This document shows positions 1 to 64,000 of a stretch of DNA of 64,000 nt, piece by piece (position 1 is the first letter of the stretch; each line of letters opens with the position of its first letter). The notes beneath the pieces are model-generated. The model had not been told where the DNA came from and did not search any database. It was given only the letters and a program-made list of their open reading frames with translations. Source of the DNA: a plasmid. A program made the position numbers and the translations under genes. The stretch is taken from the sequence record CP104424.1. One strand, 5' to 3'.

Positions 1-426
1 ATGCAGTATGCGAAACCTGTCACTCTGAATGTTGAAGAGTGCGACCGTCTGTTTTTTCTGCCTTACCTGTTTGGCCAGGATTTTCTGTATGCCGAAGCGT
101 CTGTGTACGCGCTGGCGAAAAAAATGATGCCGGAATATGAAGGCGGATTCTGGCACTTCATCCGCCTGCCGGACGGTGGCGGTTACATGATGCCTGATGG
201 CGACCGTTTTCATCTGGTTAACGGTGAAAACTGGTTTGACCGCACGGTCAGTGCCGATGCCGCAGGCATCATTTTGACTTCCCTTGTGATTAACCGCCAG
301 TTGTGGCTGTACCACGACAGCGGGGATGCAGGGCTGACACACCTGTACAGGATGCGTGATGCGCAGTTGTGGAGCCACATCGAATTTCACCCTGAATGCA
401 ACGCGATTTACGCGGCGCTGGACTGA
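1..426 (+). CDS. KlcA/ArdB-family antirestriction-like protein (141 aa)
   Basis: ORF starts at window base 1 with ATG; size and N-terminus (MQYAKPVTLNVEE...) recall KlcA/ArdB/YfjX antirestriction family found at start of plasmid leading regions; followed by hairpin ggggcggcaatgccgcccc. Confidence 0.55.
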   Translation: MQYAKPVTLNVEECDRLFFLPYLFGQDFLYAEASVYALAKKMMPEYEGGFWHFIRLPDGGGYMMPDGDRFHLVNGENWFDRTVSADAAGIILTSLVINRQLWLYHDSGDAGLTHLYRMRDAQLWSHIEFHPECNAIYAALD

Positions 427-472
427 TTAACGGACGGGGCGGCAATGCCGCCCCTGTAAAGGAGACGAGAAC

Positions 473-895
473 ATGTACTGTACTGTTAAAGAAATTATCC
501 GCGATGTACTGGATACAGACGTGCCGGACAGTGAATGCGTTTTTGCCGTAGTGCTGACCCGTGGGGATGTGCGTCACATAGCCCAGGACTGGAGCCTGTC
601 AGACGATGAGCTGGAAACCGTCATGCAGCGGCTGGACGATGCTTTTGAGCATGGTGCGGATGTCAGCGTTGTTCACGACGTTGTTCGTGAACTGATGGAG
701 GAAAAGCACGCCAGCCGTCAGGTGACAGTCCCGGCGGTGATGCTGGAAAAAGTGATGGCGCTGGCAGGCAGTGAAATGAAGCGCCTGTATGCCGTCGGGA
801 GTGAGAACGGGGGCGACGGTGATGCGTTCGTCAGGGAAGAACGCGAAGCAATGGACGTTGTGTTACAGGCGCTGGACGGGGAGAACATGTCATGA
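473..895 (+). CDS. acidic hypothetical protein (140 aa), leading region
   Basis: RBS aaggag 8 nt upstream of ATG 473; protein is strongly acidic (many D/E); co-directional with the leading operon. Confidence 0.55.
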   Translation: MYCTVKEIIRDVLDTDVPDSECVFAVVLTRGDVRHIAQDWSLSDDELETVMQRLDDAFEHGADVSVVHDVVRELMEEKHASRQVTVPAVMLEKVMALAGSEMKRLYAVGSENGGDGDAFVREEREAMDVVLQALDGENMS

Positions 896-1083
896 ATATC
901 AACACGGAAACCCGCGAAATTCTGCGTAATTACAAAGCCGTGATTAATGCGCGGCGTCGTGAAATGGGGCAGAAACCGCTCACCACCGCGCAGATTGTTG
1001 ATGAAATCTGCGATTTTGTGGCGAATCAGCAGGCGGTTTTCCTTGGCGGTCAGTACATCCTGCAGGGCAGCAGAAACAGGTGA
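892..1083 (+). CDS. small hypothetical protein (63 aa)
   Basis: ATGA start/stop overlap with the preceding ORF (translational coupling). Confidence 0.35.
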   Translation: MNINTETREILRNYKAVINARRREMGQKPLTTAQIVDEICDFVANQQAVFLGGQYILQGSRNR

Positions 1084-1269
1084 TACAGGGCAGGCGGTGG
1101 AGGCCGCCTGTCAGTCCGCGCGAAACCCCCTGGCAGGCTGGCGCCTGCCGGAAACGCGGGGTGCAGCGCCTGCGGCGCTGCCGGCCCGGCTTTCCGGTCA
1201 GAAGGTAGTGTATGGCTGTATGCCAGGGACAGGTGTGATGTTCCGTGACACTGTCACCGTTTCTGGCTG

Positions 1270-1850
1270 TTTTTTGTTGCGCCCGCTTCGGCTCCCGGCT
1301 GCCTGACGGCATCCGGTCGTCAGGCCCGACTCCGACAGGCAGCTGCTGGCGCACCCGCCAGTCTCCGCCGAACCCGCTGGCGCGGTTTCGGGCTGTCGCT
1401 ACGGTCCGATGCGTGAAAACCCGGGCTTGCAGCGACCGTTCCGGTCGCGCCGCCCCTGTCGCGCCGTGACCTGCGCTCCCTGCACACCTGACGGTGTGTG
1501 AGGAAACTGCGCCTGATGGCGCAGCAGTCTTCCCTCCTGCCGCCACCTCTGCGGCCTGTTTCCCGCTGTGGACTTTCCGGGGGGCAGACGTGACCCCCTC
1601 CCGTTCCATCTGTCCAGGGTGAGATGCACCGGCCACAAAATTTTTAGCCATGAACCCGGCTAAAAATTTTGCGTCCGCCCCCGGACAGCTGTCCCGTGAG
1701 GCGGTAAACGGGCCCCCATCGGAAAGGTCCACTGCGGGGAGAAACCCCTGTGAAGTGGACGGCAGGAGGAGCTTTCGCTCCTCTGAAGGGGCACATGAAC
1801 GTCCCGTCGCCGGTATCCGGTTTATCTCACATCTTTCAGTCAGGAGGTTC
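1270..1850 (+). promoter_or_regulatory. Frpo/ssi-type single-strand promoter repeat, copy 1 (upstream of ssb)
   Basis: GC-rich non-coding block; nearly identical copy at 7625-8180 and partial copy at 11160-11525; contains long hairpin-forming segments (e.g. aaaatttttagccatgaacccggctaaaaatttt); sits directly upstream of ssb as Frpo/ssi elements do in F and ColIb-P9 leading regions. Confidence 0.6.
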
Positions 1851-1852
1851 TT

Positions 1853-2380
1853 ATGAGTGCACGTGGTATCAACAAGGTCATCCTCGTCGGGCGTCTGGGC
1901 AATGATCCGGAAGTCCGTTACATCCCCAACGGGGGCGCAGTGGCAAACCTGCAGGTGGCCACATCAGAAAGCTGGCGTGACAAACAGACGGGGGAGATGC
2001 GGGAGCAGACGGAATGGCACCGCGTGGTGCTGTTCGGCAAGCTCGCGGAAGTGGCAGGTGAATATCTGCGCAAGGGTGCGCAGGTCTACATCGAAGGTCA
2101 GCTTCGCACCCGTAGCTGGGAAGATAACGGTATCACCCGTTACGTCACTGAAATTCTTGTTAAGACCACGGGCACCGTGCAGATGCTGGGACGTGCACCA
2201 CAGCAGAACGCTCAGGCGCAACCGAAGCCTCAGCAGAATGGGCAGCCACAGAGTGCTGACGCGACGAAAAAAGGTGGCGCGAAAACGAAAGGCCGTGGAC
2301 GTAAGGCCGCGCAGCCAGAGTCTCAGCCGCAACCGCCGGAGGGGGAGGATTACGGGTTTTCAGACGACATCCCGTTCTGA
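1853..2380 (+). CDS. ssb: plasmid single-stranded DNA-binding protein
   Basis: OB-fold N-terminus [23 protein letters not shown]; Q/P-rich linker; C-terminal acidic tail DDIPF; RBS aggagg upstream. Confidence 0.95.
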
Positions 2381-2437
2381 TCGGGCTGACTGTGACAACC
2401 GCCCCGCCCTGTGCGGGGCATCACCGGAGATATGAGG

Positions 2438-2671
2438 ATGAGCGAATATTTCAGAATACTTCAGGGACTGCCGGACGGCTCCTTTACCCGCGAACAGGCG
2501 GAAGCCGTTGCCGCACAGTACCGGAACGTCTTTATCGAGGATGATCAGGGAACGCATTTTCGCCTGGTTGTCCGTCAGGATGGCACGTTGATCTGGCGCT
2601 CCTGGAATTTTGAGGACTGTGCCGGGTACTGGATGAAACATGTCATCCGGAATTTCGGCATTCTTAAGTAA
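2438..2671 (+). CDS. hypothetical protein (77 aa)
   Basis: ATG at 2438 preceded by GGAG; ORF track shows a longer GTG-started form from 2411; conserved position between ssb and the ParB-like gene. Confidence 0.45.
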
Positions 2672-2729
2672 GAGAGGTGCCGGACGCGCGAACGTCCGGC
2701 AGGACATAAGCAATTATAAGGGGATGATT

Positions 2730-4688
2730 ATGCCTGTAACGAAGTGTGAACCAGAAACCACCCGCAAAGCAAGCCGTAAATCTGTAAAAACGCAGGAAAC
2801 TGCACTGTCTGCCCTGCTGGCGCAGACGGAGGAAGTGAGTGTGCCGCTGGCTTCACTGATTAAATCACCGCTGAATGTGCGCACGGTGCCGTATTCCGCA
2901 GAGTCCGTCAGCGAACTGGCGGAGTCCATTAAGGGCGTTGGCCTGTTGCAGAATCTGGTCGTGCATACCCTGCCTGGTGACCGTTACGGTGTCGCCGCAG
3001 GTGGTCGCCGACTGGCTGCACTCAACATGCTGGCAGAGCGTGGCATCCTTCCGGCTGACTGGCCTGTACGCGTGAAGGTTATTCCGCAGGAACTGGCGAC
3101 TGCCGCATCAATGACTGAAAACGGTCATCGTCGGGATATGCACCCTGCCGAACAGATTGCCGGATTCCGCGCAATGGCGCAGGAAGGCAAAACGCCTGCA
3201 CAAATCGGTGACTTGCTGGGCTATTCGCCCCGCCACGTTCAGCGAATGCTGAAACTGGCAGACCTTGCACCAGTCATACTGGATGCGCTGGCAGAAGACC
3301 GCATCACCACCGAACACTGTCAGGCGCTGGCACTGGAGAACGACACCGCGCGTCAGGTGCAGGTGTTTGAAGCCGCCTGTCAGTCGGGATGGGGCGGTAA
3401 ACCGGAAGTACAGACCATTCGTCGTCTGGTGACCGAAAGTGAAGTGGCGGTGGCGGGGAACAGTAAATTCCGCTTCGTGGGGGCTGATGCCTTCTCGCCA
3501 GACGAACTGCGCACCGATTTGTTCAGCGACGACGAGGGTGGCTATGTGGACTGCGTGGCGCTCGATGCCGCCCTGCTGGAAAAACTCCAGGCTGTCGCAG
3601 AGTTCCTTCGGGAAGCCGAAGGCTGGGAATGGTGCGCCGGACGCATGGAGCCTGTCGGTGAGTGCCGTGAGGATGCCGGAACATACCGCTGTCTGCCGGA
3701 GCCGGAAGCGGTGCTGACGGAGGCAGAAGAAGAACACCTGAACGAACTGATGACGCGTTACGACGCGCTGGAAAACCAGTGTGAGGAATCCGACCTGCTG
3801 GAAGCAGAAATGAAGCTGATTGACTGCATGGCGAAGGTCAGGGCGTGGACGCCGGAGATGCGTGCCGGAAGTGGCGTGGTGGTGTCCTGGCGTTATGGCA
3901 ACGTATGTGTCCAGCGTGGTGTGCAGTTGCGCAGTGAAGATGACGCGACTGACGACGCTGACCGCACGGAACAGGTGCAGGAGAAAGCGTCAGTGGAGGA
4001 AATCAGCCTGCCGTTGCTGACGAAAATGTCCTCAGAGCGCACGCTGGCAGTCCAGGCGGCACTCATGCAGCAGCCGGACAAATCTCTGGCACTGCTGGCA
4101 TGGACGCTCTGCCTGAATGTGTTTGGCAGCGGGGCGTACAGTAAACCAGCACAAATCAGCCTGGAATGTGAACATTACTCGCTGACCAGCGATGCGCCAT
4201 CGGGGAAGGAAGGTGCCGCATTCATGGCGCTGATGGCAGAAAAAGCCCGTCTTGCTGCCCTGTTACCGGAGGGATGGTCACGGGACATGACGACATTCCT
4301 GTCACTCAGTCAGGAGGTGCTGTTATCCCTGCTCAGCTTCTGCACTGCGTGCAGCATCCACGGTGTTCAGACCCGTGAGTATGGTCACACGTCACGCAGT
4401 CCGCTGGACTCGCTGGAAACCGCTATCGGCTTTCACATGCGCGACTGGTGGCAGCCGACAAAAGCAAACTTCTTCGGACACCTGAAAAAGCCGCAGATTA
4501 TCGCAGCCCTGAATGAGGCAGGACTGTCCGGTGCCGCACGGGACGCGGAGAAGATGAAGAAAGGCGATGCCGCTGAACATGCAGAGTTCCATATGAAAGA
4601 CAACCGCTGGGTGCCTGGCTGGATGTGTTCACCACGTCCACAGACGGATGCCACTGAACGCGCCGATAACCTGGCTGATGCCGCCTGA
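2730..4688 (+). CDS. ParB-like nuclease domain protein (652 aa), leading region
   Basis: ParB/Srx-like N-terminal motif (LIKSPLNVRTVPYS...LQNLVVH...GGRRLAA); RBS aagggg 6 nt before ATG 2730 (track ORF starts at 2640 without RBS). Confidence 0.85.
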   Translation: MPVTKCEPETTRKASRKSVKTQETALSALLAQTEEVSVPLASLIKSPLNVRTVPYSAESVSELAESIKGVGLLQNLVVHTLPGDRYGVAAGGRRLAALNMLAERGILPADWPVRVKVIPQELATAASMTENGHRRDMHPAEQIAGFRAMAQEGKTPAQIGDLLGYSPRHVQRMLKLADLAPVILDALAEDRITTEHCQALALENDTARQVQVFEAACQSGWGGKPEVQTIRRLVTESEVAVAGNSKFRFVGADAFSPDELRTDLFSDDEGGYVDCVALDAALLEKLQAVAEFLREAEGWEWCAGRMEPVGECREDAGTYRCLPEPEAVLTEAEEEHLNELMTRYDALENQCEESDLLEAEMKLIDCMAKVRAWTPEMRAGSGVVVSWRYGNVCVQRGVQLRSEDDATDDADRTEQVQEKASVEEISLPLLTKMSSERTLAVQAALMQQPDKSLALLAWTLCLNVFGSGAYSKPAQISLECEHYSLTSDAPSGKEGAAFMALMAEKARLAALLPEGWSRDMTTFLSLSQEVLLSLLSFCTACSIHGVQTREYGHTSRSPLDSLETAIGFHMRDWWQPTKANFFGHLKKPQIIAALNEAGLSGAARDAEKMKKGDAAEHAEFHMKDNRWVPGWMCSPRPQTDATERADNLADAA

Positions 4689-4739
4689 TGAACAACCACA
4701 CCGCCCCGCCGGAGACGGGGCGGCAGAGGGAGAAATACG

Positions 4740-5177
4740 ATGATGAATACCGAACTGACACTGAATGCCCTGCAGTCCATGAATGCCCAGGAATATGAAG
4801 AAATCCGTGCTGCGGGAAGCGATATGCGCCGTAATCTCACTCACGAGGTGATGCGTGAAGTGGACGCACCAGCTAACTGGATGATGAACGGAGAGTATGG
4901 CAGCGAGTTCGGGGGCTTTTTCCCCGTCCAGGTTCGTTTCACGCCAGCCCACGAACGTTTCCACCTGGCATTATGTTCGCCGGGCGATGTCTCTCAGGTC
5001 TGGATGCTGGTTCTGGTGAATGGTGGTGGACAGCCTTTCGCCGTCGTTCAGGTGCAACATATCTTCACGCCTGTCGCGATCAGTCACACGCTGGCGCTTG
5101 CCGCGACACTGGATGCGCAGGGATACAGTGTTAACGACATCATCCATATCCTGATGGCAGAAGGAGGTCAGGCATGA
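4740..5177 (+). CDS. psiB: plasmid SOS inhibition protein B
   Basis: Near-identity to F PsiB (MxTELTLNxLQxMNAQEYEDIRAAGSD...HILMAEGGQ). Confidence 0.95.
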
Positions 5178-5893
5178 GCGCACGTTCACGGGCACTGATC
5201 CCCCTCAGCGCAGAACAACAGGCCGCCATGCAGGCGGTGGCTGTCACAGAACAACGTCGTCGTCAGGGACGCACACTTTCAGCATGGCCTTATGCCACCG
5301 CTTTCTTTCGCTGCCTGAATGGCAGTCGCCGGATTTCGCTGACCGATCTCCGCTTTTTTGCCCCTGCGCTGACGAAGGAGGAATTTCATGGCAACCGTCT
5401 CCTGTGGCTGGCTGCCGTGGATAAACTGATTGAAAGTTTTGGGGAAGTCTGTGTTCTTCCCCTGCCATCCGATGCGGGGCACCGTCTGTTCCCGTCCGTG
5501 CCTTTTCGTGAAGGTGAGCGTCGTCGTCAGAAAACCACGCTGACAGAGCAGAAATACAGCCGCCAGCGGGAACGTGAGGCAGAACGACGGGAACTGGAAT
5601 ACCAGACATGTTTTGCTCAGGCGCAGATTGACCTTGCGTTTCATACTCCCGCCACGGTCGGAAGCTGGTTGTCCCGCTGGTCTGGTGTTGTTGAGGAGCA
5701 TGATCTGGAAACGATTTTCTGGGGGTGGTGCGGGCGTTTTCCGTCACTGTCATCATTTGACCGGTTTTTCTGGCAGGAGGAACCACTCTGGCGGCTGATT
5801 TTTGAAGCCGGTGAGGCCGGTCGTGGTGCACCGATACAGGTACGTGCACTTGAGCAGTGGATGATCCCGAACAAGCTGGAGAACGTAATATGA
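5174..5893 (+). CDS. psiA: plasmid SOS inhibition protein A
   Basis: Overlaps the psiB stop; 239 aa; PsiA-like sequence; classic psiB-psiA operon. Confidence 0.9.
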
Positions 5894-6486
5894 TGAAATC
5901 AGACGAAAAATATCAGGTTCCCGTGTGGATGCGACCTCTGTTGCCGTTGCTCTGCAACACCGGAGGGAACGATCCGGAAGAACTGCTGAATGATACAGAA
6001 ACCACTGCCAGTGCGAATGTTGTCCGTTATGTACTGATAGTTGCTGTGCGGTCGCAGGTTGATCTGCTGCAGCTTCTGTACAGGAAAGGGCTGTTGCGCA
6101 CAGAGATACCAGGTGGCTTTTCACCGGAAGAAGCGCAGGCACTCCTGGATAATCTGGAGCGCAGCCATATCAGCAAGGCGCTGTCGGGCGAGCGAATGGC
6201 AGCCCGTGACAGAAATGCCGATCTGGCCTGGATTCGACAGCAACTGGTCGATGCCGCCTGGTTTGTCCGTGCCACACTGGAAGCGCATGGGATGAGCGTC
6301 GGAAATGAGAGTCCCCCTGCTCAGCCGGAGACAATGCCGGACATACAGACACGGGAACTGGTGATGTTGATCAAGCGACTGGCATCATCGCTGAAAGCGG
6401 TGAAACCGGACAGTTGTGTGGTGCGTGAAGCGCAGGACTGGCTGCGCGACAGAAAACTTGTGGATATCACAGATATTCTCCGGTGA
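5890..6486 (+). CDS. hypothetical protein (198 aa) downstream of psiA
   Basis: ATGA overlap with the psiA stop; conserved leading-region position. Confidence 0.55.
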   Translation: MMKSDEKYQVPVWMRPLLPLLCNTGGNDPEELLNDTETTASANVVRYVLIVAVRSQVDLLQLLYRKGLLRTEIPGGFSPEEAQALLDNLERSHISKALSGERMAARDRNADLAWIRQQLVDAAWFVRATLEAHGMSVGNESPPAQPETMPDIQTRELVMLIKRLASSLKAVKPDSCVVREAQDWLRDRKLVDITDILR

Positions 6487-6599
6487 ACCAGGCATGTATA
6501 TTTTACGCAGGGACATGCCGGTCATGATCGTTTCGTTCCAGGGGTGGTCTGGAGATCATGCGGTGTGCTCCCTGCTCTCGCCGGAATAAGGACGTCGCC

Positions 6600-6900
6600 G
6601 CCGGCTCCGCTTTTACCCGGCCATGCGGGGCATGGCCTTGTGGGTTTTCAGTTATGTGGCCTCAGCGTCGTGTGCGGGCTGTGCCGTGCCTCCATCGTAG
6701 CCGGGCTTCTGCGGGCGGGTTGCAAGGTAAGGTGAACCGCTGCGGTCACCCGGTCCCTCCTTCCCGTCTGCCGTGATTTTCCGGTCGTTCACCCGCTCAG
6801 ATTTCGCGGTCTCACCCTCCAACTCCCGCCAGCCGTGTGCGTCAGGCTGCGGCTTCCCTTGCGCCCTTGCAACCCTGCAGGCCCGGCAAAGATGGAGGCA
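6600..6900 (+). promoter_or_regulatory. putative structured ssDNA promoter-like element upstream of ardA
   Basis: GC-rich ORF-free 450-bp spacer; perfect IR ggccatgc-ggg-gcatggcc (6619-6639); long-range complementary arms gggttgcaagg (6718) / ccttgcaaccc (6868) could form a ~170-nt stem-loop like Frpo; sequence unrelated to the three ssi copies. Confidence 0.3.
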
Positions 6901-6946
6901 CGGCACCGCCCGGTGTCGCAGAACATGTGACTATGGAGGATTCGGG

Positions 6947-7448
6947 AATGTCTGTTGTTGCACCTGCTGTATACGTTGGAACCTGGCACAAATACAACTG
7001 TGGAAGCATCGCCGGACGCTGGTTTGACCTGACCACGTTTGATGATGAGCGCGACTTTTTCGCCGCCTGCCGTGCTCTTCACCAGGATGAAGCCGATCCT
7101 GAACTGATGTTTCAGGATTATGAGGGATTCCCGGGGAATATGGCCTCTGAATGCCATATCAACTGGGCCTGGGTTGAAGGCTTCCGCCAGGCACGGGATG
7201 AAGGCTGCGAAGAGGCTTATCGTCTCTGGGTGGAGGATACCGGTGAGACGGATTTTGACACCTTCCGCGATGCCTGGTGGGGCGAGGCTGACAGTGAGGA
7301 GGCTTTTGCGGTTGAGTTCGCCAGTGATACCGGCCTGCTGGCTGACGTGCCGGAGACGGTGGCGCTCTATTTTGACTATGAGGCGTATGCGCGGGATTTA
7401 TTCCTGGACTCCTTCACCTTTATTGACGGTCATGTGTTCCGTCGGTGA
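6947..7448 (+). CDS. ardA: antirestriction protein ArdA (166 aa)
   Basis: MSVVAPAVYVGTWHKYNCGSIAGRWFDL... matches ColIb-P9 ArdA; acidic DNA-mimic composition. Confidence 0.9.
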
Positions 7449-7624
7449 TTTACTCCCCCGCTCCGGCGGGGGTATGGCCTGCCAGGCCGCCGGAAAACCC
7501 TGGCAGGCTTACGCCTGCCTGAAATGCAGGAGGGCCGCGCCTGCGGCGCTGCCCTTCCTGCCCGTCATGGTGTGAGGCATTTTTCTGTTATGTCGTTTCT
7601 GTTGTTCTGATTTCCGGAGGCGGG

Positions 7625-8180
7625 GACACCTTCGGCTCCCGGCTGCCTGGCGGCATCCGGTCGTCAGGCCCGACTCCGACAGGCAGCTGCTGGCGCACCC
7701 GCCAGTCTCCGCCGAACCCGCTGGCGCGGTTTCGGGCTGCCGCTACGGTCCGATGTCTGAAAAACCAGGCTTGCAGCGACCGTTCCGGTCGCGCCGCCTC
7801 TGTCGCGCCGTGACCTGCGCTCCCTGCACACCTGACGGTGTGTAAGGAAACTGCGCCTGATGGCGCAGTTGTCTGCCCTTCCGCCGCCCCCCCTGCGGCC
7901 TGTTTCCCCGCTGTGGACTTTCCGGGGGCTGAAGCGGCCACAACACGTTTCAGCCGTCCAGGGGAGAGATGTACCAGCCACAAAACTTTTTGCCGCAAGC
8001 GTCAAAAACTTTTGCGTCTGCCCCCGGACAACTGCCCCGTGCCGTGGCTGTCGCTGCCCCATCGGAAAGGTCCACTGCGGGGAGAAACCCCGAAGAAGTG
8101 GACGGCAGAAGGGGCTTTCGCCCCTCCGGGGGAGCAACCGGTCGGCCCGGCGACCTGATTCAGCAGAAGGAGACGTTTTC
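7625..8180 (+). promoter_or_regulatory. Frpo/ssi-type repeat, copy 2 (upstream of orf144)
   Basis: About 90% identical over >240 nt to 1280-1530 (ggctcccggctgcct...gcgcctgatggcgcag); ends at the RBS of the 8181 ORF. Confidence 0.6.
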
Positions 8181-8615
8181 ATGACAGTCAGCAGCACGAT
8201 TTCCGTTTTTTGCCGCGACGGGGTGTTCCGTACCGTTTACTGCCACCTGCACGGTGAGCCGACCTGGAACGGTCGCATCCTGCATACCCACTATGCCACC
8301 GGTCAGCAGGCCGAAGCCCTGGTTGAACACGGTGATATCCGTTGCCTTGGTCCCCGTTGCGACAAACCCGCCGGGCATACGCTTCAGAACCCGGTGGACG
8401 GTGTGACGGCTTATTACGGACGTGACAGTGGTTTCCGGATGGACAGTGAGGCGCGTGAGTACCGTTCTTTCAGGGAGGCTATTGCCACTGAAAGCACTGA
8501 AGAGGTGCGCTTCCATTATGTGTTCATCGACGGCTACTGGAAGGTGATGTACCGCACGCCGGAAGGCTGGAAGATGAAAGCGCTCGCGCTGGCACTGCGT
8601 CGCTGTCCGGAATGA
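8181..8615 (+). CDS. hypothetical protein (144 aa)
   Basis: RBS aaggag then ATG 8181 directly after ssi copy 2; the longer track ORF from 7860 begins inside the repeat and is rejected. Confidence 0.55.
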   Translation: MTVSSTISVFCRDGVFRTVYCHLHGEPTWNGRILHTHYATGQQAEALVEHGDIRCLGPRCDKPAGHTLQNPVDGVTAYYGRDSGFRMDSEAREYRSFREAIATESTEEVRFHYVFIDGYWKVMYRTPEGWKMKALALALRRCPE

Positions 8616-8707
8616 AAAAAAGCAGGGCGATAAACCCTGCCTTTCTCCGCTGGCGCTTCCCCGTACGGAAGTCCGGCATCTCATTCACTAACTATGGAGA
8701 TTATGCC

Positions 8708-8974
8708 ATGAGACCATCAATTATCTTCGCAACCGCCGAGTATGTAAAGCGTCTGCGTGAAGAGTGCCTGCGGGAGAACAAACCCCTGCACCGCCATACC
8801 CGCTTCAGACGCCAGGAACTGGCACCGGATGAGATTAACCCGGACGTCCTGGCGATGGGCGGTCATATCGCCAGACGCTGCAGTGAGCAGAAGCGGGTAC
8901 GTATCCCCGCTATGAAAGTCAGCGAATGGGGCCACCTGCTCCGCGCGCTTGAAATTGAACGGGTCTGTCACTGA
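8708..8974 (+). CDS. hypothetical protein (88 aa)
   Basis: GGAG 8 nt upstream of ATG 8708; same operon. Confidence 0.45.
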   Translation: MRPSIIFATAEYVKRLREECLRENKPLHRHTRFRRQELAPDEINPDVLAMGGHIARRCSEQKRVRIPAMKVSEWGHLLRALEIERVCH

Positions 8975-9026
8975 TTAACCCCTGCCGTCTGCCTGTGCAG
9001 GTGGCAGGATGTGTTCAGGTACTTTA

Positions 9027-9066
9027 CCAGGAGGAACCGTGAGCAAGATGAAAAACATCACGACGT
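9027..9066 (+). repeat. duplicated Rpn RBS/start remnant (direct repeat of 9523-9561)
   Basis: caggaggaaccgtgagcaagatgaaaaacatcacgacg versus ggaggaaccgtgagtaagaagaaaaacaccacaacg at the true rpn start. Confidence 0.45.
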
Positions 9067-9150
9067 CTGTGTTGCATGGTGTCTCCACAAAAAACAGAAA
9101 AGGGAAACAGATTCTCTTTCATTCAGGGCCCGGGAGGGCTGGAGATAACA

Positions 9151-9540
9151 ATGAAGTCTTGTTTTGATACTGACAAAGCTTTTCATATGTCTTTTGATGA
9201 AGTCACTTTCAACGCTGACAGAATTCGCTCAAAACTGGAACTATTATCCGAAGAACTAATGCCCCGTTGTGGTCTTGTTTATGAGCTATATCAGCGACGT
9301 TTGAGTGCTGCTATTGATAATTTTGTGGCCACATTGCCGACAGAACAACATCTACTGGTCCTGGAACTGGCCCGTGAGGAGTTTGATTACCTTTCCGCAG
9401 AAGAGATTGCTGAAGAAATACGCCGTGACTCAGAACGCGGCTATTGTTGTCATGGCTTTGAACGCAATTGCTGTCCTCTCGGTTGTGGGGATTTGGGCGA
9501 TGATTGCTGCGATGCTGCTGATTTGATGGAGGAACCGTGA
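9151..9540 (+). CDS. acidic Cys-rich hypothetical protein (129 aa)
   Basis: GGAG 6 nt before ATG 9151; C-terminus GYCCHGFERNCCPLGCGDLGDDCCDAADLMEEP (8 Cys); stop overlaps the rpn GTG start (GTGA). Confidence 0.55.
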   Translation: MKSCFDTDKAFHMSFDEVTFNADRIRSKLELLSEELMPRCGLVYELYQRRLSAAIDNFVATLPTEQHLLVLELAREEFDYLSAEEIAEEIRRDSERGYCCHGFERNCCPLGCGDLGDDCCDAADLMEEP

Positions 9541-10427
9541 GTAAGAAGAAAAACACCACAACGCCCACGCCGCATGATGCCGCTTTCCGGTCGTTCCTGG
9601 CGAATCCCGACGTCGCCAGAGATTTTCTGGAACTGCATCTTCCTGCGGAGTACCGGCAGTTGTGCGACCTGTCCACGCTGAAGCTGGAACCCGCCACCTT
9701 TGTAGAGCCGGACCTGCATCAGTACGCCAGCGATATCCTCTGGAGCGTGAAAACCACCGGGGGTGAAGATGGCTATGTTTATACGCTCATCGAGCACCAG
9801 AGCACCGAAAATCTGTACATGCCTTTCCGCATGTTACGTTACAGTGTGGCGGCGATGCAGAGACATCTGGAGCAGCACAAAACGTTGCCACTGGTCATTC
9901 CGGTGCTGTTCTATCACGGTGAGCGCAGCCCGTACCCGTACAGCATGAACTGGCTGGACTGTTTTGAGAATCCGGCGCTTGCGGCTAAAATATACACAAA
10001 GCCGTTTCCGCTGGTTGATATCACTGTCGTTGATGACAATGAAATCATGAACCATCGCCGGATGGCCGCACTGACGCTGCTGATGAAGCATATCCGCCAT
10101 CGTGACATGATGGAGCTGCTGGACAAACTCCCGCAGGTCATGGTGGAAATTTCAGACGAGCAGGTGCGTGTTCTGATTCATTACATCGTTAACGCAGGGG
10201 ACTCTGTATCACCGGAATTTATGCGGGCGCTGGCTGAGCGTCTGCCGCAGCATGAGGATAAACTGATGACTATCGCAGAACGTCTTGAGCAAAAAGGTCG
10301 CCAGGAAGGAGCGCTTGAAAAAGCCCTGGCTATTGCGTGCCAGCTTCAGAAAATGGGGATGACGCCGGAGCAGATTAAGCAGGCTACCGGACTTTCCGAT
10401 GACGAACTGAAGAAAATCACTCACTGA
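9537..10427 (+). CDS. rpn: Rpn family recombination-promoting nuclease / YhgA-like (296 aa, GTG start)
   Basis: N-terminus ...HDAAFRSFLANPDVARDFLELHLP...; PD-(D/E)xK-like core; C-terminal repeat domain ...MTIAERLEQKGRQEG...; typical Rpn (Transposase_31) architecture. Confidence 0.85.
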   Translation: MSKKKNTTTPTPHDAAFRSFLANPDVARDFLELHLPAEYRQLCDLSTLKLEPATFVEPDLHQYASDILWSVKTTGGEDGYVYTLIEHQSTENLYMPFRMLRYSVAAMQRHLEQHKTLPLVIPVLFYHGERSPYPYSMNWLDCFENPALAAKIYTKPFPLVDITVVDDNEIMNHRRMAALTLLMKHIRHRDMMELLDKLPQVMVEISDEQVRVLIHYIVNAGDSVSPEFMRALAERLPQHEDKLMTIAERLEQKGRQEGALEKALAIACQLQKMGMTPEQIKQATGLSDDELKKITH

Positions 10428-10437
10428 TGAGAACCAC

Positions 10438-10466
10438 AAAGCCCGGCAAAATGCCGGGCTTTTTTG
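10438..10466 (+). terminator. rho-independent terminator after rpn
   Basis: agcccggcaaaatgccgggcttttttg hairpin plus T-run. Confidence 0.6.
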
Positions 10467-10488
10467 TCAGCAGGAGCAGAGCAAACAT

Positions 10489-10672
10489 CATGACGATTGC
10501 AGAACGTCTTATACAGAAAGGTTTCGACGAGGGTTTTAAACAAGGGGCTCTAGAAGTGGCGCGGGAAATAGCCTGCCGGCTTCGGGATATAGGCTGGCCG
10601 CCGGAACGGATTCAGGAGGTCACGGGACTTTCCGGTGAAGAACTGAAAAAGCTGTTTCCTGATGAGCAGTAG
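10489..10672 (+). CDS. standalone Rpn C-terminal domain fragment (60 aa)
   Basis: MTIAERLIQKGFDEGFKQGALEVAREIACRLRDIGWPPERIQEVTGLSGEELKKL parallels the C-terminal 60 aa of the upstream Rpn (MTIAERLEQKGRQEGALEKALAIACQLQKMGMTPEQIKQATGLSDDELKKI). Confidence 0.4.
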
Positions 10673-10702
10673 CCTGGCATTCAGCCAGGCTGTGAATCAC
10701 GC

Positions 10703-10954
10703 TCACACATTCCCTGCCGTTTCCCCCAGTTCATTTTCCAGTCGCCTGATGATATCTGCCTTACGCATCCCCTGCATGTGAGGCAGCAGGTCACGGACTG
10801 AAAGTGCCTGGGTGGTCCTCCAGACGGTGACGTCCACCTGTTCCGCATTTTCCCAGGCGTGCCATGTTCTCTGTGTCACGCCAAATTCTCTGGCCGCTTT
10901 TTCGCGTGACCAGAGCATGCTTTTTCGCCAGATTCGCAGTTCCCAGCCGGTCAT
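10703..10954 (-). CDS. XRE-type HTH DNA-binding protein (83 aa)
   Basis: LWSREKAAREFGVTQRTWHAWE is an XRE/Cro-like helix-turn-helix; start faces palindromic operator pair. Confidence 0.55.
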   Translation of the reverse strand: MTGWELRIWRKSMLWSREKAAREFGVTQRTWHAWENAEQVDVTVWRTTQALSVRDLLPHMQGMRKADIIRRLENELGETAGNV

Positions 10955-10965
10955 AAAATACCTTT

Positions 10966-11057
10966 GAAAAAGTGAAAAAACTTCACTTTATTTTATCACC
11001 ATAATCACCAAATCAGCGCGAAAAATAAGTGTGAAAAAGTGAAGAAACTTCACTTTT
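10966..11057. promoter_or_regulatory. two identical palindromic operators in the promoter region of the HTH gene
   Basis: aaagtgaa-aaaac-ttcacttt (10968-10988) and aaagtgaa-gaaac-ttcacttt (11035-11055); perfect 8-bp arms, centres ~67 bp apart. Confidence 0.55.
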
Positions 11058-11159
11058 TTTGATTGTGGATGTCGTGCGGTTTTCTCTGTTTTCACCTGTG
11101 CGGGAGTGGTGCGCCAGTGACCACCACATGCCATTGTTGTGCCGTCGTTTTTCTTCAGT

Positions 11160-11525
11160 CACGCCGGATGCGGCGCTCCCTGCACACCTTACGGTGTGTA
11201 AGGCCACTGCGCCTGATGGCGCAGCTGTCTCTGCCTGTCTGCCGCCGCACTGCGGCCTGTTCTCCGCAGACGGACTTTCCGGGGGTACATACATGACCAC
11301 ATCCCGTTTCAGTCGTCCAGGGGAGAGATGTACCAGCCACAAAACTTTTTGCCGCAGGCGTCAAAAACTTTTGCGTCTGCCCCCGGACAACTGCCCCGTG
11401 ACGTGGTGAGCGTCCCCCGTCGGAAAGGTCCACTGCGGGGAAATCCCCGAAGACCCGGACGGCAGAAGGAGCTTCGCTCCTCCGGGAAATGACCTGGCTG
11501 ACCCGGCAGTCGTGACGATGAGGAG
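11160..11525 (+). promoter_or_regulatory. Frpo/ssi-type repeat, copy 3 (3-prime two-thirds only) upstream of DUF4942 gene
   Basis: Shares ...ctgcgctccctgcacacct.acggtgtgt.agg..actgcgcctgatggcgcag... and downstream gtccaggggagagatgtaccagccacaaaactttttgccgca.gcgtcaaaaacttttgcgtctgcccccggacaactgccccgtg with copy 2. Confidence 0.55.
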
Positions 11526-11530
11526 ACAAT

Positions 11531-12382
11531 GTGATGAATCAGACTTTACCCACTGCTGACCTGAATACTGCCGGCACGACAGATGTTATTCCGTCTGTGG
11601 CTATCGACCGCATCATCGCGCAGCGTAACGAAGGTATTGCACTGTTCATGCAGGCGATGGAATGCCTGGCGACAGCGCGCAGGATTCTGCTCGATGCGTC
11701 AGGTGATATTTTTCTTTACGGGTTTGAAGACTGCGTGACTGACTCCGTTCGATGCATGGATAAACCGGAAGAAGCAAAAAAGAATATCACCCGTCTTGCC
11801 GATCGGAAAATCTGGGATCGCCTGATGACGGATACTGGCATGTACACCTTCATGAGTTCATGCCAGCGTGATGAGTGGAACAGCCAGCTGATGAGCGACA
11901 CCTGTCCTGAAATCACCCTGGACAATGTACTGGCAACATTCCGCCATCTGAATGCCAGCAAGATGCAGACATTTGAACAGGGACTGATTGATGTCTACCG
12001 GAAATTGTCATGGGATTACAGAACCAATAATCCCTGCCGTCTGGGTAAGAAAATCATTATTGAAAACCTGCTGTACCGCTGGAGTAACGGGCGTGTGACG
12101 ATGGACTGCAGCGGACGGGAGGCACTGGATGACCTGGTACGTCCGTTTTATCTGCTGGAGGCGCGCAACGTTCCTGACTTCAGGAACAGCATCGGGGCGC
12201 AGTATGGTGAATTTCTCGGGAACGGCGACAATGTCGGTAAGCTATTAGAAGGGGAATATTTTACGGTGCGTGGCTACCAGAAAGGGACCGTACACATTGT
12301 CTTTAAGCGTCCTGACCTTGTTGAAAAACTGAATGATATTATTGCACGGCATTATCCTGGTGCATTGCCGCCACGAGTCTGA
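11531..12382 (+). CDS. DUF4942-like leading-region protein (283 aa)
   Basis: Large conserved ORF directly after ssi copy 3; last leading gene before oriT as in F/IncI (orf273-like position). Confidence 0.7.
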   Translation: MMNQTLPTADLNTAGTTDVIPSVAIDRIIAQRNEGIALFMQAMECLATARRILLDASGDIFLYGFEDCVTDSVRCMDKPEEAKKNITRLADRKIWDRLMTDTGMYTFMSSCQRDEWNSQLMSDTCPEITLDNVLATFRHLNASKMQTFEQGLIDVYRKLSWDYRTNNPCRLGKKIIIENLLYRWSNGRVTMDCSGREALDDLVRPFYLLEARNVPDFRNSIGAQYGEFLGNGDNVGKLLEGEYFTVRGYQKGTVHIVFKRPDLVEKLNDIIARHYPGALPPRV

Positions 12383-12392
12383 TTAAACAGAA

Positions 12393-12425
12393 AAGCCCTG
12401 GTATTTATGCCGGGGCTTTTTTTTC
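12393..12425. terminator. bidirectional rho-independent terminator
   Basis: aaaagccctggtatttatgccggggcttttttttctg. Confidence 0.6.
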
Positions 12426-12467
12426 TGTAATCATCATAATCTCAGAACACGATGTGACATTGTCACA

Positions 12468-12809
12468 TCAATTGTTGTTCATATCGATGCCATCTTTCCT
12501 GCCTGAATCTGTCTTTTTAGGTGCTGTTTTAGAGGAAGAACGGCGGGATAGTTTTTTCGATTCTGCTTCCCGAATAATGTCACGAAGTGCCTTCTCTCCT
12601 ACTTCATACCCTGCATTTTTGAGCGTGTCACGAACATCTGCCAGTGTATAACCCTTAGTCCTTACCAGGACAATGATGTCATCACGAATGGCATCAAGAA
12701 AATCACGCAATGTTTTCCGTTGAGCGGTGAGATCTGGCAATTCCGATAAAGCAGCTTTTGCCAGCTGGATGTCATCATCTGAGTAAAATTTTTTAGAAGC
12801 CATTGGCAC
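12468..12809 (-). CDS. hypothetical small basic protein (113 aa) adjacent to oriT
   Basis: MASKKFYSDDDIQLAKAALSEL...; lysine-rich C-terminus; stop overlaps perfect 9-bp IR gatgtgaca-t-tgtcacatc (12451-12469). Confidence 0.5.
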   Translation of the reverse strand: MPMASKKFYSDDDIQLAKAALSELPDLTAQRKTLRDFLDAIRDDIIVLVRTKGYTLADVRDTLKNAGYEVGEKALRDIIREAESKKLSRRSSSKTAPKKTDSGRKDGIDMNNN

Positions 12810-12849
12810 TGTCTCTCCGTTTCATGTTGAAGTCTGATTTTATCATCAA

Positions 12850-13012
12850 AAACTGACTCCTGGCAGGGCTGCGCCCTGCCTCTGCCGTCTGCATAAGACT
12901 ATGATGCACAAAAATAACAGGCTATAATGGCCTGAAAAACGGGACAGGATGTGTAATCGTATAACCGCGCACGCACAGCCATCCGATTACCACCTGGTCA
13001 GGGCTGCGCCCC
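12850..13012 (-). other. oriT: origin of transfer (oriT); nick motif on the minus strand
   Basis: IR ggcagggc-tgc-gccctgcc (12862-12880); direct repeat cagggctgcgcc at 12864 and 12999; minus strand reads CACATCCTG|TCCCGTTTTT (complement of 12930-12953), matching the MOBP nick consensus YATCCTG|Y; lies immediately upstream of nikA. Confidence 0.6.
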
Positions 13013-13035
13013 GACACCCCGGTAAGGAGCAGACC

Positions 13036-13368
13036 ATGAGTGAGAAGAAAACCCGAAGTGGCAGTGAGAAACGGCAAAAGAATGTCCTCATTGCTGTTCG
13101 TTTTTCACCAGAAGAGGCTGAGATTGTTAAAGAAAAGGCAGAAAAAAACGGACTGACAGTTTCAACTCTGATAAGAAAAACTGTGCTGGGAAAACAGATA
13201 AATGCCCGCATTGATGAAGATTTTTTGAAAGAGCTGATGCGTCTTGGTCGCCTGCAGAAGCATCTGTTTGTGGAAGGAAAACGCACGGGAGATAAAGAGT
13301 ATGCAGAGGTTCTCGTTGCTATAACAGAACTTGCTAATACTCTGCGAAGAAATTTAATGGGACGCTGA
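13036..13368 (+). CDS. nikA: relaxosome accessory protein NikA (RHH, 110 aa)
   Basis: ...VRFSPEEAEIVKEKAEKNGLTVSTLIRKTVLG...LKELMRLGRLQKHLFVEGKRTGDKEYAEVL is R64 NikA-like. Confidence 0.85.
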   Translation: MSEKKTRSGSEKRQKNVLIAVRFSPEEAEIVKEKAEKNGLTVSTLIRKTVLGKQINARIDEDFLKELMRLGRLQKHLFVEGKRTGDKEYAEVLVAITELANTLRRNLMGR

Positions 13369-13379
13369 GATAATCGCTG

Positions 13380-16100
13380 ATGAATGCCATCATTCCGAAA
13401 AAAAGACGCGACGGAAAGTCTTCTTTTGAAGACCTGATTGCGTACACCTCAGTGCGGGATGATGTGCCGGAAGATGAACTCAGGCCTGACACGGAAATGA
13501 AAGCTGAGATTCCGCACCGGAACCGCTTCAGACGTCTTGTTGATTATGCAACACGTCTGCGTAATGAAAAATTTGTTTCCCTGATTGATGTGATGAAAGA
13601 CGGCAGTCAGTGGGTGAATTTCTATGGTGTGACCTGCTTTCATAACTGTTTGTCTCTTGAATCTGCGGCTGAAGAAATGCAGAAAGCAGCAGAGCTTGCT
13701 CATTTTTCCAAAGATGATACAGACCCTGTTTTTCACTATATTCTCTCCTGGCCTGCGCACGAAAGTCCGCGTTCTGAGCAGCTTTTTGACTGTGTGCGTC
13801 ACACCCTGAAATCCCTTGAGCTGTCAAAACATCAGTATGTGGCAGCCGTTCATACAGACACGGATAACCTGCATGTACATGTTGCAGTGAATCGTGTCCA
13901 CCCTGAAACCGGCTATATCAATTGCCTTCCGTGGAGCCAGGAAAAACTCAGTCGTGCATGCCGTGAACTTGAACTTAAGCACGGATTCGCGCCGGATAAT
14001 GGTTGCTTTGTACATGCACCGGGCAATCGTATTGTGCGCAAAACAGCGCTGGTACGTGAGCGCCGTAATGCCTGGCGACGCGGGAAAAAGCAGACGTTCA
14101 GGGAATATATTGATCAGATGTCGATTGCCGGGCTGCGTGAAGAGCCAGCACAGGACTGGTTATCTTTGCATAAACGGCTGGCCAGTGATGGTCTGTATAT
14201 CACGATGCAGGAAGGGGAACTGGTGGTGAAGGATGGCTGGGACAAAGCGCGGGAAGGTATTGCACTCAGTTCGTTCGGACCGTCATGGACAGCTGAAAAA
14301 CTGGGGCGGAAACTGGGGGAATATCAGCCTGTACCGACAGATATTTTCAGTCAGGTGGGGACACCCGGTCGTTATGATCCGGAAGCCATAAACGTTGATA
14401 TCCGGCCGGAAAAAGTGGCAGAAACGGAGAGTCTGAAACAGTACGCCTGCCGTCATTTTGCCGAACGCTTACCGGCAATGGCGCGCAATGGTGAACTGAA
14501 AAGCTGCCTGGCTGTACACCGTACTCTGGCAGAGGCGGGATTATGGATGGGGATTCAACACGGGCATCTGGTACTGCATGATGGATTTGATAAACAACAG
14601 ACACCAGTACGTGCAGACAGTGTGTGGCCGTTAATGACGCTGGATTACATGCAGGATCTGGATGGTGGATGGCAGCCTGTACCGAAGGATATTTTTACTC
14701 AGGTCGTTCCCGGAGAACGATTCCGGGGACACAGTATTGGCTCTCAGCCTGTCAGTGATTACGAATGGTATCGCATGAGGATGGGCACAGGTCCGCAGGG
14801 GGCTATAAAGCGTGAACTGTTTTCTGATAAGGAAAGTCTGTGGGGATACGGCCTTATTCAGTGCAGGAGCCTGATTGAAGAGATGATAGCTGACGGGGAT
14901 TTCAGCTGGCAGGCATGTCATGAGATGTTTGCACGTAAAGGGCTTATGCTGCAGAAACAGCATCATGGTCTTGTGATTGTGGATGCGTTTAATCATGAGC
15001 TGACACCGGTGAAGGCCAGCAGTATCCATCCTGATTTGACGTTATCCCGTGCCGAGCCTCAGGCCGGGCCATTTGAAATTGCGGCTGCAGATATTTTCGA
15101 ACGGGTGAAGCCTGAATGTCGTTACAATCCGGAACTTGCTGCCAGTGATGAAGTGGAGCCCGGCTTCCGGCGCGATCCTGAGATTCGTCGTGAGCGCCGT
15201 GAAGCCCGTGCAGCTGCGCGGGAAGATTTGCGTGCGCGTTATCTTGCATGGAAGGAGCACTGGCGTAAACCCGACTTACGTTACGGAGAACGGTTACGGG
15301 AAATTCATGCTGCCTGCCGTCGGCGCAAGGCGTATATCCGTGTGCAGTTCCGGGATCCACAATTGCGTAAGCTGCATTACCATATTGCGGAAGTGCAGCG
15401 TATGCAGGCGCTGATCAGGCTGAAGGAGAGTGTGAAGGAAGAGCGGTTGTCACTGATTGCGGAGGGTAAGTGGTATCCTTTGTCCTACCGGCAGTGGGTG
15501 GAACAACAGGCGGCTCAGGGAGACAGGGCTGCAGTATCGCAGTTACGTGGCTGGGATTATCGTGATCGTCGCTCGCGTAATAAGGATAAAAGACGCACAA
15601 CTAATGTTGATCGTTGTGTCGTACTCTGCGAACCCGGAGGAACGCCACTTTTTAATAATGTTGCAAAACTTGAAGCTCGTCTTCAGAAAAATGGAAGTGT
15701 TCATTTCAGGGATACGCGGACAGGAAAAAATGTCTGTACGGATTACGGAGATCGGGTTGTGTTCTACCATCACACGGACCGAAATGAACTGGCAGAGAAG
15801 CTTAATTTAATTGCGCCAGTTCTGTTCAGCCGCAACGGAAAGCTTGGTTTTGAGCCGGAAGGTTCATACCAGCAGTTTAATGATGTGTTTGCAGAAATGG
15901 TGGCCTGGCACAATGCAGCGGGAATAACCGGAAACGGACACTTCACCATTACTCGTCCGGACGTGGATTTGCACCGTCAACGCAGTGAGCAGTATTACCG
16001 GGAATATATCAGACAGCAGACCCGTTTATCGGAGAGCCATGATGATAATTATACGTTACGGCAGGAGAAAACATGGGAGCCACCATCACCTGGAATGTAA
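13380..16100 (+). CDS. nikB: relaxase NikB (MOBP, 906 aa)
   Basis: HTDTDNLHVHVAVNRVHPETG histidine triad motif; size and position as R64 NikB. Confidence 0.95.
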   Translation: MNAIIPKKRRDGKSSFEDLIAYTSVRDDVPEDELRPDTEMKAEIPHRNRFRRLVDYATRLRNEKFVSLIDVMKDGSQWVNFYGVTCFHNCLSLESAAEEMQKAAELAHFSKDDTDPVFHYILSWPAHESPRSEQLFDCVRHTLKSLELSKHQYVAAVHTDTDNLHVHVAVNRVHPETGYINCLPWSQEKLSRACRELELKHGFAPDNGCFVHAPGNRIVRKTALVRERRNAWRRGKKQTFREYIDQMSIAGLREEPAQDWLSLHKRLASDGLYITMQEGELVVKDGWDKAREGIALSSFGPSWTAEKLGRKLGEYQPVPTDIFSQVGTPGRYDPEAINVDIRPEKVAETESLKQYACRHFAERLPAMARNGELKSCLAVHRTLAEAGLWMGIQHGHLVLHDGFDKQQTPVRADSVWPLMTLDYMQDLDGGWQPVPKDIFTQVVPGERFRGHSIGSQPVSDYEWYRMRMGTGPQGAIKRELFSDKESLWGYGLIQCRSLIEEMIADGDFSWQACHEMFARKGLMLQKQHHGLVIVDAFNHELTPVKASSIHPDLTLSRAEPQAGPFEIAAADIFERVKPECRYNPELAASDEVEPGFRRDPEIRRERREARAAAREDLRARYLAWKEHWRKPDLRYGERLREIHAACRRRKAYIRVQFRDPQLRKLHYHIAEVQRMQALIRLKESVKEERLSLIAEGKWYPLSYRQWVEQQAAQGDRAAVSQLRGWDYRDRRSRNKDKRRTTNVDRCVVLCEPGGTPLFNNVAKLEARLQKNGSVHFRDTRTGKNVCTDYGDRVVFYHHTDRNELAEKLNLIAPVLFSRNGKLGFEPEGSYQQFNDVFAEMVAWHNAAGITGNGHFTITRPDVDLHRQRSEQYYREYIRQQTRLSESHDDNYTLRQEKTWEPPSPGM

Positions 16101-16207
16101 GCCCGGATAAGTGATGGTGCAAAGATTCAGCCCAAAAACGGCAGGAACCTTCGTCAATAAGGGCGGGAGTAGTCACTGAATTGAGTTTATACCCGGTTAA
16201 CTCTGAA

Positions 16208-16280
16208 TTAAGGGCCGTGTCTGCGGCCCTTATCCAGTGCGCCGTAAAACCCCGGACTTAGTGAACAGGGTTTTACAGTC
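16208..16280. terminator. convergent-gene terminator hairpins between nikB and trbC
   Basis: ttaagggccgtgtctgcggcccttatcc and gtaaaaccccggacttagtgaacagggttttac. Confidence 0.5.
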
Positions 16281-16320
16281 TGATTGACAGATATGGTCAC
16301 CAGAAAATATTTGTATTCCT

Positions 16321-18621
16321 TCAGTATTTTTCGTCAGTTGTTGGTTGTGCTCCACATGATTTCTGGGGATGATCATTATTTATTGTCTGCGATTTATTAT
16401 TTTCAGCGACCGGTAACAGTATCTCCAGGGGGAGCAGGGTATTCAGAATCACCTTCACTGAAGGTATATCTTCAGGACCGGAGTGTTCCTCTTCCGGACG
16501 ATTCAGTGTGATATAACATACCCGGCGTTCTTCCCTGGTTGTGTTATTGATAGTGTGCACAGCCTTTTTCCACAGTTCGTTTGCCCGGGATTCGATATCT
16601 GTATCATATTGCGGAAGCAGATCCAGTGATGTCTGCGCTGTTGCCAACTGGCGCTGGAATGTATCAATGATACGGTAAGGCTCTGTACGGTTTTTACGAC
16701 GTTTACGGGATGGTTTTGCTGTCAGTACACCGATGATGCTGCTGACATGCTCCGGTGTGGGGAGCCTGCGCTGCACTGTTCTGGGGACGAGACGGCGGAG
16801 ACGCTCCAGCCGGGGGGCTTCAACGGAAATATAGCGGTTGATGACCACCGGATCACTGTCGCAACTTTTCTCGCTGTCCGGAATATATACAGAGGCTGAC
16901 GGCACCACATCCCCCTGGAAAACGGTAAAGAACTCACCGGCATTCAGTCTGATCAAATCCTGCACGTCGATTTTGCTTTCCATCTGGATGGTGATCTGGT
17001 TACCGTCCACCCAGGACTCACCCATCACACCATCGTGGCGCTGCAGGCTGCCCATTCTGGCCCGTGCCTCTTCACCGGCGGCATTTTTCACCGTTCTTGC
17101 CGTTTTGTCGTCACTGACAATGCGTCCGGCGAATTTGGTGCCGGCGTTCTGCATCAGTGTGGCGGTGTTGGTGGCGGAGGTCTGCCCTTCAATTCGCTCC
17201 TGATCCTGCGCCGTCATTATCAGGGAAAACTCCAGTGAACGTACCTGGGTGGCCTCCACAGCAATGCGGTCTGTGTAGTAGGCACCGACTTCGTCAAGGA
17301 TACAGATATAGGGGAAGCTGCCTTTGTATTTTTTGACTTCCAGGGTCTGTGCATCTGTGCCTTCCAGCCGGTAGCCCAGGTCACGGGCGAGGAGCATGCT
17401 CTGCTGGGTGACGAACATACGACCGAGTGCCGACGTGGTATGAGCCGATGTGTCCAGTGCAGGGATCATCACAATCAGAATGCGGTCGCTGTGAATACTG
17501 TCGCGAATATCGATGTCGCCGGCATCTGCCGCAAAGACGTCCCCGAAGGTTTCGGCAAAGGTTGTGAACGTTTCCGAGAACTGACCGGAGAGATAAGCAT
17601 GCTGTTTACGGGGCTCCTCAGTCCAGGCTGACGGCGTTCTCACCAGTGACATATCGAATCCCGGGACATCCTGCAGGTAGTTTCGCAGTGGTGCGATAGC
17701 TTCTTCCGGCCACTGGTCATCAAGGCCACGGCAATAGAGTTTTGCCATCCCTTCCAGCGTCATATGTTCCCGTAACATCTGCAGGGACATGGTTTTACCT
17801 TCCCGGACGCACCAGAATTTTGTGCCAAAGACCAGGGCCTTGTTCATGGCTATCGCCCGTGACTGCCATTCTCCCCCCTGAACGTTCTGGGGTAGCATGG
17901 ACTGCATGGTTTCGGCGGTGAAGGCTTCTGTGCTGAATGCGAACGGGTTCCAGGTGTTTGACTGTGGGCGGGATTTTTCGCCGCTCTGAATGATTTCACT
18001 GCGGGATTTTCCGCCGTTCATGAAGTTGATAACTTCGATATCATCCTCCCTGCCAAAACGTCGGGAGAGATACCAGATTGTCCTCGTGGTATCGTTCTGT
18101 GCCTTTCCGTCAACAAAGGTAAAGCCTCTTCCCCAGCAGAGCGGGTTGAGCAGCCAGGCAAAGGTGGTTTCTGTTTTACCGCCACCGGTGGTGGCAAAAA
18201 ACATGACATGCCGGGTGAGGTCATCCATGCTCAGCCAGAGCTCACGACCGATATCGTTGATACGGCGGTAACCGACATAAAAAATCCCCCGGGCGGGGAA
18301 TGTTTCATCCGCTTCATACTGAAACAGGGTGGGCCAGAAGCTGAAGAGGCTTCTCCTGACCTTTCTGTCCTGGGAGGGGTCATCAAGGCTGAGTGTCATG
18401 GGCATACGCAGGGGGCATCGCCAGCGTTGCAGCATGAATATCACGGAGGTGACCAGGGTGAACAGCAGGCAGACAGGAAGGGCCAGTGGCCATATCAGCG
18501 CCGTAATGATACTGCCGGCCAGACACAGACCAGTGATGTTCAGGTTATGCAGTGCATTCCACAACGGGTTTCCCCAGGCCGTGCGGTGTATGAGGTCAGG
18601 ATTAACGTGGTGCTGGCTCAT
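16321..18621 (-). CDS. trbC: TrbC, DotL/IcmO-like type IV coupling ATPase (766 aa)
   Basis: Walker A FATTGGGKTETT; N-terminal TM segments; size as R64 TrbC (763 aa). Confidence 0.9.
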   Translation of the reverse strand: MSQHHVNPDLIHRTAWGNPLWNALHNLNITGLCLAGSIITALIWPLALPVCLLFTLVTSVIFMLQRWRCPLRMPMTLSLDDPSQDRKVRRSLFSFWPTLFQYEADETFPARGIFYVGYRRINDIGRELWLSMDDLTRHVMFFATTGGGKTETTFAWLLNPLCWGRGFTFVDGKAQNDTTRTIWYLSRRFGREDDIEVINFMNGGKSRSEIIQSGEKSRPQSNTWNPFAFSTEAFTAETMQSMLPQNVQGGEWQSRAIAMNKALVFGTKFWCVREGKTMSLQMLREHMTLEGMAKLYCRGLDDQWPEEAIAPLRNYLQDVPGFDMSLVRTPSAWTEEPRKQHAYLSGQFSETFTTFAETFGDVFAADAGDIDIRDSIHSDRILIVMIPALDTSAHTTSALGRMFVTQQSMLLARDLGYRLEGTDAQTLEVKKYKGSFPYICILDEVGAYYTDRIAVEATQVRSLEFSLIMTAQDQERIEGQTSATNTATLMQNAGTKFAGRIVSDDKTARTVKNAAGEEARARMGSLQRHDGVMGESWVDGNQITIQMESKIDVQDLIRLNAGEFFTVFQGDVVPSASVYIPDSEKSCDSDPVVINRYISVEAPRLERLRRLVPRTVQRRLPTPEHVSSIIGVLTAKPSRKRRKNRTEPYRIIDTFQRQLATAQTSLDLLPQYDTDIESRANELWKKAVHTINNTTREERRVCYITLNRPEEEHSGPEDIPSVKVILNTLLPLEILLPVAENNKSQTINNDHPQKSCGAQPTTDEKY

Positions 18622-19726
18622 TGTGATACTCCTCGCTATCTGTTGCTTTCAGGAAGAGGCGAACGGAAGTGGCGTCTTTCAGGATGCCGGACGGCAGGTG
18701 CCAGCCGGTATCTGATAACACCCAGGGGGTTCCGCCAAAACCGAACTGGCGGAAAGCCTGGTTATTGACATCGATGGCAGCACGTGCGGCGGTCAGACAC
18801 TGTCCATCCTGTGCGGCCGGTGCATCGCCGGTGGGGGCCATGCCACTGTCAGCGGAATACAGCTGATGCCATCCGGTCGCCCGTTTTTGTGAGTCCGGTT
18901 CACACAGCAGCGGAGCAGTCCGCTTTGTACTGGACTCCCCGCCAATCACGGAGACCGGATAAATCACCACGCTGAATTCCCGGGCCAGTTGCTTAAGCGC
19001 GGGTTCCAGCAGACGGCAGTTGATGCATGCGGGGTCAAGGAAGGCGTACAGCGTGCGTTCATGACCAGTGGACAGGTTAATGGTGAACATCCCCCGGTCT
19101 GCGTTGCGTTTAAGTACTGTGGCCAGATTACGGCGGGCCTCAGCGGCCTGAACGTGTTGTTCTTCCGTCACTGCCGTCGGGGCGGGGGCAGAAGAAGGTT
19201 CCTGCTGTGTGGGAGCCGGGCGGGCCGGGATGCTGTTAACATGATGTTCCGTATGTGGGCGTGGTGTCTCTGTGTCGGTTACTGGTTCAGCTCTCCATTC
19301 CTGAGATGTAGGGTAAGCCAGCGTGGAAGGGGACTCTGCCTTCATCCAGTGGTAACCTGCAACTGTCGCCGGCAGAGCAATTCCGGCGATAAAGCCACAC
19401 ATCAGTGTCCGCCAGAAGCCATTTTTCCGGGAGGGATGTTTTCCTTTTCCGGCATATTCGGCATCCAGGCAGGCATCAATCGCTGAGAGCATTCTGCCGA
19501 TGTGATGTCCGGGACGTTCTGCATCAACGGTATCAACAAGCACCGTTTCAGTTATTTCGCGAAAAGGGGAACTGAAGGACAGGTGCATCAGCCTGTTATT
19601 ACGGTTAATCAGTGCGCCCAGTTCTGTTACCGGCAGGATGGCAATCACCTCCCGATTACCGTCAGGGTACAGGGCGGTCAGGGACAGGTGTTTATTATTC
19701 AGTGTTGCAGTGTAGTGGATGGTCAT
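18602..19726 (-). CDS. trbB: TrbB, thioredoxin-fold disulfide isomerase-like (374 aa)
   Basis: CINC (CxxC) motif; signal/TM N-terminal region; operon position. Confidence 0.8.
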   Translation of the reverse strand: MTIHYTATLNNKHLSLTALYPDGNREVIAILPVTELGALINRNNRLMHLSFSSPFREITETVLVDTVDAERPGHHIGRMLSAIDACLDAEYAGKGKHPSRKNGFWRTLMCGFIAGIALPATVAGYHWMKAESPSTLAYPTSQEWRAEPVTDTETPRPHTEHHVNSIPARPAPTQQEPSSAPAPTAVTEEQHVQAAEARRNLATVLKRNADRGMFTINLSTGHERTLYAFLDPACINCRLLEPALKQLAREFSVVIYPVSVIGGESSTKRTAPLLCEPDSQKRATGWHQLYSADSGMAPTGDAPAAQDGQCLTAARAAIDVNNQAFRQFGFGGTPWVLSDTGWHLPSGILKDATSVRLFLKATDSEEYHNEPAPR

Positions 19727-21066
19727 TGTTCTTTTTCCTTGTCGGCGGGATGCTGTTTTTCGGTGGTTTCGGTGGTTTCGGTGGTTTCGGTGGTTTCGGT
19801 GGTTTCGGTGGTTTCGGTGGTTTCGGTGGTTTCGGTGGTTTCGGTGGTTTCACCAGTGTCAGTGTCTTCGTCGTTATCATGGCGGCGGGGTATCACGTCA
19901 TCCGTGAGTGACCAGCGGGTCCTGATCTGACGTTTACGATCGCGATCTGGCTGAGGTTCGTCCCATATCAGGCCCAGCCCCAGCATGTCCCGTCGAAGCC
20001 CTTCAATGGCCTCTTCCACACAGGGTTCCGGGCAGGGGAGGCCGAGACGGCTGGCTTCATTTTCTGCCCGGGCAACGGCCACCACGCCGGCCCCTTCGAT
20101 GAAGCCTTTTGTGGTGTTTGCCCGGTGAAGGGCATAGAAGAGCGTCCGGTCAACGCCCTTGAGCCACAGCCAGTTGGGGGGCGTCAGGCGCAAATCATGT
20201 GCGTAAAGCCAGACAAGACCGCTGCGAACGTAACGGTGCTGCCTGAGCCACTGTTGTGCGTCTTCTGTTTTTATGACCCGGATAAAGGCGTTTCTGGCCA
20301 GTGAATACACTGGCGTGCTGAAACGCCCCTGGTCCCGCTTGCTTTTGAGTCTGCAGGAGAGGTTGAGGTTATTCATCAGGGAAACAGCCGATTTCCGGTC
20401 CCCAAGGAAGAACTGCAGGCCAAAGACGGCAAAGAGTGCTTTTTCATGTGGAGCCATGTCTTTCCAGGTGGTCAGAGGCTGGCCCAGTTGCGCCATAAAG
20501 CACTGGCGCGTGGCCGCAACATCGAGCTGCATGTTGCGGATAAGGTTGTTCTGCTCCACAAAGGCTTCGGGGGTTAGAGCGACACGGCGCTCGGGACGTT
20601 TTTGTCCGTGGAAGAGTCTGTTGCTGTCTCCGTCAGCCAGAACGGGGGCGATCGCCGGTGACAGTGATGAAAACAGATGTGGCAGCGTGTGGATATTCAG
20701 TGGTCTGCGGGTGAAGCGGGGCTGGGCCGGATGCTGAAACCACATCCACAGAAAGCCGATCGTCATGGGAAGCAGAATCAGCCAGAGGATCCCCACGGTC
20801 TGTGACATGACATCCAGCCACTGGCTGAAAGTGATCGTTGCAGCGTTGTTGGCGGTGTTGGCCAGCAGGTTATAACGGGGGGCGGCAAAATGGTGAAAAG
20901 GCCCCCAGTCAGTCATCCCCCACATTGTGTGCAGGATCAGGCAGGTGGCAAAGACGATGTCGGGTAAAAAGAGCCAGATGAGAAGCGCAAAGAGCAGACA
21001 TATGGTGCCAACGATATACCATATGTTCATCGGGTCTTCTGTTGTGGGGGAGTGTTGGTAAGACAC
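19723..21066 (-). CDS. trbA: TrbA, DotM/IcmP-like membrane protein with C-terminal (TTE)n repeat (447 aa)
   Basis: Multi-TM N-terminus; operon position; C-terminal repeat coded by 19761-19850. Confidence 0.85.
   Translation of the reverse strand: MSYQHSPTTEDPMNIWYIVGTICLLFALLIWLFLPDIVFATCLILHTMWGMTDWGPFHHFAAPRYNLLANTANNAATITFSQWLDVMSQTVGILWLILLPMTIGFLWMWFQHPAQPRFTRRPLNIHTLPHLFSSLSPAIAPVLADGDSNRLFHGQKRPERRVALTPEAFVEQNNLIRNMQLDVAATRQCFMAQLGQPLTTWKDMAPHEKALFAVFGLQFFLGDRKSAVSLMNNLNLSCRLKSKRDQGRFSTPVYSLARNAFIRVIKTEDAQQWLRQHRYVRSGLVWLYAHDLRLTPPNWLWLKGVDRTLFYALHRANTTKGFIEGAGVVAVARAENEASRLGLPCPEPCVEEAIEGLRRDMLGLGLIWDEPQPDRDRKRQIRTRWSLTDDVIPRRHDNDEDTDTGETTETTETTETTETTETTETTETTETTETTEKQHPADKEKEQ
19761..19850. 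repeat. tandem 9-bp repeat (ggtttcggt) x10 inside the trbA 3-prime end
   Basis: Perfect direct repeats; in frame, encoding ETT/TTE. Confidence 0.9.
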
Positions 21067-21204
21067 GAGGATTCCTCCATCGATAAATAGATAAATTTCG
21101 GGATGAGGCTGAGTGGAATTAATGCGAACAATCGCCGGTAATGACCGGGCAGGGCTGAATTCAGCAGGGCATTTTCACAGGAACAGCAGAAGGTGGTGAG
21201 AGAC

Positions 21205-21545
21205 AGGCACAAAAAAGCCGACTGGTGAGGCCGGCTTTTTTGCGATCCCAGGGAGAGTGGGTGGCTCTGGCCCGGAGGAAGTCTCTTTTCAACTAACGTT
21301 ACCAGAATATCGTTATATTCACCTGATCGCAATCTGTTCGTTACAGTCTATTGTTCCGGGAGTAGCGATATCGCCTGAAACAAGTATAATCAGAAAGTTA
21401 GCCTTGTCTGGAGACTTACCTTCGCATCAATCCATTTGCCGTATTTTCGTAAAATTCAACAGGAAATATTCAACGGGAGTGAGAGAACTGCTGTCCGGGG
21501 AGGAGGTACAGACGCAAAAAAACCGACTGGTGAGGCCGGTTTTTT
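21205..21545. repeat. pair of near-identical 45-bp bidirectional terminator hairpins flanking ~290 bp
   Basis: acaaaaaagccgactggtgaggccggcttttttgcgatcc (21208-21247) and gcaaaaaaaccgactggtgaggccggtttttttgcgattcc (21503-21545). Confidence 0.5.
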
Positions 21546-21703
21546 TGCGATTCCGGATCGAAGTTGGTAGCCCTGACCGGAAGATAACTGCCTATAACTG
21601 ACTATGAAATAATACGGCTGAAATAATATTTCTGCAAGCACAGTATAAGTATATACTCGGTGTGTCAGCTTTGAGGCACGTTCTTTCCGGCATATCGTTC
21701 ACC

Positions 21704-21958
21704 GGGATGAACAGGTTGCAAGTCCTGGCCAAAACATCAGGTGGTGCTGGTTTTGGTGCTCTGGCCGGAGAAGAACTGTCTATAACTGACACTATAGAAA
21801 ACGTGGCGACAGGCAATGTAAGGGCAAACCACGGTGTTCTTTCTCCATTGATGGAGAAGCGGATGATTAACCTGTTAATCATCGTTCTCAGGGCGGTTGT
21901 TGCTGTGGCTAACGCAGTGATAGCTCTCCTGGAACTGATCCGGGAACTGGTTGACTGA
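21704..21958 (+). CDS. small hydrophobic hypothetical protein (84 aa)
   Basis: C-terminal helix MINLLIIVLRAVVAVANAVIALLELIRELVD; followed by hairpin aagggcagagggtcaccgccttctgccctt (21978-22011). Confidence 0.3.
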   Translation, partial: GMNRLQVLAKTSGGAGFGALAGEELSITDTIENVATGNVRANHGVLSPLMEKRMINLLIIVLRAVVAVANAVIALLELIRELVD

Positions 21959-22020
21959 TAATCCCGGAAACGTACTTAAGGGCAGAGGGTCACCGCCTTC
22001 TGCCCTTTAACAAAATATGC

Positions 22021-22197
22021 TCAGGTTAAAAATCGAAAACCTTCCTGCACTTCCTGTGCCTGTTCCCGTGAGTCAAACATGAGCCGGCTTTTACCCGGAA
22101 CTCCCCAGGAAATATATTCTACATCCACCCACCATTTTCCGTATTCTTCATACGGTCCGGATATCACTTTAGTGACAAATGCATCAACCAGGTTCAT
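22021..22197 (-). CDS. unlisted small ORF (58 aa) downstream of nuc
   Basis: RBS aaggtg 6 nt before ATG (complement of 22195-22197); MNLVDAFVTKVISGPYEEYGKWWVDVEYISWGVPGKSRLMFDSREQAQEVQEGFRFLT; below the 60-aa track cutoff. Confidence 0.35.
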   Translation of the reverse strand: MNLVDAFVTKVISGPYEEYGKWWVDVEYISWGVPGKSRLMFDSREQAQEVQEGFRFLT

Positions 22198-22346
22198 TTT
22201 TACACCTTTCTGTTATTCTGCTTATTACGACCAGCAGACAGCAAATATTAAAAATAACGCGGCGGTAAAAATGGCAATTTTTTCCATGCTGTATTTTTGC
22301 CATTTATTTTCTTTGAAATGGTTTTTTTCTTCATATCAGCAAATAA

Positions 22347-22814
22347 TTATTTCTTATTCTGTTTTCTCCAGGTCCATGGTGGTACCGGATTTTTATCTGC
22401 CCATAATCCCCGCTTCAGGGCGCGGGCATCACGCTGGAGCGGCGGGAGAGTATAGTCATTATTGTAGTCCGGGTACACCCAGGCAGCGCCGTTACGGACC
22501 TGCCAGCGATTTGCTTCTGTGCCGTCAGCGGTATAGACCCGGCCGAGAATACGGCCATACCTGTCTGTCTGCGCGTATTGCACGGTTACGGGCTTTCCGG
22601 CCACCAGGTCCTTCAGCTGAGTGGCTGACCAGCGTCCAAAGGGCTGTTTCTTTTCCGGTGCATCAATATTAGCCAGACGGACCCTGACAGGCTTTTTGTC
22701 CTGTAATATTTCCAGCGTATCACCATCAAGAACGCGGATGACGTGCCCCTGAATCTGTGCGGCACAGAGAGAAGCGGAAAAAATAATGGTGAGTGAAAAG
22801 ATATATTTTATCAT
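22347..22814 (-). CDS. nuc: secreted thermonuclease (staphylococcal nuclease family)
   Basis: Signal peptide MIKYIFSLTIIFSASLCAA; SNase motifs VIRVLDGDTL...RLANIDAPE...YGRILGRVY. Confidence 0.9.
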   Translation of the reverse strand: MIKYIFSLTIIFSASLCAAQIQGHVIRVLDGDTLEILQDKKPVRVRLANIDAPEKKQPFGRWSATQLKDLVAGKPVTVQYAQTDRYGRILGRVYTADGTEANRWQVRNGAAWVYPDYNNDYTLPPLQRDARALKRGLWADKNPVPPWTWRKQNKK

Positions 22815-22915
22815 TTCATCGTCTCCTTTTTATTTATGAAAACAGGTGCAATTAATATTGCGAAATAATAACGTTCAGGTGTTTTTTTTTGGCAGTGTGA
22901 TACTTCACGCAGGGC

Positions 22916-23596
22916 ATGAATTCCAGTACGCTGATATCCGTGATGATACGGCAACAGATATCCGGTGACGGTATGCAGGAACATATTGATTATCAGATTG
23001 AGAAATATCAGTTCAGGGCCAGGAATGAGTCACCGCGACTGATGCGCCAGTGGGAAGATGTCATGCGTGAATGCCATGATACCGGAGCAGGAGCCAGGGA
23101 GCGGCTGCGGATTGCCTTACTTAATGTTGATTATGTGACCAGTTTTGAACTGCCGTTTCGTCTGCTGTTAACCCGGACACCGCAGATGATTGACAGCGTG
23201 CGGCGGGAATGGCAGCTCAGCCAGAAAAAAGTCGTATTCAATGAGCGGCAGCGGGGATGTGTATACAGTCTGCAGAATGACTTATCCGGCGTGCCGGATA
23301 GCTTCAGTTACAGTCTTGCGACGCGAATACGGCGGGCGGACAGCTATGGCATGACGACGCGTTGTTTCACTGATATAGCCGGGCAGGTTAAAGCCCCGAC
23401 AGCACGGCTGAAACTGGCGCTGGAAAGCGGGTTAATTGTCACCGCGCTGGATGGTCTGTTCTGGCTTGGTATTCAACGTATTGCCGCAGATGTGCAGCGG
23501 CTGCGTCAGTCCGGAATGACAATCATCACCCGGGATGTTGAGGTCTCAGACTCGCTGACCGGAACCACACGGGTTGTTTCCGGGTACAGCCTTTGA
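22916..23596 (+). CDS. hypothetical protein (226 aa; alternative start 22973)
   Basis: Divergent from nuc; no recognisable motif. Confidence 0.45.
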   Translation: MNSSTLISVMIRQQISGDGMQEHIDYQIEKYQFRARNESPRLMRQWEDVMRECHDTGAGARERLRIALLNVDYVTSFELPFRLLLTRTPQMIDSVRREWQLSQKKVVFNERQRGCVYSLQNDLSGVPDSFSYSLATRIRRADSYGMTTRCFTDIAGQVKAPTARLKLALESGLIVTALDGLFWLGIQRIAADVQRLRQSGMTIITRDVEVSDSLTGTTRVVSGYSL

Positions 23597-23797
23597 TTTA
23601 TGCAACAAAGTATCGCAGCGTCGAATATGAGCTATGGCCAGATTTTTGTTAATCGTGGTTGTTGCAACATGTAAGGCGAATGACCACACTATTCTGGCAC
23701 GCTCGTAATCATGCTGAAATTCTGCTTCCTGTCCTGCCGTGATGAGTTCCGACCAGGACATACGGCGAAGTGTATGTCTGTCAGTAATATCCGTCAT
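23546..23797 (-). CDS. small putative regulatory protein (83 aa; PerC/ANR-like guess)
   Basis: Compact minus-strand operon of small ORFs; family call is weak. Confidence 0.35.
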   Translation of the reverse strand: MTDITDRHTLRRMSWSELITAGQEAEFQHDYERARIVWSFALHVATTTINKNLAIAHIRRCDTLLHKSKAVPGNNPCGSGQRV

Positions 23798-24009
23798 GAG
23801 CTCTCAGCCTCCTCCTTCGTATTTCCGTCAGAAACACAAACGCCCCGCAGAGAAAATTCGCCAACATTCTCCTTTTTAATGGCGCGCAATGCATCGCGGC
23901 AGGCCCGTTCGGTATGAAAGGCCTGGCTGTGCACCGCCAGTGTGGGCTGACGGGCATCACCGGAAGAGACATTAAAGGGCGATGAAAGCCAGAAAATCAG
24001 TAGCCACAT
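23794..24009 (-). CDS. small hypothetical protein (71 aa) with hydrophobic N-terminus
   Basis: MWLLIFWLSSPFNVSSG... ; overlaps neighbouring ORFs by 4 nt. Confidence 0.4.
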   Translation of the reverse strand: MWLLIFWLSSPFNVSSGDARQPTLAVHSQAFHTERACRDALRAIKKENVGEFSLRGVCVSDGNTKEEAESS

Positions 24010-24012
24010 GCG

Positions 24013-24396
24013 TCACACCTCGTCCTTTTTATGCGGGTATCTGGACAGAATATTGAGCGCCTGTAATGGCGCTTCATGCATTTCACGGATACAACGGGCA
24101 TCGGTGATATTTTCCCGGTAATGTGTGGTTTCCAGCATCATATGATGCATATGGAGCATCCGGGCCAGGGCTGCGCGGAGTTCTTCAATATGTTGTTCAT
24201 GGGAATGCTGGCGGGGCTGTATCCGGCAGAGAGGGATAACCTCCACATCATCCGGGTGCGCGCGAAGCCACGCGTCAGTGACTGCAATGTCGTCAGTGTA
24301 AAACCATGTGCCGGATGTCCCGTTGGCCAGAAAACGCATTTTCCAGGTTTCTGGGGTGGCGGTTGTGTTGTTATCTTTCATGGTGCTACCACTCAT
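24013..24396 (-). CDS. hypothetical protein (127 aa; likely start at MKDNN, 24381)
   Basis: Histidine-rich segment MLHMHHMMLETTHY; same operon. Confidence 0.45.
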   Translation of the reverse strand: MSGSTMKDNNTTATPETWKMRFLANGTSGTWFYTDDIAVTDAWLRAHPDDVEVIPLCRIQPRQHSHEQHIEELRAALARMLHMHHMMLETTHYRENITDARCIREMHEAPLQALNILSRYPHKKDEV

Positions 24397-24671
24397 TCAA
24401 CAGGCTTAATGCTGTCCAGGCGCAGTCTGCTCAGACTGTCGTGGCTGCCACAGCGGCGTCCAGTGCTTTTGCTGTAGCACTCCTGCCCCCTGATACACCA
24501 TGCCGTTGGCGTTTCGTAGAGGCTGACACGTCGGGTTTTATCTTTAATGATGAGAAGCCCGGTGTGAGTTTTTGTCTTTTTCATCGGTGGGGTACAAACG
24601 CAGAAATTTTGTTGTCATCAGTTTTTGCCTGCAGAGGCCTGAAAAGACAGCGTTTTCAGGCCCTGTTCAGG

Positions 24672-24914
24672 TTAGTGAATATTCTTGCCTGGCTTTTCGG
24701 CAATATCAATCCCCTGAAGTTGCATGGATATCCCATGCCCATTGAGCATCTGGCTGTCCATGGAATGGATACCGCATGTCATCATCAGGTTGTAACAAAG
24801 CGTACTCAGCATGGTGAGCGCCTCTTCTGAGGATTTACAATGTGTATTCATAAGGGCCAGAAACTGCTCAACAACATCCGGGTTAATGCTGGTACTGTGT
24901 ATTTCATCCTTCAT
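24672..24914 (-). CDS. hypothetical protein (80 aa)
   Basis: RBS aagga then ATG (complement of 24912-24914); first gene of the small-ORF operon. Confidence 0.45.
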   Translation of the reverse strand: MKDEIHSTSINPDVVEQFLALMNTHCKSSEEALTMLSTLCYNLMMTCGIHSMDSQMLNGHGISMQLQGIDIAEKPGKNIH

Positions 24915-25095
24915 GATGTGTCCTTGTTTTTTATTATTTTGCATTTCAGAAAATAACACGATGCCTGCAGCCCGGAAAACAGATGTGTGCACACGTAGTC
25001 ACTTTCCGGCTTTATTTCTGTCCCTGACACAAAATACGTGGTGGCATGAAAAGGATTGTGGCGGACAGGAAAACGATTAGAATAGCGGCGGGCGC

Positions 25096-25389
25096 TTGAG
25101 GCTGTATGCCGAAAGCGTTTTGTGGACGGCATGTAGCAGAAAGCCCCAGGCGATTTTTTTATCAATCAACCCAGGGCCCACTGTAATGCCTCAACAACAT
25201 TATAGTAGCCCGATGACGGCCGAAAGGCAATGGAGGGGCTGCGATGCCACAACGAACGTTTTTAATGATGTTAATCGTCGTCTGTGTGACGATACTGTGT
25301 TTTGTCTGGATGGTGAGGGATTCGCTTTGCGGATTTCGTATCGAGCAGGGAAATACGGTGCTTGTGGCAACGTTAGCCTACGAAGTTAA
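25096..25389 (+). CDS. pndC: PndC (mok-like overlapping reading frame of the hok-family module)
   Basis: Overlaps pndA in another frame, as in hok/mok. Confidence 0.45.
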   Translation: MRLYAESVLWTACSRKPQAIFLSINPGPTVMPQQHYSSPMTAERQWRGCDATTNVFNDVNRRLCDDTVFCLDGEGFALRISYRAGKYGACGNVSLRS

Positions 25390-25396
25390 ACGTTAA
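25244..25396 (+). CDS. pndA: PndA, Hok/Gef-family membrane toxin (50 aa)
   Basis: MPQRTFLMMLIVVCVTILCFVWMVRDSLCGFRIEQGNTVLVATLAYEVKR. Confidence 0.9.
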   Translation: MPQRTFLMMLIVVCVTILCFVWMVRDSLCGFRIEQGNTVLVATLAYEVKR

Positions 25397-25402
25397 CGGG
25401 CA

Positions 25403-25432
25403 ACACGGCGGCAGGACATCTGCCGCCGGATT
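25403..25432 (+). terminator. pnd mRNA 3-prime hairpin
   Basis: cggcggcaggacatctgccgccgg. Confidence 0.55.
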
Positions 25433-25533
25433 GTTGCGAAGGCTGACCTCAATGCGCCTTGTTTGTCTTTTTTACCGGACGACTGCTGGTTGCTGCTGTC
25501 CGGCAGCTATTATTTTTTCCGTCCTGTGCGTCA

Positions 25534-27080
25534 TCAATTATGACAGTCGCTCTCATTTGGTTGTCTCTGGTTAGATGTATTATTAGATATTTTCGGGGTA
25601 ATTCGATAAAAGTTATCCACTTCAGCACCAGACTGAATGATATATGCAATAAGATCTAAACGATGAATCTCGTATCGTGTACGTAACTCCATCATTTCAC
25701 GCCATGCTAAAATCCTTGATGTTTTCAGTTCAGCCTCTATAAGTTTCCATGTGTTTGTTGAGATGGCATGTTCTTCCAGCTGACGTAACGAGAACCTATC
25801 ACTAATGACCAACCATCCCCATCCTCGAGTATGTGCCCATTTGCGACCTGCATTACTTTTTATTCTCGTGAGACTCAAGGTCATTCGGTCTGTTGGCTTC
25901 ACTTCCATAAGTAGGCACCGACCATCAACTGTCGCAATGAGTAAATCTGGATAGTATTTTTTTGATTTGTTTTTAAAACAATATGGAATAGAAAATGGTT
26001 GTTCTTGATAGAAAAGAACCTGATCGCAACATTCTAATAGATTCATTATTTTAAACTCAAGCCCTGATTCGTACTGGACTGTACGACCTAATTTTTGAGA
26101 GTAAAAGAATCCAGATATGTCAGTATCATTAACCGCTCTCTGTGAACATAGCTGTTCTACGGGGGGAGGAGGTGCGATATATTTTGGCCAATGTGTATTG
26201 TCTAGCCATTTACTGAATATGAACTCAACTCTTTCTTTCTTGATTCGGGCTCTTTCCTGAGCGTGAGCGTGTGCTAATTCTGCTCTTCGTTCACGTAACT
26301 TCTGCTTTTGTAATTGTGATATTAATGAGAGCGAATTTTTTATTTCATCTCGTCTTGCTTTAGGAATGCCTGCGGCAAAAATGATGAATTTGGCGGCTAA
26401 CTCAGAGGATGTAACGAAATCCCGATGAACAATACGATAAATCCATACTGCTATATCATATGGTGAATTACCTATTGAGTTAATAAGGGCTTTAAGGCAA
26501 GCTCCAGGTGTCCCTTCATAGCGAGATTTAGCAGCTAGTAAGCCAAGGGCTCGTTCCTGAAGTTGTCTTACCCTTTCACGGGAAATTCCTAATTTGACGG
26601 CAATATCTGCCAGAGAATGAGGTGAATCATCTGTGCCGAGTCGCATTAGAAGAATATATTGATGTCGTTTATTAGATAAACTTTCGATAGCAGAATGAAT
26701 TAGCATAATGACATCATGTTCATCGGCTATATAATCTTTAAAATCTGTATTGGGTTGGCAGAGGGGGAGTGGGGTATTTTGTTTAAAACTATTCTTTTGT
26801 ATTTCAACTTTATCATGAGCAATTGTTTTTGCAGTGCTCAATGATATTAAATTATTGATGATACTATTGTGTTCTTGGCGAGGAATCTTGTTGAAGTAAT
26901 TGCTGAGATCATTCACCGTGTTTATATCGTTGAACTCAAGAAACTCAGAAGGAAGCAGGCGTTTGATTGCTCCACGTATTCCCCCGGACGATCGTTGATG
27001 TGTTTGAGTAAGTTTTTTTAGCGAGACGCCCTCCGCTATGGATACGAGAAGACGCTGTAACTCTTCAGTATTCCATGGAG
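25534..27080 (-). pseudogene. IS1-disrupted gene: sigma-70-region-4-like HTH plus TnsA-like PD-(D/E)xK nuclease domain (C-terminal ~513 codons)
   Basis: HTH motif LADIAVKLGISRERVRQLQERALGLL (~26526-26690); nuclease core ...SGLEFKIMNLLECC...FYQEQPFSIPY...KKYYPDLLIATVDGRCLLMEVKP...RGWGWLVISD (~25785-26073) resembles the TnsA endonuclease N-terminal fold; AT-rich relative to backbone; reading frame continues into the IS1 end. Confidence 0.6.
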
Positions 27081-27135
27081 GGTAATGCTGCCAACTTACT
27101 GATTTAGTGTATGATGGTGATTTTAAGGTGCTTGC

Positions 27136-27411
27136 GTGGCTTCCATTTCCATCAGATGTCCTTCCTGCTCCGCTACTGAAGGCGTGGTGCGTAACGGCAA
27201 AAGCACTGCCGGACATCAGCGCTATCTCTGCTCTCATTGCCGTAAAACATGGCAACTACAGTTCACTTACACCGCCTCTCAGCCCGGTACGCACCAGAAA
27301 ATCATTGATATGGCCATGAATGGCGTCGGATGTCGCGCCAGTGCACGCATTATGGGCGTTGGCCTCAACACGGTTTTACGTCACTTAAAAAACTCAGGCC
27401 GCAGTCGGTAA
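27136..27411 (+). CDS. insA: IS1 InsA
   Basis: [43 protein letters not shown]... Confidence 0.95.
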
Positions 27412-27833
27412 CCTCGCGCATACAACCGGGCAGTGATGTGATTGTCTGCGCTGAAATGGACGAACAGTGGGGCTACGTCGGTGCTAAATCACGTCAGCGC
27501 TGGCTGTTTTACGCGTATGACAGGATACGGAGGACGGTTGTGGCGCACGTCTTCGGTGAACGCACTCTGGCCACACTGGAGCGTCTTCTGAGCCTGCTGT
27601 CGGCCTTTGAGGTCGTGGTATGGATGACGGATGGCTGGCCGCTGTATGAATCACGCCTGAAGGGAAAGCTGCACGTTATCAGCAAGCGTTACACTCAGCG
27701 CATTGAGCGACATAATCTGAATCTGAGACAACATCTGGCAAGGCTGGGACGGAAGTCACTGTCGTTCTCAAAATCGGTGGAGCTGCATGACAAGGTCATC
27801 GGGCATTATCTGAACATAAAACACTATCAGTAA
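27330..27833 (+). CDS. insB: IS1 InsB (expressed as InsAB' by -1 frameshift)
   Basis: 167-aa frame with IS1 transposase DDE region. Confidence 0.9.
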
Positions 27834-27849
27834 GTTGGAGTCATTACCT

Positions 27850-27897
27850 CCATGGAGTACCATGTCGTGCTGGAAAATTGCTGCGGGATTCAGACAT
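27850..27897 (-). pseudogene. N-terminal 16 codons (MSESRSNFPARHGTPW) of the IS1-split HTH-nuclease gene
   Basis: Joining complement(27858..27897) to complement(..27071) across the IS1+TSD restores a continuous frame ...RHGTPWNTEELQRLL...; AT-rich promoter-like DNA upstream. Confidence 0.5.
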
Positions 27898-28099
27898 GAT
27901 TTTATCTTTATGTTTTCTAGGTACTGCCTTGAGTGTGTGGATATGATAATTATTTATAATGATATTGTTATCTTTTATAGATAACTGATATGCAGAATTG
28001 TATTGATTTTGTCTACAGTGGGCAAGACAGTGCTAAGAATTTGTGGGGAAAACATAGAGACTCCATGCGGCGTCCTGAGATAGACGGCAGACAGGCATT

Positions 28100-28136
28100 C
28101 TGCCTGAAAAGAAAAAGCCGGTTCAGAGAAAACCGG
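28100..28136 (-). terminator. terminator downstream of excA
   Basis: Minus strand gccggttttctctgaaccggc followed by tttttctttt. Confidence 0.55.
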
Positions 28137-28170
28137 CTGACGGATTATCGTCTAACAGTTGATAGCTACC

Positions 28171-28824
28171 TCAAAATACTTCTGCAACAGGAACACCGGC
28201 AACTTTTTCCCACTCTTTAACCCGATACCGGATCATCTGTGGGAAACGTTCCTTGTACTCATATCCACGTGCAGCCATGGTGTGCATGGTGTTGGCCAGC
28301 GTCCTTGATGAGATGCCGGAGATCTCAAGAGGAATCATCGGCAGACTCACATAGGTGGTGTGGATTTCCAGCTTGCCGTCCTCAGCAACCGTGCGGGTAA
28401 AGTTGTGAATATCCAGACCAATTACATCCATCACATTGTTTGGATAAATACGCACATACAGCATGGTGCCGTTTTTAATGTCGATCCCGAAATAACAACT
28501 CTTCGAGAATGACAGTTGCTCATAATCGCTGGTCGGCGCAAAGGGACTGCTTTCTTTTATCTGCTGAACAACCTGCTGGACTTTCTTTTTCTTCGCTCTG
28601 GTTTTCATATATAGCCAGAGTGATGGGAGTATTAATAGGAGCCAACTGCCATAAGTATATAGATATGCTTGAATATCTGTTTCTATATATGGTTCTGTAA
28701 GCATCATACCGGTAAATCCTAGAGAACATAGTAATAAAAAAGGAACACCAAATATAAAATAAGCAGTGCGGATAAGGTAATAATATGCCCACCAGGAAGG
28801 ATATCTGCTTTTTGTTGTGTTCAT
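28171..28824 (-). CDS. excA: entry exclusion inner-membrane protein ExcA-like (217 aa)
   Basis: Position just after traY as in R64; N-terminal TM helices; size (R64 ExcA ~220 aa). Confidence 0.6.
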   Translation of the reverse strand: MNTTKSRYPSWWAYYYLIRTAYFIFGVPFLLLCSLGFTGMMLTEPYIETDIQAYLYTYGSWLLLILPSLWLYMKTRAKKKKVQQVVQQIKESSPFAPTSDYEQLSFSKSCYFGIDIKNGTMLYVRIYPNNVMDVIGLDIHNFTRTVAEDGKLEIHTTYVSLPMIPLEISGISSRTLANTMHTMAARGYEYKERFPQMIRYRVKEWEKVAGVPVAEVF

Positions 28825-28911
28825 AATAAACCTCCATATTCACCTGAATGTATTTTAATCTCTTCAGGTGAATATGGCAATGGTGTTTTAGTGGTTTTTC
28901 GATATTTTCAT

Positions 28912-31077
28912 TTATTGTTTTATTCCGTCTTTATCATCTCTATTAATATTTTTCAGTTTTTCTTCACGAACGCCAGGTGTTCTGCGCATATTGGTATTAC
29001 CTCCGGCAATAATATCTTTGACTGAAGAAACCATATTCCCCAGCATATTAACACCGTCACGTCCGCCCAGAAAATTAATTACATGGTCAGGCAGATAAGC
29101 CTGAAGCGCAAAAACGGCTGCAACCAGTGTGGTACAGGCGCGGGCATAAATCATCAAAAATCCCGCCATGCTGAACACGCCCGTCACAGAGTTTATCTGG
29201 ACATTCATCAGTGCAGCAGCATACAGCGCATTCAGGATTGTGCCGCCGGCCACGATGGCGACTGATGCAAAAAAGAACCCGAACACCATCAGCAGCGGTC
29301 TGATCATGCTGTCTATCAGGTAGATGTAACCGTAAGCGGCCCGGCTTCCCCGGTCCTGACTTGTTCCCAGATGGGTGGCGGCCCACAGGGGGCCAGCAGC
29401 ACATCCAATCAGTACGCTGACTATCCAGTTGCCGATGCCGGTCATCCAGAAGATAAACGGGATAAACGGCAGGTAAATGGATAACGAAAAACCGGCACAA
29501 AACAGCAAAAACAGCAGGAAGTAGAGTGGTGGTGCGGATGCTTCCAGAAAAGCCTTTGCGGCGTCAGATAATCCGCTGACGGCATTGACCAGTCGACCAA
29601 AAACGGAGTTGCTGCCGGCCGTGGAAAGTACCCTGACGGTGGTATAACCCGCCCAGATGGTTTCGGTCGTAACCATGGTGTAATCGCCAATGTTTTTCAT
29701 TTTTATCAACGGATTTAGTTGATTAGTTGTGGTACCTGTACCGCTCAGATAAGTGGCTGTCCAGTTAGTCATTCTTGTTAGGTTAAACCCAATCAATTTT
29801 AAGATTGCTGATTGAGGGTCTTGAGTTTTAGATGCGTGGTATTCACTGGCAGAGGTGGCTGTTCCCAGTGCAGGAGTATACGCTGAGTTCTGTAGCTGTG
29901 CCTGGTAAGCCCCCTTGACTTCCTTCAGGAATTCCGTATCCCCGGCTTCGCCCAGTGACGAGACGCCACTCACAGTAGGAGCGCGGTTGGCCAGGTCTTC
30001 CAGTCGCTGGTTGGCGGTGGCAAAGGTCTGGTACCAGGCACCCAGGGCAACCCAGCCGTAGGTGGTCAGGTAGGATTTCAGCTGCTCCCTGCGCTCAGTT
30101 TCTGCGTTATCTGCCGGCAACGCCTTCTGCACCGTTTCTTCATACCGGTTGGCTGCCTTCTGAATACGGCTTTCAATATCCGGCAGGTTGCCGTTACCCG
30201 TGTCGCGCCGGGTCCGGTATGCCGACACAAATTCCTGCGCCGCGCTGTCCAGGTCACGGAGCATGGTATCCATGGCGGAGCGTTGTGCCGTCAGAACCCC
30301 CTGATATTCCGTTTCAATGAAGGGATTGAAAAAATGGGCCAGCGCGGACTGCTTGTTACTGCCGTTTCCTTTCACGGAGAGACTCACACTCCCGCAGGTG
30401 GCGCTGCCATTTGAGACGGTGACGGTATATCTGCCATTCTCTGTCCGTGAGGATTCGCTCATGGGCGGCGTTGATGAACGTGCGGTACGGTTAAAGTCAT
30501 CGAGGCCCGTATTCATGGCGTGTTTGCACAGTTCCATCTCCAGAATTCCCCGTGCTGCCGTGCGGGTGGAGACATGTACTGGCTGTACGGTCATTGAATA
30601 GCCTTCAGCAATGTTTTCTGCCGCTGTCTGAACCATGATATTGGCGGAACCGATGCCCATGATGGATGCGCCCCACAGCATGACCAGTTGCGCCAGACTC
30701 CAGCCGGAAGCGGTGGGCACAATCATCAAAAATCCACTCACGACACTGAGTATGCCGACGACGTCCCGTCCGTTGTTAAAGACACTGCCCTGGTGTCCCG
30801 TGCGGACAGCATGACGGATACCAATAAACAGAAACCAGACTATCCCCATCGTGGCGATAATTGCGTTAAACACCATGAACAGGTTGCCAATGATGGTGTT
30901 GCTGCTGGCTGTCAGGGGATTTGTGACCACATCACCAAAAATGGTGACCAGTGCCTGGCGCGACAGGTCATCCGGATTGGTGGCGGCACTCACAATGTCC
31001 TGATAGGTGACGAAAGCCTGTGCAGGTACGGCAGCCAGCGCCAGACCTGCACTCAGTGCTCTGGGTATGATTTTCAC
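28912..31077 (-). CDS. traY: TraY, DotA-like integral membrane protein (721 aa)
   Basis: Signal peptide; multiple TM blocks; operon position. Confidence 0.9.
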   Translation of the reverse strand: MKIIPRALSAGLALAAVPAQAFVTYQDIVSAATNPDDLSRQALVTIFGDVVTNPLTASSNTIIGNLFMVFNAIIATMGIVWFLFIGIRHAVRTGHQGSVFNNGRDVVGILSVVSGFLMIVPTASGWSLAQLVMLWGASIMGIGSANIMVQTAAENIAEGYSMTVQPVHVSTRTAARGILEMELCKHAMNTGLDDFNRTARSSTPPMSESSRTENGRYTVTVSNGSATCGSVSLSVKGNGSNKQSALAHFFNPFIETEYQGVLTAQRSAMDTMLRDLDSAAQEFVSAYRTRRDTGNGNLPDIESRIQKAANRYEETVQKALPADNAETERREQLKSYLTTYGWVALGAWYQTFATANQRLEDLANRAPTVSGVSSLGEAGDTEFLKEVKGAYQAQLQNSAYTPALGTATSASEYHASKTQDPQSAILKLIGFNLTRMTNWTATYLSGTGTTTNQLNPLIKMKNIGDYTMVTTETIWAGYTTVRVLSTAGSNSVFGRLVNAVSGLSDAAKAFLEASAPPLYFLLFLLFCAGFSLSIYLPFIPFIFWMTGIGNWIVSVLIGCAAGPLWAATHLGTSQDRGSRAAYGYIYLIDSMIRPLLMVFGFFFASVAIVAGGTILNALYAAALMNVQINSVTGVFSMAGFLMIYARACTTLVAAVFALQAYLPDHVINFLGGRDGVNMLGNMVSSVKDIIAGGNTNMRRTPGVREEKLKNINRDDKDGIKQ

Positions 31078-31151
31078 GGTAACTCCGGAACCGAAGGGGA
31101 TGCCCGGGCATCAGCCCCCGGAATGAGGAAAAGAAATTGCAGACCGGACAG

Positions 31152-31721
31152 TCAGTACTGCCGGTGGGTAATGGCCAGCCATGTGGCCTGTTTCCAGCCG
31201 TGCCGGGCCTGCAGGTAATCGGGGAATGTGCCCTGTTCGTCCTCGCTGACCCGACGTTCATTCAGCTGCCAGAGGCGGTATGACGCAATCAGGGCTTTTG
31301 AGGCACACAGTGCTGCAATGGTACTCATCAGTAACAGGCAGACCAGGATACGTATCAGGGTGATGACCGGCAGTGCGGTGGCCGCAAGGGCCATACCACA
31401 CAGCAGAAGTACCGGTATCATCATCAGCCAGAATCCTGTCCGCCAGAACATCCTGCGACGTCGCAGACGCCGGTCCAGTTCGTCGACCGTCAGTCCGCTG
31501 GCCCTGACCGCTTCCTCCCAGGTCATACAGACCGGACTCTCCGGTTGCCGGTCGGGCATGAGGCGCTTCAGGCGCGTTTTATGCTGGTCCAGCATATGGC
31601 GGCAGCTGCGCAGCATCCAGCGGGTTTCGGCCAGTGGTGCGAACAGATTTATCCCTATATCACCGATGCGGCGGAGACGGGGGGCCGGTTTTTTTTCGTC
31701 GATGCTGTTGTCGTCTTTCAT
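31152..31721 (-). CDS. traX: TraX membrane protein (189 aa)
   Basis: Order and size as R64. Confidence 0.75.
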   Translation of the reverse strand: MKDDNSIDEKKPAPRLRRIGDIGINLFAPLAETRWMLRSCRHMLDQHKTRLKRLMPDRQPESPVCMTWEEAVRASGLTVDELDRRLRRRRMFWRTGFWLMMIPVLLLCGMALAATALPVITLIRILVCLLLMSTIAALCASKALIASYRLWQLNERRVSEDEQGTFPDYLQARHGWKQATWLAITHRQY

Positions 31722-32923
31722 CTTACGCTCCCCTGGCTCATGGCCTGTGACAGTTCGCCAAGGCGCTGTCCGTAATACTGCCGTGCGGCCAGCGCAAGTT
31801 GCTGCCCGGCGATAACGTTACCCTGACGAATCTGCTCTTTCAGATCGTTCATCTGCCAGTTCAGCAGGGCGGTGGTGCGCAGCAGCTCACGGAGAAGGTT
31901 ATCGCCTTCCATGCCCTGCAGATCCTGCTGCCAGTCGGTGTTGGCATACCGTCTGCCGGCTTCAAAGGCCTCAAACTCCCGCTGGCTCATGTGGCCACGG
32001 GTGCGGGCTTCTGATGATGCGGTCCGGTCAAAATATGCCGCAGCTGACGGTGACTGCAGGGCTTCAGTCAGTGCCCCACGGGTGGCTTCATTAGGGGTAC
32101 TGTCAGCAATCAGTGACAGCTGCGGATGAGAGGCGGCATCGATGATGCCGTTGTATTCATTCTGCAGGCCCACATACGTGCGCCCGGTCTGTGTGCCCAC
32201 TTCTCCTTTCCCCGGGGCACGACCCGCTGACGGTCTGGCGGTGTTTTTCATATAAGCCGTCGCAGCATCAATCTGTTTCTGATCCCAGGTGAGAGCGGCC
32301 GGGGTATCTGCTGTGCCTGCGCCCTGATAGAGCGATCGTACCTGGCTGTCTCCGCCCGGCAGATCGCCCACGGCAGGGCAGACATCAGTTCCGCCAAAGC
32401 GGGCATACTCCGCTTCCGTGCAGTAACCGGCGTGGATGCCGGCACTGTCATACGCCTCGCGGACCGGGGAGTCCGCAGCCCGGGAGAGACGTTCCCGGAT
32501 GGGTTTACTGCTGACCCCTCCCCCCTGACTCAGACGTGCCGCTGCAGACGCTGCTGCCCGGCGGCTTTCTGCTGCAATGCCGGACGCGGATTCACTGCAG
32601 ATGGAGTCCGGCACGCTGAAGCTTTTCCTGGCCTCCTCGAGGCGGTGTGTTTCATTACTGAATATCATCTGCTGACGGGTGGCCTGCCCGTCCTGGGCAA
32701 TGACGGTGGCCAGTTTTTCTGAGTTCTGGGTGATGGCTGTGCCGGTGGCCGTCTGCATACGGACCATTTCCTCCATGATGCCCTGTATGGTGGCCAGCTC
32801 CGGCATGATCTGTCGGGTGACCGGCTGACTGGACACAACATTCACAGAGTAGGCATGGGTGGCAGGGATAACCGCACAGCCTACAAGGAGTGCAAGCAGT
32901 GTGGTTGCAGATTGTCTTTGCAT
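31718..32923 (-). CDS. traW: TraW lipoprotein (401 aa from MQRQSATTLLALLVGC)
   Basis: Lipobox LVGC; RBS ggag; track ORF extends further upstream to 33028. Confidence 0.8.
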   Translation of the reverse strand: MQRQSATTLLALLVGCAVIPATHAYSVNVVSSQPVTRQIMPELATIQGIMEEMVRMQTATGTAITQNSEKLATVIAQDGQATRQQMIFSNETHRLEEARKSFSVPDSICSESASGIAAESRRAAASAAARLSQGGGVSSKPIRERLSRAADSPVREAYDSAGIHAGYCTEAEYARFGGTDVCPAVGDLPGGDSQVRSLYQGAGTADTPAALTWDQKQIDAATAYMKNTARPSAGRAPGKGEVGTQTGRTYVGLQNEYNGIIDAASHPQLSLIADSTPNEATRGALTEALQSPSAAAYFDRTASSEARTRGHMSQREFEAFEAGRRYANTDWQQDLQGMEGDNLLRELLRTTALLNWQMNDLKEQIRQGNVIAGQQLALAARQYYGQRLGELSQAMSQGSVR

Positions 32924-33501
32924 TCTTTTTTCTCCGTTTTCGGGGGATACAGGATGTCTGGTACGCGATGACTGAGTGATTCCGGCAGCGGAGCCAGCGG
33001 GAAACACTGGAAGCGGCGCGTGATCCATCCCTGACGGTTACGGTTATCGATGAGCGTGAAGGTACGACGCTTCACGCGTTTCAGTGTCGGGGTGTCGCTT
33101 TCCATGACCGGCCAGTCTCCGGCTGTGAGTGCCGGTGTGCCGGGGACATCCGGCCACAGCCAGGTGTTGTCAGACATCAGCGCAGTGAGTGGTGCGGGCA
33201 GAAGCCAGTGAATGACATGCTGTATATCAAAAGGCGGTCGCTCCGGCACGTTAACCTGCCAGGTGGCCGTTGTTATCAGCGTGCCTGTCTCTCCGGGCAG
33301 GGCCAGGCGAATACCACTCATCTCCCCGTCAGCCCGTCTGTCACTGGCAAAAATGACCCGGGGATTGGGGGACGGTCGCAGTGTGAAGCAGGCGGACGGC
33401 AGGGTGAAGCTGAAACTGTCACCGTCCACGCGCAGTGTTTTCAGGAAGACCTGTCCCCGGGCAGGACGCCGGCAGCGGGGGGTGATATGAATGCTGTACA
33501 T
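32881..33501 (-). CDS. traV: TraV (206 aa)
   Basis: Operon position; TGATG overlap with the traU stop. Confidence 0.7.
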   Translation of the reverse strand: MYSIHITPRCRRPARGQVFLKTLRVDGDSFSFTLPSACFTLRPSPNPRVIFASDRRADGEMSGIRLALPGETGTLITTATWQVNVPERPPFDIQHVIHWLLPAPLTALMSDNTWLWPDVPGTPALTAGDWPVMESDTPTLKRVKRRTFTLIDNRNRQGWITRRFQCFPLAPLPESLSHRVPDILYPPKTEKKECKDNLQPHCLHSL

Positions 33502-36500
33502 CAGAGGTTATATCCCTGCTTACGGATGAGTTCTGCTGCCAGCTCATGGATGACGTTTTCACTGTCATGTGTGCGGGCGCGGTGTTCTATCAGTGAGGTG
33601 GCTGAACCCCGGGGAAAGTGTTCGGCCAGGATCTGGCGTGCCCGCAGTGACCCCACCTCCTGCGTCAGCGCACGTCGCAGGGCGCTGTCTTTAGGAGAGG
33701 AGTTCAGTGCCCACAGCTCCAGTGGACCGAGGGTGAATTTCAGGATCCGGGCCAGCGTGCCGTTTTTTACACGGAACACAGCCAGTACCGGGACACCGCT
33801 GCCGTCCGGTGCGGCCCCTTCCGGCATTTTCAGGAAGCGCCGCAGTGTGACTTCCGGGACGCCAAAGTTATCCCGCAGGAACGGAATTTCGTCAGGGCGG
33901 TAACGCAGCAGCCACAGGGTGTTGGCGGATTTGAGCACGGCCGGAGGATAATGCTGCAGCAGCTGGGTGCTCAGCACCGTGCGTATCCCGAACTTACGCT
34001 GCTCCAGCTCCTGGGTGTCCAGGGCTTCCCAGATGAAGTTGATCCCTTTTGCATTGTGCAGTTCGTCATAGACTTTGGTCTTGACCTCCTGATCAAGCTG
34101 TTCAATGCGGCGGAAAATCACCTCATGGTAGCGTGGGTCGAGATTTTTCCGTATTTCCTCCTGATACTGCGGCAGGACAAAATCCCCGCCGGCGATCTGC
34201 CCGGCCAGCAGATACATGATACCGGTGCGCAGACGTCCGGCAGGTGTCTTGTCCCCGGCCACATTGTTCAGATCAACGGCGACCACGCGGGTGTCGGGGC
34301 TGAGCATAAACCGGGTACAGCCGGACATCATCGGGTAGTCACTGTGTCCCTGATCGAGGGCACGGCGGATGTAGTCCAGCAACCGCTCTTCCGAGTTATC
34401 ACGCTGAACGGTGCCGAACACATCCCGGATGGACGGCTGTCCCAGCAGGGCGGACATTTCAGCCAGCAGGGGCATGGCCTGGTAGTGTGCCCGCTGGGCG
34501 GCGGGGATATTCCCTGCAATATGCAGCATGTCCCTGATTTCAAACCAGGTGGCGGCATTCCACCATCCGGCATCATGTTGTTCAGCGATGCCGCTCTCTT
34601 CCAGGGCAAGATCCACCAGGGGTTCCGTACCTGCGCGGTAAAGTCTGGGGTTATTCTCGCCATATTCCCGGAAGGCCAGGTCCACCAGGCTGCTGATGAT
34701 TTGCCGGGTGTCGCCGGGATTACAGGGCTGACCGGTGCCGGTATCCACACACAATGCACAGAGGACGGAGACCATGAAGTTCTTTTCCGGTGTGACGGGT
34801 TTTCTGGCCCCGTACATCACATCAAACAGGTTGCGGGTGTGGTCCGGGTCATTACTCAGAATGATCCCCACGGCTTCGTCCTTTCTCTGCTCAGGCAGGC
34901 TGTCACGGATAAGCTGTACCAGTCCCTGTGCACTGAATCCCTTGTCGATATAGGCAATGAAAGGGAGATTCTTCTGGGCTGAGGCTATCTGGATCTCCGA
35001 CAGTGCGTTGATGAGTACCGATTTGCCCAGACCGGGTGCGCCGGGTGTCAGCTCCGTGTGCTTGTTCTGTTGTGATGACGCCAGCGCCACCTCCCATGCA
35101 GAGCCGTCTTCGGTGTGCATCATCAGATTTCCCTGTCCCCGCCAGACAGAGCCTGCCCTGTTCAGGGGAAACAGGGAAAGGGCGTGTGAAAGGGGCGGGT
35201 AAAGGGGGATCGGGCCGGAGCTGTGGGAGGCTGCCAGAACCGTGTTCACCCAGGCACGTCTCGGATCACCGAAGGTTGTGGTGGTGCCGCATACCCCCCA
35301 GCCTTCCAGCGCAGATTTCAGGAGAGCCTGGTTACGGGTACAGACTTCCCGGCTGTTTCCCCATGTGGTGGCAACAATGGTCATGATACAGACCGGATCA
35401 TGCTTGTTGATGTCATTCAGCATCATTACCGAGTCATACATGGGCCGGAGAGGAGGAATAAAGCTGCTGTAGGTCAGCAGGGTTTTCTTGACCCCCAGCG
35501 CCTTCATGCCGTCGGGCATCAGATCCATCCGGATACGCCAGGGGATTGCACGGGGCACATCCCTGACCAGCTGGTTGAATGTCCGCAGATTCTGAGGGGG
35601 CAGGGTAATGGCGACCATACCGTGCCAGAGCTCACCGGCCTGAATCAGGCTGCCGTGTGTTTCAGGCTGTGTGGTGAATAACTGCAGATTCAGCGACGGT
35701 GCGTGGAATACAGAGGTATCCCCGCCCTGTCGCCAGCCGGCAGGACGGGCATCTTCAGGCAGATGAGGCTGCCATACTGCCGGTGTACTGTTGCGCTCCA
35801 GCTGGCGGCGGATTTCCCGTCCCACTTCATGGATATCCATCAGGCGAATCAGCAGGCCATCAGAATCATGTGTCAGGGCCTGCTCCAGCGTGTCCAGTAA
35901 GGCGTCATGCCGTATTTTGAGGGCGGAAAGTGTCCAGCGCCAGGGATCCTGCGCAAAACGGGCTGGCGGAGCGTGTTCAGCTAGTTTCCTGACACGGGTC
36001 TGATGGTCCTTGCGATCGGTCCGGCTCAGCAGTTCTTCAGAGCTCCAGACGGTCAGCCAGCAGCGCTCCCGGACAAGCCAGGGGGTGAGTGTGGTGACTT
36101 TTTCATCCAGGACGTCCTGAAGCAGGATCCCCGTGCGTGCGATGGATTTTCGCTGGGGTAAGAGCATGGCTTCGATTTCATCCCTTCCACGCTCCGGATC
36201 GCGTTCGAAAACAAAACTGATTTTGTGGCCGGAATTTTTCCAGGCCGTGTTCATTCGCTCAGCCAGTGCTGCAATCAGTGACTCCAGTGTCCCGGGGGCC
36301 GTCTGGTCCGGGTTTTCATCCATTTCTTTCAGGGCACCGCTGATTTCAAAGACGGAAAGGTAATACCCCTGTTTTGTGGTGGCAATGTAGGGGGCTTTCA
36401 GCCAGGGGCGGCGTTCGCGGTCCTGCTGGTCCAGACCGATGACGGTGTGCAGATCACAGTAATCGGGGAAGAATGCGGAAACGGAATACCGTGACAGGGT

Positions 36501-36557
36501 ACTGATACAGTCTTCAATGGCAAAAATAATGCGGTTGATATTCATGGCATGGGGCAC
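33501..36557 (-). CDS. traU: TraU, DotO/IcmB (VirB4-like) ATPase (1018 aa)
   Basis: Size; Walker-like GAPGLGKSVL. Confidence 0.9.
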   Translation of the reverse strand: MPHAMNINRIIFAIEDCISTLSRYSVSAFFPDYCDLHTVIGLDQQDRERRPWLKAPYIATTKQGYYLSVFEISGALKEMDENPDQTAPGTLESLIAALAERMNTAWKNSGHKISFVFERDPERGRDEIEAMLLPQRKSIARTGILLQDVLDEKVTTLTPWLVRERCWLTVWSSEELLSRTDRKDHQTRVRKLAEHAPPARFAQDPWRWTLSALKIRHDALLDTLEQALTHDSDGLLIRLMDIHEVGREIRRQLERNSTPAVWQPHLPEDARPAGWRQGGDTSVFHAPSLNLQLFTTQPETHGSLIQAGELWHGMVAITLPPQNLRTFNQLVRDVPRAIPWRIRMDLMPDGMKALGVKKTLLTYSSFIPPLRPMYDSVMMLNDINKHDPVCIMTIVATTWGNSREVCTRNQALLKSALEGWGVCGTTTTFGDPRRAWVNTVLAASHSSGPIPLYPPLSHALSLFPLNRAGSVWRGQGNLMMHTEDGSAWEVALASSQQNKHTELTPGAPGLGKSVLINALSEIQIASAQKNLPFIAYIDKGFSAQGLVQLIRDSLPEQRKDEAVGIILSNDPDHTRNLFDVMYGARKPVTPEKNFMVSVLCALCVDTGTGQPCNPGDTRQIISSLVDLAFREYGENNPRLYRAGTEPLVDLALEESGIAEQHDAGWWNAATWFEIRDMLHIAGNIPAAQRAHYQAMPLLAEMSALLGQPSIRDVFGTVQRDNSEERLLDYIRRALDQGHSDYPMMSGCTRFMLSPDTRVVAVDLNNVAGDKTPAGRLRTGIMYLLAGQIAGGDFVLPQYQEEIRKNLDPRYHEVIFRRIEQLDQEVKTKVYDELHNAKGINFIWEALDTQELEQRKFGIRTVLSTQLLQHYPPAVLKSANTLWLLRYRPDEIPFLRDNFGVPEVTLRRFLKMPEGAAPDGSGVPVLAVFRVKNGTLARILKFTLGPLELWALNSSPKDSALRRALTQEVGSLRARQILAEHFPRGSATSLIEHRARTHDSENVIHELAAELIRKQGYNL

Positions 36558-36839
36558 TCCGGTAAGGATGAATCATCACGGTCTTATATTTTTTGATGCC
36601 ACAGCAGGGGATGTGGCATGAAAAAACAGCAGAGAAGATAAATAATCTGTTGAGGGGCAGGGGCGTATTTCTGTGTGATTACACCCGGATAAATAAACTG
36701 CTGTCGGCGAATGAACCGGGCAATCTCTTTTTCATCTCCGTCAGGCGGAATATCGTCAGTCAGCGACCGGATAATAAAGTGCCGGAATGCATCTGCGGAG
36801 AACTGATATCCGGCAGAACGTCACCGGCACCGGTGTGTG

Positions 36840-37658
36840 TCACATGACGTACTTTTTGTCAGGAAACGAATCCGGCAGCAGAATGAGCGCCACCCCGTCC
36901 ATTTTCTCCCTCAACGTTTTACGCTGTGCCGGCGGCCAGCGGCGCAGGGCATCAGCAAAATCCGCCGGACGCCAGGTGCGGAATTTCTCCTCAACGGCCA
37001 GACGGTTCTGTACCAGGGCATTCAGGACTGCCCGTCCCTGCCTGACCCGCTGACGGTTATCGCTGAAAATCTCCTGCAGTGCCCGCGCATTGAGGGCAAC
37101 CACCGAGGCCGGATGCAAATCGGGGAGCCAGACCATCACTCCCTGTGCGGCAGCGTAGCCGTTCAGACAGTGCCAGGCGTGGCAGAAGGCACAGAGATGA
37201 AAGGGCGGGCCTTCCGGCTGCAGCAGGTCACTTTCATTTTCGCTGAGTGCATCCGTTGTGACGATTTGCGACTTTTCCACATGACGCAGGGCCAGTCGTC
37301 TGGCCGACAGGCGGGCCTGTGCCAGGGACCGCTCCGCATCCTGCAGGGTTCGGGTGTGTTTCTTTTTTTCGTCAGCGTTTTCCGGTACCGGACGTTTTTT
37401 CAGGCGCATCACCCGGGTGAGGTTTTTTTCCAGCAGGACGATCGTATCCCGGCAGGTGTCAGCCATCTGCTGTAATGGCCATGAATCTTCCAGAATGAAG
37501 CGGTGGGTGACGGTCCTGCGACAGCAGGGGCAGCGTCCCTCTGTTGAGAGCACTGGCGGTGGTAACAGGGCTTCACCGCTGAATACCGTGTCCGGTTGCG
37601 GGAGCGGGAAAAGCCATCGTTCCCGGACCGGGGCGATGAGTGGCGGGGTCTTTTTCAT
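36840..37658 (-). CDS. traT: TraT (272 aa)
   Basis: Operon position. Confidence 0.65.
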   Translation of the reverse strand: MKKTPPLIAPVRERWLFPLPQPDTVFSGEALLPPPVLSTEGRCPCCRRTVTHRFILEDSWPLQQMADTCRDTIVLLEKNLTRVMRLKKRPVPENADEKKKHTRTLQDAERSLAQARLSARRLALRHVEKSQIVTTDALSENESDLLQPEGPPFHLCAFCHAWHCLNGYAAAQGVMVWLPDLHPASVVALNARALQEIFSDNRQRVRQGRAVLNALVQNRLAVEEKFRTWRPADFADALRRWPPAQRKTLREKMDGVALILLPDSFPDKKYVM

Positions 37659-37824
37659 ACGCTTTTCTCTCTGTATACAGGGTGACGGCAGCCAGAATCA
37701 GTGCTGCTATAGCGGTGGAGTAACACTCTGCAAACACAAACTCCTGATTATCCCGGTTGTCGCGGGCAATCACGTTGCCGTGCTCTGTTCTGAGCAGGGT
37801 GAAAGGGGGTAGCTCACAGGACAT
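37573..37824 (-). CDS. traS: TraS (83 aa from MSCELPP; aggagg RBS)
   Basis: Strong RBS; hydrophobic segment. Confidence 0.5.
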   Translation of the reverse strand: MSCELPPFTLLRTEHGNVIARDNRDNQEFVFAECYSTAIAALILAAVTLYTERKAYEKDPATHRPGPGTMAFPAPATGHGIQR

Positions 37825-37880
37825 GGTCTGGTCCTCCTCATTGTGTGAAGACGGCACCGGTTTCCCGGTGCCTTTGCGGA

Positions 37881-38279
37881 TTAACTGATTGAAACCGGAG
37901 AAAGACCGAGCGTTTTCTGTCCGCTGCCCATCAGTTCCGGTACGACGGCAAGGCAGATGCCGACCAGAATTGACAGCAGGCAGGCCAGCCCTGCACCGGG
38001 TTTTTTACCGATTTGTTTGAGGCCAAGCAGGCCGCCGATAAAGAGCACCAGGCCAATAACCTGACCGATAGCCACAAACGAACTGCTGGAGCCTCTGGCA
38101 CCATCGCCAACGGTTTTAATCATATCGAAGAGGGTATTTGCCATTGCGGTGTGGGGCAGCAGCATCACGGGAAGCAGCAGTAACAGGCGTACCAGCCGGT
38201 CACGGCAGGCCATCAGGCATAACTGAACATAAACAGATGCAGCGCGCAGACGCGCCGCCATGGCACGAAGTCGTGACAT
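37881..38279 (-). CDS. traR: TraR membrane protein (132 aa from MSRLRAM; aaggag RBS)
   Basis: RBS placement; the longer track ORF overlaps traQ. Confidence 0.65.
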   Translation of the reverse strand: MSRLRAMAARLRAASVYVQLCLMACRDRLVRLLLLLPVMLLPHTAMANTLFDMIKTVGDGARGSSSSFVAIGQVIGLVLFIGGLLGLKQIGKKPGAGLACLLSILVGICLAVVPELMGSGQKTLGLSPVSIS

Positions 38280-38325
38280 AGTGTCTCCTTTATTAACAGA
38301 TTGATTTACTGAAAAAATACAGGGG

Positions 38326-48221: not shown

Positions 48222-48480
48222 CTGTGCGATGCCGGTACCACCAGGGACGGCCTGACGCCTGTTTACCCTGCACCAGGCTGTACAGACGCCGGCAGAGCGT
48301 CCGGACAGTCCATCCTGAGTACCCCAGGAGCACAAAAAACAGCAGAATGCCGCTGCACACCCAGAATGTTGTTTTTGACGGATACGGAAACAGCAGCAGG
48401 TAAATCATGGTAAACGGCAACGGGACACCATAAATATTCAGTGGCGGGGTGACATCCCGCCAGAAGCCTTCGCGTTTCAT
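48190..48480 (-). CDS. traK: TraK, IcmT-like small membrane protein (96 aa)
   Basis: Size, hydrophobic core, position before traJ. Confidence 0.8.
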   Translation of the reverse strand: MKREGFWRDVTPPLNIYGVPLPFTMIYLLLFPYPSKTTFWVCSGILLFFVLLGYSGWTVRTLCRRLYSLVQGKQASGRPWWYRHRTELPREWRGTE

Positions 48481-49625
48481 TTGGGGAATTCTCCGGCCGG
48501 GATGAAGAGCGCAGCTTCTGATGCCTCAATGCTGCCCGTCTGATACATGGTCAGAACCAGATCCCGTATCCGCCGTTTTTCCTTGCGAATGATTTCATCA
48601 ATGTAATGCCCCCATGTCGCATGGGACTGCCGGGAGAGCGTATCACGCAGTTCGTCAGTTATGACGATGTATTCCCGGACGGCCTGTCTGCCACCGTCAT
48701 TTGTTCTGACCAGGACCTGCACCAGAATGAACTGCACCAGGGAAAGGGTGGCGGCTGCCATTGAATCCCTGATTTCCGGTGGAAATAACCCCAGCAGCCG
48801 GGCAAAGGTTTCACCGGGTGATTTGGTGTGCATGGTGCCGATGCAGAAGTGACCGGTGTTACCTGCCTGGACGGCTGCATCTGCCGTTTCATAATCCCTG
48901 ATCTCACCGATACCGATGATGTCCGGGTTACGGCGAACGGCAGAGCGAAGTCCTGCCGCAAAACTTTCCACATCACGCCCGATTTCGGCCTGATGGGGTG
49001 GCAGAAGGTCATTCTCTCCTCCCAGAATGTATTCCACCGGATCTTCATAGGTCACCGTTTTGCGGTCGGGGAAATGCGTCTGAATGTAGCGGTACAGTGC
49101 CGCTGCCAGTGTGGATTTACCGGAGCCAGTCTCTCCGCAGATGAAACCCAGACCGGTTTTCCGGAGCATGGCATCCAGCAGGTCCGGTTCAATATTCATG
49201 GTGAGGATGTCCGGAATATCGGACGGGATCACCCGCATGGTGACGGAGATTACTTTTTCTTCTGTTGCTGATGTTCCCTGAATCAGGTGACAGCGCAGGC
49301 GAACACGCTGCCCCCGTTGCAGACCGTAGCGACCGGAGGCATCACCGCTGACCTGAATGGTACGGTCCACGGGATGACCGGACAGCACCCGGGGAAGGAC
49401 TTCCCGTCCAAACAATTCATCACTCAGCGCCATCATGATGGAGGACGGCAGAGGATGTGCGGACGAACGTACCCGCCGTCCAAAGCGACTGACAGATACC
49501 GGTGAGCCGCCTGTCAGATCGATATCACTGACGCGGTGTCGGGCACACCAGGCAAAAAAATAGCGAAACTCTTCGGCCGTGAAACGGGCGAAAGGGAATG
49601 TGCCGAACTCATCGGGTAATTTCAT
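48477..49625 (-). CDS. traJ: TraJ, DotB/PilT-like secretion ATPase (382 aa)
   Basis: Walker A GETGSGKST; 382 aa as R64 TraJ. Confidence 0.9.
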   Translation of the reverse strand: MKLPDEFGTFPFARFTAEEFRYFFAWCARHRVSDIDLTGGSPVSVSRFGRRVRSSAHPLPSSIMMALSDELFGREVLPRVLSGHPVDRTIQVSGDASGRYGLQRGQRVRLRCHLIQGTSATEEKVISVTMRVIPSDIPDILTMNIEPDLLDAMLRKTGLGFICGETGSGKSTLAAALYRYIQTHFPDRKTVTYEDPVEYILGGENDLLPPHQAEIGRDVESFAAGLRSAVRRNPDIIGIGEIRDYETADAAVQAGNTGHFCIGTMHTKSPGETFARLLGLFPPEIRDSMAAATLSLVQFILVQVLVRTNDGGRQAVREYIVITDELRDTLSRQSHATWGHYIDEIIRKEKRRIRDLVLTMYQTGSIEASEAALFIPAGEFPK

Positions 49626-50445
49626 CGGGGGCTCCTTCCGTGCTGACGACCGGACGCCAGCGTGATTTCTGCAGGGTGAATTCCGCGTGTGTCTTCAGAC
49701 GGCGGACGTGGTCTCCGGTGATGAGTTTCCTGCCGTTACCGGTGACGGTCTGCCGCTGTTCAGTCACATCCGGGCGTGTGATCATGCCCTGACGCCAGAG
49801 CAGGGCATAAAGCATCATTCCCCGGTAATCCCGGGTCAGGCGTTTCTGGTTGGCTTCCAGGGTGAGGTCAGCGTTGTCACGGCCTTCCTGCCAGCCCTGG
49901 CGGAGTGCGTTTTCCCAGAGTCTGCGCTGTGCGCGGTCTTCCGGTACAACACGGCCCTCAGTTCCCGGGGTGGCGGTAGTGGAAAGCCCCCGCAGAAGCC
50001 AGTCACGCCAGCCCGGCGGGTTACTGACAAAACGTTCGGGGCGCAGGATGGTCCAGACACGGGACGCGGTTCTTATCTGGTCAGGCTGAATGTGAGCAAC
50101 ATCCTGCGCTTCATCAATAACAGGGGGCAGCCAGCCTTCCCTGCTGATAAGGGGACGGAAGTCATACAGGGCATTCAGTGTACTTTCCCGGGCATTCAGT
50201 GCCTGAATCAGTTCCCATGAGCGCTGTGCTTTTCCGCCACGGAATCCCAGCGTTCGTCCGGCGTCCGTGAGCATCTGGCGACGGGTGTCTGAAATGCCGT
50301 CATCCTGGTTGTCAGTGGGCGTCAGCCATGCCCGGAGATCCGGCGGTGGTAAATTGCCTGCCATACCGGCAGGGGGGCGATGGTGCTGTCCGGCACAGCC
50401 TGCCAGCAGGAGCCCGGACAGCAGGAGACAGACCTGTTTTTTCAT
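49609..50445 (-). CDS. traI: TraI, DotC-like lipoprotein (278 aa)
   Basis: Lipobox LLAGC. Confidence 0.8.
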   Translation of the reverse strand: MKKQVCLLLSGLLLAGCAGQHHRPPAGMAGNLPPPDLRAWLTPTDNQDDGISDTRRQMLTDAGRTLGFRGGKAQRSWELIQALNARESTLNALYDFRPLISREGWLPPVIDEAQDVAHIQPDQIRTASRVWTILRPERFVSNPPGWRDWLLRGLSTTATPGTEGRVVPEDRAQRRLWENALRQGWQEGRDNADLTLEANQKRLTRDYRGMMLYALLWRQGMITRPDVTEQRQTVTGNGRKLITGDHVRRLKTHAEFTLQKSRWRPVVSTEGAPDEITR

Positions 50446-50900
50446 TTTTTCTCCGTTGGCATATAGGAAAGATGTAAACGCCCGGCTGACTGTGAGAGGA
50501 CTGCCCGCCAGGCAGTCTGGGCCTCTGTGAGACGAAGGGCATCAGCGAAGGTCATATCGCGTACATGGAGTGAGACGGGCAGGGGAAGACGCACGCCGCT
50601 GTAACTGAACTGTTGTCCGCGCAGACGGGCCAGCTCGCTCAGGAGCTCCAGAGCATCGCCTTCCCAGTCAAAGGAAACCCGCCCGCTGTGAGCCTGCAGG
50701 CTGCCTCCGGGCTGGCGGGAAGGCAGGGCTGCAGAATACGTGCCCTGCTCCCACAACTGATACTGTGCATGTCGTGTGACAGCGACTTCAGAAGCTGCAC
50801 CGTACTTCCTGGCCGGTGCGGTATTATCCGGGGGAAGATGACAGCCGCTCAGACAGAGCATGGCAACTCCCCCTGCAAGGGTGATACGTTTTTTTTGCAT
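50442..50900 (-). CDS. traH: TraH, DotD-like lipoprotein (152 aa)
   Basis: Lipobox LSGC. Confidence 0.8.
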   Translation of the reverse strand: MQKKRITLAGGVAMLCLSGCHLPPDNTAPARKYGAASEVAVTRHAQYQLWEQGTYSAALPSRQPGGSLQAHSGRVSFDWEGDALELLSELARLRGQQFSYSGVRLPLPVSLHVRDMTFADALRLTEAQTAWRAVLSQSAGRLHLSYMPTEKK

Positions 50901-51003
50901 GGTTTTATCCGGAAAATAATGAACAGGACTGGCGGTGAGTGGCCAGAAGAGCGGAAACGAGCAGATTCAGGTCAGAAGCCCCGGGCGTCCCGGGGCGTGA
51001 TAA

Positions 51004-52206
51004 TCAGAAGGTGAACTGTAACTGAGCAATGGCACCGTAGTTGTTGTCGGTGCCCACGAGGCCGGCGACATCAATGTGAATCACATCAAACGGTGAGAGC
51101 CCAATCCCGGCAGTGAATGCACTGCCGTTGTTGCTGACCAGATTCTGGCGGTAACCGGTACGTAACTGTGCCCATTTCCAGGCATTAAACTCAGCACCAA
51201 CGGCGGCAAACTGACGTTTGCTGTCTGATGTGAAGCCGCTGGCCGGGGTCAGATCCACATCCAGTGCCGTGGTGAACATGTCGTTGTGCCATGATACGCC
51301 GGTCGTTACCTGCGGACGGATCCTGAAGGTTTCAGTGACACCATGTACCTCTTTGGTCTCAATGCTGCGTGGGATCAGGTTCTGTGCGACCAGACCCAGC
51401 GTCCAGTTGTCATCCAGGTCCATGCTGGCACCGATATCAGCGTTAATACCGTTTTGGGTGTTGTGGTAACGGTCACCTTTGAATGCGCTGCTGTCATAGT
51501 TTTTTATCAGCGTATTGTAGTTAAACAGGTCAACACGCTGGAATTTTGGTGTGAAGCCCAGTGACCATTTTTGTCCGGCCGTTTCCAGTTCAGTGGCCAG
51601 CGCAACGCCCACATCGGTGATCAGTGCGGCACGGGCAAAAGCCTGTGAGGTCAGTCTGTTTTTATCCACATCCTGGCTGCCACTGTCTGCAATGCTTTCC
51701 AGATAGTTCAGGTCGGCATCGCTGACTTTACCGTCGACGCTGACAGTCCCGAACGTTTTCAGCATCAGTGCAGCAGCGAGGGTATCACCGGGAAGGGCCG
51801 CCACAGCAGATACCCCGGCCTGTGCGCTGGCATGGGTGTTCCGGAAGTCCTGCAGTCTCTCTTTCAGGCGGGCCGCTGTCTGCGGTACCCCGGAGTGGCT
51901 GTCGACGGCACGGTCGAAGGCTTTCCAGTCATCGCTGATTTTGTCGGCGTTGTCGGCGATATTACCCGGATCGGACAGCTGCGCACCCACGGACGGAAGC
52001 AGAAGACTGAAGTCATCTTTTGCACCGGATTTTGTCAGCAGTGCCGGGTTTGCCAGTGGGGCCACACCATAGTGAGAGGAGGCAACCCCCGTTCCTCCCA
52101 TCGCATCATTGCGGGCTTCAAAATATGACGTTGCTGCAGTCGAATTAAAGGAAAATAAAACGGCAGACGCGATGAGAGTACGGGTAATATGCTTTTTCAT
52201 CATCAT
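51004..52206 (-). CDS. traF: TraF-like outer-membrane protein (400 aa; F/G naming uncertain)
   Basis: Signal peptide; ends ...AQLQFTF (beta-barrel terminal motif). Confidence 0.65.
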   Translation of the reverse strand: MMMKKHITRTLIASAVLFSFNSTAATSYFEARNDAMGGTGVASSHYGVAPLANPALLTKSGAKDDFSLLLPSVGAQLSDPGNIADNADKISDDWKAFDRAVDSHSGVPQTAARLKERLQDFRNTHASAQAGVSAVAALPGDTLAAALMLKTFGTVSVDGKVSDADLNYLESIADSGSQDVDKNRLTSQAFARAALITDVGVALATELETAGQKWSLGFTPKFQRVDLFNYNTLIKNYDSSAFKGDRYHNTQNGINADIGASMDLDDNWTLGLVAQNLIPRSIETKEVHGVTETFRIRPQVTTGVSWHNDMFTTALDVDLTPASGFTSDSKRQFAAVGAEFNAWKWAQLRTGYRQNLVSNNGSAFTAGIGLSPFDVIHIDVAGLVGTDNNYGAIAQLQFTF

Positions 52207-52307
52207 TTCAGTTTCCTGTATTGAGGTATTTTGGGTATAACAACAGAGGGCACGGCTGTGCCATTAAAAACAGTTGGTGTATTATTCCGGTTTATTGCTC
52301 AGTATTA

Positions 52308-53129
52308 TTACCAGGGGGATAACGGAACCCTGAATAACGCAGTGGGTAATATTTTTCCTGTTATCAGATATTCTGCCTGTGCCGGAGTGAGTGTTACGGC
52401 GCGAACAGGGATATCCGGAGATATTTTTCGGGCCATCTGAAACCAGCCTTCTTTTTCTATATCCATTCTGACCGGATATAACGAAAGTACCGGATAAATA
52501 ATGGTGTTATTAATTTCTTTTTTCTGCCTGAGCAGAACGCCGCAATATTCTCCGGAATGCGTTCCGGCAAACGGAAAACCATGCCAGAGAATAATGTCCA
52601 TATTCTCGCGGGCTGAAATAATCCTGCAGAATATCTCCTGTGTGGCTGGCCAGTCTCCCGGACGATACAGTGGATAATGCACCCTGCCGTTCAGCCATTC
52701 CGGACTGAGATAAAACCAGTCAGCCAGTGCTGCAAGAATCTCCCCGGTCAGATAGTCAGTGAGTCTGTCCGGCTCCCGGAAGACGGCAGGGCGGATATTC
52801 CAGGGGGCCAGTAATGCAGCCATCGTTGTTGCGCTGATATCATGTGCCTGCATGATGTGCTCCATCCTGCTGAGAAGACGGCGGACGATGTTATCTGCAG
52901 GAAGAAACATTTCACTTAACGCGTCTTCGACCAGGATACGTGTCAGGTCAGAGACGGAAAGAGAAAGCTGTTCGCTCATGATACCAAGGGCATCCCTGAC
53001 TCCCTGCGGATAACGAACCTGCAGGGGTGTGGACTGCAGCTGGCGATGACTGAGCAGGCATTCGCAAATTCGCTCCCTGTCCAGGGAGAGCATCATACGG
53101 GCGGCAATACCTGTGCTGTCAGTTTTCAT
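52308..53129 (-). CDS. traE: TraE-like protein (273 aa)
   Basis: First tra gene after rci/pil as in R64. Confidence 0.55.
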   Translation of the reverse strand: MKTDSTGIAARMMLSLDRERICECLLSHRQLQSTPLQVRYPQGVRDALGIMSEQLSLSVSDLTRILVEDALSEMFLPADNIVRRLLSRMEHIMQAHDISATTMAALLAPWNIRPAVFREPDRLTDYLTGEILAALADWFYLSPEWLNGRVHYPLYRPGDWPATQEIFCRIISARENMDIILWHGFPFAGTHSGEYCGVLLRQKKEINNTIIYPVLSLYPVRMDIEKEGWFQMARKISPDIPVRAVTLTPAQAEYLITGKILPTALFRVPLSPW

Positions 53130-53341
53130 TTCACCTCCATGCGGGTCAGCGTGTTTTGTTCATAAATTGAGTCTAAAGAGAGTGTTTTTTAAACGGAAGC
53201 GAGTTATTTCGATCGTTATGATCGAGTGTGTTTCAAGAGTGTTTGCAACTCTGTTTTAAGGGCGAATGAAAAGGATTCGGACAGGATGACCGTGATTAAT
53301 TTAACCCGGAAGCAAAAGTTGATTTTCATTCTGATATGCCT

Positions 53342-54466
53342 TCAGTTTGTTAACGGACAAATCATGACCCGTTCATCAATGTTTGCGGGTAGCTCGCCTG
53401 GCGTGGGAACGCGTTCACCCCGCTGAGCCGCCTGTGCCAGTGTGCGCAGCAACAATACGCTGGCATGAGATATAGCCAGTTCCCGGGTTTCTGCACGGGT
53501 TTCAAGGTCGAAATCGTGCAGTGTCACGACAAACAGCCCGTTTCTGCACCCGACAGTTGCAGGGTAGGGAACAAAATAAGGGGAAATTTTGCTGGTCTGT
53601 TTACGCTTGGCATCGAGTTTGCTGACCAGCTGATATGCCCGGAGATGCGTGTACCGTTTTAACATGTTCAGGGAGCGGTGGCCTGAAATAGCGGCAACTT
53701 CAATGACATTCAATGTACCAAGTTCGAAAAATCGGCTGATGGCTTCATGACGGAGATCGTGAAAATGCAGATTTTCTATTTTCAGGTCCAGAAGTGCGGT
53801 ACGCCAGGCGCTTTTGAAACCGGATGAGGTGTAACTGAACACATTGCCGTTTATCTGTTGTGGCAGAATTTGCAGGTAGTTGCGAGCTTTCCGGGAGAGT
53901 GGGACATCGCGTGGTAAACCATTTTTCGTTTCAGGAAGATGCGCCACTCCGTGCTGCAAATCGAGGTGTTCCCAGCGTAATGTGAGGATTTCCCCCTGTC
54001 GCATTGCTGTTTCCAGGGCCAGATGGAAGATAACGTAGAGCTGCTGATTTTTATCTCTGAAATAGCGGGAGAGTCGGCGTTCTTCGCCAGAAGTCAGGCG
54101 ACGATCGCGTCCACTACTGATTTTGGGTTTTCGGACCAGTTCAACAGGATTCATACGGCATGTCCCCCATTCCACACTGGCGATATTGAATAATGATGAT
54201 AAAAGAGCAAGTTCAAGACGGACGGTGTTTCCGGTGATTTGACGCCCTGTTCGTGGGTTAATTTGAGCCAAACGCTGATCCCGGTAAGTGGCGATATCAA
54301 CGGTGGTGATTTCATCCATATAGCGCTCGGCCATAGGGTGACGTTTAATCACATTGACGCGATAAAACTCCTGCAGATGACCTTTTTTGTGGATGGATAC
54401 TGTCTTCAGGTATTTGTCCAGCGCCCGGTTGAGAGTCATTTTGCGAATTTTTATTTTTCGAAACAT
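53342..54466 (-). CDS. rci: shufflon-specific tyrosine recombinase Rci (374 aa from MFRKIK)
   Basis: High similarity to R64 Rci (...[33 protein letters not shown]...[11 protein letters not shown]...LKRYTHLRA); the track ORF extends upstream through the shufflon repeat. Confidence 0.9.
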
Positions 54467-54528
54467 ATCTGCCTTCCACGATAAATCCGAGGAAGGTAGG
54501 AATACTGAATCAGAAATGCAATGTCTCT

Positions 54529-56244
54529 GTGCCAATCCGGTATCTGGACAACGGCAAAAGTGAACTTCACTACCAGTACGTACAATATCGGGAAAAACAC
54601 CCGAAATCTGAGCATTGGCGTACATGCGTACTGTTCGTGGACATACCTTAATGGTGCGCCTTTTGGTGGGTTTCAGCAGGTATACTCCGACCAAAACAAG
54701 GTTTGGTATGTGAATAATTATGCGTGGGGAAATTATGAGTCCGGCGGCACAATTACTGTTACATGCCTGAATCTTCCTGGTGCTGGGATTTAACCGAAGG
54801 GGCAACAATAAGCATCAACGTGTTCCTCATCAACGCCATCACCAATGCCATACATGCGTGTACCTGTCATGATAAATCCGGTCGGGCATTGAATGGGTTT
54901 GTAGTAGATAGATCCTCCACTTTTCCCGCCAATGAAGTGATTCATTGCTACAGATGATTGATACCACTTACAGGCGGAGTAGTTCACTTTATTGCCACCA
55001 GACCACCGACCGGATTGGCACTGGCCTCCGTGCCAATCCGGTACGTGGAGAAGGGCATCAGGTAGCACTGTTCTGACAGGAAAAATAGCAAATGGACAAC
55101 AGATCCCATTGCCATCTGGTTTTTCTGCCAGCCAGTGTACCTGGAGTGTCAGTAATGCAGAAAATCCGCACGGGTGGAAGCCGAATTATTTTGCGGGGTC
55201 AGTTGCAACCTATGATGCCAATCGAATTGTGAAATGCGGCTTCTATGACGAATACAACTTTTATGGCGGTACTCACCGAACTGACCTGTCGGGGAAATGT
55301 AGTTACATCGTGGTTTGCCAGTGATAAGTATCGTCACTGGCAAATGGCGTAAACTGTAATGGAACCATTTTGATCTTCGGTCGTGTCGCAACTGGCAGTC
55401 CATGCATTGTTGCCTGAAGGCATGGAACGCGTGAGCCATATAAATCCGGTATTTGATCTGCATTGACCGCCTCCACGCAATGACGCTCAATGCTCAGATT
55501 TCGGACGTGTTGCCGTTGCCCGAGTATTGCTACGCAGTAGCTGAAGCGGTAACAATTTGGCTATCACCTGCGCCAATTTTTTTCCACGTACCGGATTGGC
55601 ACTGGCCTCCGTGCCAATCCGGTGTGGAAAAAAATTGGCGCAGGTGATAGCCAAATTGTTACCGCTTCAGCTACTGCGTGGCGTTGGCCTGGAGCAACGG
55701 CAACATGTCCATCTGGCAAGAAAGTCATTGGTGGAGGCGGTCAATGCAGATCAAATACCGGATTTATATGGCTCACGCGTTCCATGCCTTCAGGCAACAA
55801 TGCATGGACTGCCAGTTGCGACACGACCGAAGATCAAAATGGTTCCATTACAGTTTACGCCATTTTGGCCAGTGACGATACTTATCACTGGCAAACCACG
55901 ATGTAACTACATTTCCCGACAGGTCAGTTCGGTGAGTACCGCCATAACAAGTTGTATTCGTCATAGAAGCCGCATTGTCACAGTTCCGATCACGGCAAAT
56001 GACATAGATGCCTTTCCGCAGGAGTTATTGCCGGATCAAAACATGGCAATCGGGCATTCACAGCCATGTAAGCTCGGATGTGTTGGCGCATTACCGGCAC
56101 CGGACACCGACTGGCCGATCAGCAACAGATAGCACATGTGGAGTCTGCTGCCAGTATTTCTCCCGTTAAATGTTCCCCGGTGAGAACCCAGATTGCTGTA
56201 ACTTCCGTCAGGTGCACCAATCGTTCGCCACACACCGGATTGGC
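54529..56244. repeat. pilV shufflon: invertible segments bounded by 19-bp sfx repeats (gtgccaatccggtNNNtgg)
   Basis: Repeats at 54529-54547, 55008-55023 (inv), 55030-55048, 55584-55602 (inv), 55611-55629, 56226-56244 (inv); inverted repeat pairs separated by tggcctcc; large inverted duplication 55320-55480 versus 55735-55900; several alternative pilV C-terminal ORFs on both strands. Confidence 0.85.
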
Positions 56245-57217
56245 ACGAAAGTATTGCCCCTTTGCTGTCACGGCCTACAAGTCCATCTGGTGAACACTTT
56301 GTATTTGCTACGGCTGTTTTATCCAGCTGTAAATACTCACCTGTGGAAAGGCGACCGTCAGACCGGACTGTTCCCCCACTGACTTTTCCTCCTTTGATTT
56401 CCCCTGAGGTTATAATTCCTTTACCACCGACTGCGCGTATCCACTGGCTGTCTGTCATCGTAAAACCGCCACCATAGGTGATGTTCTTCCAGCCTTTATC
56501 ATTTTTGGTGATTAACCAGCCGTTTTCGCTTGTAACATCACCTTTCAGTGTTGCACTTTGTCCATTGACGTTTCCTGCATTGTTCAGGTTGTTCCCTCCC
56601 ATATTGATGGCCGTGTTCATCTGGTTCAGCTCCGGTCGTCCCGGTACCTGAAAGCGATACAGGCGATCGCTTTCCTGCAGGTCATCACCCATCATTACGA
56701 TGGCGATGTGCCCGCCATTGCAGCTGAGTCCATAGTCGCCGGGTTTATCTGTCCATCCACCAAAAACACCGGTTGCTGTGCCATTTTTTCCTATAAATCC
56801 GCCCAGACCGGGGAGCAGGCTGGCGATACTGCGCAGGGCATCGTCTTTGATATTCTCCCCTCCGGTGGAGCAGGTCAGGGCCTCCAGACGACCGGTACTC
56901 GTGTTACGACGGATGCCGGTGGTATAACTCTGCCCAAAGGGCGAGCGGTTAAGACCCTTCAGATATCCTTTCCGGATTAACTCATCCGCCGTGAAGGTGG
57001 CAGGAAGCGTTCCGCTATGCAGGCGGGCATTGTTATCGGCGATGTAGGTCCTGGCTGCAGTATTGTAGGCATCTGCATGAAATGCGGCGCTCTGGTTGCG
57101 CATTTCATTCAGGTAGTCTTCAATGTAAGACCAGAACAGCGGCATGAGCAGGCTGATGACAACCAGTCCTCCCAGAATTTCAAGAAGTGCAAAACCTTTA
57201 TCGTTGTCTTTTTGCAT
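56036..57217 (-). CDS. pilV: PilV thin-pilus tip adhesin (type IV prepilin) with current shufflon-encoded C-terminus
   Basis: Prepilin leader MQKDNDKGFALLEILGGLVV; constant region ends at sfx repeat 56226-56244 (coding ...SGVWRTIG...). Confidence 0.85.
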   Translation of the reverse strand: MQKDNDKGFALLEILGGLVVISLLMPLFWSYIEDYLNEMRNQSAAFHADAYNTAARTYIADNNARLHSGTLPATFTADELIRKGYLKGLNRSPFGQSYTTGIRRNTSTGRLEALTCSTGGENIKDDALRSIASLLPGLGGFIGKNGTATGVFGGWTDKPGDYGLSCNGGHIAIVMMGDDLQESDRLYRFQVPGRPELNQMNTAINMGGNNLNNAGNVNGQSATLKGDVTSENGWLITKNDKGWKNITYGGGFTMTDSQWIRAVGGKGIITSGEIKGGKVSGGTVRSDGRLSTGEYLQLDKTAVANTKCSPDGLVGRDSKGAILSCQSGVWRTIGAPDGSYSNLGSHRGTFNGRNTGSRLHMCYLLLIGQSVSGAGNAPTHPSLHGCECPIAMF

Positions 57218-57234
57218 AGTCGTTCCCTCCGGTA

Positions 57235-57861
57235 TTACCAAAGGCCACCGGGATAAAAAGTAAATGCGTACTGTGACGCGCAGAGAAACGGCCCAAAGGG
57301 AAGTTCTCTGGTAATGCGTCGTTGTCTGTTACACCGCAGATAAAGTAAGGCTCCGCCTGCTGCCGTTGCGACAATCCAGGGGATGTCTCCCGGCGGGGAC
57401 CAGATGGCAATACCGGCAATCAGAAAAACATCGCCCAGGCCTATGGTTTCTGTTTTCCTGCGGTAAGAGGTGTATTGCCTGAACAGAAGCAACAGCAGGA
57501 ACCAGAACCCTGCACTGCACAGGCCTGTCAGCCAGTCTCCCTGCCAGAGACGAAATGCGCTGCCGCTTATCAGATACATGATGGTGAAGGGCCGGGGAAG
57601 ACGGCAGGATGCAGCATCCGTCAGGGTCATCAGTGTCATACATCCGGTCATTATCGTCATAAACAGCACCCCGACAGCACTGTCATTCTGATAAAGACGC
57701 AGGATAATGGCGGCAGCTGCAAGCATCCCGCTCATCAGCGCAAGCCCATGGTGAGGGGGGCTGGCATTCATCCGGGAGAGTCGATAGCGACTCATCTGAA
57801 CGGCCAGACACTGTATTACCACGGTTATTGCGACCAGCAGTGCCGGGATCATCTGGAGCAT
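57235..57861 (-). CDS. pilU: PilU prepilin peptidase (208 aa)
   Basis: Polytopic membrane protein; position. Confidence 0.8.
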   Translation of the reverse strand: MLQMIPALLVAITVVIQCLAVQMSRYRLSRMNASPPHHGLALMSGMLAAAAIILRLYQNDSAVGVLFMTIMTGCMTLMTLTDAASCRLPRPFTIMYLISGSAFRLWQGDWLTGLCSAGFWFLLLLLFRQYTSYRRKTETIGLGDVFLIAGIAIWSPPGDIPWIVATAAGGALLYLRCNRQRRITRELPFGPFLCASQYAFTFYPGGLW

Positions 57862-57876
57862 GGCAGTTCTCCCGGA

Positions 57877-58362
57877 CTAACGTCCCTGCATGTAAGCGCT
57901 GTAAATCTGCCGGGCGTATTTCATCCGGCGGTGAGTGTTACTTTTACTGAAGCCGGCGTTATAACTGCCGAGGCATTCCCAGTTTACGCCGCATCGCTGA
58001 AAATGCCGGGCGAGGATCCATGCTCCGGTCTGAATATTCAGGCAGACATTATTCAACAGATCTTTCTCACTCCGGATAATGCCCATTTTTTTCAGCCCGG
58101 GAATATGTGTGGAGTTAATCTGCATTATCCCGTAATCGGTACTGATAATTTTTCCTCTGTCATTCCTGTTATGATTAATGGCCCGGGGATTCAGACTGCT
58201 TTCCCTGCGGGCAATAATTTTGAGTAATCCTGGATCAATGGAATAACGTTTTCCGGCGGTAATAAAACAACGATCATATTGTTTGTCCTGTGGGGATGCC
58301 TGTGCGGAAGGAAGTGAGCATAACAGTGAAAAAATCACTGTCAGGATAAATAACCTGTTCAT
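57877..58362 (-). CDS. pilT: PilT lytic transglycosylase (SLT domain, 161 aa)
   Basis: Signal peptide; SLT motif ...RRESSLNPRAIN....GIMQIN. Confidence 0.85.
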   Translation of the reverse strand: MNRLFILTVIFSLLCSLPSAQASPQDKQYDRCFITAGKRYSIDPGLLKIIARRESSLNPRAINHNRNDRGKIISTDYGIMQINSTHIPGLKKMGIIRSEKDLLNNVCLNIQTGAWILARHFQRCGVNWECLGSYNAGFSKSNTHRRMKYARQIYSAYMQGR

Positions 58363-58406
58363 ACAGTGACCTTAAATAAAGCGCCCAGGCGGGCGCTGAT
58401 GAATGA

Positions 58407-58943
58407 TTAACTGTTGGTTTCCAGTTTGATAGTAGTTTTATCTGCGTTACATACTGTAGACGGGTCAACTTTATTCGTCACATTGCCGTTGATTTTTGTA
58501 AACATGGATGAACTGCGCAGGCTGGTGACCAGATCAATACAGTTTTTCTTCGGCACATTGCTGGATTCAATAACGTAGGAGTATTTATCTGAACTGACTT
58601 TGATGGTTACCGCACCACCCCAGGCATTTTTCGCCTTATTACCACCGGCGATCATATCGGCAGGCAGGCCACCACTTTCGGTCAGGATTTTGACGTAGTC
58701 AGTACCTGTATACTGCCCCTGGAATTTCTGGGCTTTCATTTTGGTGGCGATTGTCTGCAGGTTTTTGAGTTCCTTCTGGTTGTCTGAAGAGGACAGGGTA
58801 TCGGACATAAGTCCCATCACGGCACCAATAACAATGGCAGCGACGACCAGAACACCGAGGACTTCCAGCAGGGTCATGCCTTTATCATCGTTCTGAAGGT
58901 GACGAATATTATGTTCTGAATACGAACAGGTTATGACGCTCAT
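58407..58943 (-). CDS. pilS: PilS type IV prepilin (major thin-pilus pilin)
   Basis: ...KGMTLLEVLGVLVVAAIVIG prepilin cleavage/TM region. Confidence 0.85.
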   Translation of the reverse strand: MSVITCSYSEHNIRHLQNDDKGMTLLEVLGVLVVAAIVIGAVMGLMSDTLSSSDNQKELKNLQTIATKMKAQKFQGQYTGTDYVKILTESGGLPADMIAGGNKAKNAWGGAVTIKVSSDKYSYVIESSNVPKKNCIDLVTSLRSSSMFTKINGNVTNKVDPSTVCNADKTTIKLETNS

Positions 58944-59004
58944 ATTAGCTCCTGAGATTGGTAAAACAGAATTTGGATCGAGGGGAATATAAAGGATGCT
59001 GTGT

Positions 59005-64000: not shown

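Follow-up and report, generated by a model that had tools for sequence, protein, structure and literature searches.

An IncI-complex plasmid rpn module with a predicted internal RpnS start and an additional downstream tail gene

The DNA between positions 9027 and 10672 of the analyzed plasmid sequence (CP104424.1; a stretch of 64,000 nucleotides, referred to as the window) is the rpn module from the leading region of an IncI-complex plasmid. In the annotation of IncI plasmids rpn is named ygdB. The module is probably best explained by the published long/short toxin-antitoxin architecture of Rpn proteins together with an extra downstream tail gene, rpnSs (orf60), with shifted specificity. The rpn gene retains its own predicted internal RpnS start (M244) and therefore orf60 is a second tail gene. 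The architecture has been described before, and thousands of records carry annotations of the locus; the module is real, but for the most part unremarkable. All features are listed in Table 1. The gene order ssb, psiB, psiA, ardA, orf144, orf88, (ccgAII), rpn, rpnSs, HTH, DUF4942 and nikA/B was found in 2069 plasmid records, which confirms the IncI leading-region location given in a preliminary description based on the sequence alone. Rfam gave no match within 7000-12500.

Table 1. Features of the rpn module and its surroundings (positions of the window).
Feature	Position	Strand	Characteristics
Frpo/ssi-like single-strand-promoter repeat, middle of three copies	7781..8130	+	directly upstream of the rpn-containing operon
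Decayed copy of the rpn ribosome-binding site (GGAGGA 9030-9035), GTG (9039-9041) and first ~14 codons	9030..9081	+	41/52 identical to 9528-9579
orf129, CcgAII-family protein, acidic, conserved C-x-H-G-x5-C-C-P-x-G-C-G-D motif	9151..9540	+	homology to IncN CcgAII
rpn, full-length RpnL, PD-(D/E)XK nuclease domain and HTH_Rpn_C tail	9537..10427	+	GTG start, 296 aa
Predicted intragenic RpnS, 53 aa, R-type tail, one RQEG repeat	10254..10427	+	GAGGA 10254-10258, in-frame ATG 10266
Intrinsic-terminator-like hairpin between rpn and orf60, 11-bp stem, 3-nt loop, T-run	10438..10468	+	-27.5 kcal/mol, z -4.0
orf60 (rpnSs), free-standing F-type HTH_Rpn_C cassette, 60 aa, FDEG and FKQG repeats	10490..10672	+	homology to the Rpn tail
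HTH regulator gene, 83 aa, convergent	10703..10954	-	HTH_31, E 6e-5; flanks rpnSs in every locus examined

The rpn gene encodes an RpnA-like PD-(D/E)XK nuclease with every catalytic residue of RpnA, and its activity is predicted. It had been described as a full-length Rpn/YhgA-like gene, and the family models agree with this: PF04754 matches residues 11-207 (Pfam, E 1.3e-78) and TIGR01784 reaches 176.7 bits against a cut-off of 52.1. The residues D14, D66, E86, Q88 and R98 correspond to D11, D63, E82, Q84 (and R94) of the RpnA catalytic residue list (Kingston et al., 2017; PMC5350276) and show no substitution when Rpn is aligned with RpnA and RpnE. Rpn is 54% identical to RpnA of E. coli K-12 and shares with it the internal Met 244 and a tail which aligns to the crystallised RpnA-S chain 7TH0. 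In contrast to rpn, the rpnA gene is chromosomal, is not followed by a tail gene and has no repeats in the K-12 allele. The tail model PF27070 is on record for 296-aa RpnL proteins at the same position in two other loci (L095/L097). An older annotation treats rpn as an insertion sequence or transposase, but the gene is bordered by neither terminal inverted repeats nor a target-site duplication. A search of 8600-11100 gave no inverted repeats on either side of the gene, and the sole flanking direct repeat is a 36-52-nt duplication of the rpn start, which lies around ccgAII instead of rpn. An insertion-sequence nature was likewise rejected for the Rpn family by Zhong et al. (PMC10400941).

Rpn proteins are toxins which are blocked by their internally translated tail, RpnS (Zhong et al., 2023, PNAS; PMC10400941). 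The framing of the locus as toxin and short-form antitoxin in the preliminary description thus agrees with published work. In the window, a GAGGA lies 7 nt upstream of ATG 10266 (M244). This Met aligns with residue 1 of chain 7TH0 and with M244 of RpnA, the mapped internal start of that protein (PMC10400941). This in-frame start, with its Shine-Dalgarno sequence, lies where the C-terminal three-helix domain of Rpn begins. A promoter scan gave one promoter-like site within rpn, TTGAGA-16-TAAAAT at 9964-9991 (10/12); with 3 sites in total against 1.7 expected, this site by itself is no evidence for a short internal transcript.

The small gene downstream of rpn, orf60, duplicates the C-terminal domain of Rpn in diverged form, as had been suggested. 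The similarity to Rpn residues 244-294 is significant (BLASTP, 32/55 identical, 58%, E 9e-17, one 4-residue gap), and the match begins at the equivalent Met (M244). At the DNA level the identity is 75% between 10266-10309 and 10490-10533 and 72% between 10306-10414 and 10542-10650, and the similarity begins about 25 nt ahead of each ATG. The protein covers TIGR01784 positions 219-273, its homologues are assigned to PF27070 (HTH_Rpn_C), and the best PDB match of its AlphaFold2 model is RpnA-S 7TH0. The homologues are 52-76 aa long and differ in steps of 4 aa (FKxG repeats, 12-nt units). The gene is under purifying selection: among 54 distinct sequences pN/pS is 0.32 in frame versus 0.72 and 1.42 in the other frames. 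The ORF had been given as 10489-10672; the ORF and its end are real, while its start is the ATG at 10490. An 81-aa form from ATG 10427, with a TGATG overlap with the rpn stop, is called by PGAP (NCBI). This start was rejected, as many lineages lack ATG 10427 and the additional stretch shows no conservation of a coding sequence. The Met at ATG 10490 is conserved and present where the upstream ATG is absent.

The terminator which had been noted between rpn and the small ORF was also found, as a hairpin with a T-run. The hairpin is kept in other lineages despite sequence changes. Ahead of orf60 there is a weak Shine-Dalgarno sequence, either AGGAG at a distance of 13 nt or GAG at 8 nt. A scan for a promoter of its own gave just a poor TTGTCA-16-CATCAT overlapping the ATG, which was not accepted. 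Expression of orf60 is regarded as putative because of the strong terminator upstream and the weak Shine-Dalgarno sequence.

The orf60 cassette is present in about 2025 plasmids, with start codon and frame kept. It occurs in 1340 of 5426 complete E. coli genomes (about a quarter), and 1953 of the 1981 cassette sites in E. coli genomes are plasmid-borne. The length of rpn among the plasmids is 891, 903, 915 or 927 nt, and the RpnL tail contains 0-6 RQEG/RMEG units or IQQG/IQKG units (126 loci). The same F-type cassette is found beside three Rpn tail types, R, I and K. Its closest fused relative is the R-type tail, that of the window itself, with 58% identity; the I- and K-type tails, which are also followed by the F cassette, are more distant. 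The repeat number of the F cassette differs from that of the neighbouring Rpn in 45 of 48 distinct combinations. Equal repeat numbers occur in 3 of the 48, versus 7.7 expected (P about 0.03, in a statistic which ignores shared ancestry), and in 1 of 31 distinct combinations with an R-type tail, versus 4.7 expected. This under-representation is absent for the K-type tail. The avoidance of equal repeat numbers between F cassette and resident tail is thus a weak lead. Related plasmids carry cassette stacks of the types N-I/R/F, N-R/F and N-I/F, with one or two free-standing cassettes. R-type tails are found both fused and free-standing, which indicates that the cassettes move. The stacks behind rpn genes with different tails fit a history in which the C-terminal module was repeatedly replaced or duplicated, and older tails may have been left downstream. 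Fusion of an F-type cassette to a nuclease domain was never seen among the loci: the best 120 homologues of orf60 are all ≤104 aa, and the plasmid matches inside Rpn genes have <60% identity, so that an F-type tail was not found on any Rpn.

Separate downstream rpnSs genes, such as ypaA after rpnE and rpnCSs, have been described on chromosomes and plasmids, together with the variation of the four-aa repeat (PMC10400941). In rpnE-ypaA and rpnC-rpnCSs, as in the window, the rpn gene contains an internal RpnS start, and a co-oriented small gene downstream repeats the tail from the equivalent Met. The K-12 copy ypaA is one 4-aa repeat off its neighbour, as is orf60 relative to rpn; repeat number is strain-variable. 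RpnC_Ss and RpnE_Ss were reported to cluster with the RpnS of their own upstream gene. The systems differ in several respects. The copies there are nearly identical to the neighbouring tail, whereas orf60 shares 58%; the gap is 12 nt there, compared to 62 nt with a terminator here. The F cassette is unchanged whatever the tail of its neighbour, also occurs in stacks of two, and in the window is preceded by an ssDNA promoter within the leading region of a plasmid. A plasmid-borne Rpn long/short pair is also known from an ECOR13 plasmid, RpnP2_LS, which protects against T-even phages and of which the long form alone is toxic (PMC10400941). For this pair, the available text of PMC10400941 describes neither a leading-region context nor a downstream rpnSs.

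The preliminary description had taken orf60 as the short form of the pair and tied it to its neighbour as antitoxin, which does not hold in this form: rpn has its own RpnS start and orf60 is extra, in the published rpnSs arrangement. A cognate role could still be assumed, in which orf60 acts in trans on the neighbouring RpnL as a second dose of RpnS and the two genes stabilise or protect the plasmid. Its homology to the RpnS region, beginning at the corresponding Met, its constant position adjacent to and co-oriented with rpn and the purifying selection are in favor of this, as is the neutralisation of RpnL by RpnS proteins (PMC10400941). We nevertheless consider such a role unlikely. A predicted RpnS is already encoded by rpn, the terminator separates the two genes, and the repeat units differ (FKxG versus RQEG/RMEG/IQQG). 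The occurrence of one F cassette with three Rpn tail types and the usual repeat mismatch argue against a simple cognate antitoxin, where the mismatch argument is based on one experiment, with RpnC, in which one extra repeat abolished the neutralisation of RpnCL by RpnCS (PMC10400941). In addition, RpnA-S and RpnB-S gave no cross-protection (PMC10400941).

It is improbable, in our view, that orf60 is an inert relic, i.e. a tail of a former rpn allele which was displaced and left over when the C-terminal module was replaced, and which is not usefully translated. Its position behind a strong terminator, the weak Shine-Dalgarno sequence and the tails displaced downstream in the cassette stacks would fit a relic; the variation in repeat number could be pure 12-nt slippage, and rpnSs genes are gained and lost (Zhong et al., PMC10400941). 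However, the low in-frame pN/pS and the start codon and frame kept across the plasmids point to a coding gene, and the K-12 equivalent YpaA is produced (PMC10400941). Very improbable is a function as anti-defence decoy, active early in the recipient against the Rpn of the chromosome or of a resident rival plasmid, or as stored cassette for switching of the RpnL tail by recombination. In favor of these readings, orphan antitoxins are enriched in leading regions (PMC11541004), orf60 is independent of the tail type of its neighbour, the cassettes move, and equal repeat numbers with the resident R-type tail are weakly under-represented. Against the decoy proposed in the preliminary description stand the lack of an F-type-tailed Rpn among the homologues, the almost exclusive location of E. 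coli cassette sites on plasmids and the terminator upstream of orf60. As the F-type cassette was never found fused to the nuclease domain, it does not serve for tail switching. There is also a small chance that the F-type RpnSs, instead of being a spare copy, is an obligately free-standing Rpn-tail protein deliberately out of register with the resident RpnL and RpnS, in view of the under-represented equal repeat numbers with the R-type tail. The tail cassettes of IncI plasmids would then form an interaction code, in which selection disfavors a match with the resident pair, while foreign Rpn variants would be the target of the free cassette during plasmid entry or competition between plasmids.

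In the explanation we favor, a published Rpn pair with an additional rpnSs, RpnL would be restrained chiefly by its own intragenic RpnS. RpnSs would be a real protein which acts in trans on Rpn tails via helix-1 pairing. Its specificity may be shifted away from the resident RpnL, which would make it a modulator or an antitoxin of second specificity instead of the cognate one. The single-strand promoter repeat upstream of the operon has copies at 1437-1783 and 11155-11486, with 84% identity. Repeats of this kind have been described in IncI leading regions as ssDNA promoters of the Frpo type (PMC3817090; PMC12672017), and the copy at 7781-8130 would drive orf144, orf88, ccgAII and rpn as one early post-transfer transcript. 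In pESBL, which carries the same trio of ccgAII, rpn and rpnSs, operons with class-1 ssi are induced early, and six induced operons were reported (PMC12672017). From its position, the rpn operon is presumably one of the six.

Resistance genes, including those for ESBL, are to a large extent carried by IncI-complex plasmids, and the module is located directly behind a promoter type which becomes active on the single strand as it enters the recipient. Synthesis of the nuclease and both tail proteins within minutes of transfer, if it takes place, could influence how the plasmid establishes itself, how rivals are excluded or how the new host is defended against phages. The tail types and repeat numbers found among the plasmids form a natural series, which is suitable material for testing how repeat length sets RpnS-RpnL specificity.

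The gene upstream of rpn, orf129, encodes a member of the CcgAII family. It was described as acidic and Cys-rich, in line with its pI of 4.4, 29 D+E versus 13 K+R and 9 Cys. Its homologues form 58 clusters, many of them named CcgAII. The identity to CcgAII of the IncN plasmids pKM101/R46, where the gene is also located in the leading region, is 76% over about 100 aa and 80% at the nucleotide level, and the conserved family motifs YELYQRRLS and C-x-H-G-x5-CCP-x-GCGD are present. Differences are an N-terminal extension of 12-27 aa, a distinct C-terminal tail (DDCCDAADLMEEP) which runs into the rpn ribosome-binding site, and the embedding at the rpn start, whereas IncN CcgAII stands alone. The AlphaFold2 model (pLDDT 78) is a helical bundle with no fold match in the PDB, and orf129 gave no Pfam, NCBIfam or convincing PADLOC match. 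For the labels "antirestriction" (PMC3817090) and "CbiX" (GenBank) used for CcgAII no support was found.

The proposal that orf129 was recombined in at the rpn start was confirmed by related plasmids. The gene sits on a 498-bp insertion, which is missing from about 80% of them, and these have one rpn start. The same junction was found in 34 of 35 ccgAII-positive loci. Insertion of the 498 bp at about codon 9-14 of rpn duplicated the rpn ribosome-binding site and start. A duplicate of 36-40 nt (9027-9066 and 9523-9561) had been noted before; it is real, with corrected limits of 9030-9081 and 9528-9579 (52 nt) and a core of 9030-9065 versus 9528-9563 (32/36 identical). It is not a chance similarity, because the common IncI configuration has a single copy and the window differs from it by the insertion. 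The upstream copy is the counterpart of the single rpn start in a ccgAII-less plasmid (L004). In an exact 21-mer scan of GTDB genomes for a donor allele of this remnant, two chance matches were obtained, in Ferruginibacter and Vibrio. The remnant and orf60 were also considered as the two ends of one older rpn. This was rejected, since ccgAII-less plasmids have orf60 without the remnant; the two are therefore independent events.

The noted overlap of the orf129 stop with the rpn start was found as GTGA (TGA 9538-9540, GTG 9537-9539), which the insertion left behind. Translational coupling from orf129 to rpn is plausible from this overlap. Translation of ccgAII may start from the former signals of rpn or from a GGAG of its own, and terminating ribosomes would feed rpn initiation. 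In the window, a 42-codon ORF begins in the remnant and extends to 9167, overlapping the ATG of orf129. In the IncK2/Z lineage (P0125) the remnant is in frame with ccgAII.

All elements that the preliminary description had observed around rpn are present in the sequence. The small ORF downstream of rpn (orf60, or rpnSs) is, as had been proposed, a diverged copy of the Rpn C-terminal domain and aligns with Rpn residues 244-294 (58% identity, E 9e-17, one 4-residue gap); its end had been placed correctly, but not its start (10489). DNA similarity between orf60 and the rpn tail reaches from about 25 nt ahead of each ATG through to the stop codons, and a hairpin with an 11-bp stem and a T-run (-27.5 kcal/mol, z -4.0) separates the two genes.

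Coordinates of the features around rpn in the window and of related features in compared loci (L-numbers)
Feature	Position	Description
Frpo/ssi-like repeats	1437-1783, 7781-8130, 11155-11486	~350 nt, three copies, 84% identical
144-aa ORF	8181-8615	
Remnant (upstream duplicate of rpn start)	9030-9081 vs 9528-9579	41/52 identical; core 32/36
orf129 (ccgAII homologue)	9151-9540	pI 4.4, nine Cys; TGA overlaps rpn GTG (GTGA)
rpn	9537-10427	GTG start, 296 aa; PF04754 domain, E 1.3e-78
Sigma-70-like site	9964-9991	TTGAGA-16-TAAAAT (10/12)
orf60 (rpnSs)	10490-10672	ATG start; 3' of rpn
Hairpin	10673-10691	GCCTGGC-ATTCA-GCCAGGC
HTH gene	10703-10954	minus strand
42-nt direct repeat	10955-10996, 11022-11063	86%
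Three-cassette IncI variants	L010 2510-3183; L031, L056, L057, L069, L104, L105, L122-L130	fused I, free R, free F
Unannotated rpnSs	L007 2516-2728	pESI-like Salmonella Infantis IncFIB megaplasmid NZ_CP121071.1
Frameshifted rpn (pseudogene or split), intact rpnSs	L008 2579-3464; L096 1112-2001	L008: IncK2/Z pSTEC399_1

Full-length Rpn proteins (RpnL) are toxic DNA endonucleases, which are blocked by RpnS, the variable C-terminal domain separately translated from an internal start; gain, loss and fusion of rpnSs were also mentioned (Zhong et al. 2023, PMC10400941). In the rpnE-ypaA pair of K-12, the RpnE tail and the neighbouring copy YpaA differ by one repeat. The Pfam family of the tail domain, HTH_Rpn_C (PF27070), is precomputed on many orf60 homologues, and some orf60 copies are named "RpnC/YadD family protein" in the newest NCBI annotation. 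Because Zhong et al., RpnE/YpaA and PF27070 cover such genes, rpn with a downstream tail gene is an already published layout. The earlier proposal of a toxin with a tail inhibitor holds in outline, but it missed the intragenic RpnS and the rpnSs precedent. The module of the window is a very widespread instance of this type. About 2025 plasmids carry orf60, as do 1340 of the 5426 complete E. coli genomes searched, in which 1953 of the 1981 places are plasmid-borne. Added here are a three-type cassette series, a never-fused F cassette under purifying selection, a corrected orf60 start, a defined ccgAII insertion and a weak hint that equal repeat numbers are avoided with R-type tails.

The rpn product is 54% identical to RpnA, and its residues D14, D66, E86, Q88 and R98 align with D11, D63, E82, Q84 and R94, at which mutation inactivates RpnA (PMC5350276). 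Codon M244 is preceded by GAGGA with a 7-nt spacer and aligns with the first residue of RpnA-S in the crystal structure 7TH0 as well as with RpnA M244, the mapped internal start. Since rpn keeps this start with its Shine-Dalgarno sequence, it should encode its own RpnS of 53 aa, which makes orf60 a second tail gene. Within rpn, the sigma-70-like site lies some 275 nt ahead of the start of RpnS and is a candidate for an internal promoter as reported for E. coli rpn genes. At two compared loci rpn is frameshifted while the downstream rpnSs is intact.

A search of 5.8 billion proteins yielded 334 clusters of orf60 homologues, the best 120 of which are all 60-104 aa long, with lengths rising in 4-residue steps because of FK(E/Q/K)G repeats. 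The RpnSs variant P0002 (67 aa, ENA) carries a 7-residue tandem duplication in helix 2 (REIACRL REIACRL), a second sort of in-frame length change. Over 52 non-repeat codons in 54 distinct sequences, pN/pS was 0.32 in the orf60 frame versus 0.72 and 1.42 in the two alternative frames, which points to purifying selection. The start annotated by PGAP (ATG 10427, an 81-aa form that overlaps the rpn stop as TGATG and whose extension over 10427-10489 runs through the hairpin) finds no support in comparative data: the 21-codon extension has a pN/pS of 0.78, and its ATG is missing from many lineages. The AlphaFold2 model of the predicted product (pLDDT 76) has RpnA-S as top PDB match (probability 0.94, TM 0.70 on target). 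The gene lies behind a strong terminator, its Shine-Dalgarno sequence is weak, and a promoter scan gave nothing convincing.

Three types of RpnL tail occur in the loci compared, 80 from metagenomes and 72 surrounding nine RpnSs alleles: R with RQEG/RMEG repeats, the type of the window's own rpn, I with IQQG repeats, and K, in which RMEEKQ comes after IQKG/IQQG repeats. Next to the HTH gene, the free-standing cassette is of the F type throughout, including the window. With N as the nuclease domain, architectures include N-R + F, N-I + F and N-I + R + F, the last with a free R cassette, near-identical to the window's fused tail, between rpn and F. The first ~185 residues of the I-type allele are identical to those of the window, with divergence from about residue 188 on. 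These stacks fit a replaced or duplicated C-terminal module, with older tails remaining downstream, a process that Zhong et al. bring up as well in connection with gain, loss and fusion of rpnSs. Fusion of F to a nuclease domain was seen neither among the best 120 of the 334 homologue clusters nor in the plasmid matches. The unannotated rpnSs of the Infantis megaplasmid is nearly identical to the tail of its own rpn, except that it lacks one repeat, and it ends with KKLFAD, as the IncI F type does; it may represent a younger stage of the same process.

The preliminary description had read orf60 as an antitoxin for its neighbour or as a decoy, and both readings went too far. RpnSs accompanies three tail types, its repeat units differ in sequence from those of the neighbouring tail, repeat numbers vary independently, and its length mostly differs from that of the resident tail; RpnC_S with one repeat added had no action on RpnC_L (PMC10400941). 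Length mismatch, three partner types and this experiment together argue against a simple cognate antitoxin, while a weaker or different pairing is compatible with the mismatch. Equal helix-1 insert lengths were found in 3 of 48 distinct combinations (7.7 expected) and in 1 of 31 for the R type (4.7 expected), both with P ~0.03 if shared ancestry is ignored, so the deficit is taken as a lead only; the K type showed none (2/7, 1.9 expected). This is a weak hint that a repeat number equal to that of a resident R-type tail may be avoided.

Upstream of rpn, orf129 is related to CcgAII of IncN leading regions (76% identity in protein; 80% in DNA over 9205-9505). Its small family (58 clusters) has conserved YELYQRRLS and C-x-H-G-x5-CCP-x-GCGD motifs, and the predicted model is a helical bundle for which no PDB match was found. 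The GenBank name "cobalamin biosynthesis protein CbiX" (CP088354.1, L003) has no family match behind it, and the label "antirestriction" is without support. The duplicated rpn start, apart from slightly shifted coordinates, and the stop overlap were described correctly, as was recombination of orf129 into the rpn start. No more than 491 of about 2500 plasmids contain most of 8975-9540; in about 1960 the match is confined to 8975-9065 and lies beneath the rpn gene. In the alignment with one of the latter plasmids (L004), window 8501-9065 corresponds to 2028-2591 and 9528-11100 to 2556-4176, and therefore the window contains an insertion of 498 bp, bordered by a 36-nt duplicate of rpn's ribosome-binding site and start. 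Of the two copies, the functional one is the same as in L004, the one upstream has substitutions in common with the 92%-identical IncK2/Z lineage, and the same remnant 30-mer occurs at 34 of 35 ccgAII-positive loci; the shared substitutions indicate an old, single event. A 42-codon ORF of the window starts at the GTG of the remnant (9039) and stops at 9167, 16 nt beyond the ccgAII ATG. In the IncK2/Z lineage, the remnant and ccgAII share a reading frame, and the product has 171 aa. IncN CcgAII stops about 11 codons earlier, whereas orf129 runs on into the rpn ribosome-binding site, so the GTGA overlap may be a by-product of the insertion junction. Translational coupling of orf129 and rpn is plausible.

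Matches to the window region at 95-100% identity occur in 2069 plasmid records, nearly all of them IncI1/Iγ/K/B/O/Z plasmids that are conjugative and come from E. coli, Salmonella and Shigella. An annotated relative has the gene order ssb, parB-like, psiB, psiA, ardA, two small ORFs, orf129, rpn, a small ORF, a convergent HTH gene, DUF4942 and nikA/nikB; the rpn locus is part of the leading region adjoining oriT. Frpo/ssi-like repeats are single-strand promoters of IncI leading regions, and ccgAII adjoining a "transposase gene" between them was recorded in 2013 (PMC3817090). The rpn block starts directly after the middle repeat. The repeats divide the leading region into blocks, standing before ssb, the rpn block and DUF4942. 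Plasmid pESBL-EA11 has the same trio; its three class-1 ssi promoters drive the operons that show the strongest induction at 15 min after transfer (PMC12672017). The 144-aa ORF is named "post-segregation killing protein PndC" in GenBank (CP088354.1, L003), a name that no family match supports. Just upstream of the HTH gene, each copy of the 42-nt repeat contains the palindrome AAAGTGAA..AACTTCACTTT, and the pair looks like operators of this regulator. The convergent rpnSs and HTH genes are 30 nt apart, and the hairpin that fills this gap may terminate transcription in both directions.

Follow-up and report, generated by a model that had tools for sequence, protein, structure and literature searches.

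Between the pnd locus, which is of the hok/sok type, and excA, the plasmid of record CP104424.1 carries an AT-rich cargo island (positions 25459..28166 of the window, i.e. of the whole stretch of 64,000 nucleotides analysed). The limits of this island were set by blastn comparison with plasmid R64, whose homology ends at 25458 and restarts at 28167, together with the annotation of R64 and pESBL and the GC content. The limits proposed in the initial annotation, 25433-28140, are correct within about 25 bp, and the AT-rich character described there is evident, as the GC content of the island without IS1 is 0.397, versus 0.536 for the whole window and 0.50 and 0.54 for the 5-kb flanks. At the same site, R64 (NC_005014) and pESBL are annotated with other small genes. 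Low GC content and residence at a variable site are signs of mobility for the cargo, which in this case is the minus-strand gene pCT_066. With IS1 set aside, the region 23000-31000 is 100.0% identical to the worldwide ESBL plasmid pCT (NC_014477), and the edges of the island, examined in the pCT locus without IS1, show neither inverted nor direct terminal repeats. The right edge of the island is marked by a hairpin of excA resembling an intrinsic terminator (28116..28138, minus strand). Moreover, a search of Rfam gave only the sok antitoxin RNA, which belongs to the adjacent pnd locus, and no RNA partner for pCT_066 was found.

In the plasmid under study, pCT_066 is split by a complete IS1 of 768 bp (27081..27848, plus strand). 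The element is characterized by 23-bp imperfect inverted repeats at its ends, by the insA gene (27136-27411) and the insB frame (27330-27833), and by a perfect 9-bp target-site duplication, TCCATGGAG, present as a left copy at 27072..27080 and a right copy at 27849..27857, as reported in the initial annotation; in addition, the IS1 part of the junction matches annotated IS1 transposase genes. The 3' part of pCT_066, recognized from the list of open reading frames, its translation and its 100% identity to pCT, extends from within codon 14 to codon 528 (25534..27080, minus strand; stop at 25534-25536) and contains the left copy of the duplication. The 5' part runs from codon 1 through codon 16 and ends with the first base of codon 17 (27849..27897, minus strand; MSESRSNFPARHGTPW), with the ATG at 27897-27895, and contains the right copy. 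When IS1 and one copy of the duplication are removed in silico, a continuous minus-strand frame is restored as had been claimed, its length being 528 codons by our count rather than the approximately 529 first given. The insertion leaves the body of the gene without its promoter and its initial 16 codons and, consequently, the full-length protein cannot be made. The truncated frame does run open into the IS1 end, forming an ORF of 573 amino acids (25534-27255), and a promoter-like site recognized by consensus match spans the junction between IS1 and the gene (27067..27094, minus strand), with TTGGCA in the IS1 end, a 16-nt spacer and TG-AATACT in the gene. Directed into the truncated gene, this site makes the re-promotion suggested in the initial annotation a possibility, although it could yield at most an N-terminally truncated product. 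The native 5' intergenic region, now cut off from the gene body (27898..28115, minus strand), displays two minus-strand promoter-like sites at 28025-27997 and 27971-27943, likewise consensus matches; in the pCT locus, the promoter prediction ahead of the native ATG does not exceed chance expectation.

IS-free copies of the gene, foreseen in the initial annotation, are widespread. Specifically, a search of PLSDB with the restored IS-free DNA showed that many IncK/IncI-type plasmids have it uninterrupted and 100% identical; of the 460 matching records, 275 cover at least 80% of its length in one place. Neither 72,556 plasmids nor 5,426 complete E. coli genomes contain the exact IS1 junction. A recent insertion is thus supported by the perfect duplication, by flanks identical to pCT and by the absence of the junction elsewhere. 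The gene is repeatedly disrupted in other plasmids too. The IS1A of CP025855-type plasmids, at first sight an insertion in the pCT_066 promoter, is placed in excA by alignment, pCT_066 and its upstream region being intact. On pCT, the gene was annotated as a putative sigma factor (PMC3377399), and its knockout left plasmid stability, conjugation, growth, biofilm formation and competition unchanged (PMC4083329). The competitive index of 1.00 measured for this knockout (PMC4083329) implies that pCT_066 is not measurably costly. The repeated hits by insertion sequences may therefore reflect neutrality combined with a preference for AT-rich targets rather than counter-selection.

The intact protein (WP_000004564, 528 amino acids) is not a sigma factor, and it is not a subunit of a transposase either. 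It is a stand-alone protein in which a sigma-70 region-4-type helix-turn-helix (HTH) is joined to a TnsA-type PD-(D/E)xK endonuclease, with a long helix linking the two halves. The first recognizable unit is a three-helix domain, most of which corresponds to residues 17-57 (26950..27072, minus strand), delimited by alignments and predicted helices. In the family alignments it carries the motif PARHGxPW...HQRTxGGI...RL, with helices predicted at 18-29, 34-41 and 45-55 in an AlphaFold2 model. IS1 removes the first residues of this domain, which many shorter members of the family do without, and profile searches returned no significant Pfam or PDB match for it. A Myb/SANT-like fold was considered and set aside, as Myb appeared for 1 of 13 members, with an E-value of 0.12, and nothing was significant; the similarity to the HQRTHTG linker of C2H2 zinc fingers looks like a chance resemblance. 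The HTH follows at residues 134-198 (26527..26721, minus strand), where the Pfam family Sigma70_r4 (PF04545) matches residues 150-193 with an E-value of 4.4e-9 and 36.2 bits, above the curated cut-off of 24.1, and where a profile of the domain matches PDB entries at about 1e-15. The stretch between HTH and nuclease, described earlier as coiled-coil-like, is indeed helical, and is predicted as one single helix of 54 residues, 254-307 (26200..26361, minus strand; local pLDDT of approximately 96-97, model mean 88.6), a possible dimerisation or spacer element. The nuclease core occupies residues 332-440 (25801..26127, minus strand). In particular, Tn7_TnsA-like_N (PF08722) matches residues 366-440 with an E-value of 5.3e-12 and 46.6 bits, versus a curated cut-off of 26.5, and the motifs align with those of a CAST TnsA, indicating as catalytic candidates E351 (26068-26070), D392 (25945-25947), E406 (25903-25905) and K408 (25897-25899). 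A C-terminal helical domain (residues 445-510; 25591..25788, minus strand), identified by Foldseek and by the conserved motif LTAYIIQSGA..D..YRI, is the counterpart of the second domain of TnsA; in Foldseek, TnsA chains, which are 260-264 residues long, align with the protein over 217-234 columns, as expected for the two-domain fold. Both domain assignments of the initial annotation hold, since Pfam, profile comparison and predicted structure agree on each of them.

The family defined by this protein is large, counting 463 clusters at 50% identity (E-value of 1e-30 or lower) and spanning Proteobacteria, Actinobacteria and myxobacteria, with many members consisting of the region-4 domain, a linker and the nuclease core only. 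In an alignment of 39 members, the most distant at 23% identity, none departs from E351, E406 or K408, and at least 90% have D392. The positions corresponding to sigma70 R554, R562, L573, T583, E585, R586, R588, Q589 and K593 are invariant or retained in at least 34 of the 39, and R is found at the position of R584 in 31; an rpoD sequence (L094) served to verify the sigma70 reference. The recognition helix of pCT_066, S180-R-E-R-V-R-Q186, is the counterpart of sigma70 T583-Q589, so that its reading head is SRERVRQ versus TRERIRQ in sigma70. The protein thus resembles region 4 of the primary (group 1) sigma factors, sigma70/SigA. It differs from them in that regions 1.1, 2 and 3 have no match, which precludes a function as sigma factor, and in being fused to a nuclease.

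This resemblance, together with the published annotation as putative sigma factor (PMC3377399), is what speaks for a role in transcription regulation. The protein would then be a sigma-like factor, a sigma competitor or a promoter-binding repressor, altering plasmid or host gene expression by binding -35 elements or the beta-flap of RNA polymerase, with the nuclease fold serving only as scaffold or ligand sensor. A D581G change in sigma70 strengthens beta-flap binding, and pCT_066 has a glycine, G178, at that very position. On the other hand, Sigma70_r2 and Sigma70_r3 have no match in the protein at an E-value of 1 or lower, which leaves no possibility of a promoter-melting holoenzyme, and all NCBIfam sigma models align through their C-terminal parts only, far below cut-off. 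Furthermore, the complete E/D/ExK set has been retained across very distant lineages, a point in favour of an active nuclease, and the knockout changed none of the plasmid and host traits tested (PMC4083329). A purely regulatory function appears improbable.

A related proposal is that the region-4 domain mimics that of host sigma70 and acts as bait for phage proteins, such as anti-sigma factors resembling T4 AsiA or G1 gp67 or proteins that appropriate sigma, whose binding would free the nuclease and trigger abortive infection. The closest solved relatives include a sigma region 4 with a phage protein bound (4g6d), the N-terminal region is variable and the core conserved, as in sensor-effector defence proteins, and abortive infection is the mode of action of PD-lambda-3, one component of which is TnsA-like (PMC13190303). 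Nevertheless, the region-4 domain is only about 40% identical to primary sigma, and the domains of the family are no closer to the primary sigma of their own host than to a foreign one, a comparison that includes what we take to be the HrdB sequence. Moreover, the DNA-contact positions are the most conserved, while a domain serving purely as bait for proteins could do without them. Mimicry of the host sigma is thus weakened as far as sequence comparison can tell, and we regard it as unlikely.

With TnsA, the endonuclease subunit of Tn7 and CAST elements (PDB 1f1z, 1t0f and 9bw1; PseTnsA), pCT_066 shares the core and the two-domain fold. It differs from TnsA in the approximately 330 additional N-terminal residues bearing the HTH, in lacking a TnsB or TnsC partner and transposon ends, and in occurring as a lone gene in islands, on plasmids and in a prophage record; on the NCBIfam model TnsA_like_Actin it scores 46.8 versus a cut-off of 110. 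Genomic contexts were surveyed in pCT, gene by gene in nine other contexts, and through 71 neighbours of 15 metagenome loci, while viral and metagenome contigs were scanned with a nuclease-only alignment; in viral contigs the family is rare (2 loci). In every context examined the gene stands alone. No TnsB or TnsC was found within 6 kb in pCT or about 8 kb in the nine other contexts, nor among the matches listed for the 71 metagenome neighbours, which, with the lack of terminal repeats, agrees with the earlier view that this is not a Tn7-like transposon.

Known defence genes are found in some of these neighbourhoods. In Pectobacterium, GajA (9e-269) and GajB (2e-230) lie directly upstream and an McrB-like gene downstream; in Salmonella, a BREX cluster (brxA-B-C-pglX) is about 3 kb away; in Xanthomonas, an LmuB-like gene (1.6e-31) adjoins, with a SIR2_2 gene three genes beyond; and on a Providencia plasmid BovA (2e-128) is directly upstream. 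As raw counts, four of the nine contexts have Gabija, Lamassu-like or Borvo genes adjacent or BREX about 3 kb off, and five have no strong known defence neighbour, those of Streptomyces and Buttiauxella containing ordinary genes only. In Mangrovibacter the gene resides in an integrase island at ssrA, and a M. abscessus prophage record contains a further copy. Among the metagenome loci most neighbours are ordinary genes; several of the 15 loci, again by raw count, have as neighbours type I restriction-modification, LmuB (1.5e-92), MADS (mad2/mad5) or Old genes, and two integrases were also seen.

The same contexts bear on whether the gene could be a selfish nuclease, either a homing-type endonuclease that propagates its own gene or a stranded remnant of a TnsA-containing transposon, of no benefit to its carrier. 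Its TnsA-type nuclease, its low GC content, its single-gene insertions at unrelated loci, as in Buttiauxella and Streptomyces, and the fact that its structural matches from viruses include PD-(D/E)xK and NUMOD-type homing nucleases would be in keeping with such an origin. Yet homing predicts a conserved insertion site and the sites differ, a decaying remnant would not be expected to keep its architecture and catalytic residues across 463 clusters, no terminal repeats flank the island, and TnsB and TnsC were found in none of the contexts examined. Little probability is therefore left to this explanation.

Taken together, we consider that pCT_066 most probably encodes a DNA-targeting nuclease of immunity or exclusion, from a family that behaves as single-gene mobile cargo and seems often to lie in defence islands, and assign to this reading a probability of roughly 0.55. 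As a one-gene defence system, tentatively proposed in the initial annotation, it is a reasonable candidate, backed by the neighbourhoods, and the null phenotype of the knockout fits a function visible only under attack. Regarding how it would work, we infer DNA specificity, dimerisation, cleavage and the role in defence as follows. The region-4 reading head would bind -35-like DNA, because all the residues by which the housekeeping sigma contacts the -35 hexamer are kept; the long helix would position, and probably pair, the nuclease domains; the site formed by E351, D392 and E406-x-K408 would then cut the DNA, and either the invading genome would be destroyed or the infected cell killed. It counts against this reading that a head recognizing -35-like hexamers offers no obvious discrimination between self and non-self and is accompanied by neither a methyltransferase nor an immunity gene, so that the nuclease must be activated in some way. 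A more specific version, tentative and clearly less probable, is that the family is an immunity nuclease of a novel type, with a targeting head derived from the housekeeping sigma. Such a nuclease might be directed to promoters, in the form of clusters of strong consensus -35 elements, might dock on RNA polymerase, or might alternatively be triggered by phage anti-sigma proteins binding the sigma-4 mimic; in each case, nuclease immunity would be tied to the transcription machinery instead of DNA modification or guide RNAs.

Known systems offer partial parallels for an immunity nuclease of this type. PD-lambda-3 employs a TnsA-type nuclease domain in anti-phage defence (PMC13190303), but no PADLOC PD-Lambda-3 model matches pCT_066 at an E-value of 1 or lower, the sole match in PADLOC v2 within this limit being a weak one to SspB (4e-4). 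MzaA, a sigma-70-family protein of the MZA anti-phage system, likewise has a region-4 HTH inside a defence protein; residues 104-202 of pCT_066 align to the C-terminal part of the corresponding NCBIfam model (NF041931; E-value of 1.7e-6), with 27.1 bits, over the region-4 part only, versus an equivalog cut-off of 800. Moreover, MzaA is, by its NCBIfam name, part of a system, whereas pCT_066 is a lone gene. Finally, the BPTD_3080 family (NF046055; match at 2.5e-4) and the Res subunits of type III enzymes, such as EcoP1I, share the nuclease superfamily and use it to cleave foreign DNA; unlike them, pCT_066 has no helicase or methyltransferase partner, and its target recognition is the region-4 HTH.

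A narrower function, that of a helper in plasmid competition or entry exclusion which would complement the surface exclusion of the adjacent ExcA by cutting rival plasmid DNA as this enters in the form of highly transcribed leading-region DNA, is suggested by the position immediately next to excA, shared by over 270 conjugative plasmids of the IncK/IncI type, and by the homologue on a Providencia plasmid, but is improbable given that the majority of homologues reside on chromosomes without linkage to exclusion genes and that donor conjugation, which concerns the donor side, was unchanged in the pCT knockout (PMC4083329).

In the accessible portions of the literature searched, including DefensePredictor and other discovery papers, no functional study of this family was found, nor was any mention of WP_000004564 or any characterisation of a sigma-region-4 head fused to a TnsA-type nuclease found in the literature searched. 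The gene is one of the PCR markers of pCT-like IncK/IncI plasmids, which spread blaCTX-M-14 worldwide. If pCT_066 is a defence or exclusion nuclease, this would be another resistance plasmid whose immunity influences the range of phages and plasmids admitted by its host. Moreover, the family is large, at least 463 clusters when grouped at 50% identity, and lends itself to a simple one-gene assay. If confirmed, these proteins would represent TnsA-type nucleases active outside Tn7-like transposition.

Between positions 23000 and 31000, the window is 100.0% identical to pCT (NC_014477 / FN868832), an epidemic blaCTX-M-14 IncK plasmid, with an IS1 insertion as the sole exception, and it can therefore be assigned to a pCT-like plasmid. 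As the initial annotation had proposed, the element is complete (768 bp, 27081-27848, with imperfect 23-bp inverted ends and both the insA and insB frames) and is flanked by perfect 9-bp direct repeats, TCCATGGAG, at 27072-27080 and 27849-27857. Deletion of IS1 together with one repeat fuses two minus-strand pieces into a continuous ORF of 528 codons, with its ATG at 27897 and its stop at 25534-25536, which in pCT is named pCT_066 (protein WP_000004564.1). In the window pCT_066 is inactivated; IS1 cuts the native promoter and codons 1-16 off from the rest of the gene and severs a conserved PARHGxPW motif at its end. On the 3' piece, the frame extends without a stop 58 codons into the IS1 end, so that the ORF spans 25534-27255. 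Moreover, a promoter-like site identified by consensus match only (minus strand, 27067-27094; TTGGCA, 16 nt, TG-AATACT) spans the junction, with its -35-like hexamer in the IS1 end and its extended -10 in the gene. As this predicted promoter is directed into the truncated gene, a truncated product may be expressed. The exact junction is found neither in PLSDB nor in 5,426 complete E. coli genomes, which fits a private and, as had been suspected, recent insertion. IS1 inserted within a near-palindrome of 16 bp, GTATTCCATGGAGTAC (27068-27080 and 27858-27860 joined; 7669-7684 in L001, the IS-free copy).

The gene occupies an AT-rich island (GC 0.397 versus 0.536 in the window) that has the pnd (hok/sok) locus on one side and excA on the other. 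Backbone homology to R64 ends at 25458 and restarts at 28167, and at the same site R64 and pESBL carry other small genes, namely a DinQ-like toxin, an hha or HEAT-repeat gene and hypothetical genes. Directly to the left of the island, on the plus strand, lie the sok antitoxin RNA (25090-25246; Rfam RF01794, 124.7 bits) and the 50-aa Hok/Gef-type toxin ORF (25244-25396) of the pnd locus. Taken together, the IS1, its repeats, the restored ORF, the open frame and the island data confirm every element of the original observation.

The two domains expected in the restored protein were both recovered above the curated Pfam cut-offs: Sigma70_r4 at residues 150-193 (E 4.4e-9) and Tn7_TnsA-like_N at residues 366-440 (E 5.3e-12). 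Both are present in a confident AlphaFold2 model obtained with 39 homologues (mean pLDDT 88.6), which places a three-helix N-terminal domain at residues 18-55, followed by two more helices, a disordered linker (102-122), the sigma region-4 helices (134-198), a helical bundle (205-249), a single 54-residue helix (254-307) leading into a proline-rich turn, the mixed beta-sheet of the nuclease core (337-439) and a C-terminal helical domain (445-497). For the N-terminal domain, neither Pfam nor the PDB yielded a significant relative. A profile built from the C-terminal half matches a CAST TnsA at E 3.5e-9, with the catalytic motifs of the two proteins in register (YESGLE/CESSLE, YYPD/YTPD and EVKP/EYKP). 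Across 39 members, with identities down to 23%, E351, E406 and K408 never vary, and at least 90% keep D392. The nuclease is thus conserved and, judging from its motifs, apparently active.

In a profile search, the sigma-4 module came out nearest to primary sigma factors, in their region 4 (E about 1e-15). In E. coli sigma70, the residues in contact with the -35 hexamer are R554, R562, L573, T583, R584, E585, R586, R588, Q589 and K593. When the module was aligned to this protein, whose reference sequence was verified against the rpoD gene of gammaproteobacterial locus L094, the equivalents in the same order proved to be R152, R160, L170, S180, R181, E182, R183, R185, Q186 and R190. Nine of these ten positions are invariant or kept in at least 34 of the 39 members, and the R181 position is arginine in 31, making this the best-conserved stretch of the domain. 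Away from the contact positions, only about 40% of residues are identical to sigma70, and enterobacterial members resemble enterobacterial sigma70 no more closely than they resemble an actinobacterial sigma. This combination speaks for a domain that still binds -35-type DNA rather than one that closely imitates the host sigma. The protein has no match to sigma region 2 or 3 and, hence, is not a sigma factor.

A word-indexed search returned 66 relatives with both Pfam domains in Enterobacterales, Xanthomonadales, Streptomyces/Kitasatospora and myxobacteria, and an exhaustive profile search extended the family to 463 clusters at 50% identity (E <= 1e-30). Many of these are only about 370-400 aa long and lack the N-terminal domain, so that the conserved core consists of the sigma-4 module, the helical linker and the TnsA-type nuclease; the existence of such naturally short members also shows that the core can do without the N-terminal domain. 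In the family alignment, Streptomyces/Kitasatospora members (P0047-P0056) share an extra, conserved insert of about 80 residues ahead of sigma-4 (columns 215-295), and three end in a C-terminal tail whose motif is AGGWTR.QLA.WGV.WP.P.GW (columns 805-854).

In all contexts examined the homologue is a stand-alone gene. In Pectobacterium, it sits in an island opened by AlpA, with GajA (9e-269) and GajB (2e-230) directly upstream and three unknown genes and an McrB-like gene downstream. These three co-directional genes (734, 643 and 327 aa; L002 10150-15274) have no strong PADLOC match, with weak ZorA/ZorF-like similarity only, and may represent another uncharacterised system. BREX genes brxA-B-C-pglX lie at about 3 kb in Salmonella; in Xanthomonas, an LmuB-like gene (1.6e-31) adjoins and a SIR2_2 gene follows three genes on, the insertion being beside trpG; and Borvo BovA (2e-128) is directly upstream on a Providencia plasmid. 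The Mangrovibacter homologue occupies an integrase island by smpB/ssrA with a weak PD-T7-4-like neighbour, and three integrase genes are near that of an M. abscessus prophage record. At L094 (1454-9596), about 4.7 kb separate the homologue from the housekeeping rpoD upstream of it, an interval made up of an unknown gene, one for a HipA-like kinase and 2.3 kb in which no gene is called; in Buttiauxella and Streptomyces only ordinary genes surround it. Among 71 neighbours at 15 further metagenome loci (three ORFs per side), strong PADLOC matches comprised type I R-M, LmuB (1.5e-92), MADS mad2/mad5 and Old, and Pfam added two integrases; the rest were housekeeping genes. As anticipated, the Pfam and PADLOC matches for these neighbours include no TnsB or TnsC, and the pCT_066 product is not a transposase subunit. 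Only two relatives were recovered from IMG/VR, and structural matches to phage proteins covered the nuclease fold alone.

The gene is repeatedly disrupted elsewhere. Three plasmids (CP088378.1, CP097477.1 and NZ_ON556675.1) carry IS2 27 bp from the IS1 site of the window, near codon 23, an independent event at the 5' end (locus L090 of CP088378.1, 3150-4490). In P0222, a 563-aa E. coli protein of the same 90% cluster, 39 foreign residues run into codon 5, which suggests a third independent insertion there. In the IncK2/Z plasmid CP088503.1 (locus L165, 1136-5168), ISEcp1-blaCTX-M-14-IS903B occupies the site and the last 56 codons alone are left; that is, a resistance gene landed in the nuclease gene and deleted most of it. 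In Shigella sonnei, truncated forms are common, and of 313 PLSDB records matched at the protein level, 269 cover at least 80%, so that about 14% are without a near-full-length copy. This recurrence may reflect counter-selection, neutrality or a preference for AT-rich targets. A further candidate was discarded: in four IncK2/Z plasmids (for example NZ_CP025855.1, locus L101 from about 3146 onward, typed non-mobilizable by PLSDB), IS1A lies in excA and the nuclease gene is intact. That IS1A marks a rearrangement joining the region to an IncFII repA.

pCT_066 served Cottell et al. as a PCR marker for pCT-like plasmids (PMC3377399), and an aph cassette was later put in its place (Cottell et al. 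2014, PMC4083329). The knockout was unaltered in stability, growth, biofilm and conjugation to E. coli or Salmonella, with a competitive index of 1.00 (PMC4083329). The pCT_066 passages of the two papers do not mention the nuclease domain, and the knockout assays listed in PMC4083329 include no phage assay. A knockout without phenotype is compatible with a conditional function and, equally, with a dispensable gene. No functional work on the family was found in the literature searched, recent defence-discovery papers included.

A nuclease whose immune action is tied to promoters, or to the transcription machinery, appears improbable. A single-gene defence or exclusion nuclease is the reading to which we assign a probability of roughly 0.55, and the hedged interpretation of the initial annotation is to this extent supported. 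It fits the conserved, apparently active nuclease, the DNA-reading head and the variable N-terminus, the lone-gene mobility and low GC, the presence on plasmids, in integrative islands and in a prophage record, and the known defence systems among the neighbours in several contexts. In the proposed mechanism, the sigma-4 head would bind -35-like DNA, the long helix would pair nuclease units and the nuclease would then cleave DNA. A -35-reading head by itself cannot tell host from target. Defence precedents exist for both modules, PD-Lambda-3 having a TnsA-like component and MzaA of the MZA system being a sigma-70-family protein. The pCT_066 protein has no convincing match to PD-Lambda-3, MzaA or any other PADLOC model, which would place the candidate outside the named defence systems. 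The split gene of the window is recognised as pCT_066, long noted and uncharacterised, and becomes a candidate for nuclease-based single-gene defence.
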